From: Acidimicrobiia bacterium
GTDB lineage: Bacteria > Actinomycetota > Acidimicrobiia > Spongiisociales > ZC4RG35
Length of the DNA stretch: 64,000 nucleotides
Assembly (NCBI GenBank): GCA_965203555.1
Contig: CBDBCY010000004.1
Location: 448,001 to 512,000, forward strand
Direction: 5' to 3'
The notes below the pieces were generated by a model. That model ran no database searches. It saw nothing but the letters and a program-made list of their open reading frames with translations, and was not told the origin of the DNA. Shown one piece after another: positions 1 to 64,000 of the stretch (positions are counted from its first letter, which is position 1; each line of letters begins with the position of its first letter). Position numbers and translations under genes: made by a program.

Positions 1-4
1 TCGA

Positions 5-808
5 ATGGCTGTAACCGGAATCTCCCAGTCAGCCGCGGAAGCCTCCTCCGGACCCCTCGATTCCCTGCTGTTCCGCTACACCCTCTATCACGCCGATGAC
101 AATCTCGTCCTGGCCCAGCGGATGTCGGGATGGATTTCCCGAGCCCACGACCTGGAAGAGGACATTGCCCTGGCCAACATCGCCCTGGATCTGCTGGGCC
201 GGGCCCGGATGCTCTTGGAGTACGCCGGGCAACTGGAGGGCGCAGGCCGTACCGAAGACGATCTGGCCATGTTCCGATCCGAAAGGGAGTTCACCAACCT
301 GCTGCTGGTGGAGCAACCCAACGGCGATTTCGCCCACACCATGGTCCGCCAGTTCCTCTTCGACGCCTATCAAATGGAACTGTGGAATCGTCTTGCGGAG
401 TCGGCTGACCCCACCTTGGCCGCCATTGCCGGAAAGGCCGTGAAGGAGACCCGCTATCACCTTCGCCATTCATCGGCGTGGCTGGTCCGGTTGGGTAACG
501 GAACCGAGGAGAGCCACGGGCGCACCCAGCTGGCCGTCGAGGACTTGTGGCGTTTCGTGCCGGAGATGTTCGACTCAGACGAGTTTTGCGACCACCTGAC
601 CCGGGCCGGGATGGCGGTTTCTCCGTCGCTATTGCAACCTGCCTGGAACAGGTGGGTGCGGGACACCTTCTCGTCAGCAGAGCTTGAGATCCCCGGCGAC
701 CGGTTCTCCCGTTCCGGCGGACGATCTGGATTTCACACCGAACACCTCGGGTATCTGCTGGCCGAGATGCAGTGGATGCAACGCTCCTATCCGGGGATGC
801 AGTGGTGA
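5..808 (+). CDS. paaC: Phenylacetyl-CoA 1,2-epoxidase subunit C
   Basis: Motifs ADDNLVLAQR, LEEDIALANIALDLLG, EQPNGDFAHT, KETRYH, GGRSGFHTEHLGYLLAEMQ..QRSYPG..W. Confidence 0.95.
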   Translation: MAVTGISQSAAEASSGPLDSLLFRYTLYHADDNLVLAQRMSGWISRAHDLEEDIALANIALDLLGRARMLLEYAGQLEGAGRTEDDLAMFRSEREFTNLLLVEQPNGDFAHTMVRQFLFDAYQMELWNRLAESADPTLAAIAGKAVKETRYHLRHSSAWLVRLGNGTEESHGRTQLAVEDLWRFVPEMFDSDEFCDHLTRAGMAVSPSLLQPAWNRWVRDTFSSAELEIPGDRFSRSGGRSGFHTEHLGYLLAEMQWMQRSYPGMQW

Positions 809-1278
809 TCGACGCCCGGCAACTGCAGCGCCGATTGGAGGCGGTGCCCGACCCCGAGCTTCCCTGGGTAACCATCTCGGACCTGGGAGTGCTCCGCCGC
901 GCGGTTGTCGAAGAAGCACGCGTGGTGGTGGAAGTCACACCGACCTGGTCGGGATGTCCGGCCATGGACGCCATCAGAGAGTCCATCCGCCTGGTGTTGG
1001 ACGGCGCGGGTTACAAACCTGAGCAGGTCGAAATCAATACCAGCTTCAGTCCGGCCTGGACTACGGATGACATCACCGACGCCGGTCGGCGTAAGTTGGC
1101 CCGAGCCGGTATCGCTCCGCCCCGCAAACCCGCCGAAAAACCGCTGGGCGATACCGTCTGTCCTCTATGCCAATCCTCGAGGGTGCGGGAAGTGAGCGAA
1201 TTCGGATCCACGCCCTGCAAGGCTCTGATGGCGTGCCGCAGTTGCCTGGAACCATTCGATCGCTTCAAGGAGTTGTGA
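805..1278 (+). CDS. paaD: Phenylacetyl-CoA epoxidase subunit D (PaaD/PaaJ)
   Basis: VPDPELP..I.DLG, TPTWSGCPAM, PAWTTD, CPLC..FGSTPCKAL..C..C.EPFD.FK; GTGA overlap with the paaC stop. Confidence 0.93.
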   Translation: MIDARQLQRRLEAVPDPELPWVTISDLGVLRRAVVEEARVVVEVTPTWSGCPAMDAIRESIRLVLDGAGYKPEQVEINTSFSPAWTTDDITDAGRRKLARAGIAPPRKPAEKPLGDTVCPLCQSSRVREVSEFGSTPCKALMACRSCLEPFDRFKEL

Positions 1279-2357
1279 TGGAAGCGCCACCGGTGTTTCA
1301 CCGGTTATGTGTAGCTGAAGTAAAACGTGAGACCGACCAGGCGGTGGCGATCACATTCGCCGTTCCTTCCGATCTGGCGCCGGATTTCAGATATCTGCCG
1401 GGCCAGCACATAACCGTGCGGGCCGAGATCGACGGAGATGACGTGCGTCGCAGTTATTCGCTGTGCGCAGACGCCGGCGCCGGGCAACTGCGGGTTGGCG
1501 TCAAACAACTTCGGGGAGGAAAGTTCTCCACTTTTGCCAATTCCCGCCTCAAAGTGGGTGATTTCCTGGACGTGATGCCTCCGGTCGGAGAGTTCACCAT
1601 CGAACCCGACCCCGTTTCAACCCGTCACTATGCGGCCGTGGCGGCAGGAAGCGGCATCACCCCCGTCCTGTCTCTGGTCTCAACCACCCTTCGGGCCGAA
1701 CCGCGATGCCGTTGGACGTTACTGCTGGGAAACCGCTCGGCCGCTTCGATCATGTTCCTGGAGGAGCTTTCCGCTCTCAAGGACAGGTATACCGACCGGT
1801 TCCACCTCATTCATGTACTCAGCCGCGAACAACCGGCTTCACCCCTTCTCAGTGGACGGATCGACCGCCCGCGACTCGAAGCCGTCTTCGCCTCTCTGGT
1901 CGACCCGGACACGGTGGATCTGTGGTTCTTGTGCGGCCCGTACCGGATGGTGACCGCGGTACGGGAGACCCTGGAGGATCGAGGAACGCCGCCCGCCGAC
2001 ATCAAAGACGAGTTGTTCTTCGCCGGGCCGCCCCCCGCCATGAATAGTGACTCTGCGAACGGAGAAGACTCCGAAGACACCGTGGATCTCGTTTTCACCC
2101 TGGACGGGCGCACCTCGATGGTGCGTATGGCGCCCGACTCCCGGGTCCTGGACGCAGCCTTGACCGTTCGCCATGAACTACCGTGGTCCTGCCGGGGAGG
2201 CATGTGCGCTTCCTGCAAGGCCCAGGTGCTGGAGGGTGAGGTCTCCATGGAGCACAACTACGCCTTGGTGGCCGAGGACCTGGAAGCAGGCTTCATCCTG
2301 ACCTGTCAGGCAGTTCCCCAAGGCGAACGGTTGGTCGTGGACTTCGATCGGCGATGA
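1278..2357 (+). CDS. paaE: Phenylacetyl-CoA epoxidase reductase subunit (FAD/NAD + 2Fe-2S)
   Basis: RRSYSLC, AAGSGITP, FLCGP, C-terminal SCRGGMCASC...LTCQ ferredoxin; TGATG coupling to paaD. Confidence 0.93.
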   Translation: MEAPPVFHRLCVAEVKRETDQAVAITFAVPSDLAPDFRYLPGQHITVRAEIDGDDVRRSYSLCADAGAGQLRVGVKQLRGGKFSTFANSRLKVGDFLDVMPPVGEFTIEPDPVSTRHYAAVAAGSGITPVLSLVSTTLRAEPRCRWTLLLGNRSAASIMFLEELSALKDRYTDRFHLIHVLSREQPASPLLSGRIDRPRLEAVFASLVDPDTVDLWFLCGPYRMVTAVRETLEDRGTPPADIKDELFFAGPPPAMNSDSANGEDSEDTVDLVFTLDGRTSMVRMAPDSRVLDAALTVRHELPWSCRGGMCASCKAQVLEGEVSMEHNYALVAEDLEAGFILTCQAVPQGERLVVDFDRR

Positions 2358-2983
2358 GCGCCACCACCCGCCACAACCGGGAAAGCGTGATCCGGGCGGC
2401 GGGCAAACTGTTTGCCCTACGGGGTTATCACGGCACGTCCATGAAGGACCTGGGAGACGAGTTGGGACTGCTCAAGTCCTCCATCTACTCCCATGTGTCA
2501 TCCAAGGAGGACTTGCTGCTGGAAGTGGTGCGGCGCGCCGAGCGGCTCTTCAAGGAGTCCGCCCGCAGGGCGCTGGATACCGCCTCGGGAGAAACTGCCC
2601 GTCTGCAAGCGTTGATCAAGGGTCATCTTGAGGTGATCCTCGACCATCGCGACGAGGCAAGTACTTTTCTGAACGAGGCCCGGGCCCTGGACGAACGCTA
2701 CCGGGAGGCGGTGATCGCCGCCCGCGATGGCTACGAACGTATCTTCCGCCGGGTGATCGGAGCAGGCGTCAGAAGCGGGGAGTTCGACGACCGGGTGGAC
2801 CCGGTCATGGCCGGCATCTTCATACTCTCCATACTGAACGCAGTGGGACGCTGGTACAACCCGGACGGAAGATTGCAACGCCAGGAACTGGTAGAAGAGA
2901 TGTGGGATTTCATCAGTTCCGGGCTGGTCTGCACCCGAACGGACGGCCGGACCGCTCCAACGGCTCCAACCGCTCAGACGTAG
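2354..2983 (+). CDS. TetR-family regulator (PaaR/KstR2-like)
   Basis: N-terminal HTH LFALRGYHGTSMKDLGDELGLLKSSIYSH..SKEDLL; C-terminal WYNPDG; ATGA overlap with paaE. Confidence 0.9.
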   Translation: MSATTRHNRESVIRAAGKLFALRGYHGTSMKDLGDELGLLKSSIYSHVSSKEDLLLEVVRRAERLFKESARRALDTASGETARLQALIKGHLEVILDHRDEASTFLNEARALDERYREAVIAARDGYERIFRRVIGAGVRSGEFDDRVDPVMAGIFILSILNAVGRWYNPDGRLQRQELVEEMWDFISSGLVCTRTDGRTAPTAPTAQT

Positions 2984-3648
2984 GACATCTCCCGCCGAAA
3001 CTTCTTCCAATCCGAGATCTTTACCGACCACACTGCATCGGTAAAGACCTGCAATACACCCTGACCCAGCAATAGCCATGCCGCCCACGAAGGGAAATCG
3101 GCCGACAGTGCCGGAACAAGAATGGCGAACGGGACCACCTTGGTAACCAGAGCCCCGGAGGCGTGCATCCAGGCCCTGGACCTGGGACTGGCTCGAAGAT
3201 AGGTGTCGTAGTCCACCTTGACTCCGGGCTGGGGACGAGTCAACGATCCCACGAACCAATGCGTGAAACGGATACCGGCCATCCGGCCCACTACCAGATG
3301 ACTCAGACCGTGGGTGGTGGCCACCAGCACGCCGCCCCCGCCGCCCAGCAGGACGAGCCCGTTCCAGGGATCAGGCAGGGCGTGAGACCAGACCACTAGG
3401 AAGAGACCCAGCAAGGTGAACAGCCCCATCAAGGTGGTTCCTGCCTTGATGCCGACACTGAACAGCGCCCACTGCAAGAAAGCCCTACGATCTATCTCGG
3501 CGATCCGTGATCCGTGATGATCAACCAAGTGAGGGGTGGATTTGACAGTTCCCACCGCTTTCCAAAAGCCCGTCCCGGCCAACCCCGCTCCCGCCTTCAC
3601 CGCTTGCTCGGCGGCGGTGAGGACTTCTTCTATGCCTTGATTCCCCAT
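2974..3648 (-). CDS. Hypothetical membrane protein, distantly M50-peptidase-like (HGLSH in place of HExxH)
   Basis: 224-aa ORF with several hydrophobic helices; THGLSHLVVG..GIRF motif. Confidence 0.65.
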   Translation of the reverse strand: MGNQGIEEVLTAAEQAVKAGAGLAGTGFWKAVGTVKSTPHLVDHHGSRIAEIDRRAFLQWALFSVGIKAGTTLMGLFTLLGLFLVVWSHALPDPWNGLVLLGGGGGVLVATTHGLSHLVVGRMAGIRFTHWFVGSLTRPQPGVKVDYDTYLRASPRSRAWMHASGALVTKVVPFAILVPALSADFPSWAAWLLLGQGVLQVFTDAVWSVKISDWKKFRREMSYV

Positions 3649-3717
3649 GCGTCTGACACTATCAGCAATGTTCGGGGTTGTCGAAGTCGAATCGGCAACT
3701 TTCTACCTCCAGGTAAG

Positions 3718-4506
3718 ATGCTTCCGGTATGTCTTCTTGGTCCTCACGACTTGAGCGCTGAGCTAGACCTGATTACCGGGGCGCTGTTGGTGCTGGCCGG
3801 CTTCGCAACCGCCTTCATCAATGTGATGGCTGGGGGAGGATCGGCTGTGAGCCTGATCATTTTGGAGCCGATGCTGGGAGCCAACATCGCCAACGCCACC
3901 AACCGGGTGGCCATTGTGTTCGCCAACGTCCTGGGAACCTCCAACTTCGCCCGCAAGCAGTTGGTTCCCTGGAAGATGTCCTTCAGCCTTATTTTCCCCA
4001 CCATGATCGGTACCGCGGTGGGCGCCTGGGTCGCCACCCGGGTTTCTAACGAGCAGATGCGCGCCGCTTTTGCGGTCGTGCTGATCGGGGTGGCGCTCTC
4101 GGTGCTGCTCAAACCCTCGGCCTGGTTGAAGGAGCAGGTGGATCCCCGGCTGGGACGGTGGGGCAGGGCGACAGCCTTCCTGGCTATTGGCTTCTATGGA
4201 GGCTTTATCCAGGTGGGAGTGGGGTTTCTGTTGATCAGCGGCCTGGTTCTGGGTTGCGGACTCGATCTGGTCAAAGGCAGTGCGGCAAAAATGTTCCTGA
4301 TCGCCTGCTATACCGCTCTGGCTGTGGGGATCTTTGCCCTTGCCGACCAGATCAACTGGCCGGTGGGCCTGGTGATGGCGATCGGCAACTCGACCGGCGC
4401 CTACCTGGGCACCCGTCTCGCCATGGAAAAAGGCGCCCGGCTCATCCGGTGGCTCCTGGCCATCGCCTCGGTGGCGGTGGCGTTGCGGATGCTGTTCTTC
4501 CAGTAG
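3718..4506 (+). CDS. TauE/SafE (TSUP) family permease; start uncertain (3718 or 3751)
   Basis: FINVMAGGG, ANATNR, GFYGGFIQVGVG; about 8 TM helices. Confidence 0.88.
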   Translation: MLPVCLLGPHDLSAELDLITGALLVLAGFATAFINVMAGGGSAVSLIILEPMLGANIANATNRVAIVFANVLGTSNFARKQLVPWKMSFSLIFPTMIGTAVGAWVATRVSNEQMRAAFAVVLIGVALSVLLKPSAWLKEQVDPRLGRWGRATAFLAIGFYGGFIQVGVGFLLISGLVLGCGLDLVKGSAAKMFLIACYTALAVGIFALADQINWPVGLVMAIGNSTGAYLGTRLAMEKGARLIRWLLAIASVAVALRMLFFQ

Positions 4507-4541
4507 AGCTACAACGCCTCCTTAGGTAACCTTTTTTGTCG

Positions 4542-5585
4542 ATGATCATTCCCGTTCTCCTGTCCGGAGGGATCGGCGTCCGGCTGTGGCCGCTGTCCAC
4601 CCCCGAGTCGCCCAAACAGTTTCTGCGGATCTTCGGCCGCGAATCCTTATTGCAGGCTGCTGCCCAGCGGGTGATGGGCATGGAAGAAATGGGGTCTCCC
4701 GTGGTCGTCACCGGAAGGTCCATGTCCCGACAGGTGATCGAGCATCTGGATGAGATCGGGTGCACTCCCGCGGCGGTGTTGACCGAACCGGTGGGTCGCA
4801 ACACCGCCCCCGCAGCAATGGCAGCCGCTCTGTGGGCCGATTCCGATGATCTGCTGCTGGGTCTTCCCACGGACCATCTGGTATCGGACGTGGACGGTTT
4901 CCAGGCTGCCATCCGCCAGGGAATTCCGGCCGCTCGGCACGGGAACCTGGTGATCTTCGGCATTCAGCCATCCCGACCCCATCCCGGGCTCGGGTATATG
5001 GAGGTGACCCCGGGTCGCGATCCCGGAGTGCTCGACATCCGCCGATTCGTGGAAAAGCCGGATGTGGAGACTGCTCGACAGTTCATGGAGTCGGGCAACT
5101 ACCTGTGGAACGGCGGGATGTTCCTGGTGCAGGCCCGGACAATGCGGGAAGTGATCATGCGTCTGCTTCCGGAAGTGGCTGCCACAACGACCAGGGCGTA
5201 TGCCAACGCGCGCCACCATTCCGACGGAACCGTCGAACTGGGACCGGAATTCGGACAGGTCCCGGCCGTCTCGGTTGCCAAGGGACTTTGGGAACGCGCC
5301 GAGAAAGTGCAAGCGGTGCGGTTGGTGGCGGGGTGGTCTGATATCGGCTCGTGGGCGGCGCTGGGAGAGGTGCTGGAAGCGGACGACAACGACAATGTGA
5401 TAAGCGGTACGGCGGTGGTGGAAGCGGGTCAGGGAGTGCATGTACTCTCCCGGAACGCCAGGACGGCGGTGGTGGGGGTCTCTGATGTGCTGGTGGTAGT
5501 GGCCAACGACCGGGTGCTGGTGGCAAGCCGCCGGATGTGGGAACATACAAGTGAAACGATCAAACGCCTCGAAGACCTTGGGTGA
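4542..5585 (+). CDS. manC: Mannose-1-phosphate guanylyltransferase family protein
   Basis: LSGGIGVRLWPLS...PKQF, EPVGRNTAPA, PTDH, FVEKP, WNGGMF, WSDIGSW. Confidence 0.88.
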   Translation: MIIPVLLSGGIGVRLWPLSTPESPKQFLRIFGRESLLQAAAQRVMGMEEMGSPVVVTGRSMSRQVIEHLDEIGCTPAAVLTEPVGRNTAPAAMAAALWADSDDLLLGLPTDHLVSDVDGFQAAIRQGIPAARHGNLVIFGIQPSRPHPGLGYMEVTPGRDPGVLDIRRFVEKPDVETARQFMESGNYLWNGGMFLVQARTMREVIMRLLPEVAATTTRAYANARHHSDGTVELGPEFGQVPAVSVAKGLWERAEKVQAVRLVAGWSDIGSWAALGEVLEADDNDNVISGTAVVEAGQGVHVLSRNARTAVVGVSDVLVVVANDRVLVASRRMWEHTSETIKRLEDLG

Positions 5586-5604
5586 ACGACCTGCAAGGCC
5601 GGTG

Positions 5605-5907
5605 ATGGTACGGATCGCGGTCCTCTTTTGGCTGATCGTCATTGCCGGATGCTCTTCGCCGCCTCCTCCTGACGTCACCGGACCCGAGTTGTTCAACCAA
5701 CTGTGCGCTACCTGCCATGGAGCGCAACTGGAAGGCAAGACTGGTCCCCCGTTGGGGCAATACTCGCCCAGTTCAACCCTTCCTGACGAGTATCTGGTGA
5801 CATCCATACGGCGCGGGATCGGGACGATGCCATCCTTCGACCATCTTTCCGACGACCAGGTAGAACGATTGGTCTCCTATATCCGAAACGTTCAGGCTGG
5901 ACCGTGA
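5605..5907 (+). CDS. Monoheme cytochrome c lipoprotein
   Basis: Lipobox IAGC, CATCH heme motif, GTMPSF axial Met. Confidence 0.88.
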   Translation: MVRIAVLFWLIVIAGCSSPPPPDVTGPELFNQLCATCHGAQLEGKTGPPLGQYSPSSTLPDEYLVTSIRRGIGTMPSFDHLSDDQVERLVSYIRNVQAGP

Positions 5908-6893
5908 CTCTTCGACCGGATCGGGTCTTTACCCACGGCCCCTTGGCCGGATTGCAAGCATGGGCCGTGGCTATTCCGATGCGACTTCCGTACCGACGCC
6001 TCGCCGAACGGCGGGCGGTCCTGCTGCGGGGTCTCGCCGGATGGGGAGAGTTCTCGCCTTTCGACGAGTACGACGATCGCGCCGCCGCTCGCTGGCTGAC
6101 TTCTGCGCTGGAGTCCGCTCTCGACCCTCTGCCACCACCCAGGCGCGACCGGATCCCGGTCAATGTCACAGTTCCCCCTGTGGGGGCCGATCATGCAAAG
6201 CGGTTGGTGGAAGCTTCAAGCTGCCGAACCGCCAAGGTGAAAGTGGCCGACAAGGGCCAGGACTTCACAGAAGACCTGGCGAGGGTGGCTGCTGTACGGG
6301 AAGCGCTGGGAGATGACGGTTTCTTGCGAATAGACGTGAACGGGGCGTGGACAGTGACGGAGGCGGATACCCGCCTCCGTCTTTTGGAGGAGTTCGATCT
6401 GCAGTACGCCGAGCAACCCTGCGCCACTCTGAGCGACCTCTCCGAGTTGCGATCTCGCACCAACATCCCGATCGCTGCCGACGAATCGATTCGGTCCGGC
6501 GCCACACCTGAAGAGATCATCGACTCGGGCGGGGTGGACCTGCTGGTGATGAAAGTGCAACCCATGGGAGGCGTTGCCCGGATGCTGGACTGGGCATCGA
6601 GGACAGGACTGCCGGTGATACCCTCCTCCGCGCTTGAGACCTCGGTAGGACTGGCCGCGGGACTGGCCGCGGCCGCAGCGTTACCCGAACTACCCTATGC
6701 CTGCGGCCTGGCCACCGCTTCACTGCTGGCAGGAGACGTGGTCCGCCAACCTCTGACTCCCGAATGTGGCGAGATCCCCGTCCACCGACCGGCACCTGAA
6801 CCTGAACTGGTGGAGAGATGGCGGCCAAGAGAGGAAGTAGCCTCAGTGATGATCGCCCGGCTGGAACGGGTTGCAAACCTGCTGCGAGTATGA
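5904..6893 (+). CDS. menC: o-Succinylbenzoate synthase
   Basis: GWGEFSPF, IPVNVTVP, TAKVKV, RIDVNG, EQP, ADES; adjacent to menD. Confidence 0.92.
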   Translation: MTLRPDRVFTHGPLAGLQAWAVAIPMRLPYRRLAERRAVLLRGLAGWGEFSPFDEYDDRAAARWLTSALESALDPLPPPRRDRIPVNVTVPPVGADHAKRLVEASSCRTAKVKVADKGQDFTEDLARVAAVREALGDDGFLRIDVNGAWTVTEADTRLRLLEEFDLQYAEQPCATLSDLSELRSRTNIPIAADESIRSGATPEEIIDSGGVDLLVMKVQPMGGVARMLDWASRTGLPVIPSSALETSVGLAAGLAAAAALPELPYACGLATASLLAGDVVRQPLTPECGEIPVHRPAPEPELVERWRPREEVASVMIARLERVANLLRV

Positions 6894-8608
6894 ACCCCTC
6901 CCACCCCAACCCCTCAGTTGCCCTGGCAATCGTGGTGGTGGACGAACTGGTGCGAGGGGGTGTGACCAGGTTTGTGCTCTCACCCGGGTCTCGGTCCGCT
7001 GCGCTGGCCAGAGCTGTTGAGGACCATCCAGGGGCGTCACTGGCAGTGATGATCGACGAGCGATCGGCGGCCTTCTTTGCACTGGGGGTTGCCCGGATTA
7101 GCGGGTCCCCGGCGGCGGTGATTACCACCTCGGGAACGGCGGTGGCCAATCTCTTTCCTGCCGTGGTGGAGGCAGATGTGTCCGGAGTCCCGCTGATCCT
7201 GCTCACTGCCGACCGGCCCCCCGAACTCCGACACACCGGCGCCAATCAGACCATCGACCAATTGAAACTGTTCGGCGAGGAGGTCAGGTGGTTCTGGGAG
7301 GCCGGACCGACCGAGGATCGGCCGGCGTCCAATGCTTATTGGAGAGCTTCGGCGGCGCGGGCGGTGGCGGAAGCAGGCGGCTGGAGCGGTCGTGGGGGAC
7401 CGGTACACGTCAACCTGGCTTTCCGAGAACCCACCACTCCCACCGGCCACGACGGACGTTCCCAAGCGCCGCCCTTCATTTCCGAGACCAAGGGACGCCC
7501 GGCTGGAAAACCCTGGATCACCGCCCGGCGACCGGCCGGCTTGGACCCTTCCTTCCTTTCCGAGGTAAAGAGAGCAGAACGGGGCATCGTGGTTGTGGGG
7601 GAGGGGGCGGGGGGATCAGACATCTATGCGCGCCTTGCCGACCAACTCGGTTGGCCCTTGATCGCCGAAGCGCTGTCAGGCGCCCGCCATCCGCCTTCGA
7701 TCTCCACCTTCCATTTTCTGCTCCAAGGTTCTCCCTCTTCGCTGCGGCCCGATGTGGTTTTGCGCTTCGGTAAGACCGGACTCAGCCCGAACCTTGCCCG
7801 CCTTCTGTCGGACCCTTCCATAGCCCAGGTGGTGGTGGGCGCGCCGGGACGGTGGGCCGACCCGGACCGGGCGGTTTCCCAGATGGTGAGTGGTCCGCCC
7901 ACCGCGGCGGCCGAAGCCATGTTGAAACGGCTGGGAGAGAGAACCGGCAGTGGGGAATGGCTGCGAAGATGGCAGGAAGCCGAACAGGCCTGCCGGATGG
8001 TCATCGACCGGATCCTGGACGACGACACTCCGAGCGAACCCCGCGCAGCCCGGGATCTGGCGGCCATGCCGCTGGACGGGCTGGTGGTGGGCTCCTCGAT
8101 GCCGGTGCGCGATGTGGATTGGTTCGCCGAACAGACACCGGCCACAGTGATCGGCAACCGAGGAGCGTCCGGCATCGACGGAATCGTTTCCACCGCCCTG
8201 GGCGCGGCTTGGCAGAATCCGGGGCGGGTGGTCGGCCTGATCGGCGACCTGGCCCTGCTGCACGACTCCAACGGGTTTCTGGTGAGTGAACGGCCATCCT
8301 GCGTGCTGGTGGTGGTCAACAATGACGGAGGCGGGATATTCAACTTCCTGCCCCAGGCGAGCTATCCCCATTTCGAGAAGCTCTTCGGAACTCCACACGG
8401 ACGGGATTTCGAGGCGTTGGCTGCCTTTCATGAACTCGGCTACCGGAGACTGGAGCGAGCCTCGGATCTGGCCACCACCGTTGAAGACGTTCTGCACGAG
8501 GGCGGCGTATGGCTGGTGGAAGTTCGCACCGATCGGGAGGAAAACCACCGCCTGCACCAGCGAATCGGTAGGGAAACCGCCCGCCGGGTGGCCGAGGTGC
8601 TGGACTAG
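6890..8608 (+). CDS. menD: SEPHCHC synthase
   Basis: SPGSRS, DERSAAFFALG, TTSGTAVAN, TADRPPEL..GANQTI, NRGASGIDG, GDLALLHD, NNDGGGIF. Confidence 0.96.
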   Translation: MNPSHPNPSVALAIVVVDELVRGGVTRFVLSPGSRSAALARAVEDHPGASLAVMIDERSAAFFALGVARISGSPAAVITTSGTAVANLFPAVVEADVSGVPLILLTADRPPELRHTGANQTIDQLKLFGEEVRWFWEAGPTEDRPASNAYWRASAARAVAEAGGWSGRGGPVHVNLAFREPTTPTGHDGRSQAPPFISETKGRPAGKPWITARRPAGLDPSFLSEVKRAERGIVVVGEGAGGSDIYARLADQLGWPLIAEALSGARHPPSISTFHFLLQGSPSSLRPDVVLRFGKTGLSPNLARLLSDPSIAQVVVGAPGRWADPDRAVSQMVSGPPTAAAEAMLKRLGERTGSGEWLRRWQEAEQACRMVIDRILDDDTPSEPRAARDLAAMPLDGLVVGSSMPVRDVDWFAEQTPATVIGNRGASGIDGIVSTALGAAWQNPGRVVGLIGDLALLHDSNGFLVSERPSCVLVVVNNDGGGIFNFLPQASYPHFEKLFGTPHGRDFEALAAFHELGYRRLERASDLATTVEDVLHEGGVWLVEVRTDREENHRLHQRIGRETARRVAEVLD

Positions 8609-9822
8609 CGCAGATCCAAAGCGCTGGTCATTGCCCCCAGCTTGAGACGAGTCTCGGCCAACTCCTCCTCGGGCAGAGACCCGGTCACTATCCCGGCCCC
8701 GGCGAAAAGACGCGCCCCGGTGTCCTTTAATTCGGCGCACCGCATGGCAATCGCCCACTCGCCGCCACCGCCTTTATCGAACCATCCCACCGGACCGCCA
8801 TATCCTCCCCGATCCATCCCCTCCAGTTGGCGGATTGCCTCCAAGGCGGCGTCGGCAGGAATCCCTCCCACCGCGGCAGTAGGATGAAGGCGCTCCAGGA
8901 CATCGAAACAGGAAACCGGCTCGGCAAGCACCCCCCAAAAAGAGGTGGCGAGATGGCGCAGGTTGGCCAGATCCCGGAGAGTCGGTTCGGCGTTGCGGCT
9001 CAGCCTGGAACAAACCTGCGCCAACCCGCCCTCCACCGAACCCACCGTCAATTCATGCTCAAGACGGTTCTTCTCTGAATGCAACAGGCCTTGCGCCAGT
9101 TCCTCATCCCGTCCGTAGTCAAAATGACGAGGAGCGGTCCCCGCCAAGGCCACCGACTCGATGTTCTTCCCCTGTTGACGCAACAGTAACTCCGGACTGG
9201 CGCCCACCAATCCATCCACCAAGAAAGTAAAGCACTCCGGAAAGGTCCTGTGCAGCCGGTCCAACAGTAGCTCTAAGTCGAACGGTGATTTGCTCCACAC
9301 CTCTATATCGCGCGCCAACACCACCTTCTGCAGGTGACCGGCTTCGATCAACTTCACCGCTGTGGCCACGGAGTCCATCCACCGCCAGTCCGGAGTGGTG
9401 GGACCCAGATAACGAGGGCGGTCGGGAGATGCTCCGGTGCGGGCGCCAACCCCAATAATGCCGGGATCGGCGTCTCCCACGGTGGTTATCCAACCGGCGG
9501 CGCCCTTGCGGCCCACCACAACCTGGGGAACCGCAACCACTGATCCCCCGGACCGGGGATCGAAAGTGAACGACGCAAAACCCACCGGACCGGTTCCAAC
9601 TTCCGACACCCGGTCATCCACCTCTGCTCGGGCTAGCCAACTCGTCCAGGCGTCATGGGCCCGGCGAAGGCGACCTTTTCCCAACCCGGGGTCAAAGCGC
9701 CATGCTTCACCGAATCCCCGCAGAGAGAAATCGCCGTGCATCCAGGCGAAATCGGGAAACCGAATACTCTGAGATGAGAACCCGCTGCCGTCGAGGGGAA
9801 GCGATCGAATCAGAATGCTCAC
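8605..9822 (-). CDS. menF: Isochorismate synthase
   Basis: KVVLAR, GASPELL, ALAGT, KNRLEH, LHPTAAVGG, FAGAGIV.GS...E..ET..K. Confidence 0.92.
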   Translation of the reverse strand: MSILIRSLPLDGSGFSSQSIRFPDFAWMHGDFSLRGFGEAWRFDPGLGKGRLRRAHDAWTSWLARAEVDDRVSEVGTGPVGFASFTFDPRSGGSVVAVPQVVVGRKGAAGWITTVGDADPGIIGVGARTGASPDRPRYLGPTTPDWRWMDSVATAVKLIEAGHLQKVVLARDIEVWSKSPFDLELLLDRLHRTFPECFTFLVDGLVGASPELLLRQQGKNIESVALAGTAPRHFDYGRDEELAQGLLHSEKNRLEHELTVGSVEGGLAQVCSRLSRNAEPTLRDLANLRHLATSFWGVLAEPVSCFDVLERLHPTAAVGGIPADAALEAIRQLEGMDRGGYGGPVGWFDKGGGGEWAIAMRCAELKDTGARLFAGAGIVTGSLPEEELAETRLKLGAMTSALDLR

Positions 9823-10319
9823 GGATTGATGGATTCTTCCAAAGTGTTCCGGGCGGTCTGCAGCAGGATTCTCCGAAAGTGACCGGCCACCAACTCGGCG
9901 GTGGCATCCATCATGGTTTGATAAGCCTCCACCAAGCGTTCGGTGGCTTCGACATCCGATCCGGCGGTGAATTCCACCGAATCACGAACAAACCGGGCGA
10001 AGACATCCACTGCGCGGGCCGCGATCGGACGCATTGCCTCATCCAACTGGCCCGCCAGGCTCAGCAACTCGTCGAGCGGAACCCCTCTTTCCAGGAGCAT
10101 CTTCCCGGCTCGCAAACCATCGGCGTCTCGACGATTGTACAACCGGGTGGGACCGGAACGCTCGGGGATGAGGATTCCCAGTCGCTCCAGAGCCTCCAGG
10201 ACGGTCACCGAGAGTCCCGACGCCGATGCAAGCTGCTCCAGCTCCAGAGACAAATCACTCCCGGAGTCGGTCAACAGTTCGTAGAGGGAACGGTCCCAGG
10301 GATCCATCTGGCCGGACAC
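9819..10319 (-). CDS. MerR-like HTH protein; start uncertain (10319 GTG or 10307 ATG)
   Basis: LEQLASASGLSVTVLEALERLGILIP...RLYNRRD winged-helix pattern; the longer track ORF overlaps sufE. Confidence 0.7.
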   Translation of the reverse strand: MSGQMDPWDRSLYELLTDSGSDLSLELEQLASASGLSVTVLEALERLGILIPERSGPTRLYNRRDADGLRAGKMLLERGVPLDELLSLAGQLDEAMRPIAARAVDVFARFVRDSVEFTAGSDVEATERLVEAYQTMMDATAELVAGHFRRILLQTARNTLEESINP

Positions 10320-10342
10320 GAGATCTTCGAAACCGCCGGGCT

Positions 10343-10786
10343 TCAGGCAGCTACTCGTTCTAGGTGTCTTCTGACTTGGTTCTTCAATGTGGCCACGATC
10401 GCCCCCATGCCCCGCAGGCGCAAAGGCGAAACCACCTCTTCCAAACCCACCCCGTAATAAAAGTCCTCGGGAAGGTCCAACACCGTCTGGGCCGACTCGC
10501 CGTCGAGCCCCACCGACAAAAGCCCGGCGTAACCGCGGATGGTGGGCGAATGGGGCGGCGCGTCGAAGAACATCCGGACCGTATTGTCCTCCTCCAAACG
10601 GGTGGCCAGGAAGAAGGGCGTCTGGCATTCCACCACTCTCTCCAACTCGTCTCTCATTTCGCCGTGATACTCGGGAGGCAGGGGTGGGAGGGTGCGGGAC
10701 AGATCGAGCAGGGCATGTCCCCTAATGGAACGGGGAGTGCTCTGCAACAGGATCAAAATCCGTTCGAGACGCTCGGGAAGGGCCAT
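10343..10786 (-). CDS. sufE: SufE-family sulfur acceptor
   Basis: RVVECQTP (catalytic Cys), [18 protein letters not shown]. Confidence 0.9.
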
Positions 10787-10908
10787 TCCCCATGAGGATA
10801 ACAGCGGCTTGTGGTGGGAATATGCACCGCATTCGGCGGGGTTTAAATCGTTATAACATGGGAGTACTTTCTACTCCCTACTCTGCACGTCAAACCGGAG
10901 AAATATGC

Positions 10909-11781
10909 ATGTCTGACACCGCAAATCCCAAGTTCGCCGCCTACGCACATCCCGGGATGCTGGTCACCACCGACTGGCTCGCCGCACATCTGGACGACCC
11001 CAGTGTCATCCCGGTGGAGTCGAACGAGGATCCGCTCCTCTACGACACGGGGCACATCCCGGGAGCGGTAAACCTCGACTGGCATCTCGATCTGAACGAC
11101 CCACTGATCAGGGACTACCTGCAGAGTGACGATTTCTCCTCGGTGATGGGAAGCAAGGGAATCAGTCCCGACTCCACCCTGGTCTTCTACGGAGACAACT
11201 TCAACTGGTGGGCCACCTACGCCCTGTGGGTGGTCACGCTGTTCGGTCACCGCGATGTCCGCATACTGGATGGAGGACGCATGAAGTGGGAGGCCGAGGG
11301 CCGCCCTCTCACCACCGAGTCCACCCAACGCGCCGCTGTAGATTACCCGTCCGTGGATCGCGACGACACCCGGATCCGCGCATTTCTCCCCATGGTGCTG
11401 GACCACTCCAAGGCAGGAGACCCCTTGGTGGATGTCCGCTCTCCCGAGGAGTTCCGTGGGGAACGTCTCCACATGCCCGGGTACCCGAACGAGGGTTCCA
11501 CCCGGGGAGGTCACATTCCCAACGCCAGCAATGTCCCCTGGAAGCGGGCCGCCAACGACGACGGAACCTTCAAGGACGCCGATGAACTTCGCGCCATTTA
11601 TGAGAGCGAAGTCGGCTTGCAGTCCGCCGACGAGGTCATCACCTACTGTCGGATCGGGGAGAGGTCCAGCCACACCTGGTTCGTCCTCACCCACTTGCTG
11701 GGATACGAGAACGTTCGCAACTACGACGGATCGTGGACCGAGTACGGCAACACGGTGGGCGTACCCATCGAAAAGCCCTGA
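10909..11781 (+). CDS. sseA: Thiosulfate sulfurtransferase (double rhodanese, SseA-like)
   Basis: [24 protein letters not shown] active loop, [10 protein letters not shown]. Confidence 0.93.
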
Positions 11782-11862
11782 CCGGATCATCCGCCCCTTA
11801 CTAGACAACCGGGGCGGGGTTACTCCCTCCCCGGTCACACTTTTCGGGTAGACTGGGCGCCC

Positions 11863-12973
11863 GTGCCGCGGGAAGATATTTCCTCCCAGTCTGCCCACCC
11901 TCCTCCCTGGCTCAACAGATGGTTGCTGACTGCCTCGTTGATCCTGCTTGGTGTTGCAGCCACCGTTTGGGTGATCGCACAATTGACCACCCTGCTGCTG
12001 ATGACGTTCATGGCGCTGTTTCTGACGGTGGCCCTCGGTCCGGCGGTCGACTGGCTGGAAAAGAGAAGATGGAACCGTCGATGGGCCACTGCCGCGGTCT
12101 TCTTAGCCGCCTTCTTCCTGGTGATCCTGTTCCTGGCCACGCTGCTGCCGCTATTCATCAACCAGACCGCCGCCATTGCGGTCAAACTGCCCGACTATCT
12201 GGCTACCACCGAGGAATGGCTGGGACGGTTCGTAGACATCGACCTACTGGACACCGCAGTCCGCGACCAACTGGAAGACCTGGGGTCACTGCTTCAGAAG
12301 TACGGAACGCAGGTGGCCGGCGGGGTCCTGGCGGTGGGAACCACTCTGGCGAATGTGGTCTTCCAAGCAGTGACCATCCTGCTGTTCGCCTTTTACATGG
12401 TGGCCGAAGCGCCAAAGATGCTGCAACTGGTGCTCTCGTTTTTCTCTGCGTCGCGTCAGCGCCTTCTGTTGCAGATCTGGCAGGTTTCCATAGAAAAGAC
12501 CGGAGGATACGTTTATTCACGCCTGATCCTGTCGGTGGTTTCGGCCGTGGTCACCGCGGTTGCGCCTCGCTCTCCTCTCGGTGCCTTATCCGGTGGCCCT
12601 GGGAATCTGGGTAGGAGTCACCTCCCAGGTCCTGCCCGTAATCGGGACCTATATCGCCGGGGCCCTCCCGGTGTTCATCGCCTTGGTCGAGGACCCGATC
12701 ACCGCACTTTGGGTGCTGGTGATCATCGTCGCCTATCAGCAACTCGAAAACCTGGTGATCTCACCCCGGGTCACCTCCCGCACCATGGAAATCCATCCCG
12801 CTGTCTCAGTGGGCGCCGTGATCGCCGGCGGATCGCTGATGGGCATAGTAGGCGCGGTGCTGGCCCTGCCGGTTGCAGCCATCGTGCAGTCCCTGATTTC
12901 CACCACCCGCCAACGTCACGACCTGGTTGTGAGATTCGATGAGCAGGATCAAGAGGATGACGCAGTGGGATGA
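11863..12973 (+). CDS. AI-2E family transporter, split by a +1 frameshift near 12558 (probable sequencing error)
   Basis: ORF 11863 gives the N-terminal TMs; ORF 12560 gives YQQLEN.VISPR...IHPAV..GA.LALP; removing one G in GCGGTTG joins them. Confidence 0.85.
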
Positions 12974-14147
12974 ACCGGTCATAGAAACGCCGAACGATCC
13001 TGACTCCCCGGATCGAAACGGCCCCCTGGCTGCAGTGTCGGTGGTGGAACTCGCCGGGCTGGGACCTGGGCCCTTCGCCGGCATGGTGATGGCCGACCTG
13101 GGCGCCGAGGTGACGTTGGTTGACCGCCCCGGCGGGGGCGTGGATTACGCGGCGGGCCAAGTCATTCTCAATCGGGGAAAACGCTCGATCGCAGTGGACT
13201 TGAAGAAGCCCGAGGGCAGGGAGGTAGCGCTCAGCCTGGTGGAGCGGGCCGACATACTCATTGAAGGTTTCCGGCCCGGTGTCGCCGAGCGCCTGGGAGT
13301 GGGCCCCGAGGTCTGCCTGGAACGAAACCCTCGCCTGGTTTACGGGCGGATCACCGGATGGGGACAGGAAGGTCCGTTGTCGCGCACCGCCGGGCACGAC
13401 ATCAACTACATAGCCGTGGCCGGAGCCCTGCATCCCATCGGCCCGGTCGAGCGACCGGCGGTACCACTCAACCTGATCGCTGATTACGGCGGCGGAGGGA
13501 TGTTGCTGGTTTCGGGAGTGCTGGCCGCTCTGATCTCGGCTCGCACCACCGGGAAGGGACAGGTAGTGGACGCCGCCATGGTGGACGGCACGGCTCTACT
13601 GACCGCCGTCATGCACGCCGGTCTCGCAGGAGGTTGGTGGACATCGCAGCGCAATTCCAACTTCCTGGACGGCGCGGCGCCTTTCTACGACGTCTACGAG
13701 ACAGCGGACGGGCGCCATGTGGCGGTGGGGTGTTTGGAGGAGCAGTTCCTGGAGGAGATGTGCTCCAGGCTGGACATCGACCGTGGGGACCTGCCGCACC
13801 GGTTCGATCCAAAGGGATGGCCGCAGTTGCGCCGGCGGTTGGAGGAAACCTTCCGGCAAAGGACCCGTGACGAATGGGCGGAGGAATTCGCGGAGGGCGA
13901 CGCTTGCGTGTCGCCGGTGCTGAGTCTGAGCGAAGCCACCCGGCACCCTCACCTGCGGTGGCGGTCCACCTTCGTAGAAGTGGGGGGATGGCGGCAACCG
14001 GCCCCGGCGCCGCGGTTCTCGCAAACCCCCGCTGCGACCCCTTCTCCCTCCCCATCCCGGGGGGAGCACACAGACCGGATTCTCGGCGATCTCGGGTTCT
14101 CACCCGAGGTCATAGATAGACTTCGCAGCAAAGGCGCAGTTGGTTGA
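12957..14147 (+). CDS. CaiB/BaiF CoA-transferase family III; alpha-methylacyl-CoA racemase-like
   Basis: GLGPGPFA..ADLGA, NRGKRS, EGFRPGV.ERLG.GP, GHDINY, NLIADYGGG, QPAPAPRFS. Confidence 0.9.
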   Translation: MTQWDEPVIETPNDPDSPDRNGPLAAVSVVELAGLGPGPFAGMVMADLGAEVTLVDRPGGGVDYAAGQVILNRGKRSIAVDLKKPEGREVALSLVERADILIEGFRPGVAERLGVGPEVCLERNPRLVYGRITGWGQEGPLSRTAGHDINYIAVAGALHPIGPVERPAVPLNLIADYGGGGMLLVSGVLAALISARTTGKGQVVDAAMVDGTALLTAVMHAGLAGGWWTSQRNSNFLDGAAPFYDVYETADGRHVAVGCLEEQFLEEMCSRLDIDRGDLPHRFDPKGWPQLRRRLEETFRQRTRDEWAEEFAEGDACVSPVLSLSEATRHPHLRWRSTFVEVGGWRQPAPAPRFSQTPAATPSPSPSRGEHTDRILGDLGFSPEVIDRLRSKGAVG

Positions 14148-14167
14148 TCTAAGAAGGAAACATAGAA

Positions 14168-16015
14168 ATGAGTAATCGCGATCTTCAATCCGAACGCCGG
14201 CAGATCGATCAGGCCGTTGACGGTCTCACGCTGGTAGACCTCTTGAACCGTGCCGCAGACGACCATGGAGACCGGTCCGCCGCCCGGTGGCAATCCGGAG
14301 ACGGCGAGTGGCGGGGCCTTACCTGGGAACAGATGCGCCGGATTACCCATCAGGTCGCGGCAGGCCTGCAAACCCTGGGAGTCGGGGCGGGTGACTTCGT
14401 GGGGATCACGGCCGGAGTCCGACCCGAACATGCCCTGGCCGATCTGGGAATCGTGCACACCGGCGCGGTTCCGATCACCTTCTATGAGACTCTCGCTCCG
14501 CCGCAAATCGCCTACATCGCCAAGCAGACCGGCGTGAAAGTGGCCATAGTGGAGAACCGGGAGGCGATGGACGGTTGGCAGGCAGCCCGCTCCCAGCTTC
14601 CCCGGCTGGAGACCTTCATCCTGCTCGACACCCCCGAAGGCGGAGTTCCGGACGGCGCCCTCTCCTGGGAAGCGCTACTGGAACAGGGAAAGGACCTTCT
14701 TTCGAAGGATCCCGCCACTGTTGCCCGGTCGGCTGAAGAGGTCACCCCCTCCCAACTCGCCACTCTGATCTACACGTCGGGGACCACCGGCGACCCCAAG
14801 GGAGTGATGGTCACCCACCGCAACGTGGTGTGGACGGTCGAGAGCGTGTTTCGCACCCTGAACATGCCATCTCATGTCCGGACCCTGGCCTATCTTCCCT
14901 TCGCTCACATCGCAGCGCGGGCCGGCACCCATTACACGACGATCTACTCGGCGGGGGAGGTCTACTACTGTCCCGATCTCACCCAGGTGGCCGACTACTC
15001 CCGAGCCTGCCGACCCCAGGCTTTCCTGGGAGTGCCGAGGGTGTGGGAGAAGTTCCAGGCTCGGCTGCTGGAAGCGTTGGAGGCCGATCCCAAGCGCCGG
15101 GACCTGGTTTTGAAGGCAATCGCCAACGGTCGGGAAGTGGTAGAAGGCCGGGTGTCCGGAAAGCACGCTTCGCTCGGCAAGCGCATCAAGCATGCTCTGT
15201 TCGACCGGATCATCTTCTCAAAGATCCGCAAGCGCCTGGGAATGGAGGAACTGGAACTGGCCGTCACCGCCGCCGCGCCCATCAGCCGCGATCTGCTGGT
15301 TTTCTTCCACGCCCTGGGAATTCCCCTCTACGAGATCTACGGGATGAGCGAGAACACCGGCCCGGCCACTTGCACCACGGCCGCCAACACCGCTTTGGGA
15401 ACGGTGGGCAAACCGTTCATGGGGGTGGAGGTGGAAACCACCGACGACGGCGAGATCAGAATCCGGGGAGGGGTGGTGACCGACGGTTACTACCGGCTTC
15501 CCCAGGCCACCGCCGACACCTTTGCCCAGGATGGATGGCTGTATTCAGGAGATCTCGGCGAGTGGGACGAAAACGGGAACCTCAGGATTGTGGGAAGGAA
15601 GAAGGAAATCATCATCACGTCCTCGGGCAAGAACGTCGCTCCGGCCATCCTGGAGACCTCTCTTTCCAGCCATCCGCTGGTCGGTGGAGTGTGCATGGTG
15701 GGAGACAACCGGCCATATCTCACCATGCTGGTTTCCCTCGATCCCCAAGAGGCGCCCAGGTGGGCTGAACAGCAAGGGATTGCAGCCGGCGACTGGGACG
15801 ACCTGATCACTGAAGCCAAAATCGTCGACGAGATCCAATCCGCCTTGGAGACCGGCAATCAGATGGTGGCCCGGGCCGAGCAGGTCAAGAAGATCGCCAT
15901 CGTCCAGGACCCGTGGCTTCCCGACACCGGGGAGATCACCCCCTCCATGAAAGTCAAACGGCACGTCGTTTTGAGCAAGTACGCTGGGGTGATCAGCGAG
16001 CTCTACGACGATTAG
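14168..16015 (+). CDS. Long-chain fatty acid-CoA ligase
   Basis: YTSGTTGDPKG, VPRVWEK, YGMSE, SGDLG, GRKKEIIITSSGKNVAP, ITPSMKVKR. Confidence 0.92.
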   Translation: MSNRDLQSERRQIDQAVDGLTLVDLLNRAADDHGDRSAARWQSGDGEWRGLTWEQMRRITHQVAAGLQTLGVGAGDFVGITAGVRPEHALADLGIVHTGAVPITFYETLAPPQIAYIAKQTGVKVAIVENREAMDGWQAARSQLPRLETFILLDTPEGGVPDGALSWEALLEQGKDLLSKDPATVARSAEEVTPSQLATLIYTSGTTGDPKGVMVTHRNVVWTVESVFRTLNMPSHVRTLAYLPFAHIAARAGTHYTTIYSAGEVYYCPDLTQVADYSRACRPQAFLGVPRVWEKFQARLLEALEADPKRRDLVLKAIANGREVVEGRVSGKHASLGKRIKHALFDRIIFSKIRKRLGMEELELAVTAAAPISRDLLVFFHALGIPLYEIYGMSENTGPATCTTAANTALGTVGKPFMGVEVETTDDGEIRIRGGVVTDGYYRLPQATADTFAQDGWLYSGDLGEWDENGNLRIVGRKKEIIITSSGKNVAPAILETSLSSHPLVGGVCMVGDNRPYLTMLVSLDPQEAPRWAEQQGIAAGDWDDLITEAKIVDEIQSALETGNQMVARAEQVKKIAIVQDPWLPDTGEITPSMKVKRHVVLSKYAGVISELYDD

Positions 16016-16056
16016 ACCACCGGCGCCCGAACCCGAACCAGACAGGAGAGTTTGCG

Positions 16057-16962
16057 TTGTCAGACATCACTTTTGACCAGAGGGTGGCGATCGTCACCGG
16101 GGCAGGAGGCGGCTTGGGGCGAAGCTACGCCTTGGAACTGGCCCGTCGCGGCGCCCGGGTGGTCGTAAACGACCTGGGAGGCGCCATCGACGGCACCGGA
16201 GGGGACAGTCGACCCGCCGACCTGGTTGTTGAAGAAATCGCCCGGCGGGGTGGGGAGGCGGTGGCCAACTACGATTCCGTGGCCAGTCCCGATGGGGGAG
16301 CGGCGATCGTACAGACCGCGGTGGACGCCTTCGGAACAGTGGATGTGGTAATCAACAACGCCGGGATCCTGCGGGATCGCAGCTTCGGGAACTTGACCCT
16401 GGCTGAACTCCAGGCGGTGATGGATGTGCATCTGCTGGGCGCCTTCTACGTCTCGATGCCGGCCTTCCCCATCATGAAGGAAAAAGGATACGGGCGGTTT
16501 GTCTTCACGTCCTCCAACGCCGGTATCTTCGGCAATTTCGGCCAGACCAATTACGGGGCCGCCAAGGCCGGGCTGGTCGGTTTCTCCAACGTGCTGGCCA
16601 TCGAAGGGGCCAAGTACAACATCAAGTCCAACGTGATCGCACCCGTGGCCCGAACCCGGCTCACCGAGGAGTTGCTGGGGCCTCTGACCGACTTCCTGGA
16701 CCCCGATCAGGTGATGCCCATGGTGGTGTATCTCTGCTCGGAAACCAACCAGTTCACCCATGAGATCTTCACCGCCGGGGGTGGCCGCTACGGACGCATT
16801 TTCGTTGGAACCAACCAGGGATGGTTCTCGGGAATGCAAGTGGTGCCCTCGGTAGAGGAGGTCCGCGACAACCTCGATCAGATCCGCGACATCTCCCAGT
16901 ACCAGGTCCCGATGAGTTCCACCGAGGAGATCATGCTGATCGCCAAGGCCATGGGGGGCTGA
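16057..16962 (+). CDS. SDR, MFE-2-type (R)-3-hydroxyacyl-CoA dehydrogenase
   Basis: TGAGGGLG, VVVNDLGG, NNAGILRD, GNFGQTNYGAAK; RBS CAGGAG before TTG. Confidence 0.9.
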   Translation: MSDITFDQRVAIVTGAGGGLGRSYALELARRGARVVVNDLGGAIDGTGGDSRPADLVVEEIARRGGEAVANYDSVASPDGGAAIVQTAVDAFGTVDVVINNAGILRDRSFGNLTLAELQAVMDVHLLGAFYVSMPAFPIMKEKGYGRFVFTSSNAGIFGNFGQTNYGAAKAGLVGFSNVLAIEGAKYNIKSNVIAPVARTRLTEELLGPLTDFLDPDQVMPMVVYLCSETNQFTHEIFTAGGGRYGRIFVGTNQGWFSGMQVVPSVEEVRDNLDQIRDISQYQVPMSSTEEIMLIAKAMGG

Positions 16963-16964
16963 TC

Positions 16965-17819
16965 ATGCCTATCGACGTCGAAGCCGCCCTGGGCAGCACC
17001 CTCCCGTCCCGGCAGTTCGCCTGGGACGAGGACCGGGTCATCCTGTACCACCTGGGATTGGGCGCAGGCGCCCCTCCCACCGATCCGCTCGAATTGTCCT
17101 ACGCCTACGAGGGAAACCTCTCGGTTCTTCCTTCCTTCGGCACGGTGGCCGCCTATTCCTCCATGGCCGCCATCTCCATGGCCCGGGGAGTGGATATCAA
17201 CTGGGCACTGCTGCTCCACGGCGAACAGGACCTGGAGATCCGCCGCCCGATTCCCCGCAGTGGCGAGGTGACAAACCAGCCGCGCATCGTCCACATCTAC
17301 GACAAGGGACGGGCCGCCCTGATAGTGGTGGAAGTCACCTCCACCGACAATCGCAGCAACGAGGTGCTGTTCGTCAACCGGGCTTCCCTTTTCGTTCGCG
17401 GCGAAGGGGGATGGGGTGGAGATTCCGGTCCCAAGGCCTCGAATCACGCGCCTACCCGGGATCCCGATCACGTCGTCCGCTCGGGTACCCTCCCCCAGCA
17501 GGCGTTGCTGTACAGGCTGTCGGGAGACAAGAACCCACTTCACGCCGATCCGGCCTTCGCCGCACTGGGAGGATTCGACCGCCCGATCCTTCATGGCCTC
17601 TGCACCTACGGAGTCGTGTGCAAAGCGGCAATCGATACCGTGTTGGGGGGAGATCCAGGACGGGCCCGGCGCTACCAGGCCCGATTCGCCGGGGTGGTGT
17701 TCCCCGGCGAGACAGTGGTGACCCGAATGTGGGAAGAAGGGGATGTGATCCTTTTGGAGGCGGCGGTGGAAGAGCGCGACGCGACGGTTCTTTCCAACGC
17801 GGCCCTCTGGGTGAACTAG
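16965..17819 (+). CDS. MaoC double hot-dog (R)-enoyl-CoA hydratase 2
   Basis: LLHGEQ, DKG.AA, YRLSGDKNPLHADP, ILHGLCTYG hydratase-2 motif. Confidence 0.92.
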   Translation: MPIDVEAALGSTLPSRQFAWDEDRVILYHLGLGAGAPPTDPLELSYAYEGNLSVLPSFGTVAAYSSMAAISMARGVDINWALLLHGEQDLEIRRPIPRSGEVTNQPRIVHIYDKGRAALIVVEVTSTDNRSNEVLFVNRASLFVRGEGGWGGDSGPKASNHAPTRDPDHVVRSGTLPQQALLYRLSGDKNPLHADPAFAALGGFDRPILHGLCTYGVVCKAAIDTVLGGDPGRARRYQARFAGVVFPGETVVTRMWEEGDVILLEAAVEERDATVLSNAALWVN

Positions 17820-17834
17820 AGAGGAGGTCTGGAC

Positions 17835-19025
17835 ATGGCGCCGACCGCAGTCCGCAGTCCGATAGACGAGAGACTGGACCAGTTGATTTCCACGTATCCG
17901 CCCGCCGAAACCAATCCGGTGGAATTCTGGGGCGCCCAGTTCGATCTGGGTCTGGCCTGGCCGTCTCTTCCCGAAGGATCGGGAGGAATGGGTGTCTCAC
18001 CCGCCGAGGCAGCATCGGTCAACCGAGTGTTGGGAGAGGCAGGGGCGCCATCCGACAATGTCGCCCGCAACCTGATCGGCTACGGGATGGGCGGTCCCAC
18101 GGTGGCGGTTCATGGAACGCCCGAACAGAGACAGCGTTGGTTGCGGAAGATGTTCACCGCCGAGGAAATCTGGTGCCAACTGTTCAGTGAACCAGGCGCC
18201 GGATCAGACGCGGCCGGGGTGAGCACCAGCGCCGTCCGGGACGGTGACGAGTGGGTGGTGAACGGGCAGAAGGTGTGGACCACCCTGGGACACAACGCCA
18301 AGTGGGGCATGCTCACCGCCCGCACCAATCCCGGAATCCCCAAGCATCGGGGCATCACCTACTTCATAATCGACATGGATCAGCCGGAGGTGGAGGTGCG
18401 CCCGCTGCGTCAGATGACCGGCGAGGCCGAGTTCAACGAGGTGTATTTCACCGACGCCCGGGTTCCCGACAGCAACCGCCTGGGAGAAGTGGGGGAGGGT
18501 TGGAGAGTCTCGGTGACCACTCTCATGAACGAGCGGGTGATCATCGGCGAGAACATCAGCCCCCGCGGAGAGGGCGCCATCGCCACCGCGGTGGAAGTAT
18601 GGCGCAACTCCGATTCGGATGACCAGGCTCGTCGCGACGAACTGGTAAAGCTGTGGGTGGAGGCGGAAGCGATCAGGCTCACCGGCATCCGAGACCGGAC
18701 GGCCCGGATGCGAGGAACGCCCGGTCCAGAAGGATCGACGCTCAAACTGCAGTGGGCCGAATTCCGCAAGCAGACCTTCGCCTGGGCGGTCGACATGATG
18801 GGAGCCCACGGGATGCTCTATCCGGAGGCCTACGAGTTCCGCACGCCCGACAGTTTGGAGACAGAACACAGCCCCCAATGGCAGTTCCTCCGCTCCCGCG
18901 CCAACTCCATAGAGGGAGGAACTTCGGAGATCCTTCGCAACGTGATAGGGGAGCGGGTGCTGGGACTGCCCAGGGAACCCCGGGTGGACCTGGAACTCCC
19001 CTGGAAGGAAGTAGCCCGCAGCTAA
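17835..19025 (+). CDS. Acyl-CoA dehydrogenase
   Basis: WCQLFSEPGAGSD, NGQKVWTT, FNEVYF, TLMNER, SIEGGTSEILRN.IGERVLGLP. Confidence 0.93.
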   Translation: MAPTAVRSPIDERLDQLISTYPPAETNPVEFWGAQFDLGLAWPSLPEGSGGMGVSPAEAASVNRVLGEAGAPSDNVARNLIGYGMGGPTVAVHGTPEQRQRWLRKMFTAEEIWCQLFSEPGAGSDAAGVSTSAVRDGDEWVVNGQKVWTTLGHNAKWGMLTARTNPGIPKHRGITYFIIDMDQPEVEVRPLRQMTGEAEFNEVYFTDARVPDSNRLGEVGEGWRVSVTTLMNERVIIGENISPRGEGAIATAVEVWRNSDSDDQARRDELVKLWVEAEAIRLTGIRDRTARMRGTPGPEGSTLKLQWAEFRKQTFAWAVDMMGAHGMLYPEAYEFRTPDSLETEHSPQWQFLRSRANSIEGGTSEILRNVIGERVLGLPREPRVDLELPWKEVARS

Positions 19026-19080
19026 GGGCCGCTCGCCTCCGGCCGATCCACACCCGGAGAAGAGTTATCCTTTCGGTGCC

Positions 19081-20052
19081 ATGGCGCGGGTGCTGGTAAC
19101 CAGAGCGATCAATCCTCTGGCGGCCGAGAGGCTGGCCGGACATGACGTGTGGACCTGGTCGGAGAACCGCACGATGCCCCGAGGATTGCTGTTGGACCGC
19201 GTTGCCAAAGCCGACGGCGCCCTGGTGATGCTCACGGACGCCATCGATGACGAGTTTCTCGATGCAGGCGCCGACTTGCGGGTGGTTTCCCAGATGGCAG
19301 TGGGGGTGGACAACGTGGATTTGCCGGCCTGCACCCGCCGGGGAGTACCGGTGGGACACACCCCGGATGTCCTTACCGAGACCACCGCCGACATGGCCTG
19401 GGCGCTGCTGGGCGCCGCCGCCCGGCGCATCCCCGAGGGACGAGAATACGTCCTGGGCGGGCATTGGGGAGAATGGGACCCCGATCTTCTGCTGGGCAAC
19501 GATCTGTGGGGAACGACCCTGGGAATCGTGGGGATGGGACGGATCGGGGCGGCGGTGGCCCGAAGGGCCATGGGATTCTCCATGAGGGTGCTGTACAGTT
19601 CGAGGACGCCCAAACCCGATGTGGAACAGAAGGCAGGCGCCACCTACGCCGAGTTGGACGAGGTGTTGCGGGAGGCCGACCATGTGGTGATCACCGCCTC
19701 TTACACATCGCAAACCCACCACCTGATCGACTCGGCCGCCTTGGATCGGATGAAACCGACCGCAACATTGGTGAACATCGCCCGCGGCCCGCTGGTCGAC
19801 CCGCAGGCCCTTTACCGGGCACTCCGATCGGATGGCATTTGGGCGGCGGCCCTGGACGTGACCGAACCGGAGCCCATACCGGCCGACCATCCGCTCCTCA
19901 CCCTTCCCAACTGTCTGGTGATACCTCATCTGGGTTCGGCCAGCCACGGCACGCGACTGGCAATGGCCACCCGAGCGGTGGAGAACCTACTCGCCGGACT
20001 GGACAAACGGAGAGTCCCGTGGTGCGCCAATCCCGAGGTTTACTCCCCGTAA
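19081..20052 (+). CDS. D-2-hydroxyacid dehydrogenase (glyoxylate reductase / D-glycerate dehydrogenase)
   Basis: AVGVDNVD, TPDVLTETTAD, GIVGMGRIG, NIARG, LDVTEPEP, PHLGSA. Confidence 0.92.
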   Translation: MARVLVTRAINPLAAERLAGHDVWTWSENRTMPRGLLLDRVAKADGALVMLTDAIDDEFLDAGADLRVVSQMAVGVDNVDLPACTRRGVPVGHTPDVLTETTADMAWALLGAAARRIPEGREYVLGGHWGEWDPDLLLGNDLWGTTLGIVGMGRIGAAVARRAMGFSMRVLYSSRTPKPDVEQKAGATYAELDEVLREADHVVITASYTSQTHHLIDSAALDRMKPTATLVNIARGPLVDPQALYRALRSDGIWAAALDVTEPEPIPADHPLLTLPNCLVIPHLGSASHGTRLAMATRAVENLLAGLDKRRVPWCANPEVYSP

Positions 20053-20141
20053 TACCGGCCGGGCGGAAGAAGGGACAGACTCCCGACCAACTATGGCTGG
20101 CAACCGGATATCTTGCGGCTTTCTAAAGCTATATGAAAGAG

Positions 20142-20813
20142 TTAGATAGCAGGTCGGCCGGTTAGAACGGCACCCGGCTGGACGGCCAGCAAGGCGCCTT
20201 GACGAATCGATACGTGCGCGCTGGTTTCGGTGAACCGGTTGGAGACGCCGCGGGTGCTCCCCGCCGCCAGCGTGGCGTTTTCCAATGTCCATTGGAGACC
20301 CTCGGTGGTCACCCCTACGGCATGCCCGCCCAGGGGTAGGAGCGAAACCAGGTCTCCCGGCTTTCCATGAAGGGTTGCCTGATGACGAACCACGGTGGCC
20401 AGATCTTCACCAGCCAACCATATGATTCGGGCGGCCAACCACCGATGATCCACTAACAGTTCAGCATTGGCGAGCAGATGGTCCAGTCTCCCTCCGTGTC
20501 CTCCCACCACTACCACCTGGTCCGCCTTTGGCATCGCCGCTTCCATCGCCAACTCCAGGTCGGTGTAGTCCTTGTCCTCGCAGTACTCCTGCACATCGCC
20601 TTTATGCCGCTCTGCGGCGTTCAGAGACACCGAGTCCAGATCGCCCACCAGCAGATCAGCTTCGAACCCCAGGCGATGGGCATGATCCAGTCCCGAATCA
20701 GCGGCGATCGCGAACGCCCCAGCGGGAATCCAGCCGGCAACCTCCACAGAAGGTGGCTCACCACCCGCGAATACCACTACCACTCGGGCCGCGATTGGAG
20801 CTTGCATCTGCAT
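20142..20813 (-). CDS. thiN: Thiamine pyrophosphokinase
   Basis: AADSG, VGDLDS, DKDYTDLELA, GGRLDHLLAN, GVSN. Confidence 0.9.
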   Translation of the reverse strand: MQMQAPIAARVVVVFAGGEPPSVEVAGWIPAGAFAIAADSGLDHAHRLGFEADLLVGDLDSVSLNAAERHKGDVQEYCEDKDYTDLELAMEAAMPKADQVVVVGGHGGRLDHLLANAELLVDHRWLAARIIWLAGEDLATVVRHQATLHGKPGDLVSLLPLGGHAVGVTTEGLQWTLENATLAAGSTRGVSNRFTETSAHVSIRQGALLAVQPGAVLTGRPAI

Positions 20814-21136
20814 GAAGATAATGCTTGGCGGTACTCTGCGAAAGCTTCACCTACTTGGAACAGAATACTTACGGACAGGGGAGGCACACCTGAACCCAAG
20901 ACCCGGTTCCCCGAGCCTGCAAATTCGTACTCGCCGCGCCTTCAGGTCCCTCTTGTCGATGTCCAAGATCCAGGCCTCAAGCCGATGGTTGAGGTCCTGC
21001 CTGGTAAGGGCCTTCGATCTGACTACTTGGAAAACCCCTTCTCAAAAGAGGGATCCCGACCCAATATCAAAGGAGGGATTCGGGCATCTCGATCCTTGTA
21101 GAGTTGCCAGGGTCCCGCAGAGTATGTCAACCACCA

Positions 21137-22252
21137 ATGCCGTCTGCTGATCCAATCCGGTCCATTCGAAGGCTTGCCGTCCTGACCTCGGGAGGGGACG
21201 CTCCCGGCATGAACGCCGCGATCGTGTCAGTGGTGAAGGTGGCGGCGAGGGCCGGCGTAGAAGTGGTGGGGGTGGAGGATGGTTACGAAGGGCTGATCAA
21301 CGGCGACCTGCGGCCTCTCGTTGAACCAGGTTCACAGACCGGAGCACTGGCGCCGATCCCGGAGTTGACCGGCGTGGGAGGTCAAGGGGGAACCATACTG
21401 GGAACGGCCCGCTGCCCGCGTTTTCAGGATCCCACCTATCGGGCCCTTGCCGCGCAGTCGCTGCGGGAAGCCGGCGTAGAGGGACTGGTGGTCATTGGTG
21501 GAAATGGTTCGATGGCGGGCGCCCATGCCTTGTGGTCGGAGCACAGGCTGCCCACCGTGGGTATTCCCGCCTCGATCGACAATGATATCGGACACACCCG
21601 AGAGGCCCTGGGGGTGGACACAGCCCTCAACACCATCGTGGAGGCCTGCGATCGCATCAGTGACACAGCCAGATCTCACCGCCGAGCTTTCGTCGTGGAA
21701 GTAATGGGGCGCGACTGCGGATATCTTGCTTTGGCGGGAGCAGTCGCAACTCGGGCCGATGCAGTTCTCCTTCCCGAGAAGAATCCCGAGCGTCACCAGG
21801 TCTTGAAGAAGCTGGAAACCATAGTCCGGCATCGACTCTCGGACCATCGGGAGAAGAAAAAGGTGCTGATCCTCAAGGCTGAAGGTGTCAAGATCCCCAC
21901 CCCAACCCTGGTGACCGATCTTGCATCGGCGGTCTCGGATATGGAGGATGTCGAGGTGAGAGCAACCGTGTTGGGACACATCGTCCGTGGAGGTGACCCC
22001 ACATTTCGTGACAGATTGCTGGCCAGTCGATTCGCTCTGGTGGCAGTTCAGTCGATTCTGGCCGGGGAGTCAGGCGTCATGGTCTGCTGGTCGGTATCCG
22101 GTCGGGGAAAGGCAACCAGTGATGCATTCGTGAGGCTTCTGTCGCTTGATTCCGTGCTGCTAGAAACCATGTCGCTGACCGAGGGAACATCCGATCTCCA
22201 GAATGAGCGGATCCAGCGTCTGGGTGCAATCCATGGCGTACTTGCATTCTGA
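21137..22252 (+). CDS. pfkA: 6-Phosphofructokinase
   Basis: TSGGDAPGMNA, GGTILGTAR, IGGNGS, SIDND, EVMGR, LGHIVRGG. Confidence 0.93.
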   Translation: MPSADPIRSIRRLAVLTSGGDAPGMNAAIVSVVKVAARAGVEVVGVEDGYEGLINGDLRPLVEPGSQTGALAPIPELTGVGGQGGTILGTARCPRFQDPTYRALAAQSLREAGVEGLVVIGGNGSMAGAHALWSEHRLPTVGIPASIDNDIGHTREALGVDTALNTIVEACDRISDTARSHRRAFVVEVMGRDCGYLALAGAVATRADAVLLPEKNPERHQVLKKLETIVRHRLSDHREKKKVLILKAEGVKIPTPTLVTDLASAVSDMEDVEVRATVLGHIVRGGDPTFRDRLLASRFALVAVQSILAGESGVMVCWSVSGRGKATSDAFVRLLSLDSVLLETMSLTEGTSDLQNERIQRLGAIHGVLAF

Positions 22253-22355
22253 AGCCTGCCGGTAACGGTCAGCACGGTATGTGCGTCTTATAGGAGGCCT
22301 AGGCAGCGGGTTCCAGGACCAGGGCGCCTGACAGCTCCAGGGAGCCACCCGATGT

Positions 22356-22433
22356 ATGGCGGGCAAGATGCAGGCTCATCTGGCAATGATCCAGGGCGTG
22401 GTCAACCGCTTGGCGCAAAGTTCCTTCCTCCTA
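22356..22433 (+). pseudogene. N-terminal remnant of a small membrane protein (HL.MIQGVVNRLAQSSFLL motif)
   Basis: Resembles the HLE.IQ.VI.R.A.NSFL.KGW start of small TM proteins; the similarity stops abruptly after FLL. Confidence 0.4.
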
Positions 22434-22529
22434 GCGGCACCTTCCGCTTACGCTGGGAACGGCCACCGAGTGGACTATCAGGGCGATAGGACAGCGAATA
22501 GGCGCAGGCTGAACTACCGGGAAACGGTG

Positions 22530-22535
22530 TATGCT
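22530..22535 (+). promoter_or_regulatory. Putative -10 element (TATGCT) of a leaderless transcript for module A
   Basis: TATGCT ends 8 nt before ATG 22544; no SD sequence. Confidence 0.45.
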
Positions 22536-22543
22536 GTGGGTTT

Positions 22544-22876
22544 ATGGGCAGACCATCTGCGGATACTCTCTCCGCAGGACTCGCCGGCAACATATCAGAA
22601 GCCGAACTCCGAAAAGGGATGGGCGAGTACTCTGATCGCATTACCGACAGCGGGCCTTTCGCCTCGGGGGACACACTGTTCGCTGTGGGGCATCACACAG
22701 AAGACAGGGATGCGTGGTTTGATATCCTCACTGTCACCACGGACGACATCATGCGAGAGTGCGGCATTCCCGAGGAGGAGAGAGAGGAACAGAGATCGCT
22801 GAACCGCTCCTACGCAAGGCTTTTTCTTCGGTTCCACAACGGACCGGAAAGGACCGTCCCTCTGTTAGAGGACTGA
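22544..22876 (+). CDS. Hypothetical protein, module A gene 1 (paralog of 25479-25874)
   Basis: Shares H.....D...V..D....CGIP...RE.....R.Y......H......PLL[ED][ED] with the 25479-25874 product. Confidence 0.75.
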   Translation: MGRPSADTLSAGLAGNISEAELRKGMGEYSDRITDSGPFASGDTLFAVGHHTEDRDAWFDILTVTTDDIMRECGIPEEEREEQRSLNRSYARLFLRFHNGPERTVPLLED

Positions 22877-22895
22877 GAGCGGAAGGGGGACATTA

Positions 22896-23200
22896 GTGCC
22901 TCCCTACATGTACTGGCCATCTAAATACGCGGAGTTCGATTTCGATGAGGAGTCTGCTTCAAGAACCGCGTGTCGGGAAGCGACATCTTCTATGTTCTTT
23001 CCCTACCACCGAGAATGGTGCGTAGGTCCAGGGGCGAACCGTCGGCATACGATGTGATATACAGTGGCGGGAGGATGATCGCCCGACCGACCATAGCTGT
23101 GGGGGAACTTCCTGCGGGCCATCTTCTCGAAGTGGGGTTTCGTAGAGACTTTCGCCAACGGGGAGAGGTGTGCTACGTGTTCCACGCTCGCTATCGCTAG
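22896..23200 (+). pseudogene. BrnT/RelE-like toxin-fold gene, module A gene 2, frameshifted near 22953
   Basis: SD GGAAGGGGG then GTG 22896 gives MPPYMYWPSKYAEFDFDEES; continues in another frame as FKNRVSGSDIFYVL...LLEVGFRRD...CYVFHARYR. Confidence 0.6.
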
Positions 23201-23259
23201 GAAACTGCCTGGTCAAGGGGAGTTGAGTACCGACCGGGTGGTGGATGCTCCTATGTTTG

Positions 23260-24483
23260 TCAAATCCGGGTTTGGTGGGGGGTGTGGGTGGTGAGCCAGT
23301 GTTGGTATTGGGTGGCGAGTTGGTGGTTGTGGTATTGGCCTCGTTCGAGTTGTGAGAGGCGGGTTGGGTGGCTGTGGAGGGCTGTGGCGGCGCGAGCGAG
23401 GGTGATCTGGTGTTTTTGGCGTAGGCAGCGGAGATGGGGGCCGTGGGGTGTTTGGGGCGGGTCGGTCAACAGTCGGTAGACCTGGCGGGCGATGTACCGT
23501 TTCAAAGAGCGGATGATCTCTTTTCGGGTTTTTCCTTCCGCTTGTCGCCTTTGGACGTATTCGATGGTTGGTTGGTCCCAGCGCATTCGGATGGTGGCGA
23601 TGCGCCAGAGGGCGTTGTTGGCGTGGCGGTCGCCGCCGCGGTTGAGTCGGTGACGCACTATGCGTCCCGACGACGCCTGGACGGGGCTTGCGCCGCAGAG
23701 GGCGGCGAACGACGCTTCTGTGCGCATGCGGTGGGGGTTGTCACCTGCTGTGACCAGCAGAGCGGCTGCGGTGTTTGGGCCGATCCCCGCCGTGGCCAGC
23801 AGTGCCGGGTTGGCCCGGGCGCAGAGCTGTTTGATTTCGGTGTCGAGTTGTTGGATCTCCGAAGTGAGCGCCTGATGTCGGCGGGCCAGCAGGCGCAGTG
23901 TTTTCTTGGCATAGGCGACGGTGGTCTGAGCTGTGCCGGGACGATAAGCCGAGCAGACTTTCACGCGGGCTGTGGGGGACAGTCCCCCGAGTTGGTGTTT
24001 GACCTGGTCGGGAGCGGTGACCACCAGGGCGTGCAGTTGGTTGATGGCCTGGGTACGGGCCTTGGCCGCTGAACGACGAGCCACAGACAGCATCCTGATC
24101 GCTTCGACTGGTCCATTCCCGCTTTTGGGTGTCCCGGTGGCCTGCCCGCTCAGGACAGCCCGTGCCGCTGCTTGGGCGTCGGTGGCGTCGGTCTTACCCC
24201 ATCGGCGGCGCAGCTGGCGGTTGGGACGATTCACTTCCACCACCTCGACACCGATGCTCACAAGGTGGCGGGCCAGGCCGGCGCCGTAGCTGCCGGTGCC
24301 CTCTATCCCAACTTGGGCAACGTTGCCGTGTGACCCCAGCCAGGCGCCCAGCTGGCCATAACCGGCTGGGTCGGCGCTGAACGATGCCGTGCCCAACACT
24401 CGACCGGTGGCATCCACCACCGCGGCGACATGAACATCACGGTGGGTGTCCACCCCACCAAACACAACCTGATCCTCTGACAC
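23260..24483 (-). CDS. IS110 recombinase (DEDD RuvC-like + Tnp domain) with an extra C-terminal HTH
   Basis: GGVDTH, GIEGTGSYG, GKTDATDA, G..P.QASSG, LNRGGDRHAN.AL, LKRYIAR; SD GAAGGAGAGG before GTG 24483. Confidence 0.95.
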   Translation of the reverse strand: MSEDQVVFGGVDTHRDVHVAAVVDATGRVLGTASFSADPAGYGQLGAWLGSHGNVAQVGIEGTGSYGAGLARHLVSIGVEVVEVNRPNRQLRRRWGKTDATDAQAAARAVLSGQATGTPKSGNGPVEAIRMLSVARRSAAKARTQAINQLHALVVTAPDQVKHQLGGLSPTARVKVCSAYRPGTAQTTVAYAKKTLRLLARRHQALTSEIQQLDTEIKQLCARANPALLATAGIGPNTAAALLVTAGDNPHRMRTEASFAALCGASPVQASSGRIVRHRLNRGGDRHANNALWRIATIRMRWDQPTIEYVQRRQAEGKTRKEIIRSLKRYIARQVYRLLTDPPQTPHGPHLRCLRQKHQITLARAATALHSHPTRLSQLERGQYHNHQLATQYQHWLTTHTPHQTRI

Positions 24484-24529
24484 AGCTTCCTCTCCTTCAA
24501 AGTAGAATCCGTTTCTGTTCTCCCTGACC

Positions 24530-24703
24530 CGAAAAAGCGGTTGGACGGACCACTCAAGTGGCAAAGAGCAAGGCTCCTATCAGGTCACAGCCGCCCTGTC
24601 GGGAGAGCACCGCCCCCAGGCCGGAAGCCGGCCGACAGATCCACCAAAAGGCACAACCGGCCAGGTTAGGTTCGAGTCAGACCCGCCCCGGCCTAGGGGC
24701 ACC
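24530..24703 (-). ncRNA. Predicted IS110 bridge RNA (target-binding and donor-binding loops); ends approximate
   Basis: Contains AACCTAACC (24664-72) and TGGTGG (24641-46) matching the reconstructed target, plus ATAGGAGC (24573-80) and TGAGTGG (24550-56) matching the circle junction. Confidence 0.85.
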
Positions 24704-25034
24704 TATAAGTATGAGTGGGTTAGGTTGACTGTTTTGCCCGGTTCTGTGGTCACCGGTGGAGGTTCCCACCCCCCTGACATACACGACACGCAAAAGGAAG
24801 GGGGTTCTTTGTTCACGACACCTTTCGTCGCTTTGCCACCTGTGGCGTTCAGCAAGAGGCCTCATCACCGCTGAGCGGTAGATACGTTCGACCACAGCGA
24901 ACTCGGTGAACGAGTGTCCGTCGGAGGTCCACCCGAACAGGTCCCGGTTCTTGATCTGAGCGACCGCCCTTGCAAATAGGTCTCGCTCCGGACCCTCGGG
25001 AGCGTCACTGATCGCCCTGGCAAGTCCGTGAAAG

Positions 25035-25450
25035 TCACAGTTGTTTACGTCCTCTGCGTCTCCGGCGGCCTGCGCTGGGTTTGCTCATAGCGTGGAACAC
25101 GATGCACCGCGGAAGGACTCGACTCTCTCTTCGGCATTTCTCTTGCCACTTCTCGCTCAAATCCTGCCGTAAAGCGATTTCGATCAAGGAGTTCTCGTTC
25201 TTCAACACCATGGCGTATGTGGCGAATGTTTGGTAGAAGTCGTCAGCGTCCGGGTCTGGGTCGTCGGCGTTGAATGCGACAGTATCTCGCGGGTCTTGTT
25301 CCATGACCCACCTAATTTCGTTCTCTGTAATGCCCCACCAACGCGCGGTGGGCAAAATGTCCAGCCTGACGGTTTCCGGATGAGGCCAGAAAAGGCCCTG
25401 ATAGTGAACTACCGGTCGAGGATCGTCATAGCAAGATACGGATCTTCCAC
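25035..25450 (-). pseudogene. BrnT/RelE-like toxin-fold gene, module B gene 2; true start unclear
   Basis: Frame open from 25478: ..GLFWPHPETVRLDILPTARWWGITENEIRWVM...LIEIALRQD...CIVFHAMSK; the first canonical in-frame start (TTG 25355) lies inside the homologous region. Confidence 0.6.
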
Positions 25451-25478
25451 GATACTGACCGTGTTGAGAAGTAAAGCG

Positions 25479-25874
25479 TTATTCGTCTAAAAGGGGAATG
25501 TGATTAGGGACGTCATGCTTGTCCCAGTGCAGAATCCTTCCCAGCAGGTAGGTCCGGTAGCAGTCAAGGGCTGCTTCTCTCTGATGGTCGGGAATTCCGC
25601 ACATCTCCACCAGTTCATCCTCAGAGACAACAAACAGATCAACTGTGACAAGGTCGCCGGTTTCGCGATGGGGAATCCCCAACAACCCACTGGGCGGATT
25701 CTTAGCGACGATGTCCCTGTAATAATCGAAACCAGGGGGGTAAAACCGCGAGTCTGTTTCTGTATCGGCCTCTTGGATTCCCGGCGATTCGTCGGTTACC
25801 GAAGGACTGGCAGGCAACCAGCCGCCCCCCGCACTTCTCCCAGTCACGGTGCCGCTACGGTGTTCCAAAGCCAT
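25479..25874 (-). CDS. Hypothetical protein, module B gene 1 (paralog of 22544-22876)
   Basis: C-terminal half aligns with the 22544 ORF (CGIP..RE, R.Y, terminal PLLDE vs PLLED). Confidence 0.75.
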   Translation of the reverse strand: MALEHRSGTVTGRSAGGGWLPASPSVTDESPGIQEADTETDSRFYPPGFDYYRDIVAKNPPSGLLGIPHRETGDLVTVDLFVVSEDELVEMCGIPDHQREAALDCYRTYLLGRILHWDKHDVPNHIPLLDE

Positions 25875-25882
25875 CGGTTCCC

Positions 25883-25888
25883 ATTATA
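25883..25888 (-). promoter_or_regulatory. Consensus -10 element (TATAAT) of a leaderless transcript for module B
   Basis: TATAAT ends 8 nt before ATG 25874, the same spacing as in module A. Confidence 0.55.
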
Positions 25889-26130
25889 AGCCGGGACTGC
25901 ATTGGCGAAGCCCGCTCCATCCGCACGGAAGGATCCCCCGCACACCACCCGAGCGATGACCTCTCCTTTTCCCAGTCGCCGAAGTGCCAGATGTGCGGTG
26001 CCCTCCACTGCGCCCCCACCGTGGCGGGGTTCCACACACCCCTGGTCGCCCGTCACCGTGGGCGCCGAACCGGGAAGGTCGGGCCAGATGGGAGGCTCGC
26101 CCGAGGTGGCGGCGCTCAGCTTGTCGGAGT

Positions 26131-26480
26131 GACGAAGAGGTTCTCGATCTGACGAATTGGCACGAGTCCTCAAGTGTTTACTGCATGCCGGATTCCGCCG
26201 ACGCCGGATGTTGACATCACAGACAGCCCTCATCTACACCTACGTCCTATGGCTGATCGGCAAAAGAGACTTCGGAATCGGTATCAAGACCCTACGCGAC
26301 GTCGTGGCACGGTGGTTCTTCATGTCCCACACGACCGGACGCTATACAAGCTCTCCCGAGAGCCGGATCGAATACGACCTGGCCCGCATCAATGACTTGA
26401 AGCCGGGGGACGGGAAAGCCTTCTGCGCCGAGTTGGATCGCATTGTCCGGTCGACCTTCACCGGTGACTACTGGGCAATA
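26131..26480 (+). pseudogene. Internal fragment of a DUF262/GmrSD-like restriction protein
   Basis: EEVLDLTNWHE / LKCLLHAGFR...RWFFMSHTTGRYTSSPESRIEYDL...FTGDYW across a frameshift; no N- or C-terminus. Confidence 0.6.
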
Positions 26481-26504
26481 TCGCAACTCGTGCCGACTTC
26501 CTCG

Positions 26505-26532
26505 TTGTCCCATAAGATATATTACGGGTAAC
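26505..26532 (+). other. Degenerate dif-like site (XerC-type arm + 6 bp + diverged arm)
   Basis: TTGTCCCATAA-GATATA-TTACGGGTAAC; left arm identical to that of the neighbouring site. Confidence 0.5.
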
Positions 26533-26538
26533 CGGCGG

Positions 26539-26566
26539 TTGTCCCATAATAACCGTTATGTTAAGT
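26539..26566 (+). other. XerC/XerD dif-like recombination site
   Basis: TTGTCCCATAA-TAACCG-TTATGTTAAGT: 11-6-11 layout; right arm matches the E. coli XerD arm TTATGTTAAAT at 10/11. Confidence 0.8.
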
Positions 26567-26648
26567 TGCTCAAACTGCCCGTCTATGGCAAACGAGGTAG
26601 GAGGTAGGATGGGCAGACCGACGACGATCGAACCGAGGCGCCCCTTTC

Positions 26649-27398
26649 ATGCCACCCCAGACAACACCCCCGAGTCACATCGCGCTACTGGTCGACGGCG
26701 ACAATGCGCAGCCTTCTCTAATCGAGCCCATATTGACCGAGGTGGCAAAGCACGGCAGTATCAACACCAGGCGCATCTATGGAGACTGGACAACACCGCA
26801 AATGTCCGGGTGGAAAGAAGTGCTGCAAACCTACGCCATCCAACCTATTCAACAGTTCCGGTTTACGGTGGGAAAGAACGCCACCGATAGCGCCTTGATA
26901 ATCGATGCCATGGATCTGCTGCATGCCGGCACGGTGGATGGATTCTGCATAGTGTCCAGCGACAGCGACTACACCAGGTTGGCTACTCGCATACGCGAAG
27001 AGGGACTCTTTGTGATGGGAATAGGCCGCATGCAAACCCCCAGCTCCCTGGTTAACGCCTGTGAAGTGTTTGTCTACACCGAGAATCTCACTTCGTCGGA
27101 GCAAGAACCAGAAGAGCGGGCCACATCCTCACAACCCTCGAAGTGGATCACTACGGTGGGGCTCGCCCTGGAGACAGCCATAGAGACAGGTGTAGATGAA
27201 GACGGCTGGGTGATCCTCAGTATTGTCGGCAGCCAGATCCGCAAACTGGACCCCGCATTCGATCCCCGGACCTACGGATACTCACGCTTGTCGCTCCTCG
27301 TCAAGTCGGAACCCGACAGATTCGAAACCAGCAAAAGGGAGATCCGCGGTCACAAACAACTCTACATAAGAAAGTCGCAGAAAAGAGGCAGACGGTAG
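26649..27398 (+). CDS. NYN domain (LabA/DUF88) protein with C-terminal OST-HTH/LOTUS domain
   Basis: LLVDGDN, RRIYGDW, GKNATDSALIIDAMDLL, VSSDSDYT.LA; FDPRTYGYSRLS.L. Confidence 0.92.
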   Translation: MPPQTTPPSHIALLVDGDNAQPSLIEPILTEVAKHGSINTRRIYGDWTTPQMSGWKEVLQTYAIQPIQQFRFTVGKNATDSALIIDAMDLLHAGTVDGFCIVSSDSDYTRLATRIREEGLFVMGIGRMQTPSSLVNACEVFVYTENLTSSEQEPEERATSSQPSKWITTVGLALETAIETGVDEDGWVILSIVGSQIRKLDPAFDPRTYGYSRLSLLVKSEPDRFETSKREIRGHKQLYIRKSQKRGRR

Positions 27399-27578
27399 AA
27401 GTCCTGTCCCGGGGGGTCGGAATCCAGCAGACGTGACAACACCAAGGGGCATGCTCGCAGTAATCTGCACCGCCCCGTCCTTCACCGCCGACCCTCTCCT
27501 AACCTCCACCGCCTCGCTTTCCTCCTCCAAACTGATCCGGATCCCCCGAAACCGAGGCTCTGCAAAGTCAGGGATCTG

Positions 27579-29222
27579 CTAGGCCGACTCGACTTCGGCG
27601 GCGGTTTCCAGGCCGAGTTCTCCGACCGATATCTCGCGCATCTCCACCTTGCGGACCTTGCCGGTGACGGTCATCGGGAAACCGTCGACAAACTTCACGT
27701 AATGCGGGACCTTGAAATGGGCGATGCGGCCCCGGCAGAAGTCCTTGATCTCCTCCTCGGTGGCTTCGGCGCCTTCCCGCAGTTTGATCCAGGCCATTAC
27801 CTGCTCGCCGTACTTGATGTCGGGTACACCGATTACCTGGACATCCTCGATGGCCGGGTGCCCGTACAGGTATTCCTCGATCTCCCGCGGATAGATATTC
27901 TCGCCTCCCCGGATGATCATGTCCTTGATCCGCCCGACGATGTTCACGTAGCCCTCGAAGTCCATCGTGGCCAGGTCGCCGGTGTGCATCCAGCCCTCGG
28001 CGTCGATCGCATCGGCGGTCCTCTCCGCATCCTTCCAGTAGCCCAGCATGACCGAATAGCCGCGGGTGCACAGTTCGCCGTCCCTCCCCCGCTCCACTGT
28101 CCTGCCGCTGCGGGGATCGATGATCTTGATCTCGACGTGGGGGTGGACGCGGCCGACGGTGGAGACCCGCCTCTCGATGTCGTCCGTGGTCATCGTCTGG
28201 GTTGACACCGGGGATGTCTCGGTCATCCCGTAGGCGATGGTCACTTCTGTCATGTTCATGTCCGAGATGACCTGCTTCATGACCTCCACCGGGCACGGTG
28301 AGCCGGCCATGATCCCGGTGCGAAGAGACGACAGATTGAAGGATTTCAGATCGGGATGGGCAAGCTCGGCGATGAACATGGTGGGCACCCCGTAGAGGCT
28401 CGTGCACCTCTCCCCCTGCACCGCGGTGAGCACCTCCTCCGGATCGAATCCCGGGCCCGGAAGGATGATCGCCGACCCATGGGTGGTGCACGCCAGGGTG
28501 CCCAGCACCATACCGAAGCAGTGGTATAGAGGGACCGGGATGCACACTCGATCCTCTTCGGTGTAGGCGCACGCCTCACCGATGAAGAACGCATTGTTCA
28601 GTATGTTGGAGTGGCTGAGAGTGGCGCCTTTGGGGAACCCCGTGGTACCGGAGGTGTACTGGATGTTGATAGCGTCGTGGTGATGCAGGCCGGCCATCCG
28701 ATCAGACAGGGCGCTTTCCATGCCGTCGTCGGCAGGTTCCATCAGGGCATCCCACTGAGGCGTGCCAAGGAAGATCACCCGCTCAAGACCGCCCAGTTCG
28801 TCCCGGACCTCCGAGACCATGGACCGGTAGTCCGAGGACAGGTGTTTCTGAGCCGAGACCAGTACCCGGCAGCCCGACTGCGCCAGCACATAGCGCACCT
28901 CGTGGGTCCGGTAAGCGGGGTTGATGTTCACCAGGATCACACCGACCTTGGCGGTGGCGTACTGGAGCCACACCCACTCCGCGCAGTTCGGACTCCAGAT
29001 TCCTACCCGGTCACCCACCTGCAGGCCGAGACGGAGCAAACCCATCGCCAACCGGTCGACCGATTCGTCGAAGGCTCTATAGCTCTGGCGAATTCCCTGG
29101 TGCATCGAGACCAGGGCGTCCCTGTCCGGGAACCGGGCGACCATCGACTGGAGGTTCTGACCGATGGTCTCCTGCAATAGGGGTGTCTTTGTGTCACCAC
29201 TTGCGTACGCTAAGGTCGGCAT
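27579..29222 (-). CDS. AMP-binding acyl-CoA synthetase
   Basis: [52 protein letters not shown]. Confidence 0.93.
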
Positions 29223-29312
29223 GTCGCTCTCCCGATCCGATGACCTCTCAGGGCACTATATCAGCATGTGGAGAACAGTACATACCACGTTCGTCTTAAG
29301 CTCCCGGTGTCA

Positions 29313-30668
29313 ATGGTGAAAGAACGCGATCAGTCGGAAGGCGAGGAAGAGAAACCCTCACCCCACCCTCCGGGCCGACACCGCCTGGACCACGGTTGGA
29401 AGGCCTGGGGCGCCCACGTCGGCCTGCGGACCGTACTGGCGTTCGTGGTGGCGGCGGCGATCGCAACCGGCGTTGGTTTCACAACCCTTTGGCCGACCGG
29501 AGAGGGAATCGCCACGGCGACTGCCAGCGCGGATGAGATCGGACTGGCCACCGCCCGGCTCAGGGCCACCGTGCAGCAGATCCGCGATGGTCCATGCAGC
29601 TACTCGACTGTCGACAGCCCCTATAACTGCCGCCAGGTAACGGTCGTGCTCGACGAGGGCCCAAACCTGGGATCGGTGATAGCTCTACCCGAGTTCGACC
29701 TTGCATTCACAGCCACCGCGCCGCAGTTGGTGATCGGTCAGAAAGTGATCCTCGGCTACGAGGAGTCCACCGACTTCTACTTTTACGCCGATGCCGACCG
29801 GCGCGCGCCCCTTGCGTGGCTCACCGCGTTGTTCGCCCTGTTTGTGATCGCTCTGGGACGGCGACGTGGAGTGCTGGCGCTACTGGGTATGGCCGGCACG
29901 CTGGTGGTGCTGGTTGCATTCATGGCGCCATCGGTCCTCGATGGAAACGATCCGCTGCTGGTAGCGGTAGTGGCCGCGTCGGCAATTGCCTTCGTCAGCC
30001 TCTACCTCGTGCACGGATTCAACTCGATCACAACCGTGGCCCTGGCCGGAACCCTGTCATCGCTGGGGTTGACACTGGCGCTGTCGTGGGCCTTTTTCGA
30101 GTTCGCCCACTTCACCGGACTGGCCAGCGAGGAGGCCCTCACTCTTCCCTTCCTTTTCGGAGGTCTGGATGTCGCCTCGTTGATCCTGGGAGGCGCCGTC
30201 ATAGGCGCCCTTGGCGCGCTGGACGACATCACGGTGACACAGGCCGCTGTGGTAGCTGAACTCCGCTATCGCAACCCCGCTCTCAGCATTCGCCAGTTGG
30301 TTACATCCGGAATTCGGGTCGGCCGAGAGCATATCGCTTCCACGGTCAACACCCTCCTGTTGGCCTACGTAGGCGCCAGCATTCCCATCCTGATGTTATT
30401 GGCAGTGTCCAGCCAATCCCTGGTGATGGTGGCAAACTCCGAACTGATCGCGGTGGAGATCGTTCGTACCCTGTGCGGATCAATCGGCTTGGTGGCGGCC
30501 GTACCGATCACCACCATCCTCGCTGCCCTGGTCGTGGTAAGTCCCAGTCAGGGTTACCCGACGCACAGGGATCGTCTACCCCTGGCGACTGAACCCCGCT
30601 CACCCGCCCACAGCAGACCTAACAGTTCTCCGGATCAGCACCCCCGAGATCTTCCCATCGACCTTTAG
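29313..30668 (+). CDS. YibE/F family membrane protein
   Basis: IGALGALDDITVTQ, GIRVGREHIASTVNTLLLAYVG, EIVRTLCGSIGL. Confidence 0.9.
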   Translation: MVKERDQSEGEEEKPSPHPPGRHRLDHGWKAWGAHVGLRTVLAFVVAAAIATGVGFTTLWPTGEGIATATASADEIGLATARLRATVQQIRDGPCSYSTVDSPYNCRQVTVVLDEGPNLGSVIALPEFDLAFTATAPQLVIGQKVILGYEESTDFYFYADADRRAPLAWLTALFALFVIALGRRRGVLALLGMAGTLVVLVAFMAPSVLDGNDPLLVAVVAASAIAFVSLYLVHGFNSITTVALAGTLSSLGLTLALSWAFFEFAHFTGLASEEALTLPFLFGGLDVASLILGGAVIGALGALDDITVTQAAVVAELRYRNPALSIRQLVTSGIRVGREHIASTVNTLLLAYVGASIPILMLLAVSSQSLVMVANSELIAVEIVRTLCGSIGLVAAVPITTILAALVVVSPSQGYPTHRDRLPLATEPRSPAHSRPNSSPDQHPRDLPIDL

Positions 30669-30944
30669 ACAGGTCCATGCACTAACCTCGCTGGATCCGC
30701 TGTCCAAGTGTTGCCCTCAACCTAGGGTTCGACCGGAATACCCCCACGACCAGGGCATCTGCGGCAGTCAAGCAGACAGATTCACTGTCACCGGCCCCTT
30801 CGGTGTAGCTGCCTGAAAGTTCAAGATATAGCCGGGTTGGCCACCCGCCACCACCCCCGTCCAAGCAGCAATCCTTGCCTTCCCTCACCTTCCAGCCATG
30901 GGTTGGAAAGGCTATGGATATTCTTGAGTCCCGCTCAATGCCTT

Positions 30945-32159
30945 TCAGGCCCCCTTGTAGTTGATGCGCGCCACAAGTGTGTGCTCAACTCCCACCAAGT
31001 CGTCTTGATCTTTCATAACCTGCTCTATCGGTTTGTAGGACCACGGAGATTCGTCCACCAGTCTGCGGGCCTTGTGCCACTCCCAGGTCTTGTCCTTCAT
31101 AGCCTCGGTCAGTTGTTCGGCTGTGAAACGCTTTTTGGCCTGGTTCCTGGAGAGCACCCGGCCGGCGCCATGCGCCGCCGAGCAGTAGGAAAGCGGGTTC
31201 CCGAGTCCTCGAACGATGTAGGAATCGGTACCCATCGAACCGGGAACCACGCCGCGGTCCCCAAGTCCAGCCCTGATAGCTCCCTTCCTGGTCACCCAGA
31301 CGGTCCGGCCTCCATGTCCCTCCTCCGCCGCGTAGTTGTGGTGGCAGTTGATCGTCTCCTCCAACTTCACCTCCCCCATGTGGTTCCTCATCGCTCTCCA
31401 AACCACATCCAGGATGAGTTCGCGGTTACGCCACGCGTAGGACTGCGCCCACAGCATCTGCTCGATGTACACACCAAACAATTCGTCATCGCTCAAGTAA
31501 TAGGCCAGATCCCGACTCGCCCTTCTCCCCCGCCGAGCGCACTCCTGAGCGGAGACTTCAATATGATAGGTAGCAATTCGGTTTCCGATTCCTCGGCTAC
31601 CGGTATGGAGCACTATCCACAGCCGATCCAGCTCATCCGAGGAGATCTCCACAAAGTGGTTTCCTCCGCCCAGTGTGCCCAGCTGCCTCCCAACCCGGGC
31701 AAGTCCGTTTTTGGCCCTCGGCAAATCCCGGACATGGGGGATGGGGTTTTTCTCCAGCCACCGCGAAGCCGCCCGGGAGGCTGTCCGGTGCCAATTGAAT
31801 CCGGCCGGAACGCCTCGCCTGATCTCTCTCAGAATGCCCTGCGGATCATCAAGTTCCTTGAGAGGCCGGTTGGTAAGGGCGGCGATCATGCCGCAGCCGA
31901 TATCCACTCCCACCGCGGCAGGCACGATGGCCTTCTCCGTGACGATCACCGACCCCACCGTGGCGCCCTTTCCCAGGTGGGCGTCCGGCATCAGGGCCAC
32001 CGGCCCGGCCAGCACCGGGCTCCGAGAGGTCAGCAACGCTTGCTTCCTGGTCTTGTCGTCAATTATCGACGCCCAGTTGCGCACCCCGGCACCGCCATAT
32101 CCCCGGGAATCCTCCAGCAGCCGTCCGTGGGGGCTTTCGTTCGCAGCCGCCATAGCCAT
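30945..32159 (-). CDS. rtcB: RtcB-family RNA ligase
   Basis: MPDAHLGKG, VGVDIGCG, LGGGNHF, HTGSRG, HHNY, TRKGA, PGSMG, HGAGR, DESP..YK. Confidence 0.94.
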   Translation of the reverse strand: MAMAAANESPHGRLLEDSRGYGGAGVRNWASIIDDKTRKQALLTSRSPVLAGPVALMPDAHLGKGATVGSVIVTEKAIVPAAVGVDIGCGMIAALTNRPLKELDDPQGILREIRRGVPAGFNWHRTASRAASRWLEKNPIPHVRDLPRAKNGLARVGRQLGTLGGGNHFVEISSDELDRLWIVLHTGSRGIGNRIATYHIEVSAQECARRGRRASRDLAYYLSDDELFGVYIEQMLWAQSYAWRNRELILDVVWRAMRNHMGEVKLEETINCHHNYAAEEGHGGRTVWVTRKGAIRAGLGDRGVVPGSMGTDSYIVRGLGNPLSYCSAAHGAGRVLSRNQAKKRFTAEQLTEAMKDKTWEWHKARRLVDESPWSYKPIEQVMKDQDDLVGVEHTLVARINYKGA

Positions 32160-32392
32160 TGACGCTACCGGCCCGCTCGAAGATCACAAGAGGGTTTAGG
32201 ACTTACCGGCGCGAGAGATCTTACCGGCACAAGATGGAAGCGGTTCCCGATGGATGGGATGGTCAATAGCTGAGCAAGACCGGAATCCCGGAGTCCTCCA
32301 TAGGTCGGAATTTGCCGATCTCCTGGACGACCGCCGACCTTACCCACCTTGCAGGATTGGCTAATAAAGCAAATATCAATAGTATTAATACC

Positions 32393-33094
32393 ATGTCAGA
32401 TCTTCCCATCTCATCGCTTGGCACAAATAGCGGGAGGCCAATTCGCGGATCTGCCGCCCGTATGGCAGGGGCCTTCCTGGTCGTGACTGCCTTGATTACG
32501 GCTGTATCTGCTCTTACCCGAGTGTCCGCCCAGGCTGACTTCCAACCATCACTGCAGGAGTTCCTTGATGCCGTCTCTCTTCAGGCCGGACTTTACGGAT
32601 TGGGAGGTGCAGCACGATTGGCTTCCGGGGTGACACTGGTGATAGCCGCATGGTTACTGATGAACACCTGGATAATTCGTCAGCGACTGGGGTCACCACT
32701 GGTCCCAGTCTTTTTCATGATCTCCGGAGTTTTCACCGCCGTTTCCGGGCTGTGCGCCGCAATGCTGGCGGTGATCGCACCCGATACGAACACGTTCATA
32801 GAGTTCATTGCACTCGTTCGATGGCTCAGCGGCAAAGTCGGGTTCGCACTGGCGGGACTTGCCCTTATCGTCGCATCCCGATTCCAGTGGAAGGTTGGAG
32901 CACCCTTACGGTACATTGCGCCGGTTTCGGCGATCTTGGGTGTGGCTATGCAGTTCATCTGGATCGACTCCGCCACCATGATCCATCCCGTGGTGGGTAC
33001 TGCCTTCTTCCTCTGGCTCATCGCGGTGGGAGGCATGCTCGTCACCGGCCGCACCGAGAAGTTGTTCGCCCGGATGCTGGACTCCAAGCGCTGA
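32393..33094 (+). CDS. Hypothetical multi-pass membrane protein
   Basis: About 6 hydrophobic segments; AT-rich promoter-like sequence upstream. Confidence 0.7.
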   Translation: MSDLPISSLGTNSGRPIRGSAARMAGAFLVVTALITAVSALTRVSAQADFQPSLQEFLDAVSLQAGLYGLGGAARLASGVTLVIAAWLLMNTWIIRQRLGSPLVPVFFMISGVFTAVSGLCAAMLAVIAPDTNTFIEFIALVRWLSGKVGFALAGLALIVASRFQWKVGAPLRYIAPVSAILGVAMQFIWIDSATMIHPVVGTAFFLWLIAVGGMLVTGRTEKLFARMLDSKR

Positions 33095-33413
33095 ATTCCG
33101 GCCGCGATGGTTGATCCAAACCAACCCGACGGCCAGGTTCCTACCGACCTCCTGACCTGAGGCCCCTACTCCCTTGCATCTTCTCCCCAGAAGCGCTGAT
33201 GGGCACTGCCCTGTAAGCAGATGCAGTCACCATGATGACCAGGAACCCGACCGAGGCCATGACGGACTGGCAAGAAAGCGGGCGCCACGACGGGAGTCGC
33301 AGGTCAACCCCCGCAGCCCCACCGAAAGGATGATCCGATAGGTCTCGGAAACCTTATGCAGAACACCTGTCCTGGCCGTAGCTACACTTGGCAACCGCCT
33401 CCGACCGATCACC

Positions 33414-34388
33414 ATGGATTTACCCGCACCACCTCCAGACCAGCAAACCCCCGCCCCTGTCCTGCAAATCGAAGACCTTCATAAGAGCTACGGCGACATC
33501 AGGGCAGTCAAGGGAATCAGCTTTCAGATCGCCCCGGGCGAGAACTACGGGTTGTTGGGGCCGAATGGCGCCGGCAAGACCACCACCATCCAGATGATCG
33601 CCGGAGTTCTTGCCGCCGACGGCGGTCGCGTGACGGTGTGCGGAAAGGAACTGACCACCACAACCACCGCCGTCAAATCCCATATCGGCTGGGTGCCCCA
33701 GGAGATAGCCCTGTATGACCGGTTGAGCGCCCGTGAGAATCTGGCCTTTTTCGGCCGGATGCAGGGCCTTTCCGGCAAGGAATTGGCGCGACGCGTGTCA
33801 GAAGTCCTGGAATTGACCGGCCTCAGCGACCGGGCCGGAGACAAGACCATCAAATTCTCGGGGGGAATGCGCCGACGGCTCAACATCGGAATCGGGTTGC
33901 TCCACCAGCCCGACCTTCTGATACTTGATGAACCCACCGTGGGAGTGGACGTACAGTCCCGCACCAACATCCTTGATCAGGTGGCGGAGATGACCAACCT
34001 GGGGATGGCGGTGCTCTATACCACCCACTACATCGAAGAAGTGGAAAGGCTCAGCCGTAGGGTCGGCATCATCGACCATGGCGAGTTGATCGCCGAGGGA
34101 ACCAGGGCCGAACTGGTGAGAATGGTCGGCGAGCGAGACCGGGTTTTGATCACAGCTGAAGGCCGACTCGCCGATGGAACCCGACAGATCTCCACCCTGG
34201 AGGGAGTGCACGAGGCGGGTGAAACCAACGACGGAATCCAACTACTGGTTGATGATGCAACCCATCTTCTGCCGCGGATCATCGAGACGCTTACCCGGTC
34301 CCATGTTTCAGTGACCGGCGTGGAGGTGGAAGAACCCAACCTGGAGGCGGTGTTTCTTCACCTGACCGGTCGCGCCCTCCGGGACTGA
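33414..34388 (+). CDS. ABC exporter ATP-binding subunit
   Basis: GPNGAGKTT, FSGGMRRR, LILDEPT, TTHY. Confidence 0.93.
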   Translation: MDLPAPPPDQQTPAPVLQIEDLHKSYGDIRAVKGISFQIAPGENYGLLGPNGAGKTTTIQMIAGVLAADGGRVTVCGKELTTTTTAVKSHIGWVPQEIALYDRLSARENLAFFGRMQGLSGKELARRVSEVLELTGLSDRAGDKTIKFSGGMRRRLNIGIGLLHQPDLLILDEPTVGVDVQSRTNILDQVAEMTNLGMAVLYTTHYIEEVERLSRRVGIIDHGELIAEGTRAELVRMVGERDRVLITAEGRLADGTRQISTLEGVHEAGETNDGIQLLVDDATHLLPRIIETLTRSHVSVTGVEVEEPNLEAVFLHLTGRALRD

Positions 34389-34391
34389 CCC

Positions 34392-35576
34392 ATGCGGGAC
34401 ATCGCCTGGATCGTTCTCAAGGACCTTCGCCAGCAAATTCGTGATCGAACCATCCTCATCTTCGGGCTCATCGCCCCGCTGGTGATCGCCGCCGCTCTCA
34501 GCCTGGCCTTCGGAGACCTCTTCCAGAACGACGAAGCCGTGATCTTCGAATTCGGGTTGTCCAATGCCGACTCGGGAGGCGCCGTCTCGGAAGGTTTCTC
34601 CCAAGCCGTGGCGCAACTGGAAAGGGAGGGCCTGTTGGACATAACTTTCTATCGCGATCGGCCATCGTTGGACTTGGCGGTGAAGCAAAACCGCGTCGAT
34701 GCGGGATTCTTCATACCCGACGGGTTCAGCCAGGCCATCGTCGAAGGATCCGACGTGCAGATAACGGTGGTGGCCAATCCCGATTCGGCAATCATCACCG
34801 CAGTGGCAGGTTCGATCGCCGAGCAATTCATTCTGGACGTTGCCTCGGCCAGCGCCTCCGCCGCCACCGCCGCCATTCTGGCAGGATTCGGTCCCGAGCA
34901 GATGATCCAGTTGGGCATGGTCGCCTCCCAGGCCCCGCCCACCGCCCAGTTGGCATCTGTACAGGCGCAGGTTCGTCAATTGGATGGGGCCACCTACTAC
35001 TCGGCGGGGGCAGCCATATTCTTCACCATGTTCGTGGTGGGTACCGGCCTGCTCAGCCTTTTGGAGGAGCGGAAACGTCACACTCTGGCCAGACTGCTGT
35101 CCACTCCCATCTCGCCGGGTCGCATTCTGGCCGCCAAGTTCCTTCTTTCCTTCACGGTGGGGGTGGGCAGCGTGGCTTTGTTCATGCTGTTTTCCCGGTT
35201 CTTGCTGGGGGCCGACTGGGTGGACCTCCCCGTCACCGCCCTGTTGGTGATAGCCGCGGTGGCAGCGGCCTCCGGCATCGTGTCCCTGGTGGCGGGGTTG
35301 GCCCGCACCGCCGAACAGGCCCAGAACTTCCAGTCGGTGGTGGCGGTGACCATGGGAATCCTGGGGGGTACGTTCTTTCCGATCGCGGGCGGCAGCGCTT
35401 TCCTGAACGCCCTTTCCCTGGTGACTCCCCACGCCTGGTTCATGCGGGGTCTGAGAGACCTCAGTGGTGGCGGGGGCCTGCCCGAAGTAGCAATCCCACT
35501 GCTGGTGCTGGGCGGCATTGCGGTGGGGACCCTTACCCTCAGCGTCTTTGGCGCCCGGCGGAGCCTGCGGGTATGA
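34392..35576 (+). CDS. ABC-2 type permease
   Basis: KDLRQ..RDR, EER...TL.RL..TP, LGGTFFP, TPHAW. Confidence 0.88.
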   Translation: MRDIAWIVLKDLRQQIRDRTILIFGLIAPLVIAAALSLAFGDLFQNDEAVIFEFGLSNADSGGAVSEGFSQAVAQLEREGLLDITFYRDRPSLDLAVKQNRVDAGFFIPDGFSQAIVEGSDVQITVVANPDSAIITAVAGSIAEQFILDVASASASAATAAILAGFGPEQMIQLGMVASQAPPTAQLASVQAQVRQLDGATYYSAGAAIFFTMFVVGTGLLSLLEERKRHTLARLLSTPISPGRILAAKFLLSFTVGVGSVALFMLFSRFLLGADWVDLPVTALLVIAAVAAASGIVSLVAGLARTAEQAQNFQSVVAVTMGILGGTFFPIAGGSAFLNALSLVTPHAWFMRGLRDLSGGGGLPEVAIPLLVLGGIAVGTLTLSVFGARRSLRV

Positions 35577-36739
35577 AAACACTGGCGATCGGCTGGGTCT
35601 ACGTGCTACGCATCCTGCGAGAGCCCGCTTCGTTGTTCTTCTTTTTCCTGTTCCCGATGCTGATGGTGTTCATAATCGGTATCCAGTTCGGAGGTCAGGG
35701 TGGGACGGTGCAGCTGGGTATCTCCGGCGACACGACCCAGGCCATCACCGGCAAGATCACCGACAACCTGGAAGGCAACGAGGCGTTGCGTCTGGTGTTC
35801 TATGAAGACGAGTCCGAGATGTTGAGGGCGGTGGAACGAGGCGTCATCACCGCCGGAACGGTTTTCCCTCCCCGGATAGCAGCCAGGGTGGCGGCAGGAG
35901 AGCCGGTGCTGATCGGCTTCGTGTCGGCGCCCACCGGCCTGGGGCCGCAAATGGAAGCCACTGTCCGGTACGCGATCACAGAGGTCCTCATTCCCTATCG
36001 AGCGGCCCGATTCGCGGTTGACATCCTGGGGGTCGAATTCCAACAGAGCTGGGCGTTGGCTACTCAGGTGGTGGAGGAGGTCGATCTGGCTACCGTCTCC
36101 ATCGAGGCGGTGGGCGAATCACTGTTTCCCCCAGACATGGGGCGGTTCGATGGAGGCGCAGCCTCCAACCTGGTGCTGTTTATGTTCCTCACCGCCCTGA
36201 CAGGGGCCACCGCCATGGTGACTGATCGAGAAACAGGCCTGGACACCCGCATCGTCTCCACCCCCACTTCCGTCGGACGACTGCTGTCAGGATATGTTGC
36301 CGGTCAATTCGGAATCACCTTCTTCCAAGGTGTCTACATAATGGTGCTCAGCTTGGCTATCTTCGGTGTCGATTGGAAGAACCCGGGTGCGACACTACTC
36401 CTGATGATGGCCCTGTCTTTGGCCGGGGCGGGCGCCGGGATGCTGTTGGGGTCCTTCCGGATGGCCGAAGCCGCCACCATCGGGCTGGGGGTGACCAGCG
36501 CACTGGTGCTGGGCGCGCTGGGAGGTGCGATGGTTCCGCTGGAGGTTTTGCCTGACGCTATCAAGACGGTTGCCAGATTCACACCCCAAGGATGGGCCAT
36601 GCTCGGCTTCCGAGATCTTCAATGGGATGGTTCGATACTCGACATCGCCGACAATGTGGCGGTGCTGGTCGGTATAGGAGTGGTCCTGGCCGCGGCCGCC
36701 TCCATTGGGCTTCGCCGGACCCTCACGCGCCCCTCCTGA
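35573..36739 (+). CDS. ABC-2 type permease
   Basis: Same layout as the preceding gene; DRETG..R..STP, LGGAMVP, TPQGWA; ATGA overlap. Confidence 0.88.
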   Translation: MKTLAIGWVYVLRILREPASLFFFFLFPMLMVFIIGIQFGGQGGTVQLGISGDTTQAITGKITDNLEGNEALRLVFYEDESEMLRAVERGVITAGTVFPPRIAARVAAGEPVLIGFVSAPTGLGPQMEATVRYAITEVLIPYRAARFAVDILGVEFQQSWALATQVVEEVDLATVSIEAVGESLFPPDMGRFDGGAASNLVLFMFLTALTGATAMVTDRETGLDTRIVSTPTSVGRLLSGYVAGQFGITFFQGVYIMVLSLAIFGVDWKNPGATLLLMMALSLAGAGAGMLLGSFRMAEAATIGLGVTSALVLGALGGAMVPLEVLPDAIKTVARFTPQGWAMLGFRDLQWDGSILDIADNVAVLVGIGVVLAAAASIGLRRTLTRPS

Positions 36740-36784
36740 GCCTCGACTCCTGGCTTGCTCCTGATGCCCGAAGGTTGGGACAGG

Positions 36785-37678
36785 TCAGATCTTGAACCGG
36801 ATGGCCGACGGCAGGCTGGAGACTCTCATCGGGGTGTAGCCGACCATGTCCCCGTCCGCTTCCACCGGCCAGGGTGGATCGGTGTCGACCTCGAAACTCT
36901 CCCAACTCCTCCTCTGCACCCAGCGTTCCTTCAGATGCATACCCTTGACGATCTTGGGCACCACCACCGGAAGTTGGGTCTTGCGGGGAGTGAAGACCTG
37001 AACGTCCAAACGGTTGTCCACCAGATTGGCTTTGGGGGCGATATTCCACTTCCAGGCAAAGAACTGGGCATTGGCTACGATCACCGCCAGGGCGTCGCCG
37101 GTCAGCGTCCGCCGGGGACCCTGAACCCGCACCACGGCCCGGGGGAACCGGGGTAACCGGGCTGCAAAAGCCAGTCCGTAGCGGGCAGCGCCCAGCCAAC
37201 CAGGGAGCTTTCCGGCAGTCTCGGCAGCCGCGGCGCCCACTCCCGCCTCGGCGACATTGACGAAGAACCGTCTCCCCCACTCTCCTTCCAGGCATCCCAC
37301 GTCGATGTCGTACCACAGGGACGTGCCCAGCCGGGAGACAGCCTCATCCAGGCGGCGGGACAGACCGAAAGTGCGGATGAAATCACAGGCGGTGCCGCTG
37401 GGCAGCATCGCCACCCGGGGTGGGTCCGACCACTGCTCGCCGCACAGTGCATCCACGGTCAGACTGAGAGTCCCGTCACCCCCCGCCACCACCACCCTGC
37501 CTTCCGAAGAAACCACTTCCAGCACCCGGTCGGACATTTCTCGGGCCGACCGTGGCGACTCGATGCGGCCTCTCAATCCCCGGCCGATCAGCAGGTCTTC
37601 CAGAGCCTGCACGGAAACCGTCCCGCGCCCCGCTTTTTGATTGAGAAGTACGGTCCAGTCGGTGAAACTCTCCGCCAC
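36785..37678 (-). CDS. Diacylglycerol/lipid kinase family protein (YegS/DagK-like)
   Basis: LN.KAGRG, AGGDGTL, LPSGT.CDF, FVN.A..G, EADGD. Confidence 0.88.
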   Translation of the reverse strand: MAESFTDWTVLLNQKAGRGTVSVQALEDLLIGRGLRGRIESPRSAREMSDRVLEVVSSEGRVVVAGGDGTLSLTVDALCGEQWSDPPRVAMLPSGTACDFIRTFGLSRRLDEAVSRLGTSLWYDIDVGCLEGEWGRRFFVNVAEAGVGAAAAETAGKLPGWLGAARYGLAFAARLPRFPRAVVRVQGPRRTLTGDALAVIVANAQFFAWKWNIAPKANLVDNRLDVQVFTPRKTQLPVVVPKIVKGMHLKERWVQRRSWESFEVDTDPPWPVEADGDMVGYTPMRVSSLPSAIRFKI

Positions 37679-37702
37679 CGGTCTGAAAGCCGCTTTGAGG
37701 CG

Positions 37703-37939
37703 CTAGGCCAAGATCCAGATGAGAGCGATGGTGGTGACGGCGAAGCCGATGACCGTTACGACGGTGAGGCGGCTGAGATTGCGTTCCGCCACGACGGAGC
37801 CTCCCATGGATGAACTCATCCCACCTCCGAATGCATCGGAGAGACCCCCTCCTCGCCCGGAGTGCAACAGGATCAATATGATCAAACCCAGCGAGAGGAG
37901 TACATGAACCGTGATCACCACAACTTGCAAGATAGCCAT
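37703..37939 (-). CDS. secG: Preprotein translocase SecG
   Basis: ILLHSGRGGGLSDAFGGG..SS..GS.VAERNL.R.T; downstream of tpiA. Confidence 0.93.
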   Translation of the reverse strand: MAILQVVVITVHVLLSLGLIILILLHSGRGGGLSDAFGGGMSSSMGGSVVAERNLSRLTVVTVIGFAVTTIALIWILA

Positions 37940-37945
37940 GACTTC

Positions 37946-38692
37946 CTATTCTATCGCGGCTTGCGCCGCCACCGCCGCCGCGGCCGCGGCCGCTGCCTCG
38001 GGGTCGCCCAGGTACCTGGAGCCGGCCGGGCGGAGGTCGCCGTCGAGGTCATAGAGCAGGGGGATCCCGGTGGGAATGTTCAACGAGGTTATTTCCTGTT
38101 CCGAAATGTCCTCCAGATGCTTCAGGAGGGCGCGAAGACTGTTTCCGTGCGCCACCACCAGAGGCGACAGTCCCCGCCGCAACTGGGGAACGATTCGATC
38201 GTGCCAATAGGGGAGAAAGCGGGCAACGACGTCCTTTAGGCATTCGGTGGCGGGAAGCACCTCGGGGGCCAGGTCGGCGTAGGCCGAATCGAAGCGGGGA
38301 TGGCGGGGGTCGTCGGATTCGAGGGCCGGTGGTTGAACGTCATAGCTGCGCCGCCAAACCTGGACCTGCTCCGCTCCGTGCCGGCGGGCCGTCTGCTTCT
38401 TGTTCAATCCCTGGAGGGCCCCGTAGTGCCTCTCGTTGAGCCGCCAGTGCCGCATCACCGGAAGCCAGGACAACCCCATCCGGGTCAGGGCTATCTCGGC
38501 GGTACGTATGGATCGCAACAACAACGAGGTGTGCACCACGTCGAGCCGCAACTCTTCTTCTTTCATGAGCCTCCCCGCCGACCGGGCCTCGGCCTCGCCC
38601 TGCGGAGTAAGGTCGACATCGGTCCAGCCGGAGAATTGATTGGAGAGATTCCACTCCGATTGTCCGTGCCTAAGCAACACCATGCGATACAT
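37946..38692 (-). CDS. gpmA: 2,3-bisphosphoglycerate-dependent phosphoglycerate mutase
   Basis: [39 protein letters not shown]. Confidence 0.95.
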
Positions 38693-38741
38693 CAAGAGTC
38701 AGCCTACCGGAATCGCCCCCTCACAGAATCGAGGCGCCTGA

Positions 38742-39359
38742 TCAGGCTGAGCGGTTCGCTCGAGCACGCAGAGAGAGACCCTCCCGGATTATCGATCGAG
38801 TTTGGGCGTCGACCCTCCGGGATCGAGCAAGCCTTGATAGAGATCCGATCGGCAAGTTGACCAATGCCCAGCCGAACGCAGCCGGATCCTTACTTCGGAT
38901 CAACCGCTCTGCAACCTTGTGAGCGTCATCGGGCAGAACCAGCTTTCTCGGATTGGTATTCCAGAAGTGGCGCCAAAAGCGATGCGGGACATTTCGAGCC
39001 GACGGAAGCCGGTCACCCTCCCCGTCGGGCGGCGCACCCCGGGAGAAAGCCGGAAGCACACGCACAACCCTGGGACAGAAGTTCAAGATCCAAACTCTCC
39101 CCTCTTCCTTCCCGACAGATCCGCGAATGTCAAGTCTTACCATGTCGGCATCCAGCAGACACCTCAGAATCCGGCCCGTGGTAGTGGGGGGAATCTCAGC
39201 CGCTCTGGCCACATCGGCGATAGTGGGGAACCCGAAGGGCCTCCTGGCGAGAGCGGCCAGGACTTTCCAATCCCTGGCTGACAGGGAGTTCACGCCTTTG
39301 TCGGTTGATCCGCCCAGAGGCACCGGGTTCCAGTCACTGACCCTGTTCCCCATACTCAT
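38742..39359 (-). CDS. HTH + DUF6922-like protein (orphan antitoxin-like)
   Basis: IADVARAAEIPPTTTGRIL HTH; FWRHFWNTNPRKL...VAERL; SD GAGGAGG upstream. Confidence 0.6.
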   Translation of the reverse strand: MSMGNRVSDWNPVPLGGSTDKGVNSLSARDWKVLAALARRPFGFPTIADVARAAEIPPTTTGRILRCLLDADMVRLDIRGSVGKEEGRVWILNFCPRVVRVLPAFSRGAPPDGEGDRLPSARNVPHRFWRHFWNTNPRKLVLPDDAHKVAERLIRSKDPAAFGWALVNLPIGSLSRLARSRRVDAQTRSIIREGLSLRARANRSA

Positions 39360-39515
39360 TACACCTCCTCACTCTAACGCGAGAATGATATATTTGTGCT
39401 ATTTAGGGGATTTGCCATTCACCCGCGTTGCATCACATGGGAATAATACCTTTGGGCACTCTCGATCACCGGGTGGATTCGCTACCAGGAGAATGCACCC
39501 CTGCCGTCCTCTCTC

Positions 39516-40286
39516 TCACAGCCAGTAGCGGGCAACTGCGGCGAAAGTGTCCGGATCCAGGCTGGCGCCACCGACCAAGGCGCCGTTGATATGGCGTTTT
39601 GCCATCAGCGAGGCCACGTTGCCCGGGTTCACCGATCCCCCGTAAAGAACCCGCACCTGTTCGCCCGCCCGGGGGCCGCCCATAGCGGAGACGGTATCTC
39701 TCAGCAGGCTGCACACCTCATTGGCGGTAGCGGCGTCGGCATGGCGGCCGGTGCCTATCGCCCATACCGGCTCGTAGGCAACCGTCACCTGCCCACGCTG
39801 TTCGGCAGTCATACGCCGCAGCGCCCCGCGCAGTTGGGTGGTGACCACCCGTTCGGTCTCCCCTGCCTCGCGTTCCGACAGGGTCTCCCCCACACATACC
39901 ACCGGGGTCATCCCCACCGCCAGCACCGCCCGAACCCGTTTGTTGACCATCTCGTCGGTCTCCCCGAACATCGCTCTTCGTTCCGAATGACCCACGATCA
40001 CATAGCTCACGTCCAGCTTGGCCAACATTCCCGCCGACACTTCACCGGTGAACGCTCCTTCATTTCCCCAATGGACATGTTGTGCGCCCAGCCCGAAGGG
40101 CATCCGGTCGGCCATGATCAGAGTCTGGACGGTGCGCAACGATGTAAAAGCAGGAGCGATCACCACTTCTGTGCGATCAAAGTCAGAGACGTCCAGTCGG
40201 TACCACAGCTTTTGGGTCACTGCGATGGCCTCCAGATGGGTGAGGTTCATCTTCCAGTTGCCGATAATCAAACTCTTCGAAGTCAT
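39516..40286 (-). CDS. tpiA: Triosephosphate isomerase
   Basis: GNWKMN, GAFTGEVS, VGHSERR, AYEPVWAIGTG, LYGGSV, LVGGASL. Confidence 0.97.
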   Translation of the reverse strand: MTSKSLIIGNWKMNLTHLEAIAVTQKLWYRLDVSDFDRTEVVIAPAFTSLRTVQTLIMADRMPFGLGAQHVHWGNEGAFTGEVSAGMLAKLDVSYVIVGHSERRAMFGETDEMVNKRVRAVLAVGMTPVVCVGETLSEREAGETERVVTTQLRGALRRMTAEQRGQVTVAYEPVWAIGTGRHADAATANEVCSLLRDTVSAMGGPRAGEQVRVLYGGSVNPGNVASLMAKRHINGALVGGASLDPDTFAAVARYWL

Positions 40287-40293
40287 GTTTCTC

Positions 40294-41475
40294 CTAAGGT
40301 ACCCACTTCTTGAGGACTTCCACTCCGGGTAACGCCTTTCCCTCCAGCAACCGGAGCCCCGCCCCCCCACCGGTGGAGAGATGGGATACCCGGCTCTCCA
40401 GTCCCAGAAGCCTCATGGCCGCCACCGAATCTCCTCCACCAACCACCGAGAAGGCGTTTGAAGAGGCAACCGCCCGGGCAACCCGCTCTGTTCCGGCTCG
40501 AAAAGTCTCCCATTCGAAGACGCCCATCGGACCGTTCCAGAAAATGCTTGCCGCGTCCCGGCAAACATCGGCGATACGAGCGGAAGTAAGGGGGCCGATG
40601 TCCAACCCCATCTCCGCGTCTCCGATACTCGCCGCGGCCGTGATCCGGTGCTCGGCGTCAGCCTGGAATGATCGGGCCGCCACCACATCCTCCGGGAACA
40701 GCACCTTTCCACCATGAGGACCTCGGAGCAACTCTCCGATGGCAGGCGACATCTGCTCCTCGACCAGGCTCTTTCCCACGTTGTATCCCTCGGCCAGCAG
40801 GGCCGTGAAGGACATGCCGCCCCCGATCGCCAGCACATCGCAAATCTCAACCAGGGCGGACAGGACTCCCAGCTTGTCGGAGACCTTCGCCCCGCCCAGG
40901 ATCACGACGAACGGTCTGGGAGGATCTTCGAGCAGTCTTCCCATCGCTTCCAATTCCGACACCAGGAGGGGACCGGCGACTGATCGGACCCGGGTCGCCA
41001 CTCCAACGGTGGAGGCATGAGCCCGGTGGGCAGAACCGAAGGCGTCCTGGCAGAACAGATCGGCCAACTTCGCCAACTGATCCGACAGTTGGGGATCGTT
41101 GGAGGTCTCCTTGGAATGGAACCGCGTGTTTTCCAGGAGAAATACCTCCCCTGGCCGACCATGGCCAATCACCTCGGAAGCTTGCGGTCCCGCTACCACC
41201 GGCAGGTGGCGCACCGCAAAGCAGCCCAGCTCCTCCATGCGGCGGGCCACCGGCGCCAGGCTGAAGCGGGGATCAGGGCCCTTCGGCCGGCCCAAGTGGC
41301 TGCACATTACCACCGTGGCTCCCGCCGAACGCAATCTCCGGACCGCCCTCAGAGACGCCCGGATGCGAAAATCGTCGGCTACCCCGCCATGGGCCAGCGG
41401 AGTGTTGAGGTCAGCGCGCACCAGCACCCGGCGGCCCCCGGTATCGACATCGTCCAGAGTCAGGTAGTCGGGCAT
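40294..41475 (-). CDS. pgk: Phosphoglycerate kinase
   Basis: VRADLN, SHLGRP, LLENTRF, DAFGSAHRAHAS, GGAKVSDK, WNGPMGVFE, GGGDS, STGGGA. Confidence 0.96.
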   Translation of the reverse strand: MPDYLTLDDVDTGGRRVLVRADLNTPLAHGGVADDFRIRASLRAVRRLRSAGATVVMCSHLGRPKGPDPRFSLAPVARRMEELGCFAVRHLPVVAGPQASEVIGHGRPGEVFLLENTRFHSKETSNDPQLSDQLAKLADLFCQDAFGSAHRAHASTVGVATRVRSVAGPLLVSELEAMGRLLEDPPRPFVVILGGAKVSDKLGVLSALVEICDVLAIGGGMSFTALLAEGYNVGKSLVEEQMSPAIGELLRGPHGGKVLFPEDVVAARSFQADAEHRITAAASIGDAEMGLDIGPLTSARIADVCRDAASIFWNGPMGVFEWETFRAGTERVARAVASSNAFSVVGGGDSVAAMRLLGLESRVSHLSTGGGAGLRLLEGKALPGVEVLKKWVP

Positions 41476-41482
41476 TGTCCCA

Positions 41483-41846
41483 TCAGGGCCAGACCACTTC
41501 GCTATTCCAGCCTCGACCCTCATGCTGTCGGAGGGTGACTTCATCCAGGATGGAAAAAGCGGCCTCCGCAGGCCGGCGAACCTGGGGCAGGAAGAAGAGG
41601 CCTGGCATTCGCCGGCTATTTGCTATACGTTCCAAGGCACAAGGCACCATTGACTTACGATCATGTGTCAGCACCGTCCACTCGTTAGCTGCCGCCCATT
41701 CCAAAATCCCACGATCACCCATTCCCATCAATCCCACATCCTGTACGCGAAACAGCGCTATCTCTACTTCGTATTTTTTTGGCGGATTCGAGAAGTATCG
41801 TCAACACACGGGAATTGAAGTCCTCATCCGCGAGGAACCGGATCAA
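41483..41846 (-). pseudogene. DUF5615 PIN-like toxin, frameshifted in an A7 run (41774-41780)
   Basis: TTG 41846 gives MIRFLADEDFN; with one A removed it continues RVQDVGLMGMGDRGILEWAA...VLTHDRKSM. Confidence 0.8.
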
Positions 41847-42205
41847 CGCTCGCCGCTGGCCAACTGGACCTGTGGGCGTCGCCGCTCTTGTTCCTTTCTA
41901 CGCCTGACTTCCCTGAAATACGGTTCGTATTGAGTTCTGATCTGCTCTGCCCTCTCCTCTGTCCACTTCATATAAGCGTCCACCTCCTCCCGACGGGTCT
42001 GGTACCACTCTAAAATTCGTTCCACAACCTCCACTGTCAAGGTGTCGAAGGAAGACACGATCTCTTCCGGCCTTGTAAAGCCCTTATAGTACTCACAGAT
42101 CACCGTTTCCAACTTCAGCCGGGTGCCAGGGATCCGTATCACCCCGAATTCATGGTCCATCCAAAGCGGCACGTTCTCGGCCGGGTCAATCTTCATCAAT
42201 GCCAT
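41843..42205 (-). CDS. DUF433 antitoxin
   Basis: GVIRIPGTRL.LE.VI..Y..G...EEIV.SF.TL; TTGA overlap with the DUF5615 gene. Confidence 0.85.
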   Translation of the reverse strand: MALMKIDPAENVPLWMDHEFGVIRIPGTRLKLETVICEYYKGFTRPEEIVSSFDTLTVEVVERILEWYQTRREEVDAYMKWTEERAEQIRTQYEPYFREVRRRKEQERRRPQVQLASGER

Positions 42206-42282
42206 CTCACCCCCTTGGAGGCCGTTCGGATTTTACCTGCACGACGGGGCAAACCCACAGAGGTTCATCAAACCACAGGAAC

Positions 42283-43176
42283 TCACCCGGCGCCTGCGTC
42301 GCGGTGAAAGACCGACACCTCCACCTGATGGTCCGCCAGTCGGCGGGACAACTCCTCGGAGATCGCCACTGAGCGATGGCGACCGCCGGTGCACCCCACG
42401 GCAATAGTCAGATACGATTTGCCCTCGGCTCGATAACGAGGCGCCAGGAATCGCAGCAGTTCGACAACCCTCTGCATGAATTCCACGGAGTCGGGATTGT
42501 CCAGCACGAAGGCCGCCACCTCGGGATCGGATCCCGTTTTGGGACGCAAATCAGGTTTCCAATGCGGGTTGGGCAGGAAACGGACATCGAAAACTACGTC
42601 GGCGTCGCGGGGCAGCCCATTCTTGAAACCGAAGGAGACGACGGAGATACGCATCGTCCGGGTCTTGCCTTCGCCGCCGAACCGGGCAACTACCCTGTCG
42701 CGGAATTGGTGGATATTGAAGTCGGAAGTGTCGATGAACACATCGGCGGATTCACGCAACCCCGATAGAAGACTCCGCTCGGCGGAGATCGACGCCGGAA
42801 GGGACTCTCCCCCCAGGGGATGGGGGCGCCGGGTCTCTTCGTAACGGCGGATAAGGACGCGGTCTTCGGCATCCAGGAAAACCACGGCGGAACGGATCCC
42901 GATTTCCTTCAACCGCTCGACCGCATCGCCAATCACTCTCTCGGGACTCGGCGGCGAGTCCCATGACCGGACCACCAGGGCGAGCGGAGCGGTCTCGGCC
43001 AGCCGCCGATCCGGCGAAGCGAACTGGACGATCATCGCGGGGGGGAGATTGTCGATCACCCGATAGGACAGGTCTTCCAACACCCGGGCCATCGATCCAC
43101 GTCCGGCCCCTGACATGCCGGTGATCAGAAGGAGCTCAGGCCGGCGGTCCGACGGGGCCGGATGGGTTTCGCCCAC
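42283..43176 (-). CDS. rapZ: RNase adaptor / P-loop protein RapZ (YvcJ)
   Basis: ITGMSGAGR, IDNLP, ETRRPHPL, SFGFK.G.P, DVRFLPNP, GCTGGRHRSV. Confidence 0.93.
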   Translation of the reverse strand: MGETHPAPSDRRPELLLITGMSGAGRGSMARVLEDLSYRVIDNLPPAMIVQFASPDRRLAETAPLALVVRSWDSPPSPERVIGDAVERLKEIGIRSAVVFLDAEDRVLIRRYEETRRPHPLGGESLPASISAERSLLSGLRESADVFIDTSDFNIHQFRDRVVARFGGEGKTRTMRISVVSFGFKNGLPRDADVVFDVRFLPNPHWKPDLRPKTGSDPEVAAFVLDNPDSVEFMQRVVELLRFLAPRYRAEGKSYLTIAVGCTGGRHRSVAISEELSRRLADHQVEVSVFHRDAGAG

Positions 43177-43182
43177 AGGCGC

Positions 43183-45009
43183 CTACTTCCCGTGTAAGAG
43201 TAGGTGAAGGTCGTCGGCCACCCCGGCAGGCACCACCTCGGCCAACTCCGCTACATCCGCCTCCCTGAGGCGACGAAGCGACCCGAACCTGCGCAACAGG
43301 GCCCGCTTGCGGACCGGGCCGATCCCGGGAGCCTCATCGAGCAAAGATTCCATCATCCCCTTGGATCGAAGTTTACGGTGATACTCCACCGCAAACCGGT
43401 GAGCTTCGTCCCGGATTTGCTGCAGGATGTATAAAGCCTCGGCCCGGCGGGAGATACGGAGCGGCTCGGCCAGATCCGGGAAGTAGACCTCCTCCATCCG
43501 CTTGGCCAGACCGATCACCGGTATGTCAAGGTCCAATTCGTCCAGCACTCGCACCGCCCTTCCCAACTGTCCGACTCCCCCGTCGATCACCACCAGGGAG
43601 GGGGGATAACGAAAGCGACTCTGCCGGTGAGCGGACTGGTCGCGGCTGGTCAGATAAGCGGTGAACCTTCTTCGGATCGCCTCTTCCATGGCAGCGAAGT
43701 CATCCTGACCTCGTACCTTGCGAATCTTGAAACGTCGATACTCGGCTTTACGGGGCAGTCCGTCTTCCATCACCACCATTGACGCCACCGTGTGGGTTCC
43801 CATCAGGGTGGAGACATCGAAAGCCTCGATACGCAAAGGCGACTCAGGCAATCCCAACACTTCCTGGAGGCTCCGAAGCGCCCGGGCGCGGGCGTTGTGG
43901 TCGGACTGGCGTCGCAAACGGTGACGACCGAACTTTTCCCGCGCATTGGCTACCGCGGTCTCCATCAACCGGCGTTTCCCACCCCGCTGGGGCACCCGCA
44001 CTTCCACCCGACCTCCGCGTCGTTGAGCCAGCCATGCCGCGAAGACCTTGGGATCGGGCGGCTGTTCGGGTATCAACACCAGCGAAGGCGGTACGCGGTC
44101 CCCGTACAACTCCCTGAGAATCGAGCCCATCAACTCCTGCTCGCTCACCTCTTCCACCCGGTCCACCACCGATCCGAGCTGGCCGACCACTCTCCCGCGG
44201 CGGACGAACAATACCCAGATGGCCGTCTCCAACTCATCCCCGTGCCGGGCAATGAGATCGAAGTCCTCCCGCCGGTCCGTCACCATCTCCTGGCGAGCCA
44301 ATGCCTTCTCGAGATCGGTCAGTCGATCGCGGTAACGAGCGGCGGCTTCGTACTCCAATGCATCGGAGGCCTGGCGCATGCTGGTCGTCAACCCATCCAC
44401 CACATGGTCCACGTCACCCTGCAAGAACGAGGACAGACCGTCGACGGCCTGGCGATACTGCTCCTCGGACACCTCCCCCACACAAGGCCCGGAGCACTTC
44501 TCTATATGAAAGAGCAGGCAGGGACGACCTTGCAGGTGCTGCCGGCGGAACAGCGAATCCGAGCAGGTTCGCACCGGGAAGGTGCGCAACACCAGGTCGA
44601 GTGTCTTGCGAATGGCGTAAGTGTGGGCGTAGGGACCGTAGTAGGCGGTTCCCTTGCGTCTTCTTCCCCTCATCACATGGGCGCGGGGCCATCGGTCGGA
44701 ACGCGTGATGGCCAGATAGGGGTAGCTCTTGTCGTCCCGAAGACGGATGTTGAAGCGAGGTCGATGAGCCTTGATGAGGGAGTACTCCAGCATGATGGCC
44801 TCCACCTCCGAACCGGCAACGATCCATTCCACGTCCCGGGCGGATTCGACCATCGCCGACGTGCGCAGATGCAGTTGCGTGCCGAAATAAGAGAGTACCC
44901 GTTTGCGAAGCGACTTGGCTTTGCCGACATAGATCACCCGGCCGTGACCGTCCCGGAAGAAATACGCGCCCGGAGAGTCCGGTATCTCAAGGGTAGGGGG
45001 ACGGTCCAA
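43183..45009 (-). CDS. uvrC: Excinuclease ABC subunit C
   Basis: GIY-YIG (YVGKAKSLRKR), LRDDKSYPY, RIEAFDVS, IDGG.GQL, RDEAHRFA, HhH GIGP. Confidence 0.96.
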   Translation of the reverse strand: MDRPPTLEIPDSPGAYFFRDGHGRVIYVGKAKSLRKRVLSYFGTQLHLRTSAMVESARDVEWIVAGSEVEAIMLEYSLIKAHRPRFNIRLRDDKSYPYLAITRSDRWPRAHVMRGRRRKGTAYYGPYAHTYAIRKTLDLVLRTFPVRTCSDSLFRRQHLQGRPCLLFHIEKCSGPCVGEVSEEQYRQAVDGLSSFLQGDVDHVVDGLTTSMRQASDALEYEAAARYRDRLTDLEKALARQEMVTDRREDFDLIARHGDELETAIWVLFVRRGRVVGQLGSVVDRVEEVSEQELMGSILRELYGDRVPPSLVLIPEQPPDPKVFAAWLAQRRGGRVEVRVPQRGGKRRLMETAVANAREKFGRHRLRRQSDHNARARALRSLQEVLGLPESPLRIEAFDVSTLMGTHTVASMVVMEDGLPRKAEYRRFKIRKVRGQDDFAAMEEAIRRRFTAYLTSRDQSAHRQSRFRYPPSLVVIDGGVGQLGRAVRVLDELDLDIPVIGLAKRMEEVYFPDLAEPLRISRRAEALYILQQIRDEAHRFAVEYHRKLRSKGMMESLLDEAPGIGPVRKRALLRRFGSLRRLREADVAELAEVVPAGVADDLHLLLHGK

Positions 45010-45089
45010 CCGTTATCTTTCGGGTTTCACGAGATTCCGTTTCATCCCACATGCTCCCCGTTCTCCCAGGTCAACAGACGAATAGCCAA

Positions 45090-45520
45090 GACCGTGAAAC
45101 GCCCTGGAGGCTACGGCGACGGTAGAGGTGGTCACGGCCTATCCCTGCTTGTTAAACCAATAACCATCGAAGGACGCCTTTCGAAAACATGGGCCCAACG
45201 GGTCCGCATCAACCGAATCATAACCACGCTTGGACTGGGTAGTTACCCGGCGGTCACACTCGCTAAGGCACGCAAGCGGGCCCTCAAGAATCGGCGGGCA
45301 ATCGAAGAAGACCACAACCCCAGAGAAGAAAAGACACCAACGTTCGCCGAGGCTGCTGAGCAAGTGACCCAACTTCACGCCACCAAATGGAAGCCAGGAG
45401 GCAAACCAGAAGTCCAGTGGAGGGCTTACCTCTCTAACTTTGTGTTTCCGACCCCAGGCAACAAACGGGTTGACGAGACAACCAGCGCTGACGTTACGCG
45501 ATGCCCTGCTCCAATCTGGG
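45090..45520 (+). pseudogene. N-terminal remnant of a P4-like tyrosine integrase (arm-binding domain)
   Basis: PGGYGDG..GLSLLV....KTW......LGLGSYPAVTLAKAR.RA...P...PTFAEAA; no catalytic domain. Confidence 0.75.
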
Positions 45521-45684
45521 TAATGGTTCAGTTTGAACTGAGCCACTGCCACGCCAGGTCTTATGAGGTAGTTGGGACCAGTGTGCCGTCGGCCATGACA
45601 ATCCCCGTCCTCACAGTGGCATTCCACCAGGCCGCCGCCGAGATACGGGCTGATTCAAACCCGGGATGACCCGTCGAAACGCCA

Positions 45685-47490
45685 CTACCCGTCGGGTGCT
45701 TTAGGAAGTGCCCTAATGATGAACGACGCCGTTTGTGCTCTGGTGACCGCCCCATGAGGACAGTACAACAGAGGATCTGTGGAGCATCCTCGGGTGATGC
45801 CCGTCTGGTAGAGGCCCTCGACGACCGACCAGTGCTGTTGTGCCACGTCTTCGAACAGGCCCTGCGGGGCGTTCACCTGGTTGATGTGGTCGAACATGCG
45901 GGTCAGCCACTCGGCCATTTCCAGCCGGGTGAGCGGGTCGTTGGGGCGCCACAGCCCGCCGGCGCCGGTATCGACTCCTAACTGGGCGATCCTCAAAGCG
46001 TAGTTGGTGTACCACAGACCGTCGGCCAGGTCCTCATAGGGATTGGTGGTGGGTGTTGGGGGGTTGGGTTCCCCGATAGCGCGTAGGAGAAAAGCGGCCA
46101 CTTCCGCCCGGGTCACGGACCGGTCCGGGCAGAACAGTGGTTCCGGCTCGGTTGCGCATCCTCGGGTGATACCCAGGCTGGCGATCCGGTTGATGTCATC
46201 TTCGTGAACACTTCCGTCGTCATCGGTGAAAAGATCCTCTGCTGGGGTTTCGTCTGAGATTTCTACTTCGTAGGCGTCGCCGATGCGCCGCACCACCCGG
46301 ATGGTGGTGTCGTTCCAGGTGAACTCGTCGCCTGGTTGGGAAACATGCATGGTGGGGTCGCTGGGCCACTCCCAACCGATTTCATCGCTGCTGGTATCGG
46401 TGGAATGCGGGTAGGGTGTCGTGCGACGGTCCTGACCCGCGCACGGTTCGTCGCGGCACTCGTCCGGTCCGGAGGGCGACTTTCGGGGTCGCTGGTCAAT
46501 GACGTAGGACTCCACCCCTTCTTCGGGTATGCCACGGTCGTGATACTTCGCCACTCGAACCCCGAAGGTGAGGAAATAGCCCTGCTGTCCAGACGGCACG
46601 ACGAGCATCTGCATTCCGGCTTCCCACGTGGCATGCAAGGTGACACGATCGGTTCCTCCCCCGAAAACATGCACATCCGAGGGTGCTATCCACCCCGCGG
46701 CGTACCGGTTGGCAGCGATGGTTCCAACCGTGAGACCCTCAAAAACGTCGTCACTGTGATCCAGTCCCCCTATCAGATAGGACCCGCTCATGACGTCCAT
46801 CGGATTGTCCAGTTGATATAACCAATTGTCTTCGTGCAGAACACCGGTGAACGAAGACGGCCAGTCGAAAGTCAACCCCATAAGGTGAGCTTGATGATCG
46901 GCCCATATATGGTGCAGATCCGGCCCTGCCACAAAATCCACTTGGATGACCCGTCCGTTGGAGCCGGAAGGACCCCAGGTACGCCCGGCGGCGGGACTGT
47001 CGATCAACGCCGACCCTTCCGTAGCACCGGGAATACCGGGCGGTTGTATCACGAACCCGGCGGCATACCGGCCGGAGGCCTGTTTCTGGGCCTCGGTCCA
47101 GCACGCCGCAGTCAGAAAGCTGGTGACGTTGGTGCCTGCCACGAAACGCACCGAATACTTGCCGTTGGACACCGACGACCAGTACTCGCGAAGGCCAGTC
47201 TCGTTGTTCAGGTAATCAACGGCTTCGCCGAGGGTCGGATCTACCCGGTCGGGATGGCAGATCGAAACCTCGAAAGTGTCCGGGCGGGTCGTGTAATAAG
47301 ACGTCTCGTCCCACTCGGCGAACAGCCCCAGAGGATCAGCAGCGTAAGGACCATCGACAGCCCTGGCCGTAGCAGGCATCAACGACCCCGCCAAAACCGC
47401 CGCCACCATCGCCAACGCCCCCCAACCCCCCACAATCCAAAACCCCGCCCCAGAAACAGCTCTTCGTGTCACCCCAAAAACGATAGACAC
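45685..47490 (-). CDS. Secreted SLH-domain protein with a degenerate metzincin-like domain; start approximate
   Basis: Signal-like N-terminus (..MPATARA); C-terminal SLH repeats FTDDDGSVHEDDI..GITRGC..FCPDRSVTRAEVA, PNDPLTRLEMA, YCPHGAVTRAQTA. Confidence 0.85.
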   Translation of the reverse strand: MSIVFGVTRRAVSGAGFWIVGGWGALAMVAAVLAGSLMPATARAVDGPYAADPLGLFAEWDETSYYTTRPDTFEVSICHPDRVDPTLGEAVDYLNNETGLREYWSSVSNGKYSVRFVAGTNVTSFLTAACWTEAQKQASGRYAAGFVIQPPGIPGATEGSALIDSPAAGRTWGPSGSNGRVIQVDFVAGPDLHHIWADHQAHLMGLTFDWPSSFTGVLHEDNWLYQLDNPMDVMSGSYLIGGLDHSDDVFEGLTVGTIAANRYAAGWIAPSDVHVFGGGTDRVTLHATWEAGMQMLVVPSGQQGYFLTFGVRVAKYHDRGIPEEGVESYVIDQRPRKSPSGPDECRDEPCAGQDRRTTPYPHSTDTSSDEIGWEWPSDPTMHVSQPGDEFTWNDTTIRVVRRIGDAYEVEISDETPAEDLFTDDDGSVHEDDINRIASLGITRGCATEPEPLFCPDRSVTRAEVAAFLLRAIGEPNPPTPTTNPYEDLADGLWYTNYALRIAQLGVDTGAGGLWRPNDPLTRLEMAEWLTRMFDHINQVNAPQGLFEDVAQQHWSVVEGLYQTGITRGCSTDPLLYCPHGAVTRAQTASFIIRALPKAPDG

Positions 47491-47779
47491 CACCTCCCAG
47501 ACGGACAGGAAAGGGGAACTCTCTCCCCCTTCTTGCGGAGACACCACAAAGTCGTCCGGGACACCCGCCCCCCAATTCAAATGTCCCGACTCCGCAAAAG
47601 TGGGGGCACACCTACAACTCCGATAAAGCCGGGGCGGTTCAAACCCTAACATCAATATGGCCACCAAACGGGGGCAATCTCCCCAGTGTGGTAACTGTAC
47701 CGGTAAACAAAATGGAAAGTCCTTCTGACCTGCCCTTTAACCCCCCGATATTGAGGGGAGGTCCATCCCTTGTCCCGGA

Positions 47780-50623
47780 TTATCCGGCGCGGTCCAGGAG
47801 GGGGATCAGCATCCGGTTGAGATACCGACCGGTGTGGCTCCCGGAGGTGACCGCCACCTCTTCGGGAGAGCCGGTGGCCACTATCCGCCCTCCCCCGCTT
47901 CCGCCTTCCGGTCCCAGGTCGATGATGTGGTCCGCCGATTTGACGACATCCAGATTGTGCTCGATCACCACCACCGTGTTGCCCCCGTCCACCAGACGGT
48001 GCAGCACCCCCAACAGGCAGCGGACGTCCTCGAAGTGGAGACCGGTGGTCGGCTCGTCCAGAATGTAAATGGTGCGTCCTGTCCGAGCGTTTGCGCAACT
48101 CCGAAGCCAACTTGACGCGCTGCGCCTCACCGCCGGAGAGGGTGGTGGCCGCCTGTCCCAGACGGATGTAGCCCAATCCCACATCGCTCAGAGTCCGGAA
48201 GGTACGGGCGATGGCGGGATGATGCTCAAAAAGCCTCAATGCCTGGGAAACCGACATCTCCAGTATGTCGGCGATGCTCTGTCCCTTCCATAGAATCTGC
48301 AGCGTGTCCCGGTTGTATCTGCGTCCCCGGCACTGCTCGCAGGGGACGTAGACATCCGGCAAGAAGTGCATCTCGATCTTGATCGTCCCATCCCCGCGGC
48401 ACTCCTCGCAGCGACCCCCTCTCACGTTGAAAGAGAACCTTCCCGGCTTGTATCCCCTGGCCTGGGACTCGGGCACCCTGGAGAAGAGGGCGCGGATGTG
48501 ATCGAATACCTTGGTGTAGGTAGCGGGGTTCGAGCGGGGAGTGCGGCCGATGGGTGACTGGTCGATGTTTATGACCTTGTCGATGTGCTCTATCCCCTGG
48601 ATCTGCAGATGACGACCGGGCAGCACCCGGGAGCGGTAGATATTACGAAGCAGCGCCTTGTAAAGGATCTCCTCCACGAGCGTGGATTTACCACTGCCGG
48701 AAACACCGGTTACACAAATCAGCTTTCCCAACGGGAACTCCACGTCCAAATGCTGCAGGTTATGTTCGGCTGCGCCAAGCACCGCGGATGCTGTTCCCGC
48801 TGCCCGGCCTTCTCACGGCGGGAATGGGAATGGTCCGGCGTCCGGCCAGATAGTCACCGGTAATCGAAGAACGCTCCCGGCAGATAGCCTCCACCGTTCC
48901 CTGGGCAACGATCCGTCCGCCGTGCGCTCCCGCTCCGGGGCCGATGTCCACCACGTGGTCGGCACAGCGGATGGTCTCCTCGTCATGCTCCACCACCAGC
49001 AGAGTGTTGCCCAGATCCCGCAGCCTGTTGAGAGTTTCGATCAACCTTAGGTTGTCGCGCTGATGAAGGCCTATTGAGGGTTCGTCGAGGATGTACAGCA
49101 CCCCCACCAGTCCCGAACCGATCTGGGTGGCGAGCCTGATGCGCTGCGCCTCCCCCCCCGCCAGGGTGGCGGCCGATCTTCCCAGGGTCAGGTATCCCAG
49201 TCCCACATCCAGCAGAAAGGAGATGCGGGAACGGATCTCCTTGAGCACCCGCTCGGCGATGGCCATCTCCCGGTCGGTGAGCCGGAGACCGTCTATGAAG
49301 TCGAGCGACTCATCCAGCGAAAGTTCCGACACCCAGTGGATGGTCCGCCCTCCCACCGTCACCGCCCGGGAGACCGCCCCCAGCCGGGCGCCCCCGCAGT
49401 CATCGCACGGGACTTGTCGCATATATTGGCGGTAGGAGTCCCGGGCGGAATCCGAACCGGTCTCCCGGTGTCGGCGGTCCAGTTGAGGGATCACTCCCTC
49501 GTAGCGGGTGGTCCAGACTCGCCGTCTACCCCGGCGGTTGCGATAGCTCACCCGCAGTTGCCGTCCTTCGCCTCCGTGCAGGATCTCCTCTCGCACCGGA
49601 GCAGAGAGTTCCCGCCAGGGAGTGTGGAGGCTGAACCCCACATTCTGAGACAACGCGTCCAGCAGCCGGGAGTAATAGCCGCTGAACTGATATGCCCACG
49701 GAGCTATCGCTCCTTCAGCCACCGTTAAGCGATCATTGGGCACTACCAGGTCTTCGGCCACCTGGTATCGGGCGCCGATGCCTGCGCAGGTCGGGCAGGC
49801 ACCGTAGGGACTGTTGAAAGAGAAATTGCGGGGAGCGAGTTCGGAGAATGAGAACCCGCAGCGGTCGCAGGCCAGATGCTGGCTGAAGCTCAGGGTAGGG
49901 CCGTCGATGACATCCACCATCGCTTTGCCCTCGGCCAACCCCAGGGCGGTCTCGATCGACTGGGTGAGACGTTCCTCCATCCCCTCTCTTCGAACCAACC
50001 GGTCAACCACCACCTCGATGGTGTGCTGGTAGTAACGATCCAACCTGATCTCCTCATCGAGATACTGCACTTCGCCATCGACCCGCGCCCGGCTGTATCC
50101 CTGCCTTATCAGGTCCTTGAACAGGGATTGATATTCACCCTTTCGGCCTTCCACCACCGGCGCCAGCACCATGAACCGCACACCATCCTCCAGTTCCAGG
50201 ATGCGATCCACGATTTGCTGGGGAGTCTGGCGCTTCACCCACCTCCCCGTCGTTGGGGCAGTGGGGAATACCTATCCGTGCGAATAGGAGTCGCAGATAG
50301 TCATGAACCTCCGTCACGGTCCCCACCGTCGAGCGGGGATTGCGACTGGAGGTCTTCTGGTCTATGGAGATGGCGGGTGACAGCCCCTCGATGAAGTCAA
50401 CGTCGGGTTTGTCCATCTGCCCCAGAAACTGCCGAGCATACGCCGACAGCGACTCCACGTACCGACGCTGCCCTTCGGCGTAGACGGTGTCGAAAGCCAG
50501 GCTGGACTTGCCCGATCCCGACAGCCCGGTCAGAACAATAAACGCATCTCGGGGAAGTTCGACCGTGATGTCCTTGAGATTGTGCTCTCTGGCGCCGCTG
50601 ACGAGGATGGTTTCGGCAGTCAT
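47780..50623 (-). CDS. uvrA: Excinuclease ABC subunit A, split into four ORFs by three +1 frameshifts (near 50239, 48783, 48084)
   Basis: [17 protein letters not shown], zinc fingers, [35 protein letters not shown]; each break is one extra G in a G run. Confidence 0.93.
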
Positions 50624-50635
50624 CGGATTGGACCC

Positions 50636-52363
50636 TCAGGACGGGGAGCGGTCCAGACGCGCCCCGGTTGGGGCGGCGGTCCCGTCCGTCCGCACGTTGA
50701 CTCCATACGCTTTTTCCGCCTGCTCAGCCGACACATATTCATCCAGAACGTCTTGTCGTACCAACTCGATTGGGCGATCCAGAGGATCACCCCATCCTCC
50801 CCCGCCCCCTGAGAGGTTACGAAACCGATCTCCGGGATGCATGGTAAATCTCTCCATCCGAGCCCGGTGTGCCCGGTCGGTGTCGGGCCAAACCACCATG
50901 GCATTGGTCTCCGGCTCGTGCCCACCCCGCAACGCCCACGGCTTGGTCTTGGTCTTCTTCTTCATGGAAAGCACCTCGCCGGTGGCCAGGAACCTAACTT
51001 GCCTGCAGACTCCCAGACCGCCCCGCCACCTGCCGGCCCCACCCGAGTCCTGACGCAACTCCAACCGCTCATGAAAGATCGGAGACTTGTGCTCCAAGAC
51101 CTCCATCGAGGTATTCCTGACCGCGGTGGTGGAGAGATGCTGCAGCGCGTTGGCCCCGTCGTACTTGGGAGTCGCCCCCCACCCGATCCCCTCGTTGTTG
51201 CTGACCAAGAACATCTCATCGGTGTCGGGATGGGTGCCCACCGCCATGAATCCCGGCAGGTCGGAGCCCGACGATGCAGCGATCTGATCCATACCCTGGG
51301 CAAGCGCCTTGTTGATCAACTCAAAGCCGGCCATACCGGTCCAGAGAGTGTAGGTGGCGGACGGGTAGACGGCATGGAAGAGATTCCCGGGGGGACAGAT
51401 CACCCGAAGCGGCTGGTAATGGCCGTGGTTGGCAGGAGCGTGGGGGGTGGTCAGAGACTTGAAGACATTCTTGACCAGGCTCACCGTACTCCCGAAAGGC
51501 ATGTTCACCGGCCCGGGAACCGCTCCGTCGGAGTCACCATAATCCACCGTGAACGTGTCCTCTTCGATGGTGACCGTCACCGCCATCCTGATCAGGTCAT
51601 GGGAGACCCCGTCGTCATCCAGCCAGTCATGGGCCGACCACTGTCCATCCGGCATCGCCCGCACCGCATCCCGGGCCGTTTCAGCTCCGTGCCCGATGAT
51701 CAGGTCGACGGCTTCATCCACCGTGCTCAAGCCGAATTTCTCCCAGATCTGGTGGAGCCGCCTCTCCCCCACCCGTAGACAGGCGACCTGGGCATTGAAG
51801 TCCCCAATGATATTCACCGGCAACCGGGAGTTGTATCGGAGGATGGCCATCATCTGCTGGTCGATCTTGCCCCGACGGACCAACTTCACGGCCGGCAGGA
51901 TCAGCCCCTCCTGATGCACAGAGGTGGAGTCCAGAACGTAGCCGGGATCCTTGGCGCCCAGGTCCATCCAATGCGCCCGCACCGCCAGATAGCCATCGGG
52001 CACATCACTCCCATCGGCGAACACCGGAGCGAACATCATGGCGTCAGCCGCGTGCGCCCCGCTCCAGTAGGGGTAATTGAGAATCACCACATCGCCGGGG
52101 TCAAGGTTTTCTGCGCCCACTCTTTCGACACCCTCGACAATGGCGTAGTCGTTGGCGCCCAGAAAGGAAAGCAGCCCTGACGACTCGGCGATCAACCGAC
52201 GGTCCCGGTCGTACATGGAGATGCCAAAATCCAGCACCTCATAGATAACCGGATTGAACGCCGTCCTCACCAGAGTGCGGCGCATCTGCTCAGCCGTGGA
52301 GTTGAGATAGTGACGGATCACCTCCACGGTGGCGCCGTCCAGGGCGGTACTCACCTCAGCCAT
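50636..52363 (-). CDS. Hydantoinase B / 5-oxoprolinase-type subunit, copy 3 in operon order
   Basis: EQMRRTLVRTAFNP.IYE.LDF, GAHAAD, AHWMDLG, DSGGAGRWRGG, GGGGWGDP. Confidence 0.93.
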   Translation of the reverse strand: MAEVSTALDGATVEVIRHYLNSTAEQMRRTLVRTAFNPVIYEVLDFGISMYDRDRRLIAESSGLLSFLGANDYAIVEGVERVGAENLDPGDVVILNYPYWSGAHAADAMMFAPVFADGSDVPDGYLAVRAHWMDLGAKDPGYVLDSTSVHQEGLILPAVKLVRRGKIDQQMMAILRYNSRLPVNIIGDFNAQVACLRVGERRLHQIWEKFGLSTVDEAVDLIIGHGAETARDAVRAMPDGQWSAHDWLDDDGVSHDLIRMAVTVTIEEDTFTVDYGDSDGAVPGPVNMPFGSTVSLVKNVFKSLTTPHAPANHGHYQPLRVICPPGNLFHAVYPSATYTLWTGMAGFELINKALAQGMDQIAASSGSDLPGFMAVGTHPDTDEMFLVSNNEGIGWGATPKYDGANALQHLSTTAVRNTSMEVLEHKSPIFHERLELRQDSGGAGRWRGGLGVCRQVRFLATGEVLSMKKKTKTKPWALRGGHEPETNAMVVWPDTDRAHRARMERFTMHPGDRFRNLSGGGGGWGDPLDRPIELVRQDVLDEYVSAEQAEKAYGVNVRTDGTAAPTGARLDRSPS

Positions 52364-54116
52364 GGCCAGGCATTAACGATGTCGGTCGATTGAGGCGCGC
52401 CCCGGTCGCAGTGGCGGTTCCGTCCGCCTCCACCCTCACCCCATACACCTTCTCCGCCTGTTCCGGCGAGACATATCCGTCCAGAACGTCTTCACGGATC
52501 AACGGGATGGGTCGGTCCAGGGGATCCCCCCAACCACCGCCGCCCCCTGAGAGATTACGGAACCGATCACCCGGCTGCATGGTGAACCTCTCCATCCTTG
52601 CCCGATGAGCGCGGTCGGTGTCGGGCCACACGATCATGGCATTGGTCTCCGGCCGGCGCCCACCCCGAAGCGCCCACGGCTTGGTCTTGGTCTTCTTCTT
52701 CATCGACAGCATCTCGCCGGTGGCCAGGAACCTAACCTCGCGGCAGATCCCCAGACCACCCCTCCACCTGCCGGCCCCGCCCGAGTCCTGGCGCAACTCC
52801 AACCGTTCGTGAAAGATGGGCGAGCGGTGCTCCAAGACCTCCATTGATGTGTTGCGGACAGCAGTCATGGCAAGATGCTGCAAGGCATTGGCCCCATCGT
52901 GGTTGGGGGTTGCGCCCCAGCCGATCCCCTCGTTATTGCTCACCGCATACATCTCTGCGGTGTCGGGATGGGTCCCCACCGCCATGAACCCTGGCTCATC
53001 GGAAGCGGAACAGGCTGCAATCTCATCCATCCCCCGGGCCAACGCCTTGTGGATCAACTCGAAAGACGCCATGCCGGTCCAGAGTGTGAAGGTGGCCGCC
53101 GGGTATACGGCGTGGAACAGATTGCCCGGCGGGCAGGACACCGCCAGCGGTCGGTAATGGCCATGGTTGGCGGGGGTGCCGGGAGTTGTCAGAGACTTGA
53201 ACACCGCCTTGGCCATGCTCAGCGTCCTGCCGAACGGCATGTTCACCGGCCCGGGTACCGCTCCGTCGGAGTCACCATAGTCCACGGTGAATCTCTCCCC
53301 ATCGATCGTCACTTTCACCGCCATCCTGATCAGGTCATAGGAGATCCCGTCGTCATCCAGCCAATCGTGCGCCGACCACTCTCCATCGGGCATCGCCCGC
53401 ACCGCCTCCGTCGCGGTTTGGGCCCCATGCTCGATGATGCGATCAACGGCGGCGTCCACGGTGGCCAGCCCGAACTTTTCCCAGATCTGACGAAACCGCC
53501 GCTCCCCCACCCGCAGCGCCGCCACCTGAGCATTGAAGTCCCCAATGATGGTGTCAGGCATCCGGGAGTTGTATCGCAGGATGTCGATTATCTGCTGATC
53601 CACCGTCCCCCGTTTGATCACCTTGATGCCCGGCATGATCAGCCCCTCCTGGTGCATGGAAGTGGAATCCAGCACGTAACCCGGATCCTTGGCGCCCAGA
53701 TCCATCCAGTGAGCCCGCACCGCCAGATAGACGTCGGGGCGGTCACTTCCTTTGGCGAACACCGGAGCGAACAACATGGCGTCGGATACATGGGCGCCAC
53801 TCCAGTAGGGATAGTTGATCATCACCACGTCGCCTGCGTGAAGATTCTCGATCCCCACCTTTTCAACGCCCTTGTGAATGGCATAGTCGTTGGCGCCCAG
53901 GAAAGAGAGCAACCCCGATGACTCGGAGATCAGCCGCCGGTCCCGGTCGTACATGGAGATGCCGAAGTCCAGCACCTCATAGATAACCGGGTTGAAGGCG
54001 GTCCTCACCAGGGTGCGACGCATCTGCTCAGCCGTGGAGTTGAGATAGTGACGGATCACCTCCACGGTGGCGCCGTCCAGTGCAGGACGGGCGTTCACCT
54101 CATCCACGACGACCAT
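52356..54116 (-). CDS. Hydantoinase B / 5-oxoprolinase-type subunit, copy 2
   Basis: Same motifs (GAHVSD); close paralog. Confidence 0.93.
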   Translation of the reverse strand: MVVVDEVNARPALDGATVEVIRHYLNSTAEQMRRTLVRTAFNPVIYEVLDFGISMYDRDRRLISESSGLLSFLGANDYAIHKGVEKVGIENLHAGDVVMINYPYWSGAHVSDAMLFAPVFAKGSDRPDVYLAVRAHWMDLGAKDPGYVLDSTSMHQEGLIMPGIKVIKRGTVDQQIIDILRYNSRMPDTIIGDFNAQVAALRVGERRFRQIWEKFGLATVDAAVDRIIEHGAQTATEAVRAMPDGEWSAHDWLDDDGISYDLIRMAVKVTIDGERFTVDYGDSDGAVPGPVNMPFGRTLSMAKAVFKSLTTPGTPANHGHYRPLAVSCPPGNLFHAVYPAATFTLWTGMASFELIHKALARGMDEIAACSASDEPGFMAVGTHPDTAEMYAVSNNEGIGWGATPNHDGANALQHLAMTAVRNTSMEVLEHRSPIFHERLELRQDSGGAGRWRGGLGICREVRFLATGEMLSMKKKTKTKPWALRGGRRPETNAMIVWPDTDRAHRARMERFTMQPGDRFRNLSGGGGGWGDPLDRPIPLIREDVLDGYVSPEQAEKVYGVRVEADGTATATGARLNRPTSLMPGHG

Positions 54117-55844
54117 TTACAAGTGTTGGTAACTCTGCCGAGCTCCGGTCGCAGTCGCCGTTCCGTCCGCCTCCACCTTTACCCCATACACTTTCTCGGC
54201 CTGCTCCACGGAGACATATTCGTCCATAACATCCTGCCGCACCAACTCGACGGGACGGTCCAGGGGATCGCCCCAGCCACCGCCGCCCGCCGAGAAGTTG
54301 CGGAAACCCTCTCCGGGCTGCATGGTGAACCTCTCCATCCTCGCTCGATGAGCCCGGTCGGTGTCCGGCCACACGATCATGGTGTTGGTGGTCTCCGGCT
54401 CATGTCCCCCGTGAAGCGCCCACGGCTTGGTCTTGGTCTTCTTCTTCATCGACAACAGTTCCCCCACCGCCAGCCACTTCACCTCCCGGCAGACGCCCAG
54501 GCCGCCCCGCCACCGGCCGGCCCCGCCCGAGTCCCGGCGCAACTCCAACCGCTCATGAAAGATCGGAGACTTGTGCTCCAGGACCTCCATGGAGGTGTTG
54601 CGGACCGCAGTGGTGGAGAGATGCTGCAGGGCGTTGGAGCCGTCGTGATCGGGGGTGGCGCCCCACCCGATCCCCTCGTTGTTGCTGACCGAGTACATCT
54701 CCCCGGTGTCGGGATGGGTGCCCACCGCCATGAACCCGGGTTCGTCGGAACCCGAGGAGGCCGCGATGTGGTCCATCCCCTGAGCCAGCGCCTTGTTGAT
54801 CAACTCGAAGGACACCATCGCCGACCAGAGCGTGTAGGTGGCGGCCGGATAGACCGCATGGAAAAGATTCCCGGGCGGACAGATCACCTCGAGGGGTTGG
54901 TAGTGGCCGTGGTTGGCGGGAGTCTCCGGCGTGGTAAGCGATTTGAAAACGTTCTTAGCCTGGCTCAAGGTGCTCCCGAACGGAATGTTCACCGGACCGG
55001 GCACGCCCGGGTCGGAATCGCCGTAATCGACGGTGAATCTGTCGCCTTCGATGGTGACCGTAACCGCCATCCTGATCAGGTCATGGGAAACCCCGTCGTC
55101 GTCCAGCCAGTCATGCGCCGACCACTGTCCGTCCGGCATTGCCCGCACCGCCTCCCGGGCGGTTTCGGCGCCATGCTCGATGATCATGTCGATGGCCGCG
55201 TCGACCTCTGCAAGCCCGAACTTCTCCCAGATCTGACGAAGGCGCCGCTCCCCCACCCGCATGGCCGAGATCTGGGCATTGAAATCCCCGATGATTGTCT
55301 CCGGCATCCTGGAGTTGTATCGCAGGATGGCCATGATCTGGGGGTCCACCACCCCCCGCTTGATCAATTTGACGGCCGGAAGGATCAGCCCTTCCTGGTG
55401 GACGGAGGTGGAGTCCAGCACGTAGCCGGGGTCCTTCGCCCCCAGATCCATCCAATGGGCCCGCACCGCCAGGTAGGCGTCAGGCAGATCGCTTCCCTCG
55501 CCGAATATCGGCGTGAACATCATGGCGTCGGCGGCGTGCGCCCCGCTCCAGTAAGGAACGTTGATTATCACCACATCCCCGGGGTGCAGGTTCTCGATCC
55601 CCACCTTCTCGACGCCCTTGTGGATGGCGAAGTCGTTGGCGCCGAGGAAGGAAAGAATCCCTGATGACTCGGAGATCAGCCGACGCTTGCGGTCGTAGAC
55701 AGAGATACCGAAGTCCAGCACCTCGTAGATCACCGGGTTGAAGGCGGTCCTCACCAGGGTGCGACGCATCTGCTCGGCCGTGGAATTCAGGTAGTGACGG
55801 ATCACCTCCACGGTGGCGCCGTCCAGTTTCGGCCGGATGCTCAC
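54117..55844 (-). CDS. Hydantoinase B / 5-oxoprolinase-type subunit, copy 1
   Basis: Same motifs; GTGA overlap with the hydantoinase A stop. Confidence 0.93.
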   Translation of the reverse strand: MSIRPKLDGATVEVIRHYLNSTAEQMRRTLVRTAFNPVIYEVLDFGISVYDRKRRLISESSGILSFLGANDFAIHKGVEKVGIENLHPGDVVIINVPYWSGAHAADAMMFTPIFGEGSDLPDAYLAVRAHWMDLGAKDPGYVLDSTSVHQEGLILPAVKLIKRGVVDPQIMAILRYNSRMPETIIGDFNAQISAMRVGERRLRQIWEKFGLAEVDAAIDMIIEHGAETAREAVRAMPDGQWSAHDWLDDDGVSHDLIRMAVTVTIEGDRFTVDYGDSDPGVPGPVNIPFGSTLSQAKNVFKSLTTPETPANHGHYQPLEVICPPGNLFHAVYPAATYTLWSAMVSFELINKALAQGMDHIAASSGSDEPGFMAVGTHPDTGEMYSVSNNEGIGWGATPDHDGSNALQHLSTTAVRNTSMEVLEHKSPIFHERLELRRDSGGAGRWRGGLGVCREVKWLAVGELLSMKKKTKTKPWALHGGHEPETTNTMIVWPDTDRAHRARMERFTMQPGEGFRNFSAGGGGWGDPLDRPVELVRQDVMDEYVSVEQAEKVYGVKVEADGTATATGARQSYQHL

Positions 55845-57880
55845 CTAACCACCAGGTTCCCCAAATGGTCGGGCACCGCGCTTTGGTCGCTGTGGACGAT
55901 CGTCACGCAGGTGGGCTCCCGAATGATGGCCGGACCCTCAATCTCTACTTCCGGTTGAAGAAGGCGCCGCTCGTAGAGAGGGAACAGGCGGCGCTCCCTG
56001 GTGGCGAAGTCGAAAGCGTAACGCTCCCCGACTCGACTCTCCGACCCGTCAAGCCCTGAATCCGGGTCGGCGTCGAGATGGCCGGAAGGCTTGTCCAAGA
56101 GCCCGATCGCCCTGACCCGGGCCGTCAGAATCTGGATTTCCTCGTTCAGTTCGTGACCGTAGCGCTCCCGGTGCTGGTCGTGGAATTTGGCGGCCACCGA
56201 CTGCTGGTCGTCGGCCTCTTCCAAATCGACCGACAAGGTGTGTTCCTGACCGTTGTAACGCAGATCGAGTCGTCTGAGAAAGACCCGGTTCTCCACCGGC
56301 ACGGACTGGGTCGCCAGCACCTGGTCGGCCTCCCTCTCCAGTCGGGCCAACACGCCCTCCATCTCGGCGAGAGCTGCGTCGTCCAGCATGGTCAGGACCG
56401 TCTGTCCCACGTCGTATTCCAGGTCGGACATCAGCATCCCCCAGGCGGAGAACACCGCCGGGGCGGCCGGCACCACTACCTCGGGCATTTCCATCTCCCT
56501 GGCCAGAAGCGGCGCCAGCATCGGTCCGGCACCGCCGAAGGCCACCAACGAAAACTCCCTGGGATCGAGACCCCGCTCCACCGTGATCTCCCGGATGGCG
56601 CCCACGGTACGAGCCAGCAGTACGTCGAACACCGAGGCGGCGGCCCGTTCGGCGGACATACCGAGGGGTTCGGCCAGTTTCTCGGTAACCCCCCGGACCG
56701 CCGCCTCCCCGTCAAGGCTCATCTCGCCTCCCAGGAACTCGTCCGCCGCCAGGTATCCCAGACACAGGGCCGCATCGGTGACAGTGGGCTCGGTATTCCC
56801 CCGTCCGTAGCAGATCGGCCCGGGAACGGCGCCGGCGCTCCGGGGCCCCACTCGTAGGAGTCCCTTGTCCATCCAGGCGATGGAACCGCCCCCGGCGCCG
56901 ATGGTGCGGATGTCGAACACCGGGATGCGGATGGGAAGGGCTTCGATCTCCGCCTCGTAGACCTCGGTGGGCGTCCCGTCCACGATGACGCAGGCATCGA
57001 GGCTGGTACCTCCCACATCGAAAGAGATGAGAGAGGAGCGCCCGGTGTTTCCTCCCAGACTGATGGTGCCGGCGATGCCTCCGGCCGGACCGGAAAATAC
57101 GGTGAGGAGGGGTGACAGCCGGGCGATCTCGGAAGTCATCGCCCCACCCGCCGAACGCATTATCAAAAAGGAACCGTCGAAACCTCCCTCCCGCAACCGG
57201 TCTTCCAGGTCGGTGAGATACCTTCCCAGGATTGGCCTTATGTAGGCATCGGCCACCGCGGTCGAAGTCCGTTCGTACTCGTGGTATTCCTTCACCAGAT
57301 CGATGGAAACAGAGACCGTAAGGTCGGGAAAGGCCTTGGTCAGGATGCTCTTGGCGGCCTCTTCGTGTTCGGTGTTGGCGTAGGAGTGTAAAAAACAGAC
57401 CGCCACCGACTCCACTCCCCGCTCCGACAGTTGGCGACCCGCCTCTATCACCGCCTGGTGGTCCAGTTCTGTTATTACCTTGCCGCGGTGGTCGATGCGC
57501 CCGGGAACCCCCACCGTGTGACGTCGCTTGACCAACAGTTCCGGGCGCCGGTACTGGAAGTCATACTTGGAACCGCTGGGTAGATCTCCGCGGGCAATCT
57601 CGAAAATGTCCCGGAAGCCTGCATTGGTGATTATGCCGGTCACCGCTCCCTTTCGTTCCAGAATTGCGTTGAGCCCGAGGGTGGTGCCGTGGGTGTAGAC
57701 GGAGGTTTCCTCCAGGGAGGCGTTGGTGGCCCGGGTGGCGGTAATCACGCCGTCCGCCGGCGCCGCGGGAGTGGTGGGCGCCTTACGCACCGTGATCTTG
57801 CCGCTTTGCTCGTCATAGGCGATGGCGTCGACGAAGGTTCCGCCTATGTCCACCGCCAAGCGGTGTTTGCGTTCAGTCAT
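55841..57880 (-). CDS. Hydantoinase A / 5-oxoprolinase ATP-binding subunit
   Basis: VDIGGTFVD, HGTT, EYERTST, SGPAGG, DVGGTS, IGAGGGS, GP.SAGA.PGP, FGGAG. Confidence 0.93.
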   Translation of the reverse strand: MTERKHRLAVDIGGTFVDAIAYDEQSGKITVRKAPTTPAAPADGVITATRATNASLEETSVYTHGTTLGLNAILERKGAVTGIITNAGFRDIFEIARGDLPSGSKYDFQYRRPELLVKRRHTVGVPGRIDHRGKVITELDHQAVIEAGRQLSERGVESVAVCFLHSYANTEHEEAAKSILTKAFPDLTVSVSIDLVKEYHEYERTSTAVADAYIRPILGRYLTDLEDRLREGGFDGSFLIMRSAGGAMTSEIARLSPLLTVFSGPAGGIAGTISLGGNTGRSSLISFDVGGTSLDACVIVDGTPTEVYEAEIEALPIRIPVFDIRTIGAGGGSIAWMDKGLLRVGPRSAGAVPGPICYGRGNTEPTVTDAALCLGYLAADEFLGGEMSLDGEAAVRGVTEKLAEPLGMSAERAAASVFDVLLARTVGAIREITVERGLDPREFSLVAFGGAGPMLAPLLAREMEMPEVVVPAAPAVFSAWGMLMSDLEYDVGQTVLTMLDDAALAEMEGVLARLEREADQVLATQSVPVENRVFLRRLDLRYNGQEHTLSVDLEEADDQQSVAAKFHDQHRERYGHELNEEIQILTARVRAIGLLDKPSGHLDADPDSGLDGSESRVGERYAFDFATRERRLFPLYERRLLQPEVEIEGPAIIREPTCVTIVHSDQSAVPDHLGNLVVR

Positions 57881-57906
57881 CTTCTTTCTCAGCGGAGACG
57901 TTGTTG

Positions 57907-59094
57907 TCAGGGCGCCGGCCGGTCGTCCCGCACCACCCGACCGGACTGCATCACGAAGGAGATATCTCTCATCGCCGACACATCCGTCAACGGGTTTCCA
58001 TCCACCGCCACCAGATCGGCCATTTTGCCCTGCTCAACAGTACCGATCTCCGACTCCAATCCCAAGAGACGGGCAGCGTTGGAGGTGGCCCCGGCCAGGG
58101 CCAGTCGGGGATGAAGCCCGGCCCCTTCCATAAGTCCCATCTCGTACACCGTCACCGACGTCCCGTCGATGGGATCGCCGGGTGGATAGTCGGTCCCGTT
58201 CACCATGGTGACTCCCGCCGCCACCGCCCGGCGGATACTGGCCAGATGCATGGGCCCCACCTGCAGAGAAGTCTCGATCTGGAACTCTTCGAACCCCTTC
58301 CAGCGCATCCACTCCTGGGAACGGGTCACGCACAACGTGGGAGTGAGGAACACACCCTTTGCCGCCATCCGCCCGGCGGTCTCCTGGTCGAGATCGTAGG
58401 CGTGCTCAAAGCAGCGTACTCCGGCATCCAGCGCCCAGTTGATGGCCTTGGACGAACCGGCGTGTGCCACCACATAGGTGTCCCGTTTGGCCGCCGCGTC
58501 CACCGTCGCCTTCATCTCCGCCTGGCTCATCTCGGGATGGTCGAAGGCTTCATTAAGGTTGGCGATCCCGCCGGTTATGAAGACCTTGATGTGCCGGCAG
58601 CCCGAGTCCAGTTCCGCCAGGGCCGCTTCCCGGAAGGCTTCCGGTCCGTCGGCGATGACGCTGCCGATCCCGTCGCCGTGACCGCCCGGCTTGGAGATGG
58701 CCCGTCCGGCGCCCACGATCCGGGGGACGTCGGCCCAACCCGCCCGGCCGGCTTCGGCCAGCAGCAGATCGGCCTGGTTCAACTCATGGACGCATCGGAT
58801 AGTGGTCACACCCGCCTGGAGGGCGTCCTTCGCCCGCTCGTAGGAGCGCAGCACGGTCAGGCCCGGGTTCTCGTTCTCGTCAGTGGCGGAGAACGGATAG
58901 ACCACCGACAAGTGGGTGTGCACCGAGATCAGACCCGGCGTGAGGTACCGTCCGCCCAGGCTCATTCGCTCCCCGGCGCCCGGGTGTTTGCGGATGGCGC
59001 CGATCCTTCCGCCCGAGATCTCGACGCTCATCCCGTCCTGTATCTTCCCTTTGACGACGTCGACCACTCTTGCGTCGGTCAACCACATCTTCAA
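57907..59094 (-). CDS. Metal-dependent amidohydrolase (prolidase-like subgroup)
   Basis: PGLISVHTH, GVTTIR, IK, AHA, EHA, NGTD, GKMADLV.V.GNP. Confidence 0.9.
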   Translation of the reverse strand: MKMWLTDARVVDVVKGKIQDGMSVEISGGRIGAIRKHPGAGERMSLGGRYLTPGLISVHTHLSVVYPFSATDENENPGLTVLRSYERAKDALQAGVTTIRCVHELNQADLLLAEAGRAGWADVPRIVGAGRAISKPGGHGDGIGSVIADGPEAFREAALAELDSGCRHIKVFITGGIANLNEAFDHPEMSQAEMKATVDAAAKRDTYVVAHAGSSKAINWALDAGVRCFEHAYDLDQETAGRMAAKGVFLTPTLCVTRSQEWMRWKGFEEFQIETSLQVGPMHLASIRRAVAAGVTMVNGTDYPPGDPIDGTSVTVYEMGLMEGAGLHPRLALAGATSNAARLLGLESEIGTVEQGKMADLVAVDGNPLTDVSAMRDISFVMQSGRVVRDDRPAP

Positions 59095-61790
59095 CCTCCT
59101 TGTTCAAGTTTCTCCGCAACGGTGCGTGCCCTGGCAATCCAGGAATTCTCTTCTCCCCGCTGTCGCAGTCGATTTCGTATTTCGGGATTCTTGGAGTCTC
59201 CCAGAGCCAGATCCAATGCTTGGGACATTCCCTCGGCATCATCATAGGAACGGACCTCGGGAAAGGCCACCACTTCGGGCATCCGGCTGCAGACCACCGG
59301 CTTTCCCCCCGCAAAGTACTCGAAGAGTTTGAGAGGCGAGGTTGAAACCGTAATCTCGTTCACCACGAAGGGGATCATGGCCACGTCGAAGGATTGCAGC
59401 CATCTCGGAAGGTCCCCGTAGGGCTGGGCCGTTATCCACTCGACATTGGGCAGGGAGAACAGGGGACGGTTTCTGGCGCTCTGGTCGTAGGCGGGACCGA
59501 TCAGGACAAAGCTCCAGTCCCGCCGGCTTCGGGCCACTTCGGCGAGAAGATCGTAGTCCATCCACCGGGCGATCGCTCCGTAGTAGCCAGCGATGGGCCG
59601 ACCCTTCGCCAGGAATCTTTGGAGAGCGGGATGGGCGGGAGATGACACTTCCCAGTTGGCGAAATGCTCGTATTCCACCCCGTTGGGGAGGTACAGGGTG
59701 TCGGGGCGTTGCTCTCTGGCCCGCCTCAGGAGGCTCCTGGCGCTGGCCGCGGTTATTGACGCCCCGGACAGGCCCAGGCCGTGCAGTCGCTCCAGTTTGC
59801 GCGGTTCGTAACCGTCGAACACATCAAGCTCGTCTATCCAGTCATACAGGGTCCTGGTTCCCTCCGGGTAGGCGGCGGCTCTCTCCCAGTTGTAGGTGAG
59901 CGCCCACACCAGGGGGTCGGGCAGTTGATGGAGGACCTCGGGAAGGCCGTTATACAGGAACAGCCGGGATTCAATCTCTTCCCAGCCGGGCTCGCCCTGG
60001 TTGGAATTGTCGTAGACCACCGTGTAGCCCAGTCGGGCGAAGGCCTGCGCCAGTTGCTGGGGACGCTGGAACAGGTGGATGTACCACTCGATGTTCAGTA
60101 GGAAGACCACCACTCCCCTGCTCTCACCGATTCGCCCGGTCACCTCGGCGGGGATGGACGGTTTCCGCTCCACGGGACGGACAGGGTCGCCAGGGTCTCC
60201 CGGGTCGCCCGGGTCAGAAGCGGCGCTCGTCATCATGGTCCGGCGAAGCTTCTGGCGGACCCGCCAGTACTTGGTCACCAGACGCAAGGCGCGGGTCTGG
60301 CGCAGGTTGTCGAGCTCCAGTTGCAGCAAATCGCCTCTGCGCTCGGCGAACCGGTGCTGATCGTATGCCGCCTCCAGTTTCTGTCGGGCCTCCTCCCTGG
60401 TGTATTGCAACTCCTTCCTGGTGTATTGCAAATCGTTCTGCGTGTTGTGCAACTTGTCCCGGAGGGATCGGAGGGCGTCCTCGCTTCGGAGAACGCGGTC
60501 CCTGAGATCCAGGTTGTCCACTCGGCTCTCATCCAGACTGCTCTGGGTCTCCAGGAGGTTCCGGGTCAAGGCAAGAGTCATCTCCCGCTGGATCACCTGC
60601 TGATCAGTGGAGGGCGCTTCCTCGGATCCCTCCGACATCGCCTTCCTGACCATGGGCAGGACGCGGCGGGCGCCGGCTCGCATCAACTCTGCCTGGACGA
60701 ACATGAAGTGGGAGAGATCGGGATAGTTGCTCCAGACCGCCTCGAGCGCCTCCGCCAAGCGGTCCCGTGAGACCTCGCCATCGGGGATGCAATGGTCCCC
60801 CAGGCCCAGTTCATCAGCCATGCGGGTGACTTTGGGATCGTAGGAGATCGAGACAGAGGGTGTTCTGCACATCGCCGCCAGGATCGTTCCGTGCAGGCGC
60901 ATGTTGAGAGCAAGCTCGCACCGCCCGAAAGCCGTGATCAACTGTCCCGGACGCAGATCCGATGGGGCGAAAAGCACCCTTGACGTGCGCATCCTGCGGC
61001 TGATCCGCTCACAGCACGCGCGGTCGTCGAAGTCGTCGGACTCCAACTCCTGCATGGACACGAACAGCACCGATCCCCCGTGCCTTTCGCAGAAGACATC
61101 CAGTGCCTCCGCCAACCCACGCTCCCGGGTGGCCTGCGCCGAAACCGAACCCCACGACCGGGGGGCTACCGCCACGATGGGTCGAGGGGTCTCCGACAAG
61201 GCCGAATTTAGGGCGGGCGGCAGGTCGGAGGGAGCGACCAGCCAGGCGGGATCTCCCACCACCGCCGAACCCCCGATGCCGAGCGACTCCAGTTCGGCGC
61301 GGTCTCGTTCGGTGCGGACAGTGAAAGCCGAGGCGGCCTCGCCCAGCGCACTAACCCACCTGGGAGACCGGGAGTCCAGGAAAGGCCCCACCCCCACTCC
61401 CCAGACCAGGACCGGCCGCCCCGCCTCGGCTGCGGCCAGGGCCGGCCCGAGATAACCAGGAATGTCCCCCGCCTCTCTGCTGAGAGCATGTTCCGGCCGA
61501 AATCCCCACTGGTCCGACAGAAGGCCCCCGCCCCCCACTATCACCATCTTCGATTGGTAGGCCGCCGACACCACGGCAGGTATGTCAGCCCGGTCCACGG
61601 CCGACACCCCGTACCTGGCCCGGGTCTCCTGAGGGTCCCCCGACACCACCGTCCATCGGCCGCCCGGGTTCGTCTCTGCCAACAGATCCAACATCCCGGC
61701 TAGGATGGCCTCATCCCCGAGGTTTCGGAATCCGTAGTGGCCGATGATCAGCGCATCCGGAGGAGCCGGATTATCCGTCTCCCCTTTCAC
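59091..61790 (-). CDS. Fusion: CsaB-like polysaccharide pyruvyltransferase + coiled coil + GT-B glycosyltransferase
   Basis: GHYGFRNLGDEAIL, GGGGL, GVGVGP, MRLH, SYDPKV; heptad region; FQRPQQLA, LPNGV, GYYGAIA.W.D, PLKLFEYFA.GKPVV; start approximate. Confidence 0.85.
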   Translation of the reverse strand: MKGETDNPAPPDALIIGHYGFRNLGDEAILAGMLDLLAETNPGGRWTVVSGDPQETRARYGVSAVDRADIPAVVSAAYQSKMVIVGGGGLLSDQWGFRPEHALSREAGDIPGYLGPALAAAEAGRPVLVWGVGVGPFLDSRSPRWVSALGEAASAFTVRTERDRAELESLGIGGSAVVGDPAWLVAPSDLPPALNSALSETPRPIVAVAPRSWGSVSAQATRERGLAEALDVFCERHGGSVLFVSMQELESDDFDDRACCERISRRMRTSRVLFAPSDLRPGQLITAFGRCELALNMRLHGTILAAMCRTPSVSISYDPKVTRMADELGLGDHCIPDGEVSRDRLAEALEAVWSNYPDLSHFMFVQAELMRAGARRVLPMVRKAMSEGSEEAPSTDQQVIQREMTLALTRNLLETQSSLDESRVDNLDLRDRVLRSEDALRSLRDKLHNTQNDLQYTRKELQYTREEARQKLEAAYDQHRFAERRGDLLQLELDNLRQTRALRLVTKYWRVRQKLRRTMMTSAASDPGDPGDPGDPVRPVERKPSIPAEVTGRIGESRGVVVFLLNIEWYIHLFQRPQQLAQAFARLGYTVVYDNSNQGEPGWEEIESRLFLYNGLPEVLHQLPDPLVWALTYNWERAAAYPEGTRTLYDWIDELDVFDGYEPRKLERLHGLGLSGASITAASARSLLRRAREQRPDTLYLPNGVEYEHFANWEVSSPAHPALQRFLAKGRPIAGYYGAIARWMDYDLLAEVARSRRDWSFVLIGPAYDQSARNRPLFSLPNVEWITAQPYGDLPRWLQSFDVAMIPFVVNEITVSTSPLKLFEYFAGGKPVVCSRMPEVVAFPEVRSYDDAEGMSQALDLALGDSKNPEIRNRLRQRGEENSWIARARTVAEKLEQGG
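60184..60216 (-). repeat. 9-bp tandem repeat encoding a (DPG)n linker
   Basis: SDPGDPGDPGDPV between the coiled coil and the GT domain. Confidence 0.7.
60396..60431 (-). repeat. 21-bp (heptad) duplication in the coiled coil
   Basis: cctggtgtattgcaa at 60396 and 60417; LQYTRKE-LQYTREE. Confidence 0.8.
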
Positions 61791-61854
61791 GGAAACCGAA
61801 TCGACTCTTGTCACGACAAGAAAGGCTATCACGTAACGAGGGAGGTTGGTTGCC

Positions 61855-63111
61855 ATGCCGGTTGACCTGGACGCCGCGTTGGAGTCGACCGGCCAACTGC
61901 GGGGCTACGAGCGAGACCTGCTCGATGCTCTCGTGTCGCGGAGAAGCGTGCGGGCCGAACCCTCCGATGTGCACGAGTTGTGCGCCGGGGAAGTCGAGAA
62001 GCTGGGGATGGACGTGGAGCTGGTCACCCCGGTGGTGGGCGAGTTGGAGAACCATCCCGATTGGTGCCCGCCGCAGCCGGCCACCGCCGATCCCGAGCAG
62101 ATGGTGAGCGTGCTGGGATCATGGGGCGACGGGCCGGGGATCTTCCTGTTCGCCCACACCGACACCGAGCGCCCCGATCCCACCGACGACTGGCTTACCG
62201 ACCCCTACCAGGCCACCCGGGTTGGCAACCGGATCTACGGCGTGGGGACCGCCGACGACAAGGCAGGTGTTGCATCCGTGCTGGCGGCCACCCGGGCGTT
62301 GCTTCCCCATCTGGAGGGGGTGAGGGTGGTGATGGGACTGGTGCACGGAAAGCTGGGGGGCGGGTTGGGGACCCTTCCCGCCATGGCCAGGGTGGGAAAG
62401 GTGGATGCCTCCATCTACTGCCATCCCGCCGAGACCGGCCGGGGCCTGACCCACTTCAAAGCCGCCACCCGGGGATTCTTCAACTTCCGCATCGAAACAG
62501 TGGGGCGCCGTCCCGATCCGGTGGAGATCCGCACCCCCGTCTCCGAGGACCCCCGCCAGGGAGTAAACGCATTCAGCCGCCTACGGGCAGTTCTGGATGC
62601 CGTCGACCGGTGGGCCGGCCAGGACGACTTGATTTGCTCGATGAACCGGATTTCGGCCGGAAGCGATCCGATCGTGCTGCCCGAGAGGGCGGTGGCGGAG
62701 GGCGCGGTGTGGTTCCGCCACGGGACAGTCGCCGAGGTGTATGAGAGCCTGAAGGTTGCGGCCTTGAGAGCCGGCGCCCTCTCCACCCACCTGTTCGGCG
62801 TCCGGTCCAACCCTGCCGAGATTCCCGCCGATCATCCCCTTGTCACCGCCACGACCGAAGCCATCGCCGCCGAAACCGGAGTCACCCCAACCGTGTACCC
62901 GGCCCACGTGGCCTCCGATATTCGCTTCCCGATCCGCTGCCTGAACGCCGCAACCGTGGGCTTCGGCGCCTTGGCCGGAAACTTCTACGGCCCCGACGAG
63001 TGGGTGGACGCCGAGGACATGCACCGCGCCACCCGGGTGATCGTCCGAATCGTCTCGGCCTGGGCCAACCTTGGGCGGCCCTGGCCGAGCTTAGAATCCC
63101 TGCGATGCTGA
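61855..63111 (+). CDS. M20 (ArgE/DapE-like) family protein with altered metal-site motifs
   Basis: FAHTDT, IYG.GTADDKAG, dimerisation insert GVNA, SD.R, YGPDEWV; SD GGGAGG. Confidence 0.82.
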   Translation: MPVDLDAALESTGQLRGYERDLLDALVSRRSVRAEPSDVHELCAGEVEKLGMDVELVTPVVGELENHPDWCPPQPATADPEQMVSVLGSWGDGPGIFLFAHTDTERPDPTDDWLTDPYQATRVGNRIYGVGTADDKAGVASVLAATRALLPHLEGVRVVMGLVHGKLGGGLGTLPAMARVGKVDASIYCHPAETGRGLTHFKAATRGFFNFRIETVGRRPDPVEIRTPVSEDPRQGVNAFSRLRAVLDAVDRWAGQDDLICSMNRISAGSDPIVLPERAVAEGAVWFRHGTVAEVYESLKVAALRAGALSTHLFGVRSNPAEIPADHPLVTATTEAIAAETGVTPTVYPAHVASDIRFPIRCLNAATVGFGALAGNFYGPDEWVDAEDMHRATRVIVRIVSAWANLGRPWPSLESLRC

Positions 63112-64000
63112 CGAAGTTGATCGTCCGCGACTTCAAAAGTTTGGCTGATGCTGAAGTCGAACTGGACAACCCGGTCGTTCTCATAGGCCCGAACGACTCG
63201 GGCAAGACTTCCGCCCTTCAAGCTCTCATGCTATGGGAACTCGGGCTGAGGCGATGGACACAGAAGCGAGGGGAATCAGCACCACCCCAACGGCCGGGAG
63301 TGGCCGTCAACCGCCGTGATCTCTTGGCAGTCCCTGTTCCCTCGGCTCGCTTTCTTTGGAGAGAATTGCGCGTCCGCCAGACCTACCGCGATGAGGACCG
63401 GCGGGGCACCCGGAACATCCGCATGGAGATCATAGTAGAGGGAGTTACGGGCGGCGAGCCCTGGTCATGCGGACTGGAGTTCGACTACACCAATGAGGAA
63501 AGCTTCTATTGCCGACCGCTGCGTATTACTCCTGACGGCTCGGAACGCATGCCCGTTCTGCCTCGGACGCTATGGCCAAAGATGGAACTTCTGAATCCCA
63601 TGTCAGGGTTGGCCGCCAACGAGACCCGGCTGGATCCCGGAGCTATAGATGTCCGCATCGGGGAGGGTCGCACCGCCGAGGTGCTGCGCAACCTTTGTCA
63701 TCGGGTTACGGAACTTGCTGATGGGCAAGAGCGGTGGGGTGCGCTGAAACAGCGCATCCTGTCTCTGTACGGCGTTTCACTGGACCGTCCTCGTCTGATT
63801 CCTGACAGAGGCGAGGTAGAGGTTACTTATGTAACCAGGTCGGGATCACGCTTGGACCTCTCCTGCGCCGGGAGGGGAATGTTGCAAACCTTGCTATTGC
63901 TGTCTTTTATCGATCTCAACCAGGACAGCGTCCTGTTGCTGGACGAACCGGACGCACATCTGGAGATACTGAGACAGCGTGAGATCTACAAAGTGATCAG
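63105..64000 (+). CDS. ABC/AAA ATPase (AAA_15/AAA_21-like), runs off the window end
   Basis: Read from ATG 63105: MLTKLIVRDFKSL...VVLIGPNDSGKTSALQAL; near the end LSCAGRG..Q..LL and LLLDEPDAHLE. Confidence 0.85.
   Translation, partial: MLTKLIVRDFKSLADAEVELDNPVVLIGPNDSGKTSALQALMLWELGLRRWTQKRGESAPPQRPGVAVNRRDLLAVPVPSARFLWRELRVRQTYRDEDRRGTRNIRMEIIVEGVTGGEPWSCGLEFDYTNEESFYCRPLRITPDGSERMPVLPRTLWPKMELLNPMSGLAANETRLDPGAIDVRIGEGRTAEVLRNLCHRVTELADGQERWGALKQRILSLYGVSLDRPRLIPDRGEVEVTYVTRSGSRLDLSCAGRGMLQTLLLLSFIDLNQDSVLLLDEPDAHLEILRQREIYKVI

Follow-up and report, generated by a model that had tools for sequence, protein, structure and literature searches.

An IS110-group insertion sequence in an Acidimicrobiia genome and its predicted bridge RNA, whose guides match the insertion site and the element's own ends

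Introduction

Bridge RNAs have been predicted in 85.7% of IS110-group elements, according to the accessible text of Durrant et al. 2024 (PMC11208160). IS621 of E. coli, as set out in the accessible parts of two reports (PMC11208160 and PMC11208158), combines a recombinase with DEDD RuvC-like and serine-containing Tnp domains with an RNA located in a long left end (LE), in which the left and right target guides (LTG and RTG) lie 5′ and 3′ in a target loop and the left and right donor guides (LDG and RDG) lie in a donor loop. The LTG is 9 nt long, the promoter is split between the right end (RE; -35) and LE (-10), top-strand information is kept at the junctions, and nucleotides beside RTG and RDG complement the other substrate as handshake guides. 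The element analysed here resembles IS621 in each of these respects. Within what those sources describe, it differs from IS621 in having no separate 5′ stem-loop ahead of the target stem-loop, in a core of YC rather than CT with only the second base common (donor TC vs target mostly CC), in an RTG of five variable nucleotides plus the core C rather than four, and in LTG and RTG half-sites that abut in the copy studied.

ISPpu10 of Pseudomonas putida (bioRxiv 10.64898/2026.03.19.712850) is likewise described, in the accessible text, as a natural IS110 element with a bridge RNA and a junction promoter that inserts into a repeated sequence and tolerates a U.G wobble at the LTG-LT interface; its core, unlike that of the present element, is CT and 2 bp are duplicated. 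In ISPpu10 a stem-loop in the target also aids recognition. The IS1111 group shares the recombinase family and differs in carrying its RNA in a long right end and in having 7-17-bp subterminal inverted repeats, as given in the accessible text of PMC11208160.

The sequence analysed, referred to here as the window, was the following.

CBDBCY010000004.1, 448,001-512,000: 64,000-nt window from an Acidimicrobiia bacterium (Actinomycetota; Spongiisociales; ZC4RG35), assembly GCA_965203555.1

Positions 23245-24716 of the window were very probably an intact, and probably mobile, IS110-group element encoding a two-stem-loop bridge RNA of about 173 nt in its left end. That assignment rests on features established in this analysis: the four guides, where they lie in the loops, how they covary with the flanks, the exactly delimited insert and an enzyme whose motifs are intact. 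The locus is a clear example of an already known kind, the RNA-guided IS110 recombinase, in which both the insertion site and the element's own ends are spelled out.

The element and its recombinase

23245..24716, minus strand: 1472-bp insertion sequence of the IS110 group, beginning ACTCATAC.. and ending ..ATAGGAGCAT
23260..24483, minus strand: IS110 recombinase gene, 407 aa, GTG start
23260..23484, minus strand: 74-aa C-terminal tail of the recombinase, containing a segment that resembles a helix-turn-helix

The element boundaries were set by the true empty sites of sister copies together with a paralogous empty site of the window copy, and the ends were conserved across 36 family copies. 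Insertion was scarless and site-specific: comparison of empty with occupied sites yielded the exact inserted segment, with one C repeated. Neither long terminal inverted repeats nor a multi-bp target duplication was present, as is usual for the IS110 group. The left non-coding end (24716-24484, 233 nt) was far longer than the right (23259-23245, 15 nt) and held the predicted RNA; an RNA in a long right end, of the IS1111 type, was not found.

The recombinase matched PF01548 (E 1.2e-24; 87.3 bits vs a cutoff of 29), the C-terminal Tnp domain PF02371 (E 3.1e-19; 69.6 bits vs a cutoff of 21.3) and the NCBIfam model NF033542, 'IS110 family RNA-guided transposase' (190.2 bits; cutoff 140). Its reading frame was open over all 407 aa, and alignment combined with motif searching placed the motif residues at D12, E61, D99, D102 and S271/S272, all catalytic motifs being present. 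The ASSG motif at residues 270-273 aligned with the SG of ISCro4, and its serine is read as the catalytic serine. A GGAG-rich ribosome-binding site lay a few nucleotides upstream of the GTG start, at the aligned position of which the sister copies carried ATG. The C-terminal tail gave a match to HTH_31 (E 4.2e-5) whose score of 24.2 bits was under the Pfam cutoff of 27.

Among solved structures the best match was the ISCro4 transposase (9t56; E 3e-12), with the RuvC and Tnp regions both aligned and the D, E, D..D and SG motifs falling within the alignment; similarity was low, and the likeness is one of protein alone. Only the C-terminal Tnp region aligned to IS621 (8wt6; phmmer, E 6.3e-11), the solved chain of which has 328 residues against 407 aa and an HTH-like tail here. 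Identities of 50-57% over 83-98% of the protein were found with IS110 transposases of actinobacterial plasmids (Rhodococcus erythropolis PR4, NC_007491.1, and several Streptomyces plasmids), distant relatives compared by protein only, most of which were annotated 'IS110 family transposase'.

True empty sites and a single common C

24717..24726, minus strand: left target and target-side core AACCTAAC-CC; the first 9 nt pair with LTG (9/9) and the tenth, C, lies opposite U24663
23245..23254, minus strand: left donor (right-end terminus) ATAGGAGCAT
23239..23244, minus strand: core C and right target CACCA, a 6/6 match to RTG

Direct inspection of the sequence located every string quoted in the original prediction on the minus strand, namely the left junction AACCTAAC-CCAC-TCATACT at 24726-24708, the right junction ATAGGAGCAT-CCAC-CACCC at 23254-23236, and the guide strings AACCTAACC (24672-24664), TGGTGG (24646-24641), ATAGGAGC (24580-24573) and TGAGTGG (24556-24550). 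That prediction had taken CCAC as a duplicated 4-bp core, which would give a target of AACCTAAC-CCAC-CA and a circle junction of GGAGCAT-CCAC-TCA; a variant of the same geometry duplicates a 2-bp TC, with the right donor as CACTCA.

The empty sites indicated otherwise. Two uninterrupted copies of an ISL3-like gene, the host of sister copies L002-L004, read ..CTCATC/CAAACC.., and the occupied copies read ..CTCATC/CACTCATAC...GGAGCAT/CAAACC.. (slashes mark the insertion points). Empty sites L073 and L078, which correspond to sister copy L051, followed the same one-C rule. At the paralogous empty site that corresponds to the window copy, the sequence was AACCTAACCCCACCACCC, with four C's. Because of these true empty sites and the paralogous site, only one C can be common to donor and target, and in the window it sits at both 24717 and 23244. 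The corrected target of the window copy was thus AACCTAAC-CC-CACCA, 15 nt in length (AACCTAACCCCACCA), one C longer than the AACCTAACCCACCA proposed before. The circle junction given as GGAGCAT-CCACTCA was likewise shortened by one C, to GGAGCAT-C-ACTCA. The 15-mer had exactly one other perfect match in the 3.4-Mb genome, the still-empty paralog of the insertion site. It is from this paralog alone (identity of 77% in the left flank and 95% in the right) that the pre-insertion site of the window copy is known, an orthologous empty site having been found in none of 40 relatives.

Duplication of CCAC or TC is very improbable. CCAC does stand at both junctions of the window copy, and the junction promoter would have an acceptable spacer, of 18 nt. 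Against this, the two ISL3-like sites, the two L051 sites and the paralogous site were each one nucleotide longer than that geometry predicts, its 14-mer target had no match in the genome at up to one mismatch, and the right junctions of sister copies were without CCAC. Placing the core at TC with the right donor as CACTCA (option A), or at CA (option C), predicted empty sites that were off by one or three nucleotides. The one-C boundaries differ by one nucleotide from those first drawn; the register of the core changed and the interpretation of the element did not.

With the core placed at the single C, the right junction read TC in 18/18 distinct flanks, and the right-end terminus finished in ..GCAT at every one of the 18 distinct right junctions. 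The left junction was CC in 22 of 31 cases, AC in 4, TC in 2, GC in 2 and GT in 1, and the empty sites carried CC where the donor carries TC. Only the second core position, C, was common; at position 8 the donor had T and the target mostly C. An identical 2-nt donor and target core read by all four guides, as in IS621, was not found here; Hiraizumi et al. [quoted passage not shown] Since the donor and target cores differ, the natural junctions reveal which strand is kept, and the top-strand sequence was always inherited (right junction TC, 18/18). The LTG 9-mer and the RTG site overlapped by one C or, in the window copy, abutted.

Predicted folding of the left-end RNA

24530..24702, minus strand: predicted bridge RNA, about 173 nt; start inferred from the -10 hexamer, end taken as the base of stem-loop 2
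24612..24700, minus strand: stem-loop 1 (target-binding loop), stems 24700-24676 and 24636-24612, inner hairpin 24662-24650
24530..24601, minus strand: stem-loop 2 (donor-binding loop), stems 24601-24584 and 24546-24530
24664..24672, minus strand: LTG AACCUAACC (DNA AACCTAACC), on the 5′ side of internal loop 24675-24663
24639..24646, minus strand: RTG region, with UGGUGG at 24646-24641, complement of C plus CACCA, on the 3′ side of the loop (24649-24637)
24570..24580, minus strand: LDG AUAGGAGC followed by C-U-U, matching the right end ATAGGAGC-A-TC
24549..24556, minus strand: RDG UGAGU, complement of ACTCA

Folding of the single left end was no better than that of shuffled sequences (z = -1.18; 26 of 200 shuffles folded equally well), and its minimum free energy structure paired part of LTG inside the loop. 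As the single-sequence fold was uninformative, the consensus fold was relied on. The RNAalifold consensus of 23 non-redundant left ends left the guides unpaired in two internal loops, as had been anticipated: one loop carried LTG on its 5′ side and RTG on its 3′ side, and the other had a donor guide, LDG or RDG, on either side.

Pairing in the scaffold was conserved across these left ends. Helix 1 comprised 24 pairs, 6 with compensatory changes, with 98.7% of cells paired; the inner hairpin of stem-loop 1 comprised 3 pairs, 1 compensatory, and helices 3 and 4 of stem-loop 2 together comprised 12 pairs, 4 compensatory. Over the 39 scaffold pairs, 98.1% were paired, compared with 42-53% when partners were slid, and 11 pairs had changed on both sides, a number reached by 0 of 500 shuffles. 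Many of the scaffold pairs were G.U, a pattern that fits an RNA from the minus strand only. A search of Rfam 15 at E up to 1 gave no match in 23000-25000. The two family domains, the NCBIfam score, the loops and the covariation described below together bear out the IS110 bridge RNA with a target-loop and donor-loop layout that had been proposed.

Guides and their covariation with the flanking DNA

The family set comprised about 30 copies across this genome and 16 congeners, and in it the target guides of sister copies changed together with unrelated flanks. RTG agreed with its own right flank at 68 of 90 variable positions (18 independent pairs, one of which, L054-, has a doubtful right-end call and was retained in the count), whereas non-cognate pairs averaged 1.41 matches out of 5 (300 pairs). 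LTG matched its left flank at a mean of 7.45 of 10 positions over 31 independent events, compared with 4.66 over 906 non-cognate pairs. For each target guide the observed agreement was reached in 0 of 10,000 permutations, a figure that overstates independence because the family copies are related; the matches nonetheless lie far beyond chance. The flanks of three copies (L021, L028 and L012) fitted neither target guide well. The expectation that other copies would occupy sites like that of the window copy was not borne out, as they sat at different sites, yet their guides had changed to match.

Each donor guide was the complement of a terminus of the element itself, LDG of ATAGGAGC in RE and RDG of (C)ACTCA in LE. 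LDG was invariant in the family alignment and was followed by CTT or TTT in every readable copy (27/31); its match was interrupted by a conserved mismatch at the A beside the core, and a U.G wobble may form at the core C. RDG and the right donor covaried, in that a subgroup (L049, L058 and L029) had the left end ACTCC with the RDG GGAGU.

An explanation without an RNA would be that the left-end repeats are protein-binding or DNA-level sites, for example subterminal repeats, with the protein choosing the target. LDG and RDG, taken by themselves, are readable as direct or inverted repeats of the termini. Such an explanation is extremely improbable, since from copy to copy LTG and RTG track unrelated target flanks and the stems stay paired by way of compensatory and G.U substitutions consistent with a minus-strand RNA; moreover, the IS110 family is experimentally RNA-guided, according to the accessible parts of PMC11208160 and PMC11208158.

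U24663, directly after LTG, can wobble-pair opposite the core C, and A24640 and U24639, after RTG, were complementary to the donor's T and A, in handshake-like positions. The three nucleotides after RDG, G24551, G24550 and U24549, faced the core C, position 8 and position 7, respectively. In reverse complement, RTG positions 7-9 were ATC in 30 of 31 copies, ATC also standing at the right junction in 18/18, and position 8 of RDG equalled left-junction position 8 in 20 of 26. RTG was complementary to the donor A-T-C and RDG to the target (A)-C-C, the strands that would be incoming after exchange.

A predicted promoter at the circle junction

24708..24713, minus strand: -10-like hexamer CATACT in the left end, one half of the predicted circle-junction promoter
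23258..23263, minus strand: right-end -35 hexamer TTGACA, which overlaps the recombinase stop codon and is the other promoter half

The computed RE-LE junction, ..GGAGCAT-C-ACTCA.., gave TTGACA-17 nt-CATACT, and a promoter scan of the integrated locus found 0 sigma-70-like sites; a sigma-70-like promoter is thus predicted in the circle form only. TTGACA was present in 8 of the 21 right ends listed, and most of the others carried a closely similar hexamer (TTGCAA, for example); its spacing to the end was constant. The 17-nt spacer was kept in the L049/L058/L029 subgroup, where RE is shorter by 1 nt and LE longer by 1 nt.

Contigs from two sequencing runs contained the window copy's junctions without differences, and the paralogous empty site was also present. 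The RE-LE joint was not found in the examined contigs, a result that concerns contigs only and bears neither way on circles. These observations are relevant to whether the window copy, while having the bridge-RNA architecture, is a fixed and immobile relic whose guides record a past insertion only. It was the only copy of its sequence type in the genome, the closest paralogs being 87% identical, one perfect cognate site remained unoccupied, and the missing RE-LE joint would fit a relic. We nevertheless consider immobility unlikely: the 407-aa frame was open with its catalytic motifs kept, the termini, the four guides and both promoter halves were intact with perfect matches, and the junctions in the contigs of the two runs showed no differences.

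Discussion

A probably mobile element would be expected to work as follows, the steps of transcription, circle formation and chemistry being inferred by homology with IS621. The element would leave as a circle, whose RE-LE junction ..TTGACAAACATAGGAGCAT-C-ACTCATACT.. would build the promoter TTGACA-17 nt-CATACT, and the bridge RNA would be transcribed from about 24702. Its donor loop would grip the RE-LE junction and its target loop would grip AACCTAAC-CC-CACCA, with LTG AACCUAACC(U) pairing with the bottom strand. The DEDD/Ser recombinase would then swap the top strands immediately after the shared C, on its 3′ side.

A further, joint reading is that this lineage uses a one-nucleotide common core, with guides pre-matched to the incoming strands, a ratchet and flexible spacing of the half-sites. 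We regard this combination as tentative, with the balance somewhat against it. Position 8 would be T in the donor and C (or A/G, set by LTG) in the target. With guides already matched to the incoming strands, exchange would replace one A.C mismatch and one G.T wobble by Watson-Crick pairs, and, if so, this conversion would constitute a built-in thermodynamic ratchet by which insertion is favoured over excision. The same bridge RNA would also accept either a one-C overlap or direct abutment of the LTG and RTG half-sites, which would leave target geometry less constrained than in IS621.

The element adds no new principle, most IS110 elements already having a predicted bridge RNA. Its value lies in a very clean natural data set, with about 30 independent insertions in one genus, elements 70-93% identical, more than a dozen target specificities, and true empty sites in the same genomes. 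This makes testable the minimum common core, whether the nucleotides adjacent to RTG and RDG read the incoming strands, and whether the two halves of the target site may be displaced relative to each other by one nucleotide, questions that each bear on bridge recombinase design and off-target prediction.

Regarding the setting of the element, the neighbouring ORFs 22544..22876 and 25479..25874 had no Pfam match at E up to 0.1, and a third neighbouring ORF, 25035..25355, gave a weak, sub-threshold Pfam match to SoPB_HTH (E 0.07).

Element and recombinase

The window copy, at 23245-24716 on the minus strand, is an intact IS110-group element, with a predicted bridge RNA that is directly legible in its sequence. 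This was the original prediction, which was right in substance but needed its geometry corrected. Bridge RNAs have been predicted in 85.7% of IS110-group elements (Durrant et al., PMC11208160); the kind of element is thus already known, and the non-identical core position and two half-site spacings described below are modest variants.

One long ORF lies between the element ends. A GGAG-rich ribosome-binding site just upstream of a GTG start at 24483, together with an ATG at the aligned position in sister copies, indicates a predicted recombinase of 407 aa encoded at 24483-23260, minus strand. The protein matched PF01548 (DEDD_Tnp_IS110, E 1.2e-24), PF02371 (Transposase_20, E 3.1e-19) and NCBIfam NF033542, 'IS110 family RNA-guided transposase' (190.2 bits, cutoff 140), and its nearest solved structures were ISCro4 (9t56, E 3e-12) and IS621 (8wt6, E 6.3e-11). 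Alignment to ISCro4 and motif search located the expected residues D12 (GVDTH), E61 (IEGTG), D99/D102 (KTDATDA) and S271/S272 (ASSG), the IS621 counterparts being D11, E60, D102, D105 and S241 (PMC11208158). In contrast to IS621, 74 further C-terminal residues (23260-23484, minus strand) follow the IS621-like core, and this tail gave a sub-threshold match to an Xre-type helix-turn-helix (HTH_31, E 4.2e-5, 24.2 bits, cutoff 27). The closest plasmid-borne relatives were actinobacterial (Rhodococcus and Streptomyces, 50-57% identity), most of them annotated as IS110 family transposase.

Related copies and their sites

The window's own genome (3.4 Mb, 4 contigs; the window is C4:448001-512000) contained three copies with 87% identity to the window copy (L002-L004, the last of them without its right end), one with 72% (L005), and fragments. 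Family matches were present in 16 of 16 same-genus genomes searched and 10 of 24 other relatives, or 27 of 41 including the window's own. From these, 36 distinct left ends with flanks were extracted, and right ends were located for 21.

L002 (C4:1961515), L003 (C4:1150576) and L004 (C4:2915211) all interrupt an ISL3-like transposase gene at one shared position, ..EGINNLI|QTLRR.. (translated by eye), and two further copies of this gene in the same genome remain empty. Here one insertion sequence targets another.

In a sublineage represented by L051/L068 (genome G004), the target sequence was repeated 36 times across five genomes searched; visual inspection suggests a conserved motif within a different IS110-family transposase gene.

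Element boundaries

Every string quoted in the original prediction was found on the minus strand at the position given for it, including the two junctions:

24726-24708, minus: left junction, ..AACCTAAC-CCAC-TCATACT
23254-23236, minus: right junction, ..ATAGGAGCAT-CCAC-CACCC

Empty and occupied sites were compared for two targets. The two uninterrupted ISL3-like genes read ..AACAACCTCATC|CAAACCCTCC... and the occupied ones ..CTCATC|CACTCATAC...ATAGGAGCAT|CAAACCC.., while occupied L051 reads ..CAACTCAACC|ACTCAT...GCAT|CAAGCCATCC.. and its repeated target, in the unoccupied copies L073 and L078, reads ..CAACTCAACCAAGCCATCC... Both comparisons lead to the same rule: what is inserted is ACTCATAC...ATAGGAGCAT together with one C, or equivalently the segment displaced by one base. 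Expressed as for IS621, LT-CC-RT is the target (LT and RT, left and right target), with LT-CC-ACTCA.. at the left junction and ..GGAGCA-TC-RT at the right one. The dinucleotide preceding ACTCAT in 31 distinct left flanks was CC in 22, AC in 4, TC in 2, GC in 2 and GT in 1, and the right junction was TC in all 18 distinct right flanks.

The flanks of the window copy are contiguous in a paralog within its own genome (left flank 77% identical, right flank 95%). The empty site there reads GTCAACCTAACCCCACCACCCGG, in full agreement with the rule applied to the occupied site (AACCTAAC-CC + CACCA). The empty sites and this paralog show a single shared C, in place of the 4-bp CCAC first proposed; CCAC occurs at both junctions partly by chance, since CAC is also how the right target begins. 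The original target was one C too short and its circle junction one C too long, and the corrected geometry has one shared C, a 15-nt target and one C at the predicted circle junction. The genome of 3.4 Mb contained a single occurrence of the 15-mer composed of the 9-nt left target guide and the reverse-complemented right target guide, located at the empty paralog. The earlier 14-mer target had no match in the genome, even allowing one mismatch. Contigs from two sequencing runs carried the junctions of the window copy without differences, and the paralogous empty site was also present.

Target guides covary with flanks

The predicted guides lie in the non-coding left end in the following order:

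24672-24664, minus: left target guide (LTG), AACCTAACC
24646-24641, minus: right target guide (RTG), TGGTGG
24580-24573, minus: left donor guide (LDG), ATAGGAGC
24556-24550, minus: right donor guide (RDG), TGAGTGG

Alignment of left ends revealed two hypervariable windows exactly at LTG and RTG in an otherwise conserved scaffold, varying even among copies otherwise up to 93% identical. For RTG, the 6 nt preceding the invariant AUCUG were reverse-complemented and compared with the six bases after ..GCAT. All six matched in eight copies: the window copy (CCACCA), L002 (CAAACC), L046 (CAACAC), L023 (CTCGGT), L049 (CCCACA), L051 (CAAGCC), L052 (CGCTAC) and L005 (CTGGCA). Over 18 independent pairs, a count including one copy whose right-end call is doubtful (L054-), 68 of 90 variable positions matched, against a non-cognate mean of 1.41 of 5 (300 pairs). 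LTG matched its flank at a mean of 7.45 of 10 positions (31 independent events, better of two registers) versus 4.66 for non-cognate combinations (906 pairs). For each guide the observed total was reached by 0 of 10,000 permutations, figures that overstate independence since the copies are related. The other copies, whose sites the original prediction proposed to check, occupy sites unlike that of the window copy, and their LTG and RTG differ accordingly.

Three copies had flanks fitting neither target guide well: L021 (genome G002), L028 (G012) and L012 (own genome, C4:78694), with 3-4 of 10 matches for LTG and, for L021 and L028, 2-3 of 6 for RTG (L012 is without a right end). Off-target ('half-match'-like) insertion or subsequent rearrangement may account for them.

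Register and core reading

In copies whose inner hairpin is preceded by U, one and the same set of nine guide positions matched the flank in either of two registers:

Overlap register (16 events; guide base nine is opposite the base that immediately precedes ACTCAT and pairs there, and the LTG and RTG sites share one C): L061, L048, L020, L056a, L025, L024, L023, L051/L068, L057, L052, L059, L056b, L055, L067, L005, L063
Abutting register (9 events; one more C, the following U being able to wobble-pair): window copy, L060, L002/L004, L046, L026, L062, L054+, L054-, L065

Both registers include copies in which all nine positions match, and true empty sites confirmed one crossover rule for both. 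L046 and L020 have identical bridge RNAs but different registers, so that register belongs to the site and not the element. For ISPpu10, a U.G wobble has been described where LTG meets LT (bioRxiv 10.64898/2026.03.19.712850).

Positions 7-9 of the reverse-complemented RTG were ATC, the donor's end, in 30 of 31 copies. At position 8 (the first core base), the reverse-complemented RDG agreed with the left junction, where this base comes from the target, in 20 of the 26 copies that could be scored (C/C 16, A/A 4). The LDG tail was CUU or UUU wherever readable (27 of 31 copies), reading donor T and wobbling on C. The core-reading nucleotides of RTG, RDG and LDG thus appear to divide the work. The pattern fits the pairing described for IS621 after exchange, in which the core and handshake positions of the incoming donor are bound by RTG and the core of the incoming target by RDG; the same paper notes that, of the two core bases, conservation is weaker at the first (PMC11208158). 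Unlike in the published cases compared, donor and target cores here differ at position 8.

Donor guides

Donor guides and termini are conserved across the family, and the donor side is therefore less informative than the target side. An exception is the subgroup of L049, L058 and L029 (genomes G008, G013 and G014), which has a left end reading ACTCCATAC, with one extra C and ACTCC.. versus ACTCA elsewhere, and an RDG with GGAGU versus UGAGU elsewhere. Its right end lacks 1 nt in the stretch from the -35 hexamer to the terminus and its left end has 1 nt more before CATACT, keeping a 17-nt spacer. These three linked changes preserve both guide pairing and the promoter spacer.

Predicted RNA structure

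A consensus fold was computed with RNAalifold from 23 non-redundant left ends (alignment A1), with these elements, all on the minus strand:

24700-24676 with 24636-24612: predicted stem 1, long, closing the target loop
24675-24663: target loop, 5' side, holding LTG
24662-24650: inner hairpin, 3 bp, between the LTG and RTG sides
24649-24637: target loop, 3' side, holding RTG
24601-24584 with 24546-24530: predicted stem 2, closing the donor loop
24583-24570: donor loop, 5' side, holding LDG
24555-24547: donor loop, 3' side, holding RDG

As anticipated, the guides were predicted to fall in two internal loops. Across the 39 stem pairs, to which the pair statistics refer, 98.1% of cells held a standard pair, compared with 42-53% when the 3' partners were slid by 1-3 columns. 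Changes on both sides occurred in 11 pairs (shuffled mean 5.1; 0 of 500 shuffles reached 11) and in 43 cells (shuffled mean 8.3). Several stem pairs were mostly G.U and are workable only for RNA of the minus strand. The pairs that RNAalifold placed inside the donor loop involve invariant sequence and are candidate pairs. The single-sequence fold of the left end was indistinguishable from shuffles (z = -1.18), and no Rfam family matched.

Predicted promoter at the circle junction

A scan of the integrated locus found no sigma-70-like site. When the ends were joined computationally as the empty sites dictate, TTGACA (23263-23258), which overlaps the recombinase stop codon, was placed 17 nt from CATACT (24713-24708). 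A promoter is likewise reconstituted in the circle of IS621 (PMC11208158, PMC11208160) and ISPpu10 (bioRxiv 10.64898/2026.03.19.712850), a likeness that here is one of sequence. The position of this putative promoter would place the RNA start near 24702. No joint of right and left ends was present in the contigs of the two runs.

Neighboring genes

ORFs flanking the insertion region at 22544..22876 (+) and 25479..25874 (-) resemble each other in a C-terminal stretch (..CGIP..PLL[DE][DE]), and neither had a Pfam match at E <= 0.1; small repeated genes without assigned function seem to be clustered in this region. The window has two short overlapping plus-strand ORFs (22896..23057 and 22970..23200) where the paralog L069 has a single 163-aa ORF (554..1045). 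Contigs of the two runs (X1 and X2), otherwise matching, have an extra T after 22957 (depth 11.3/11.3 and 10.1/10.1), so the assembly may be wrong by 1 nt here, or the gene adjoining the insertion site may be genuinely frameshifted.
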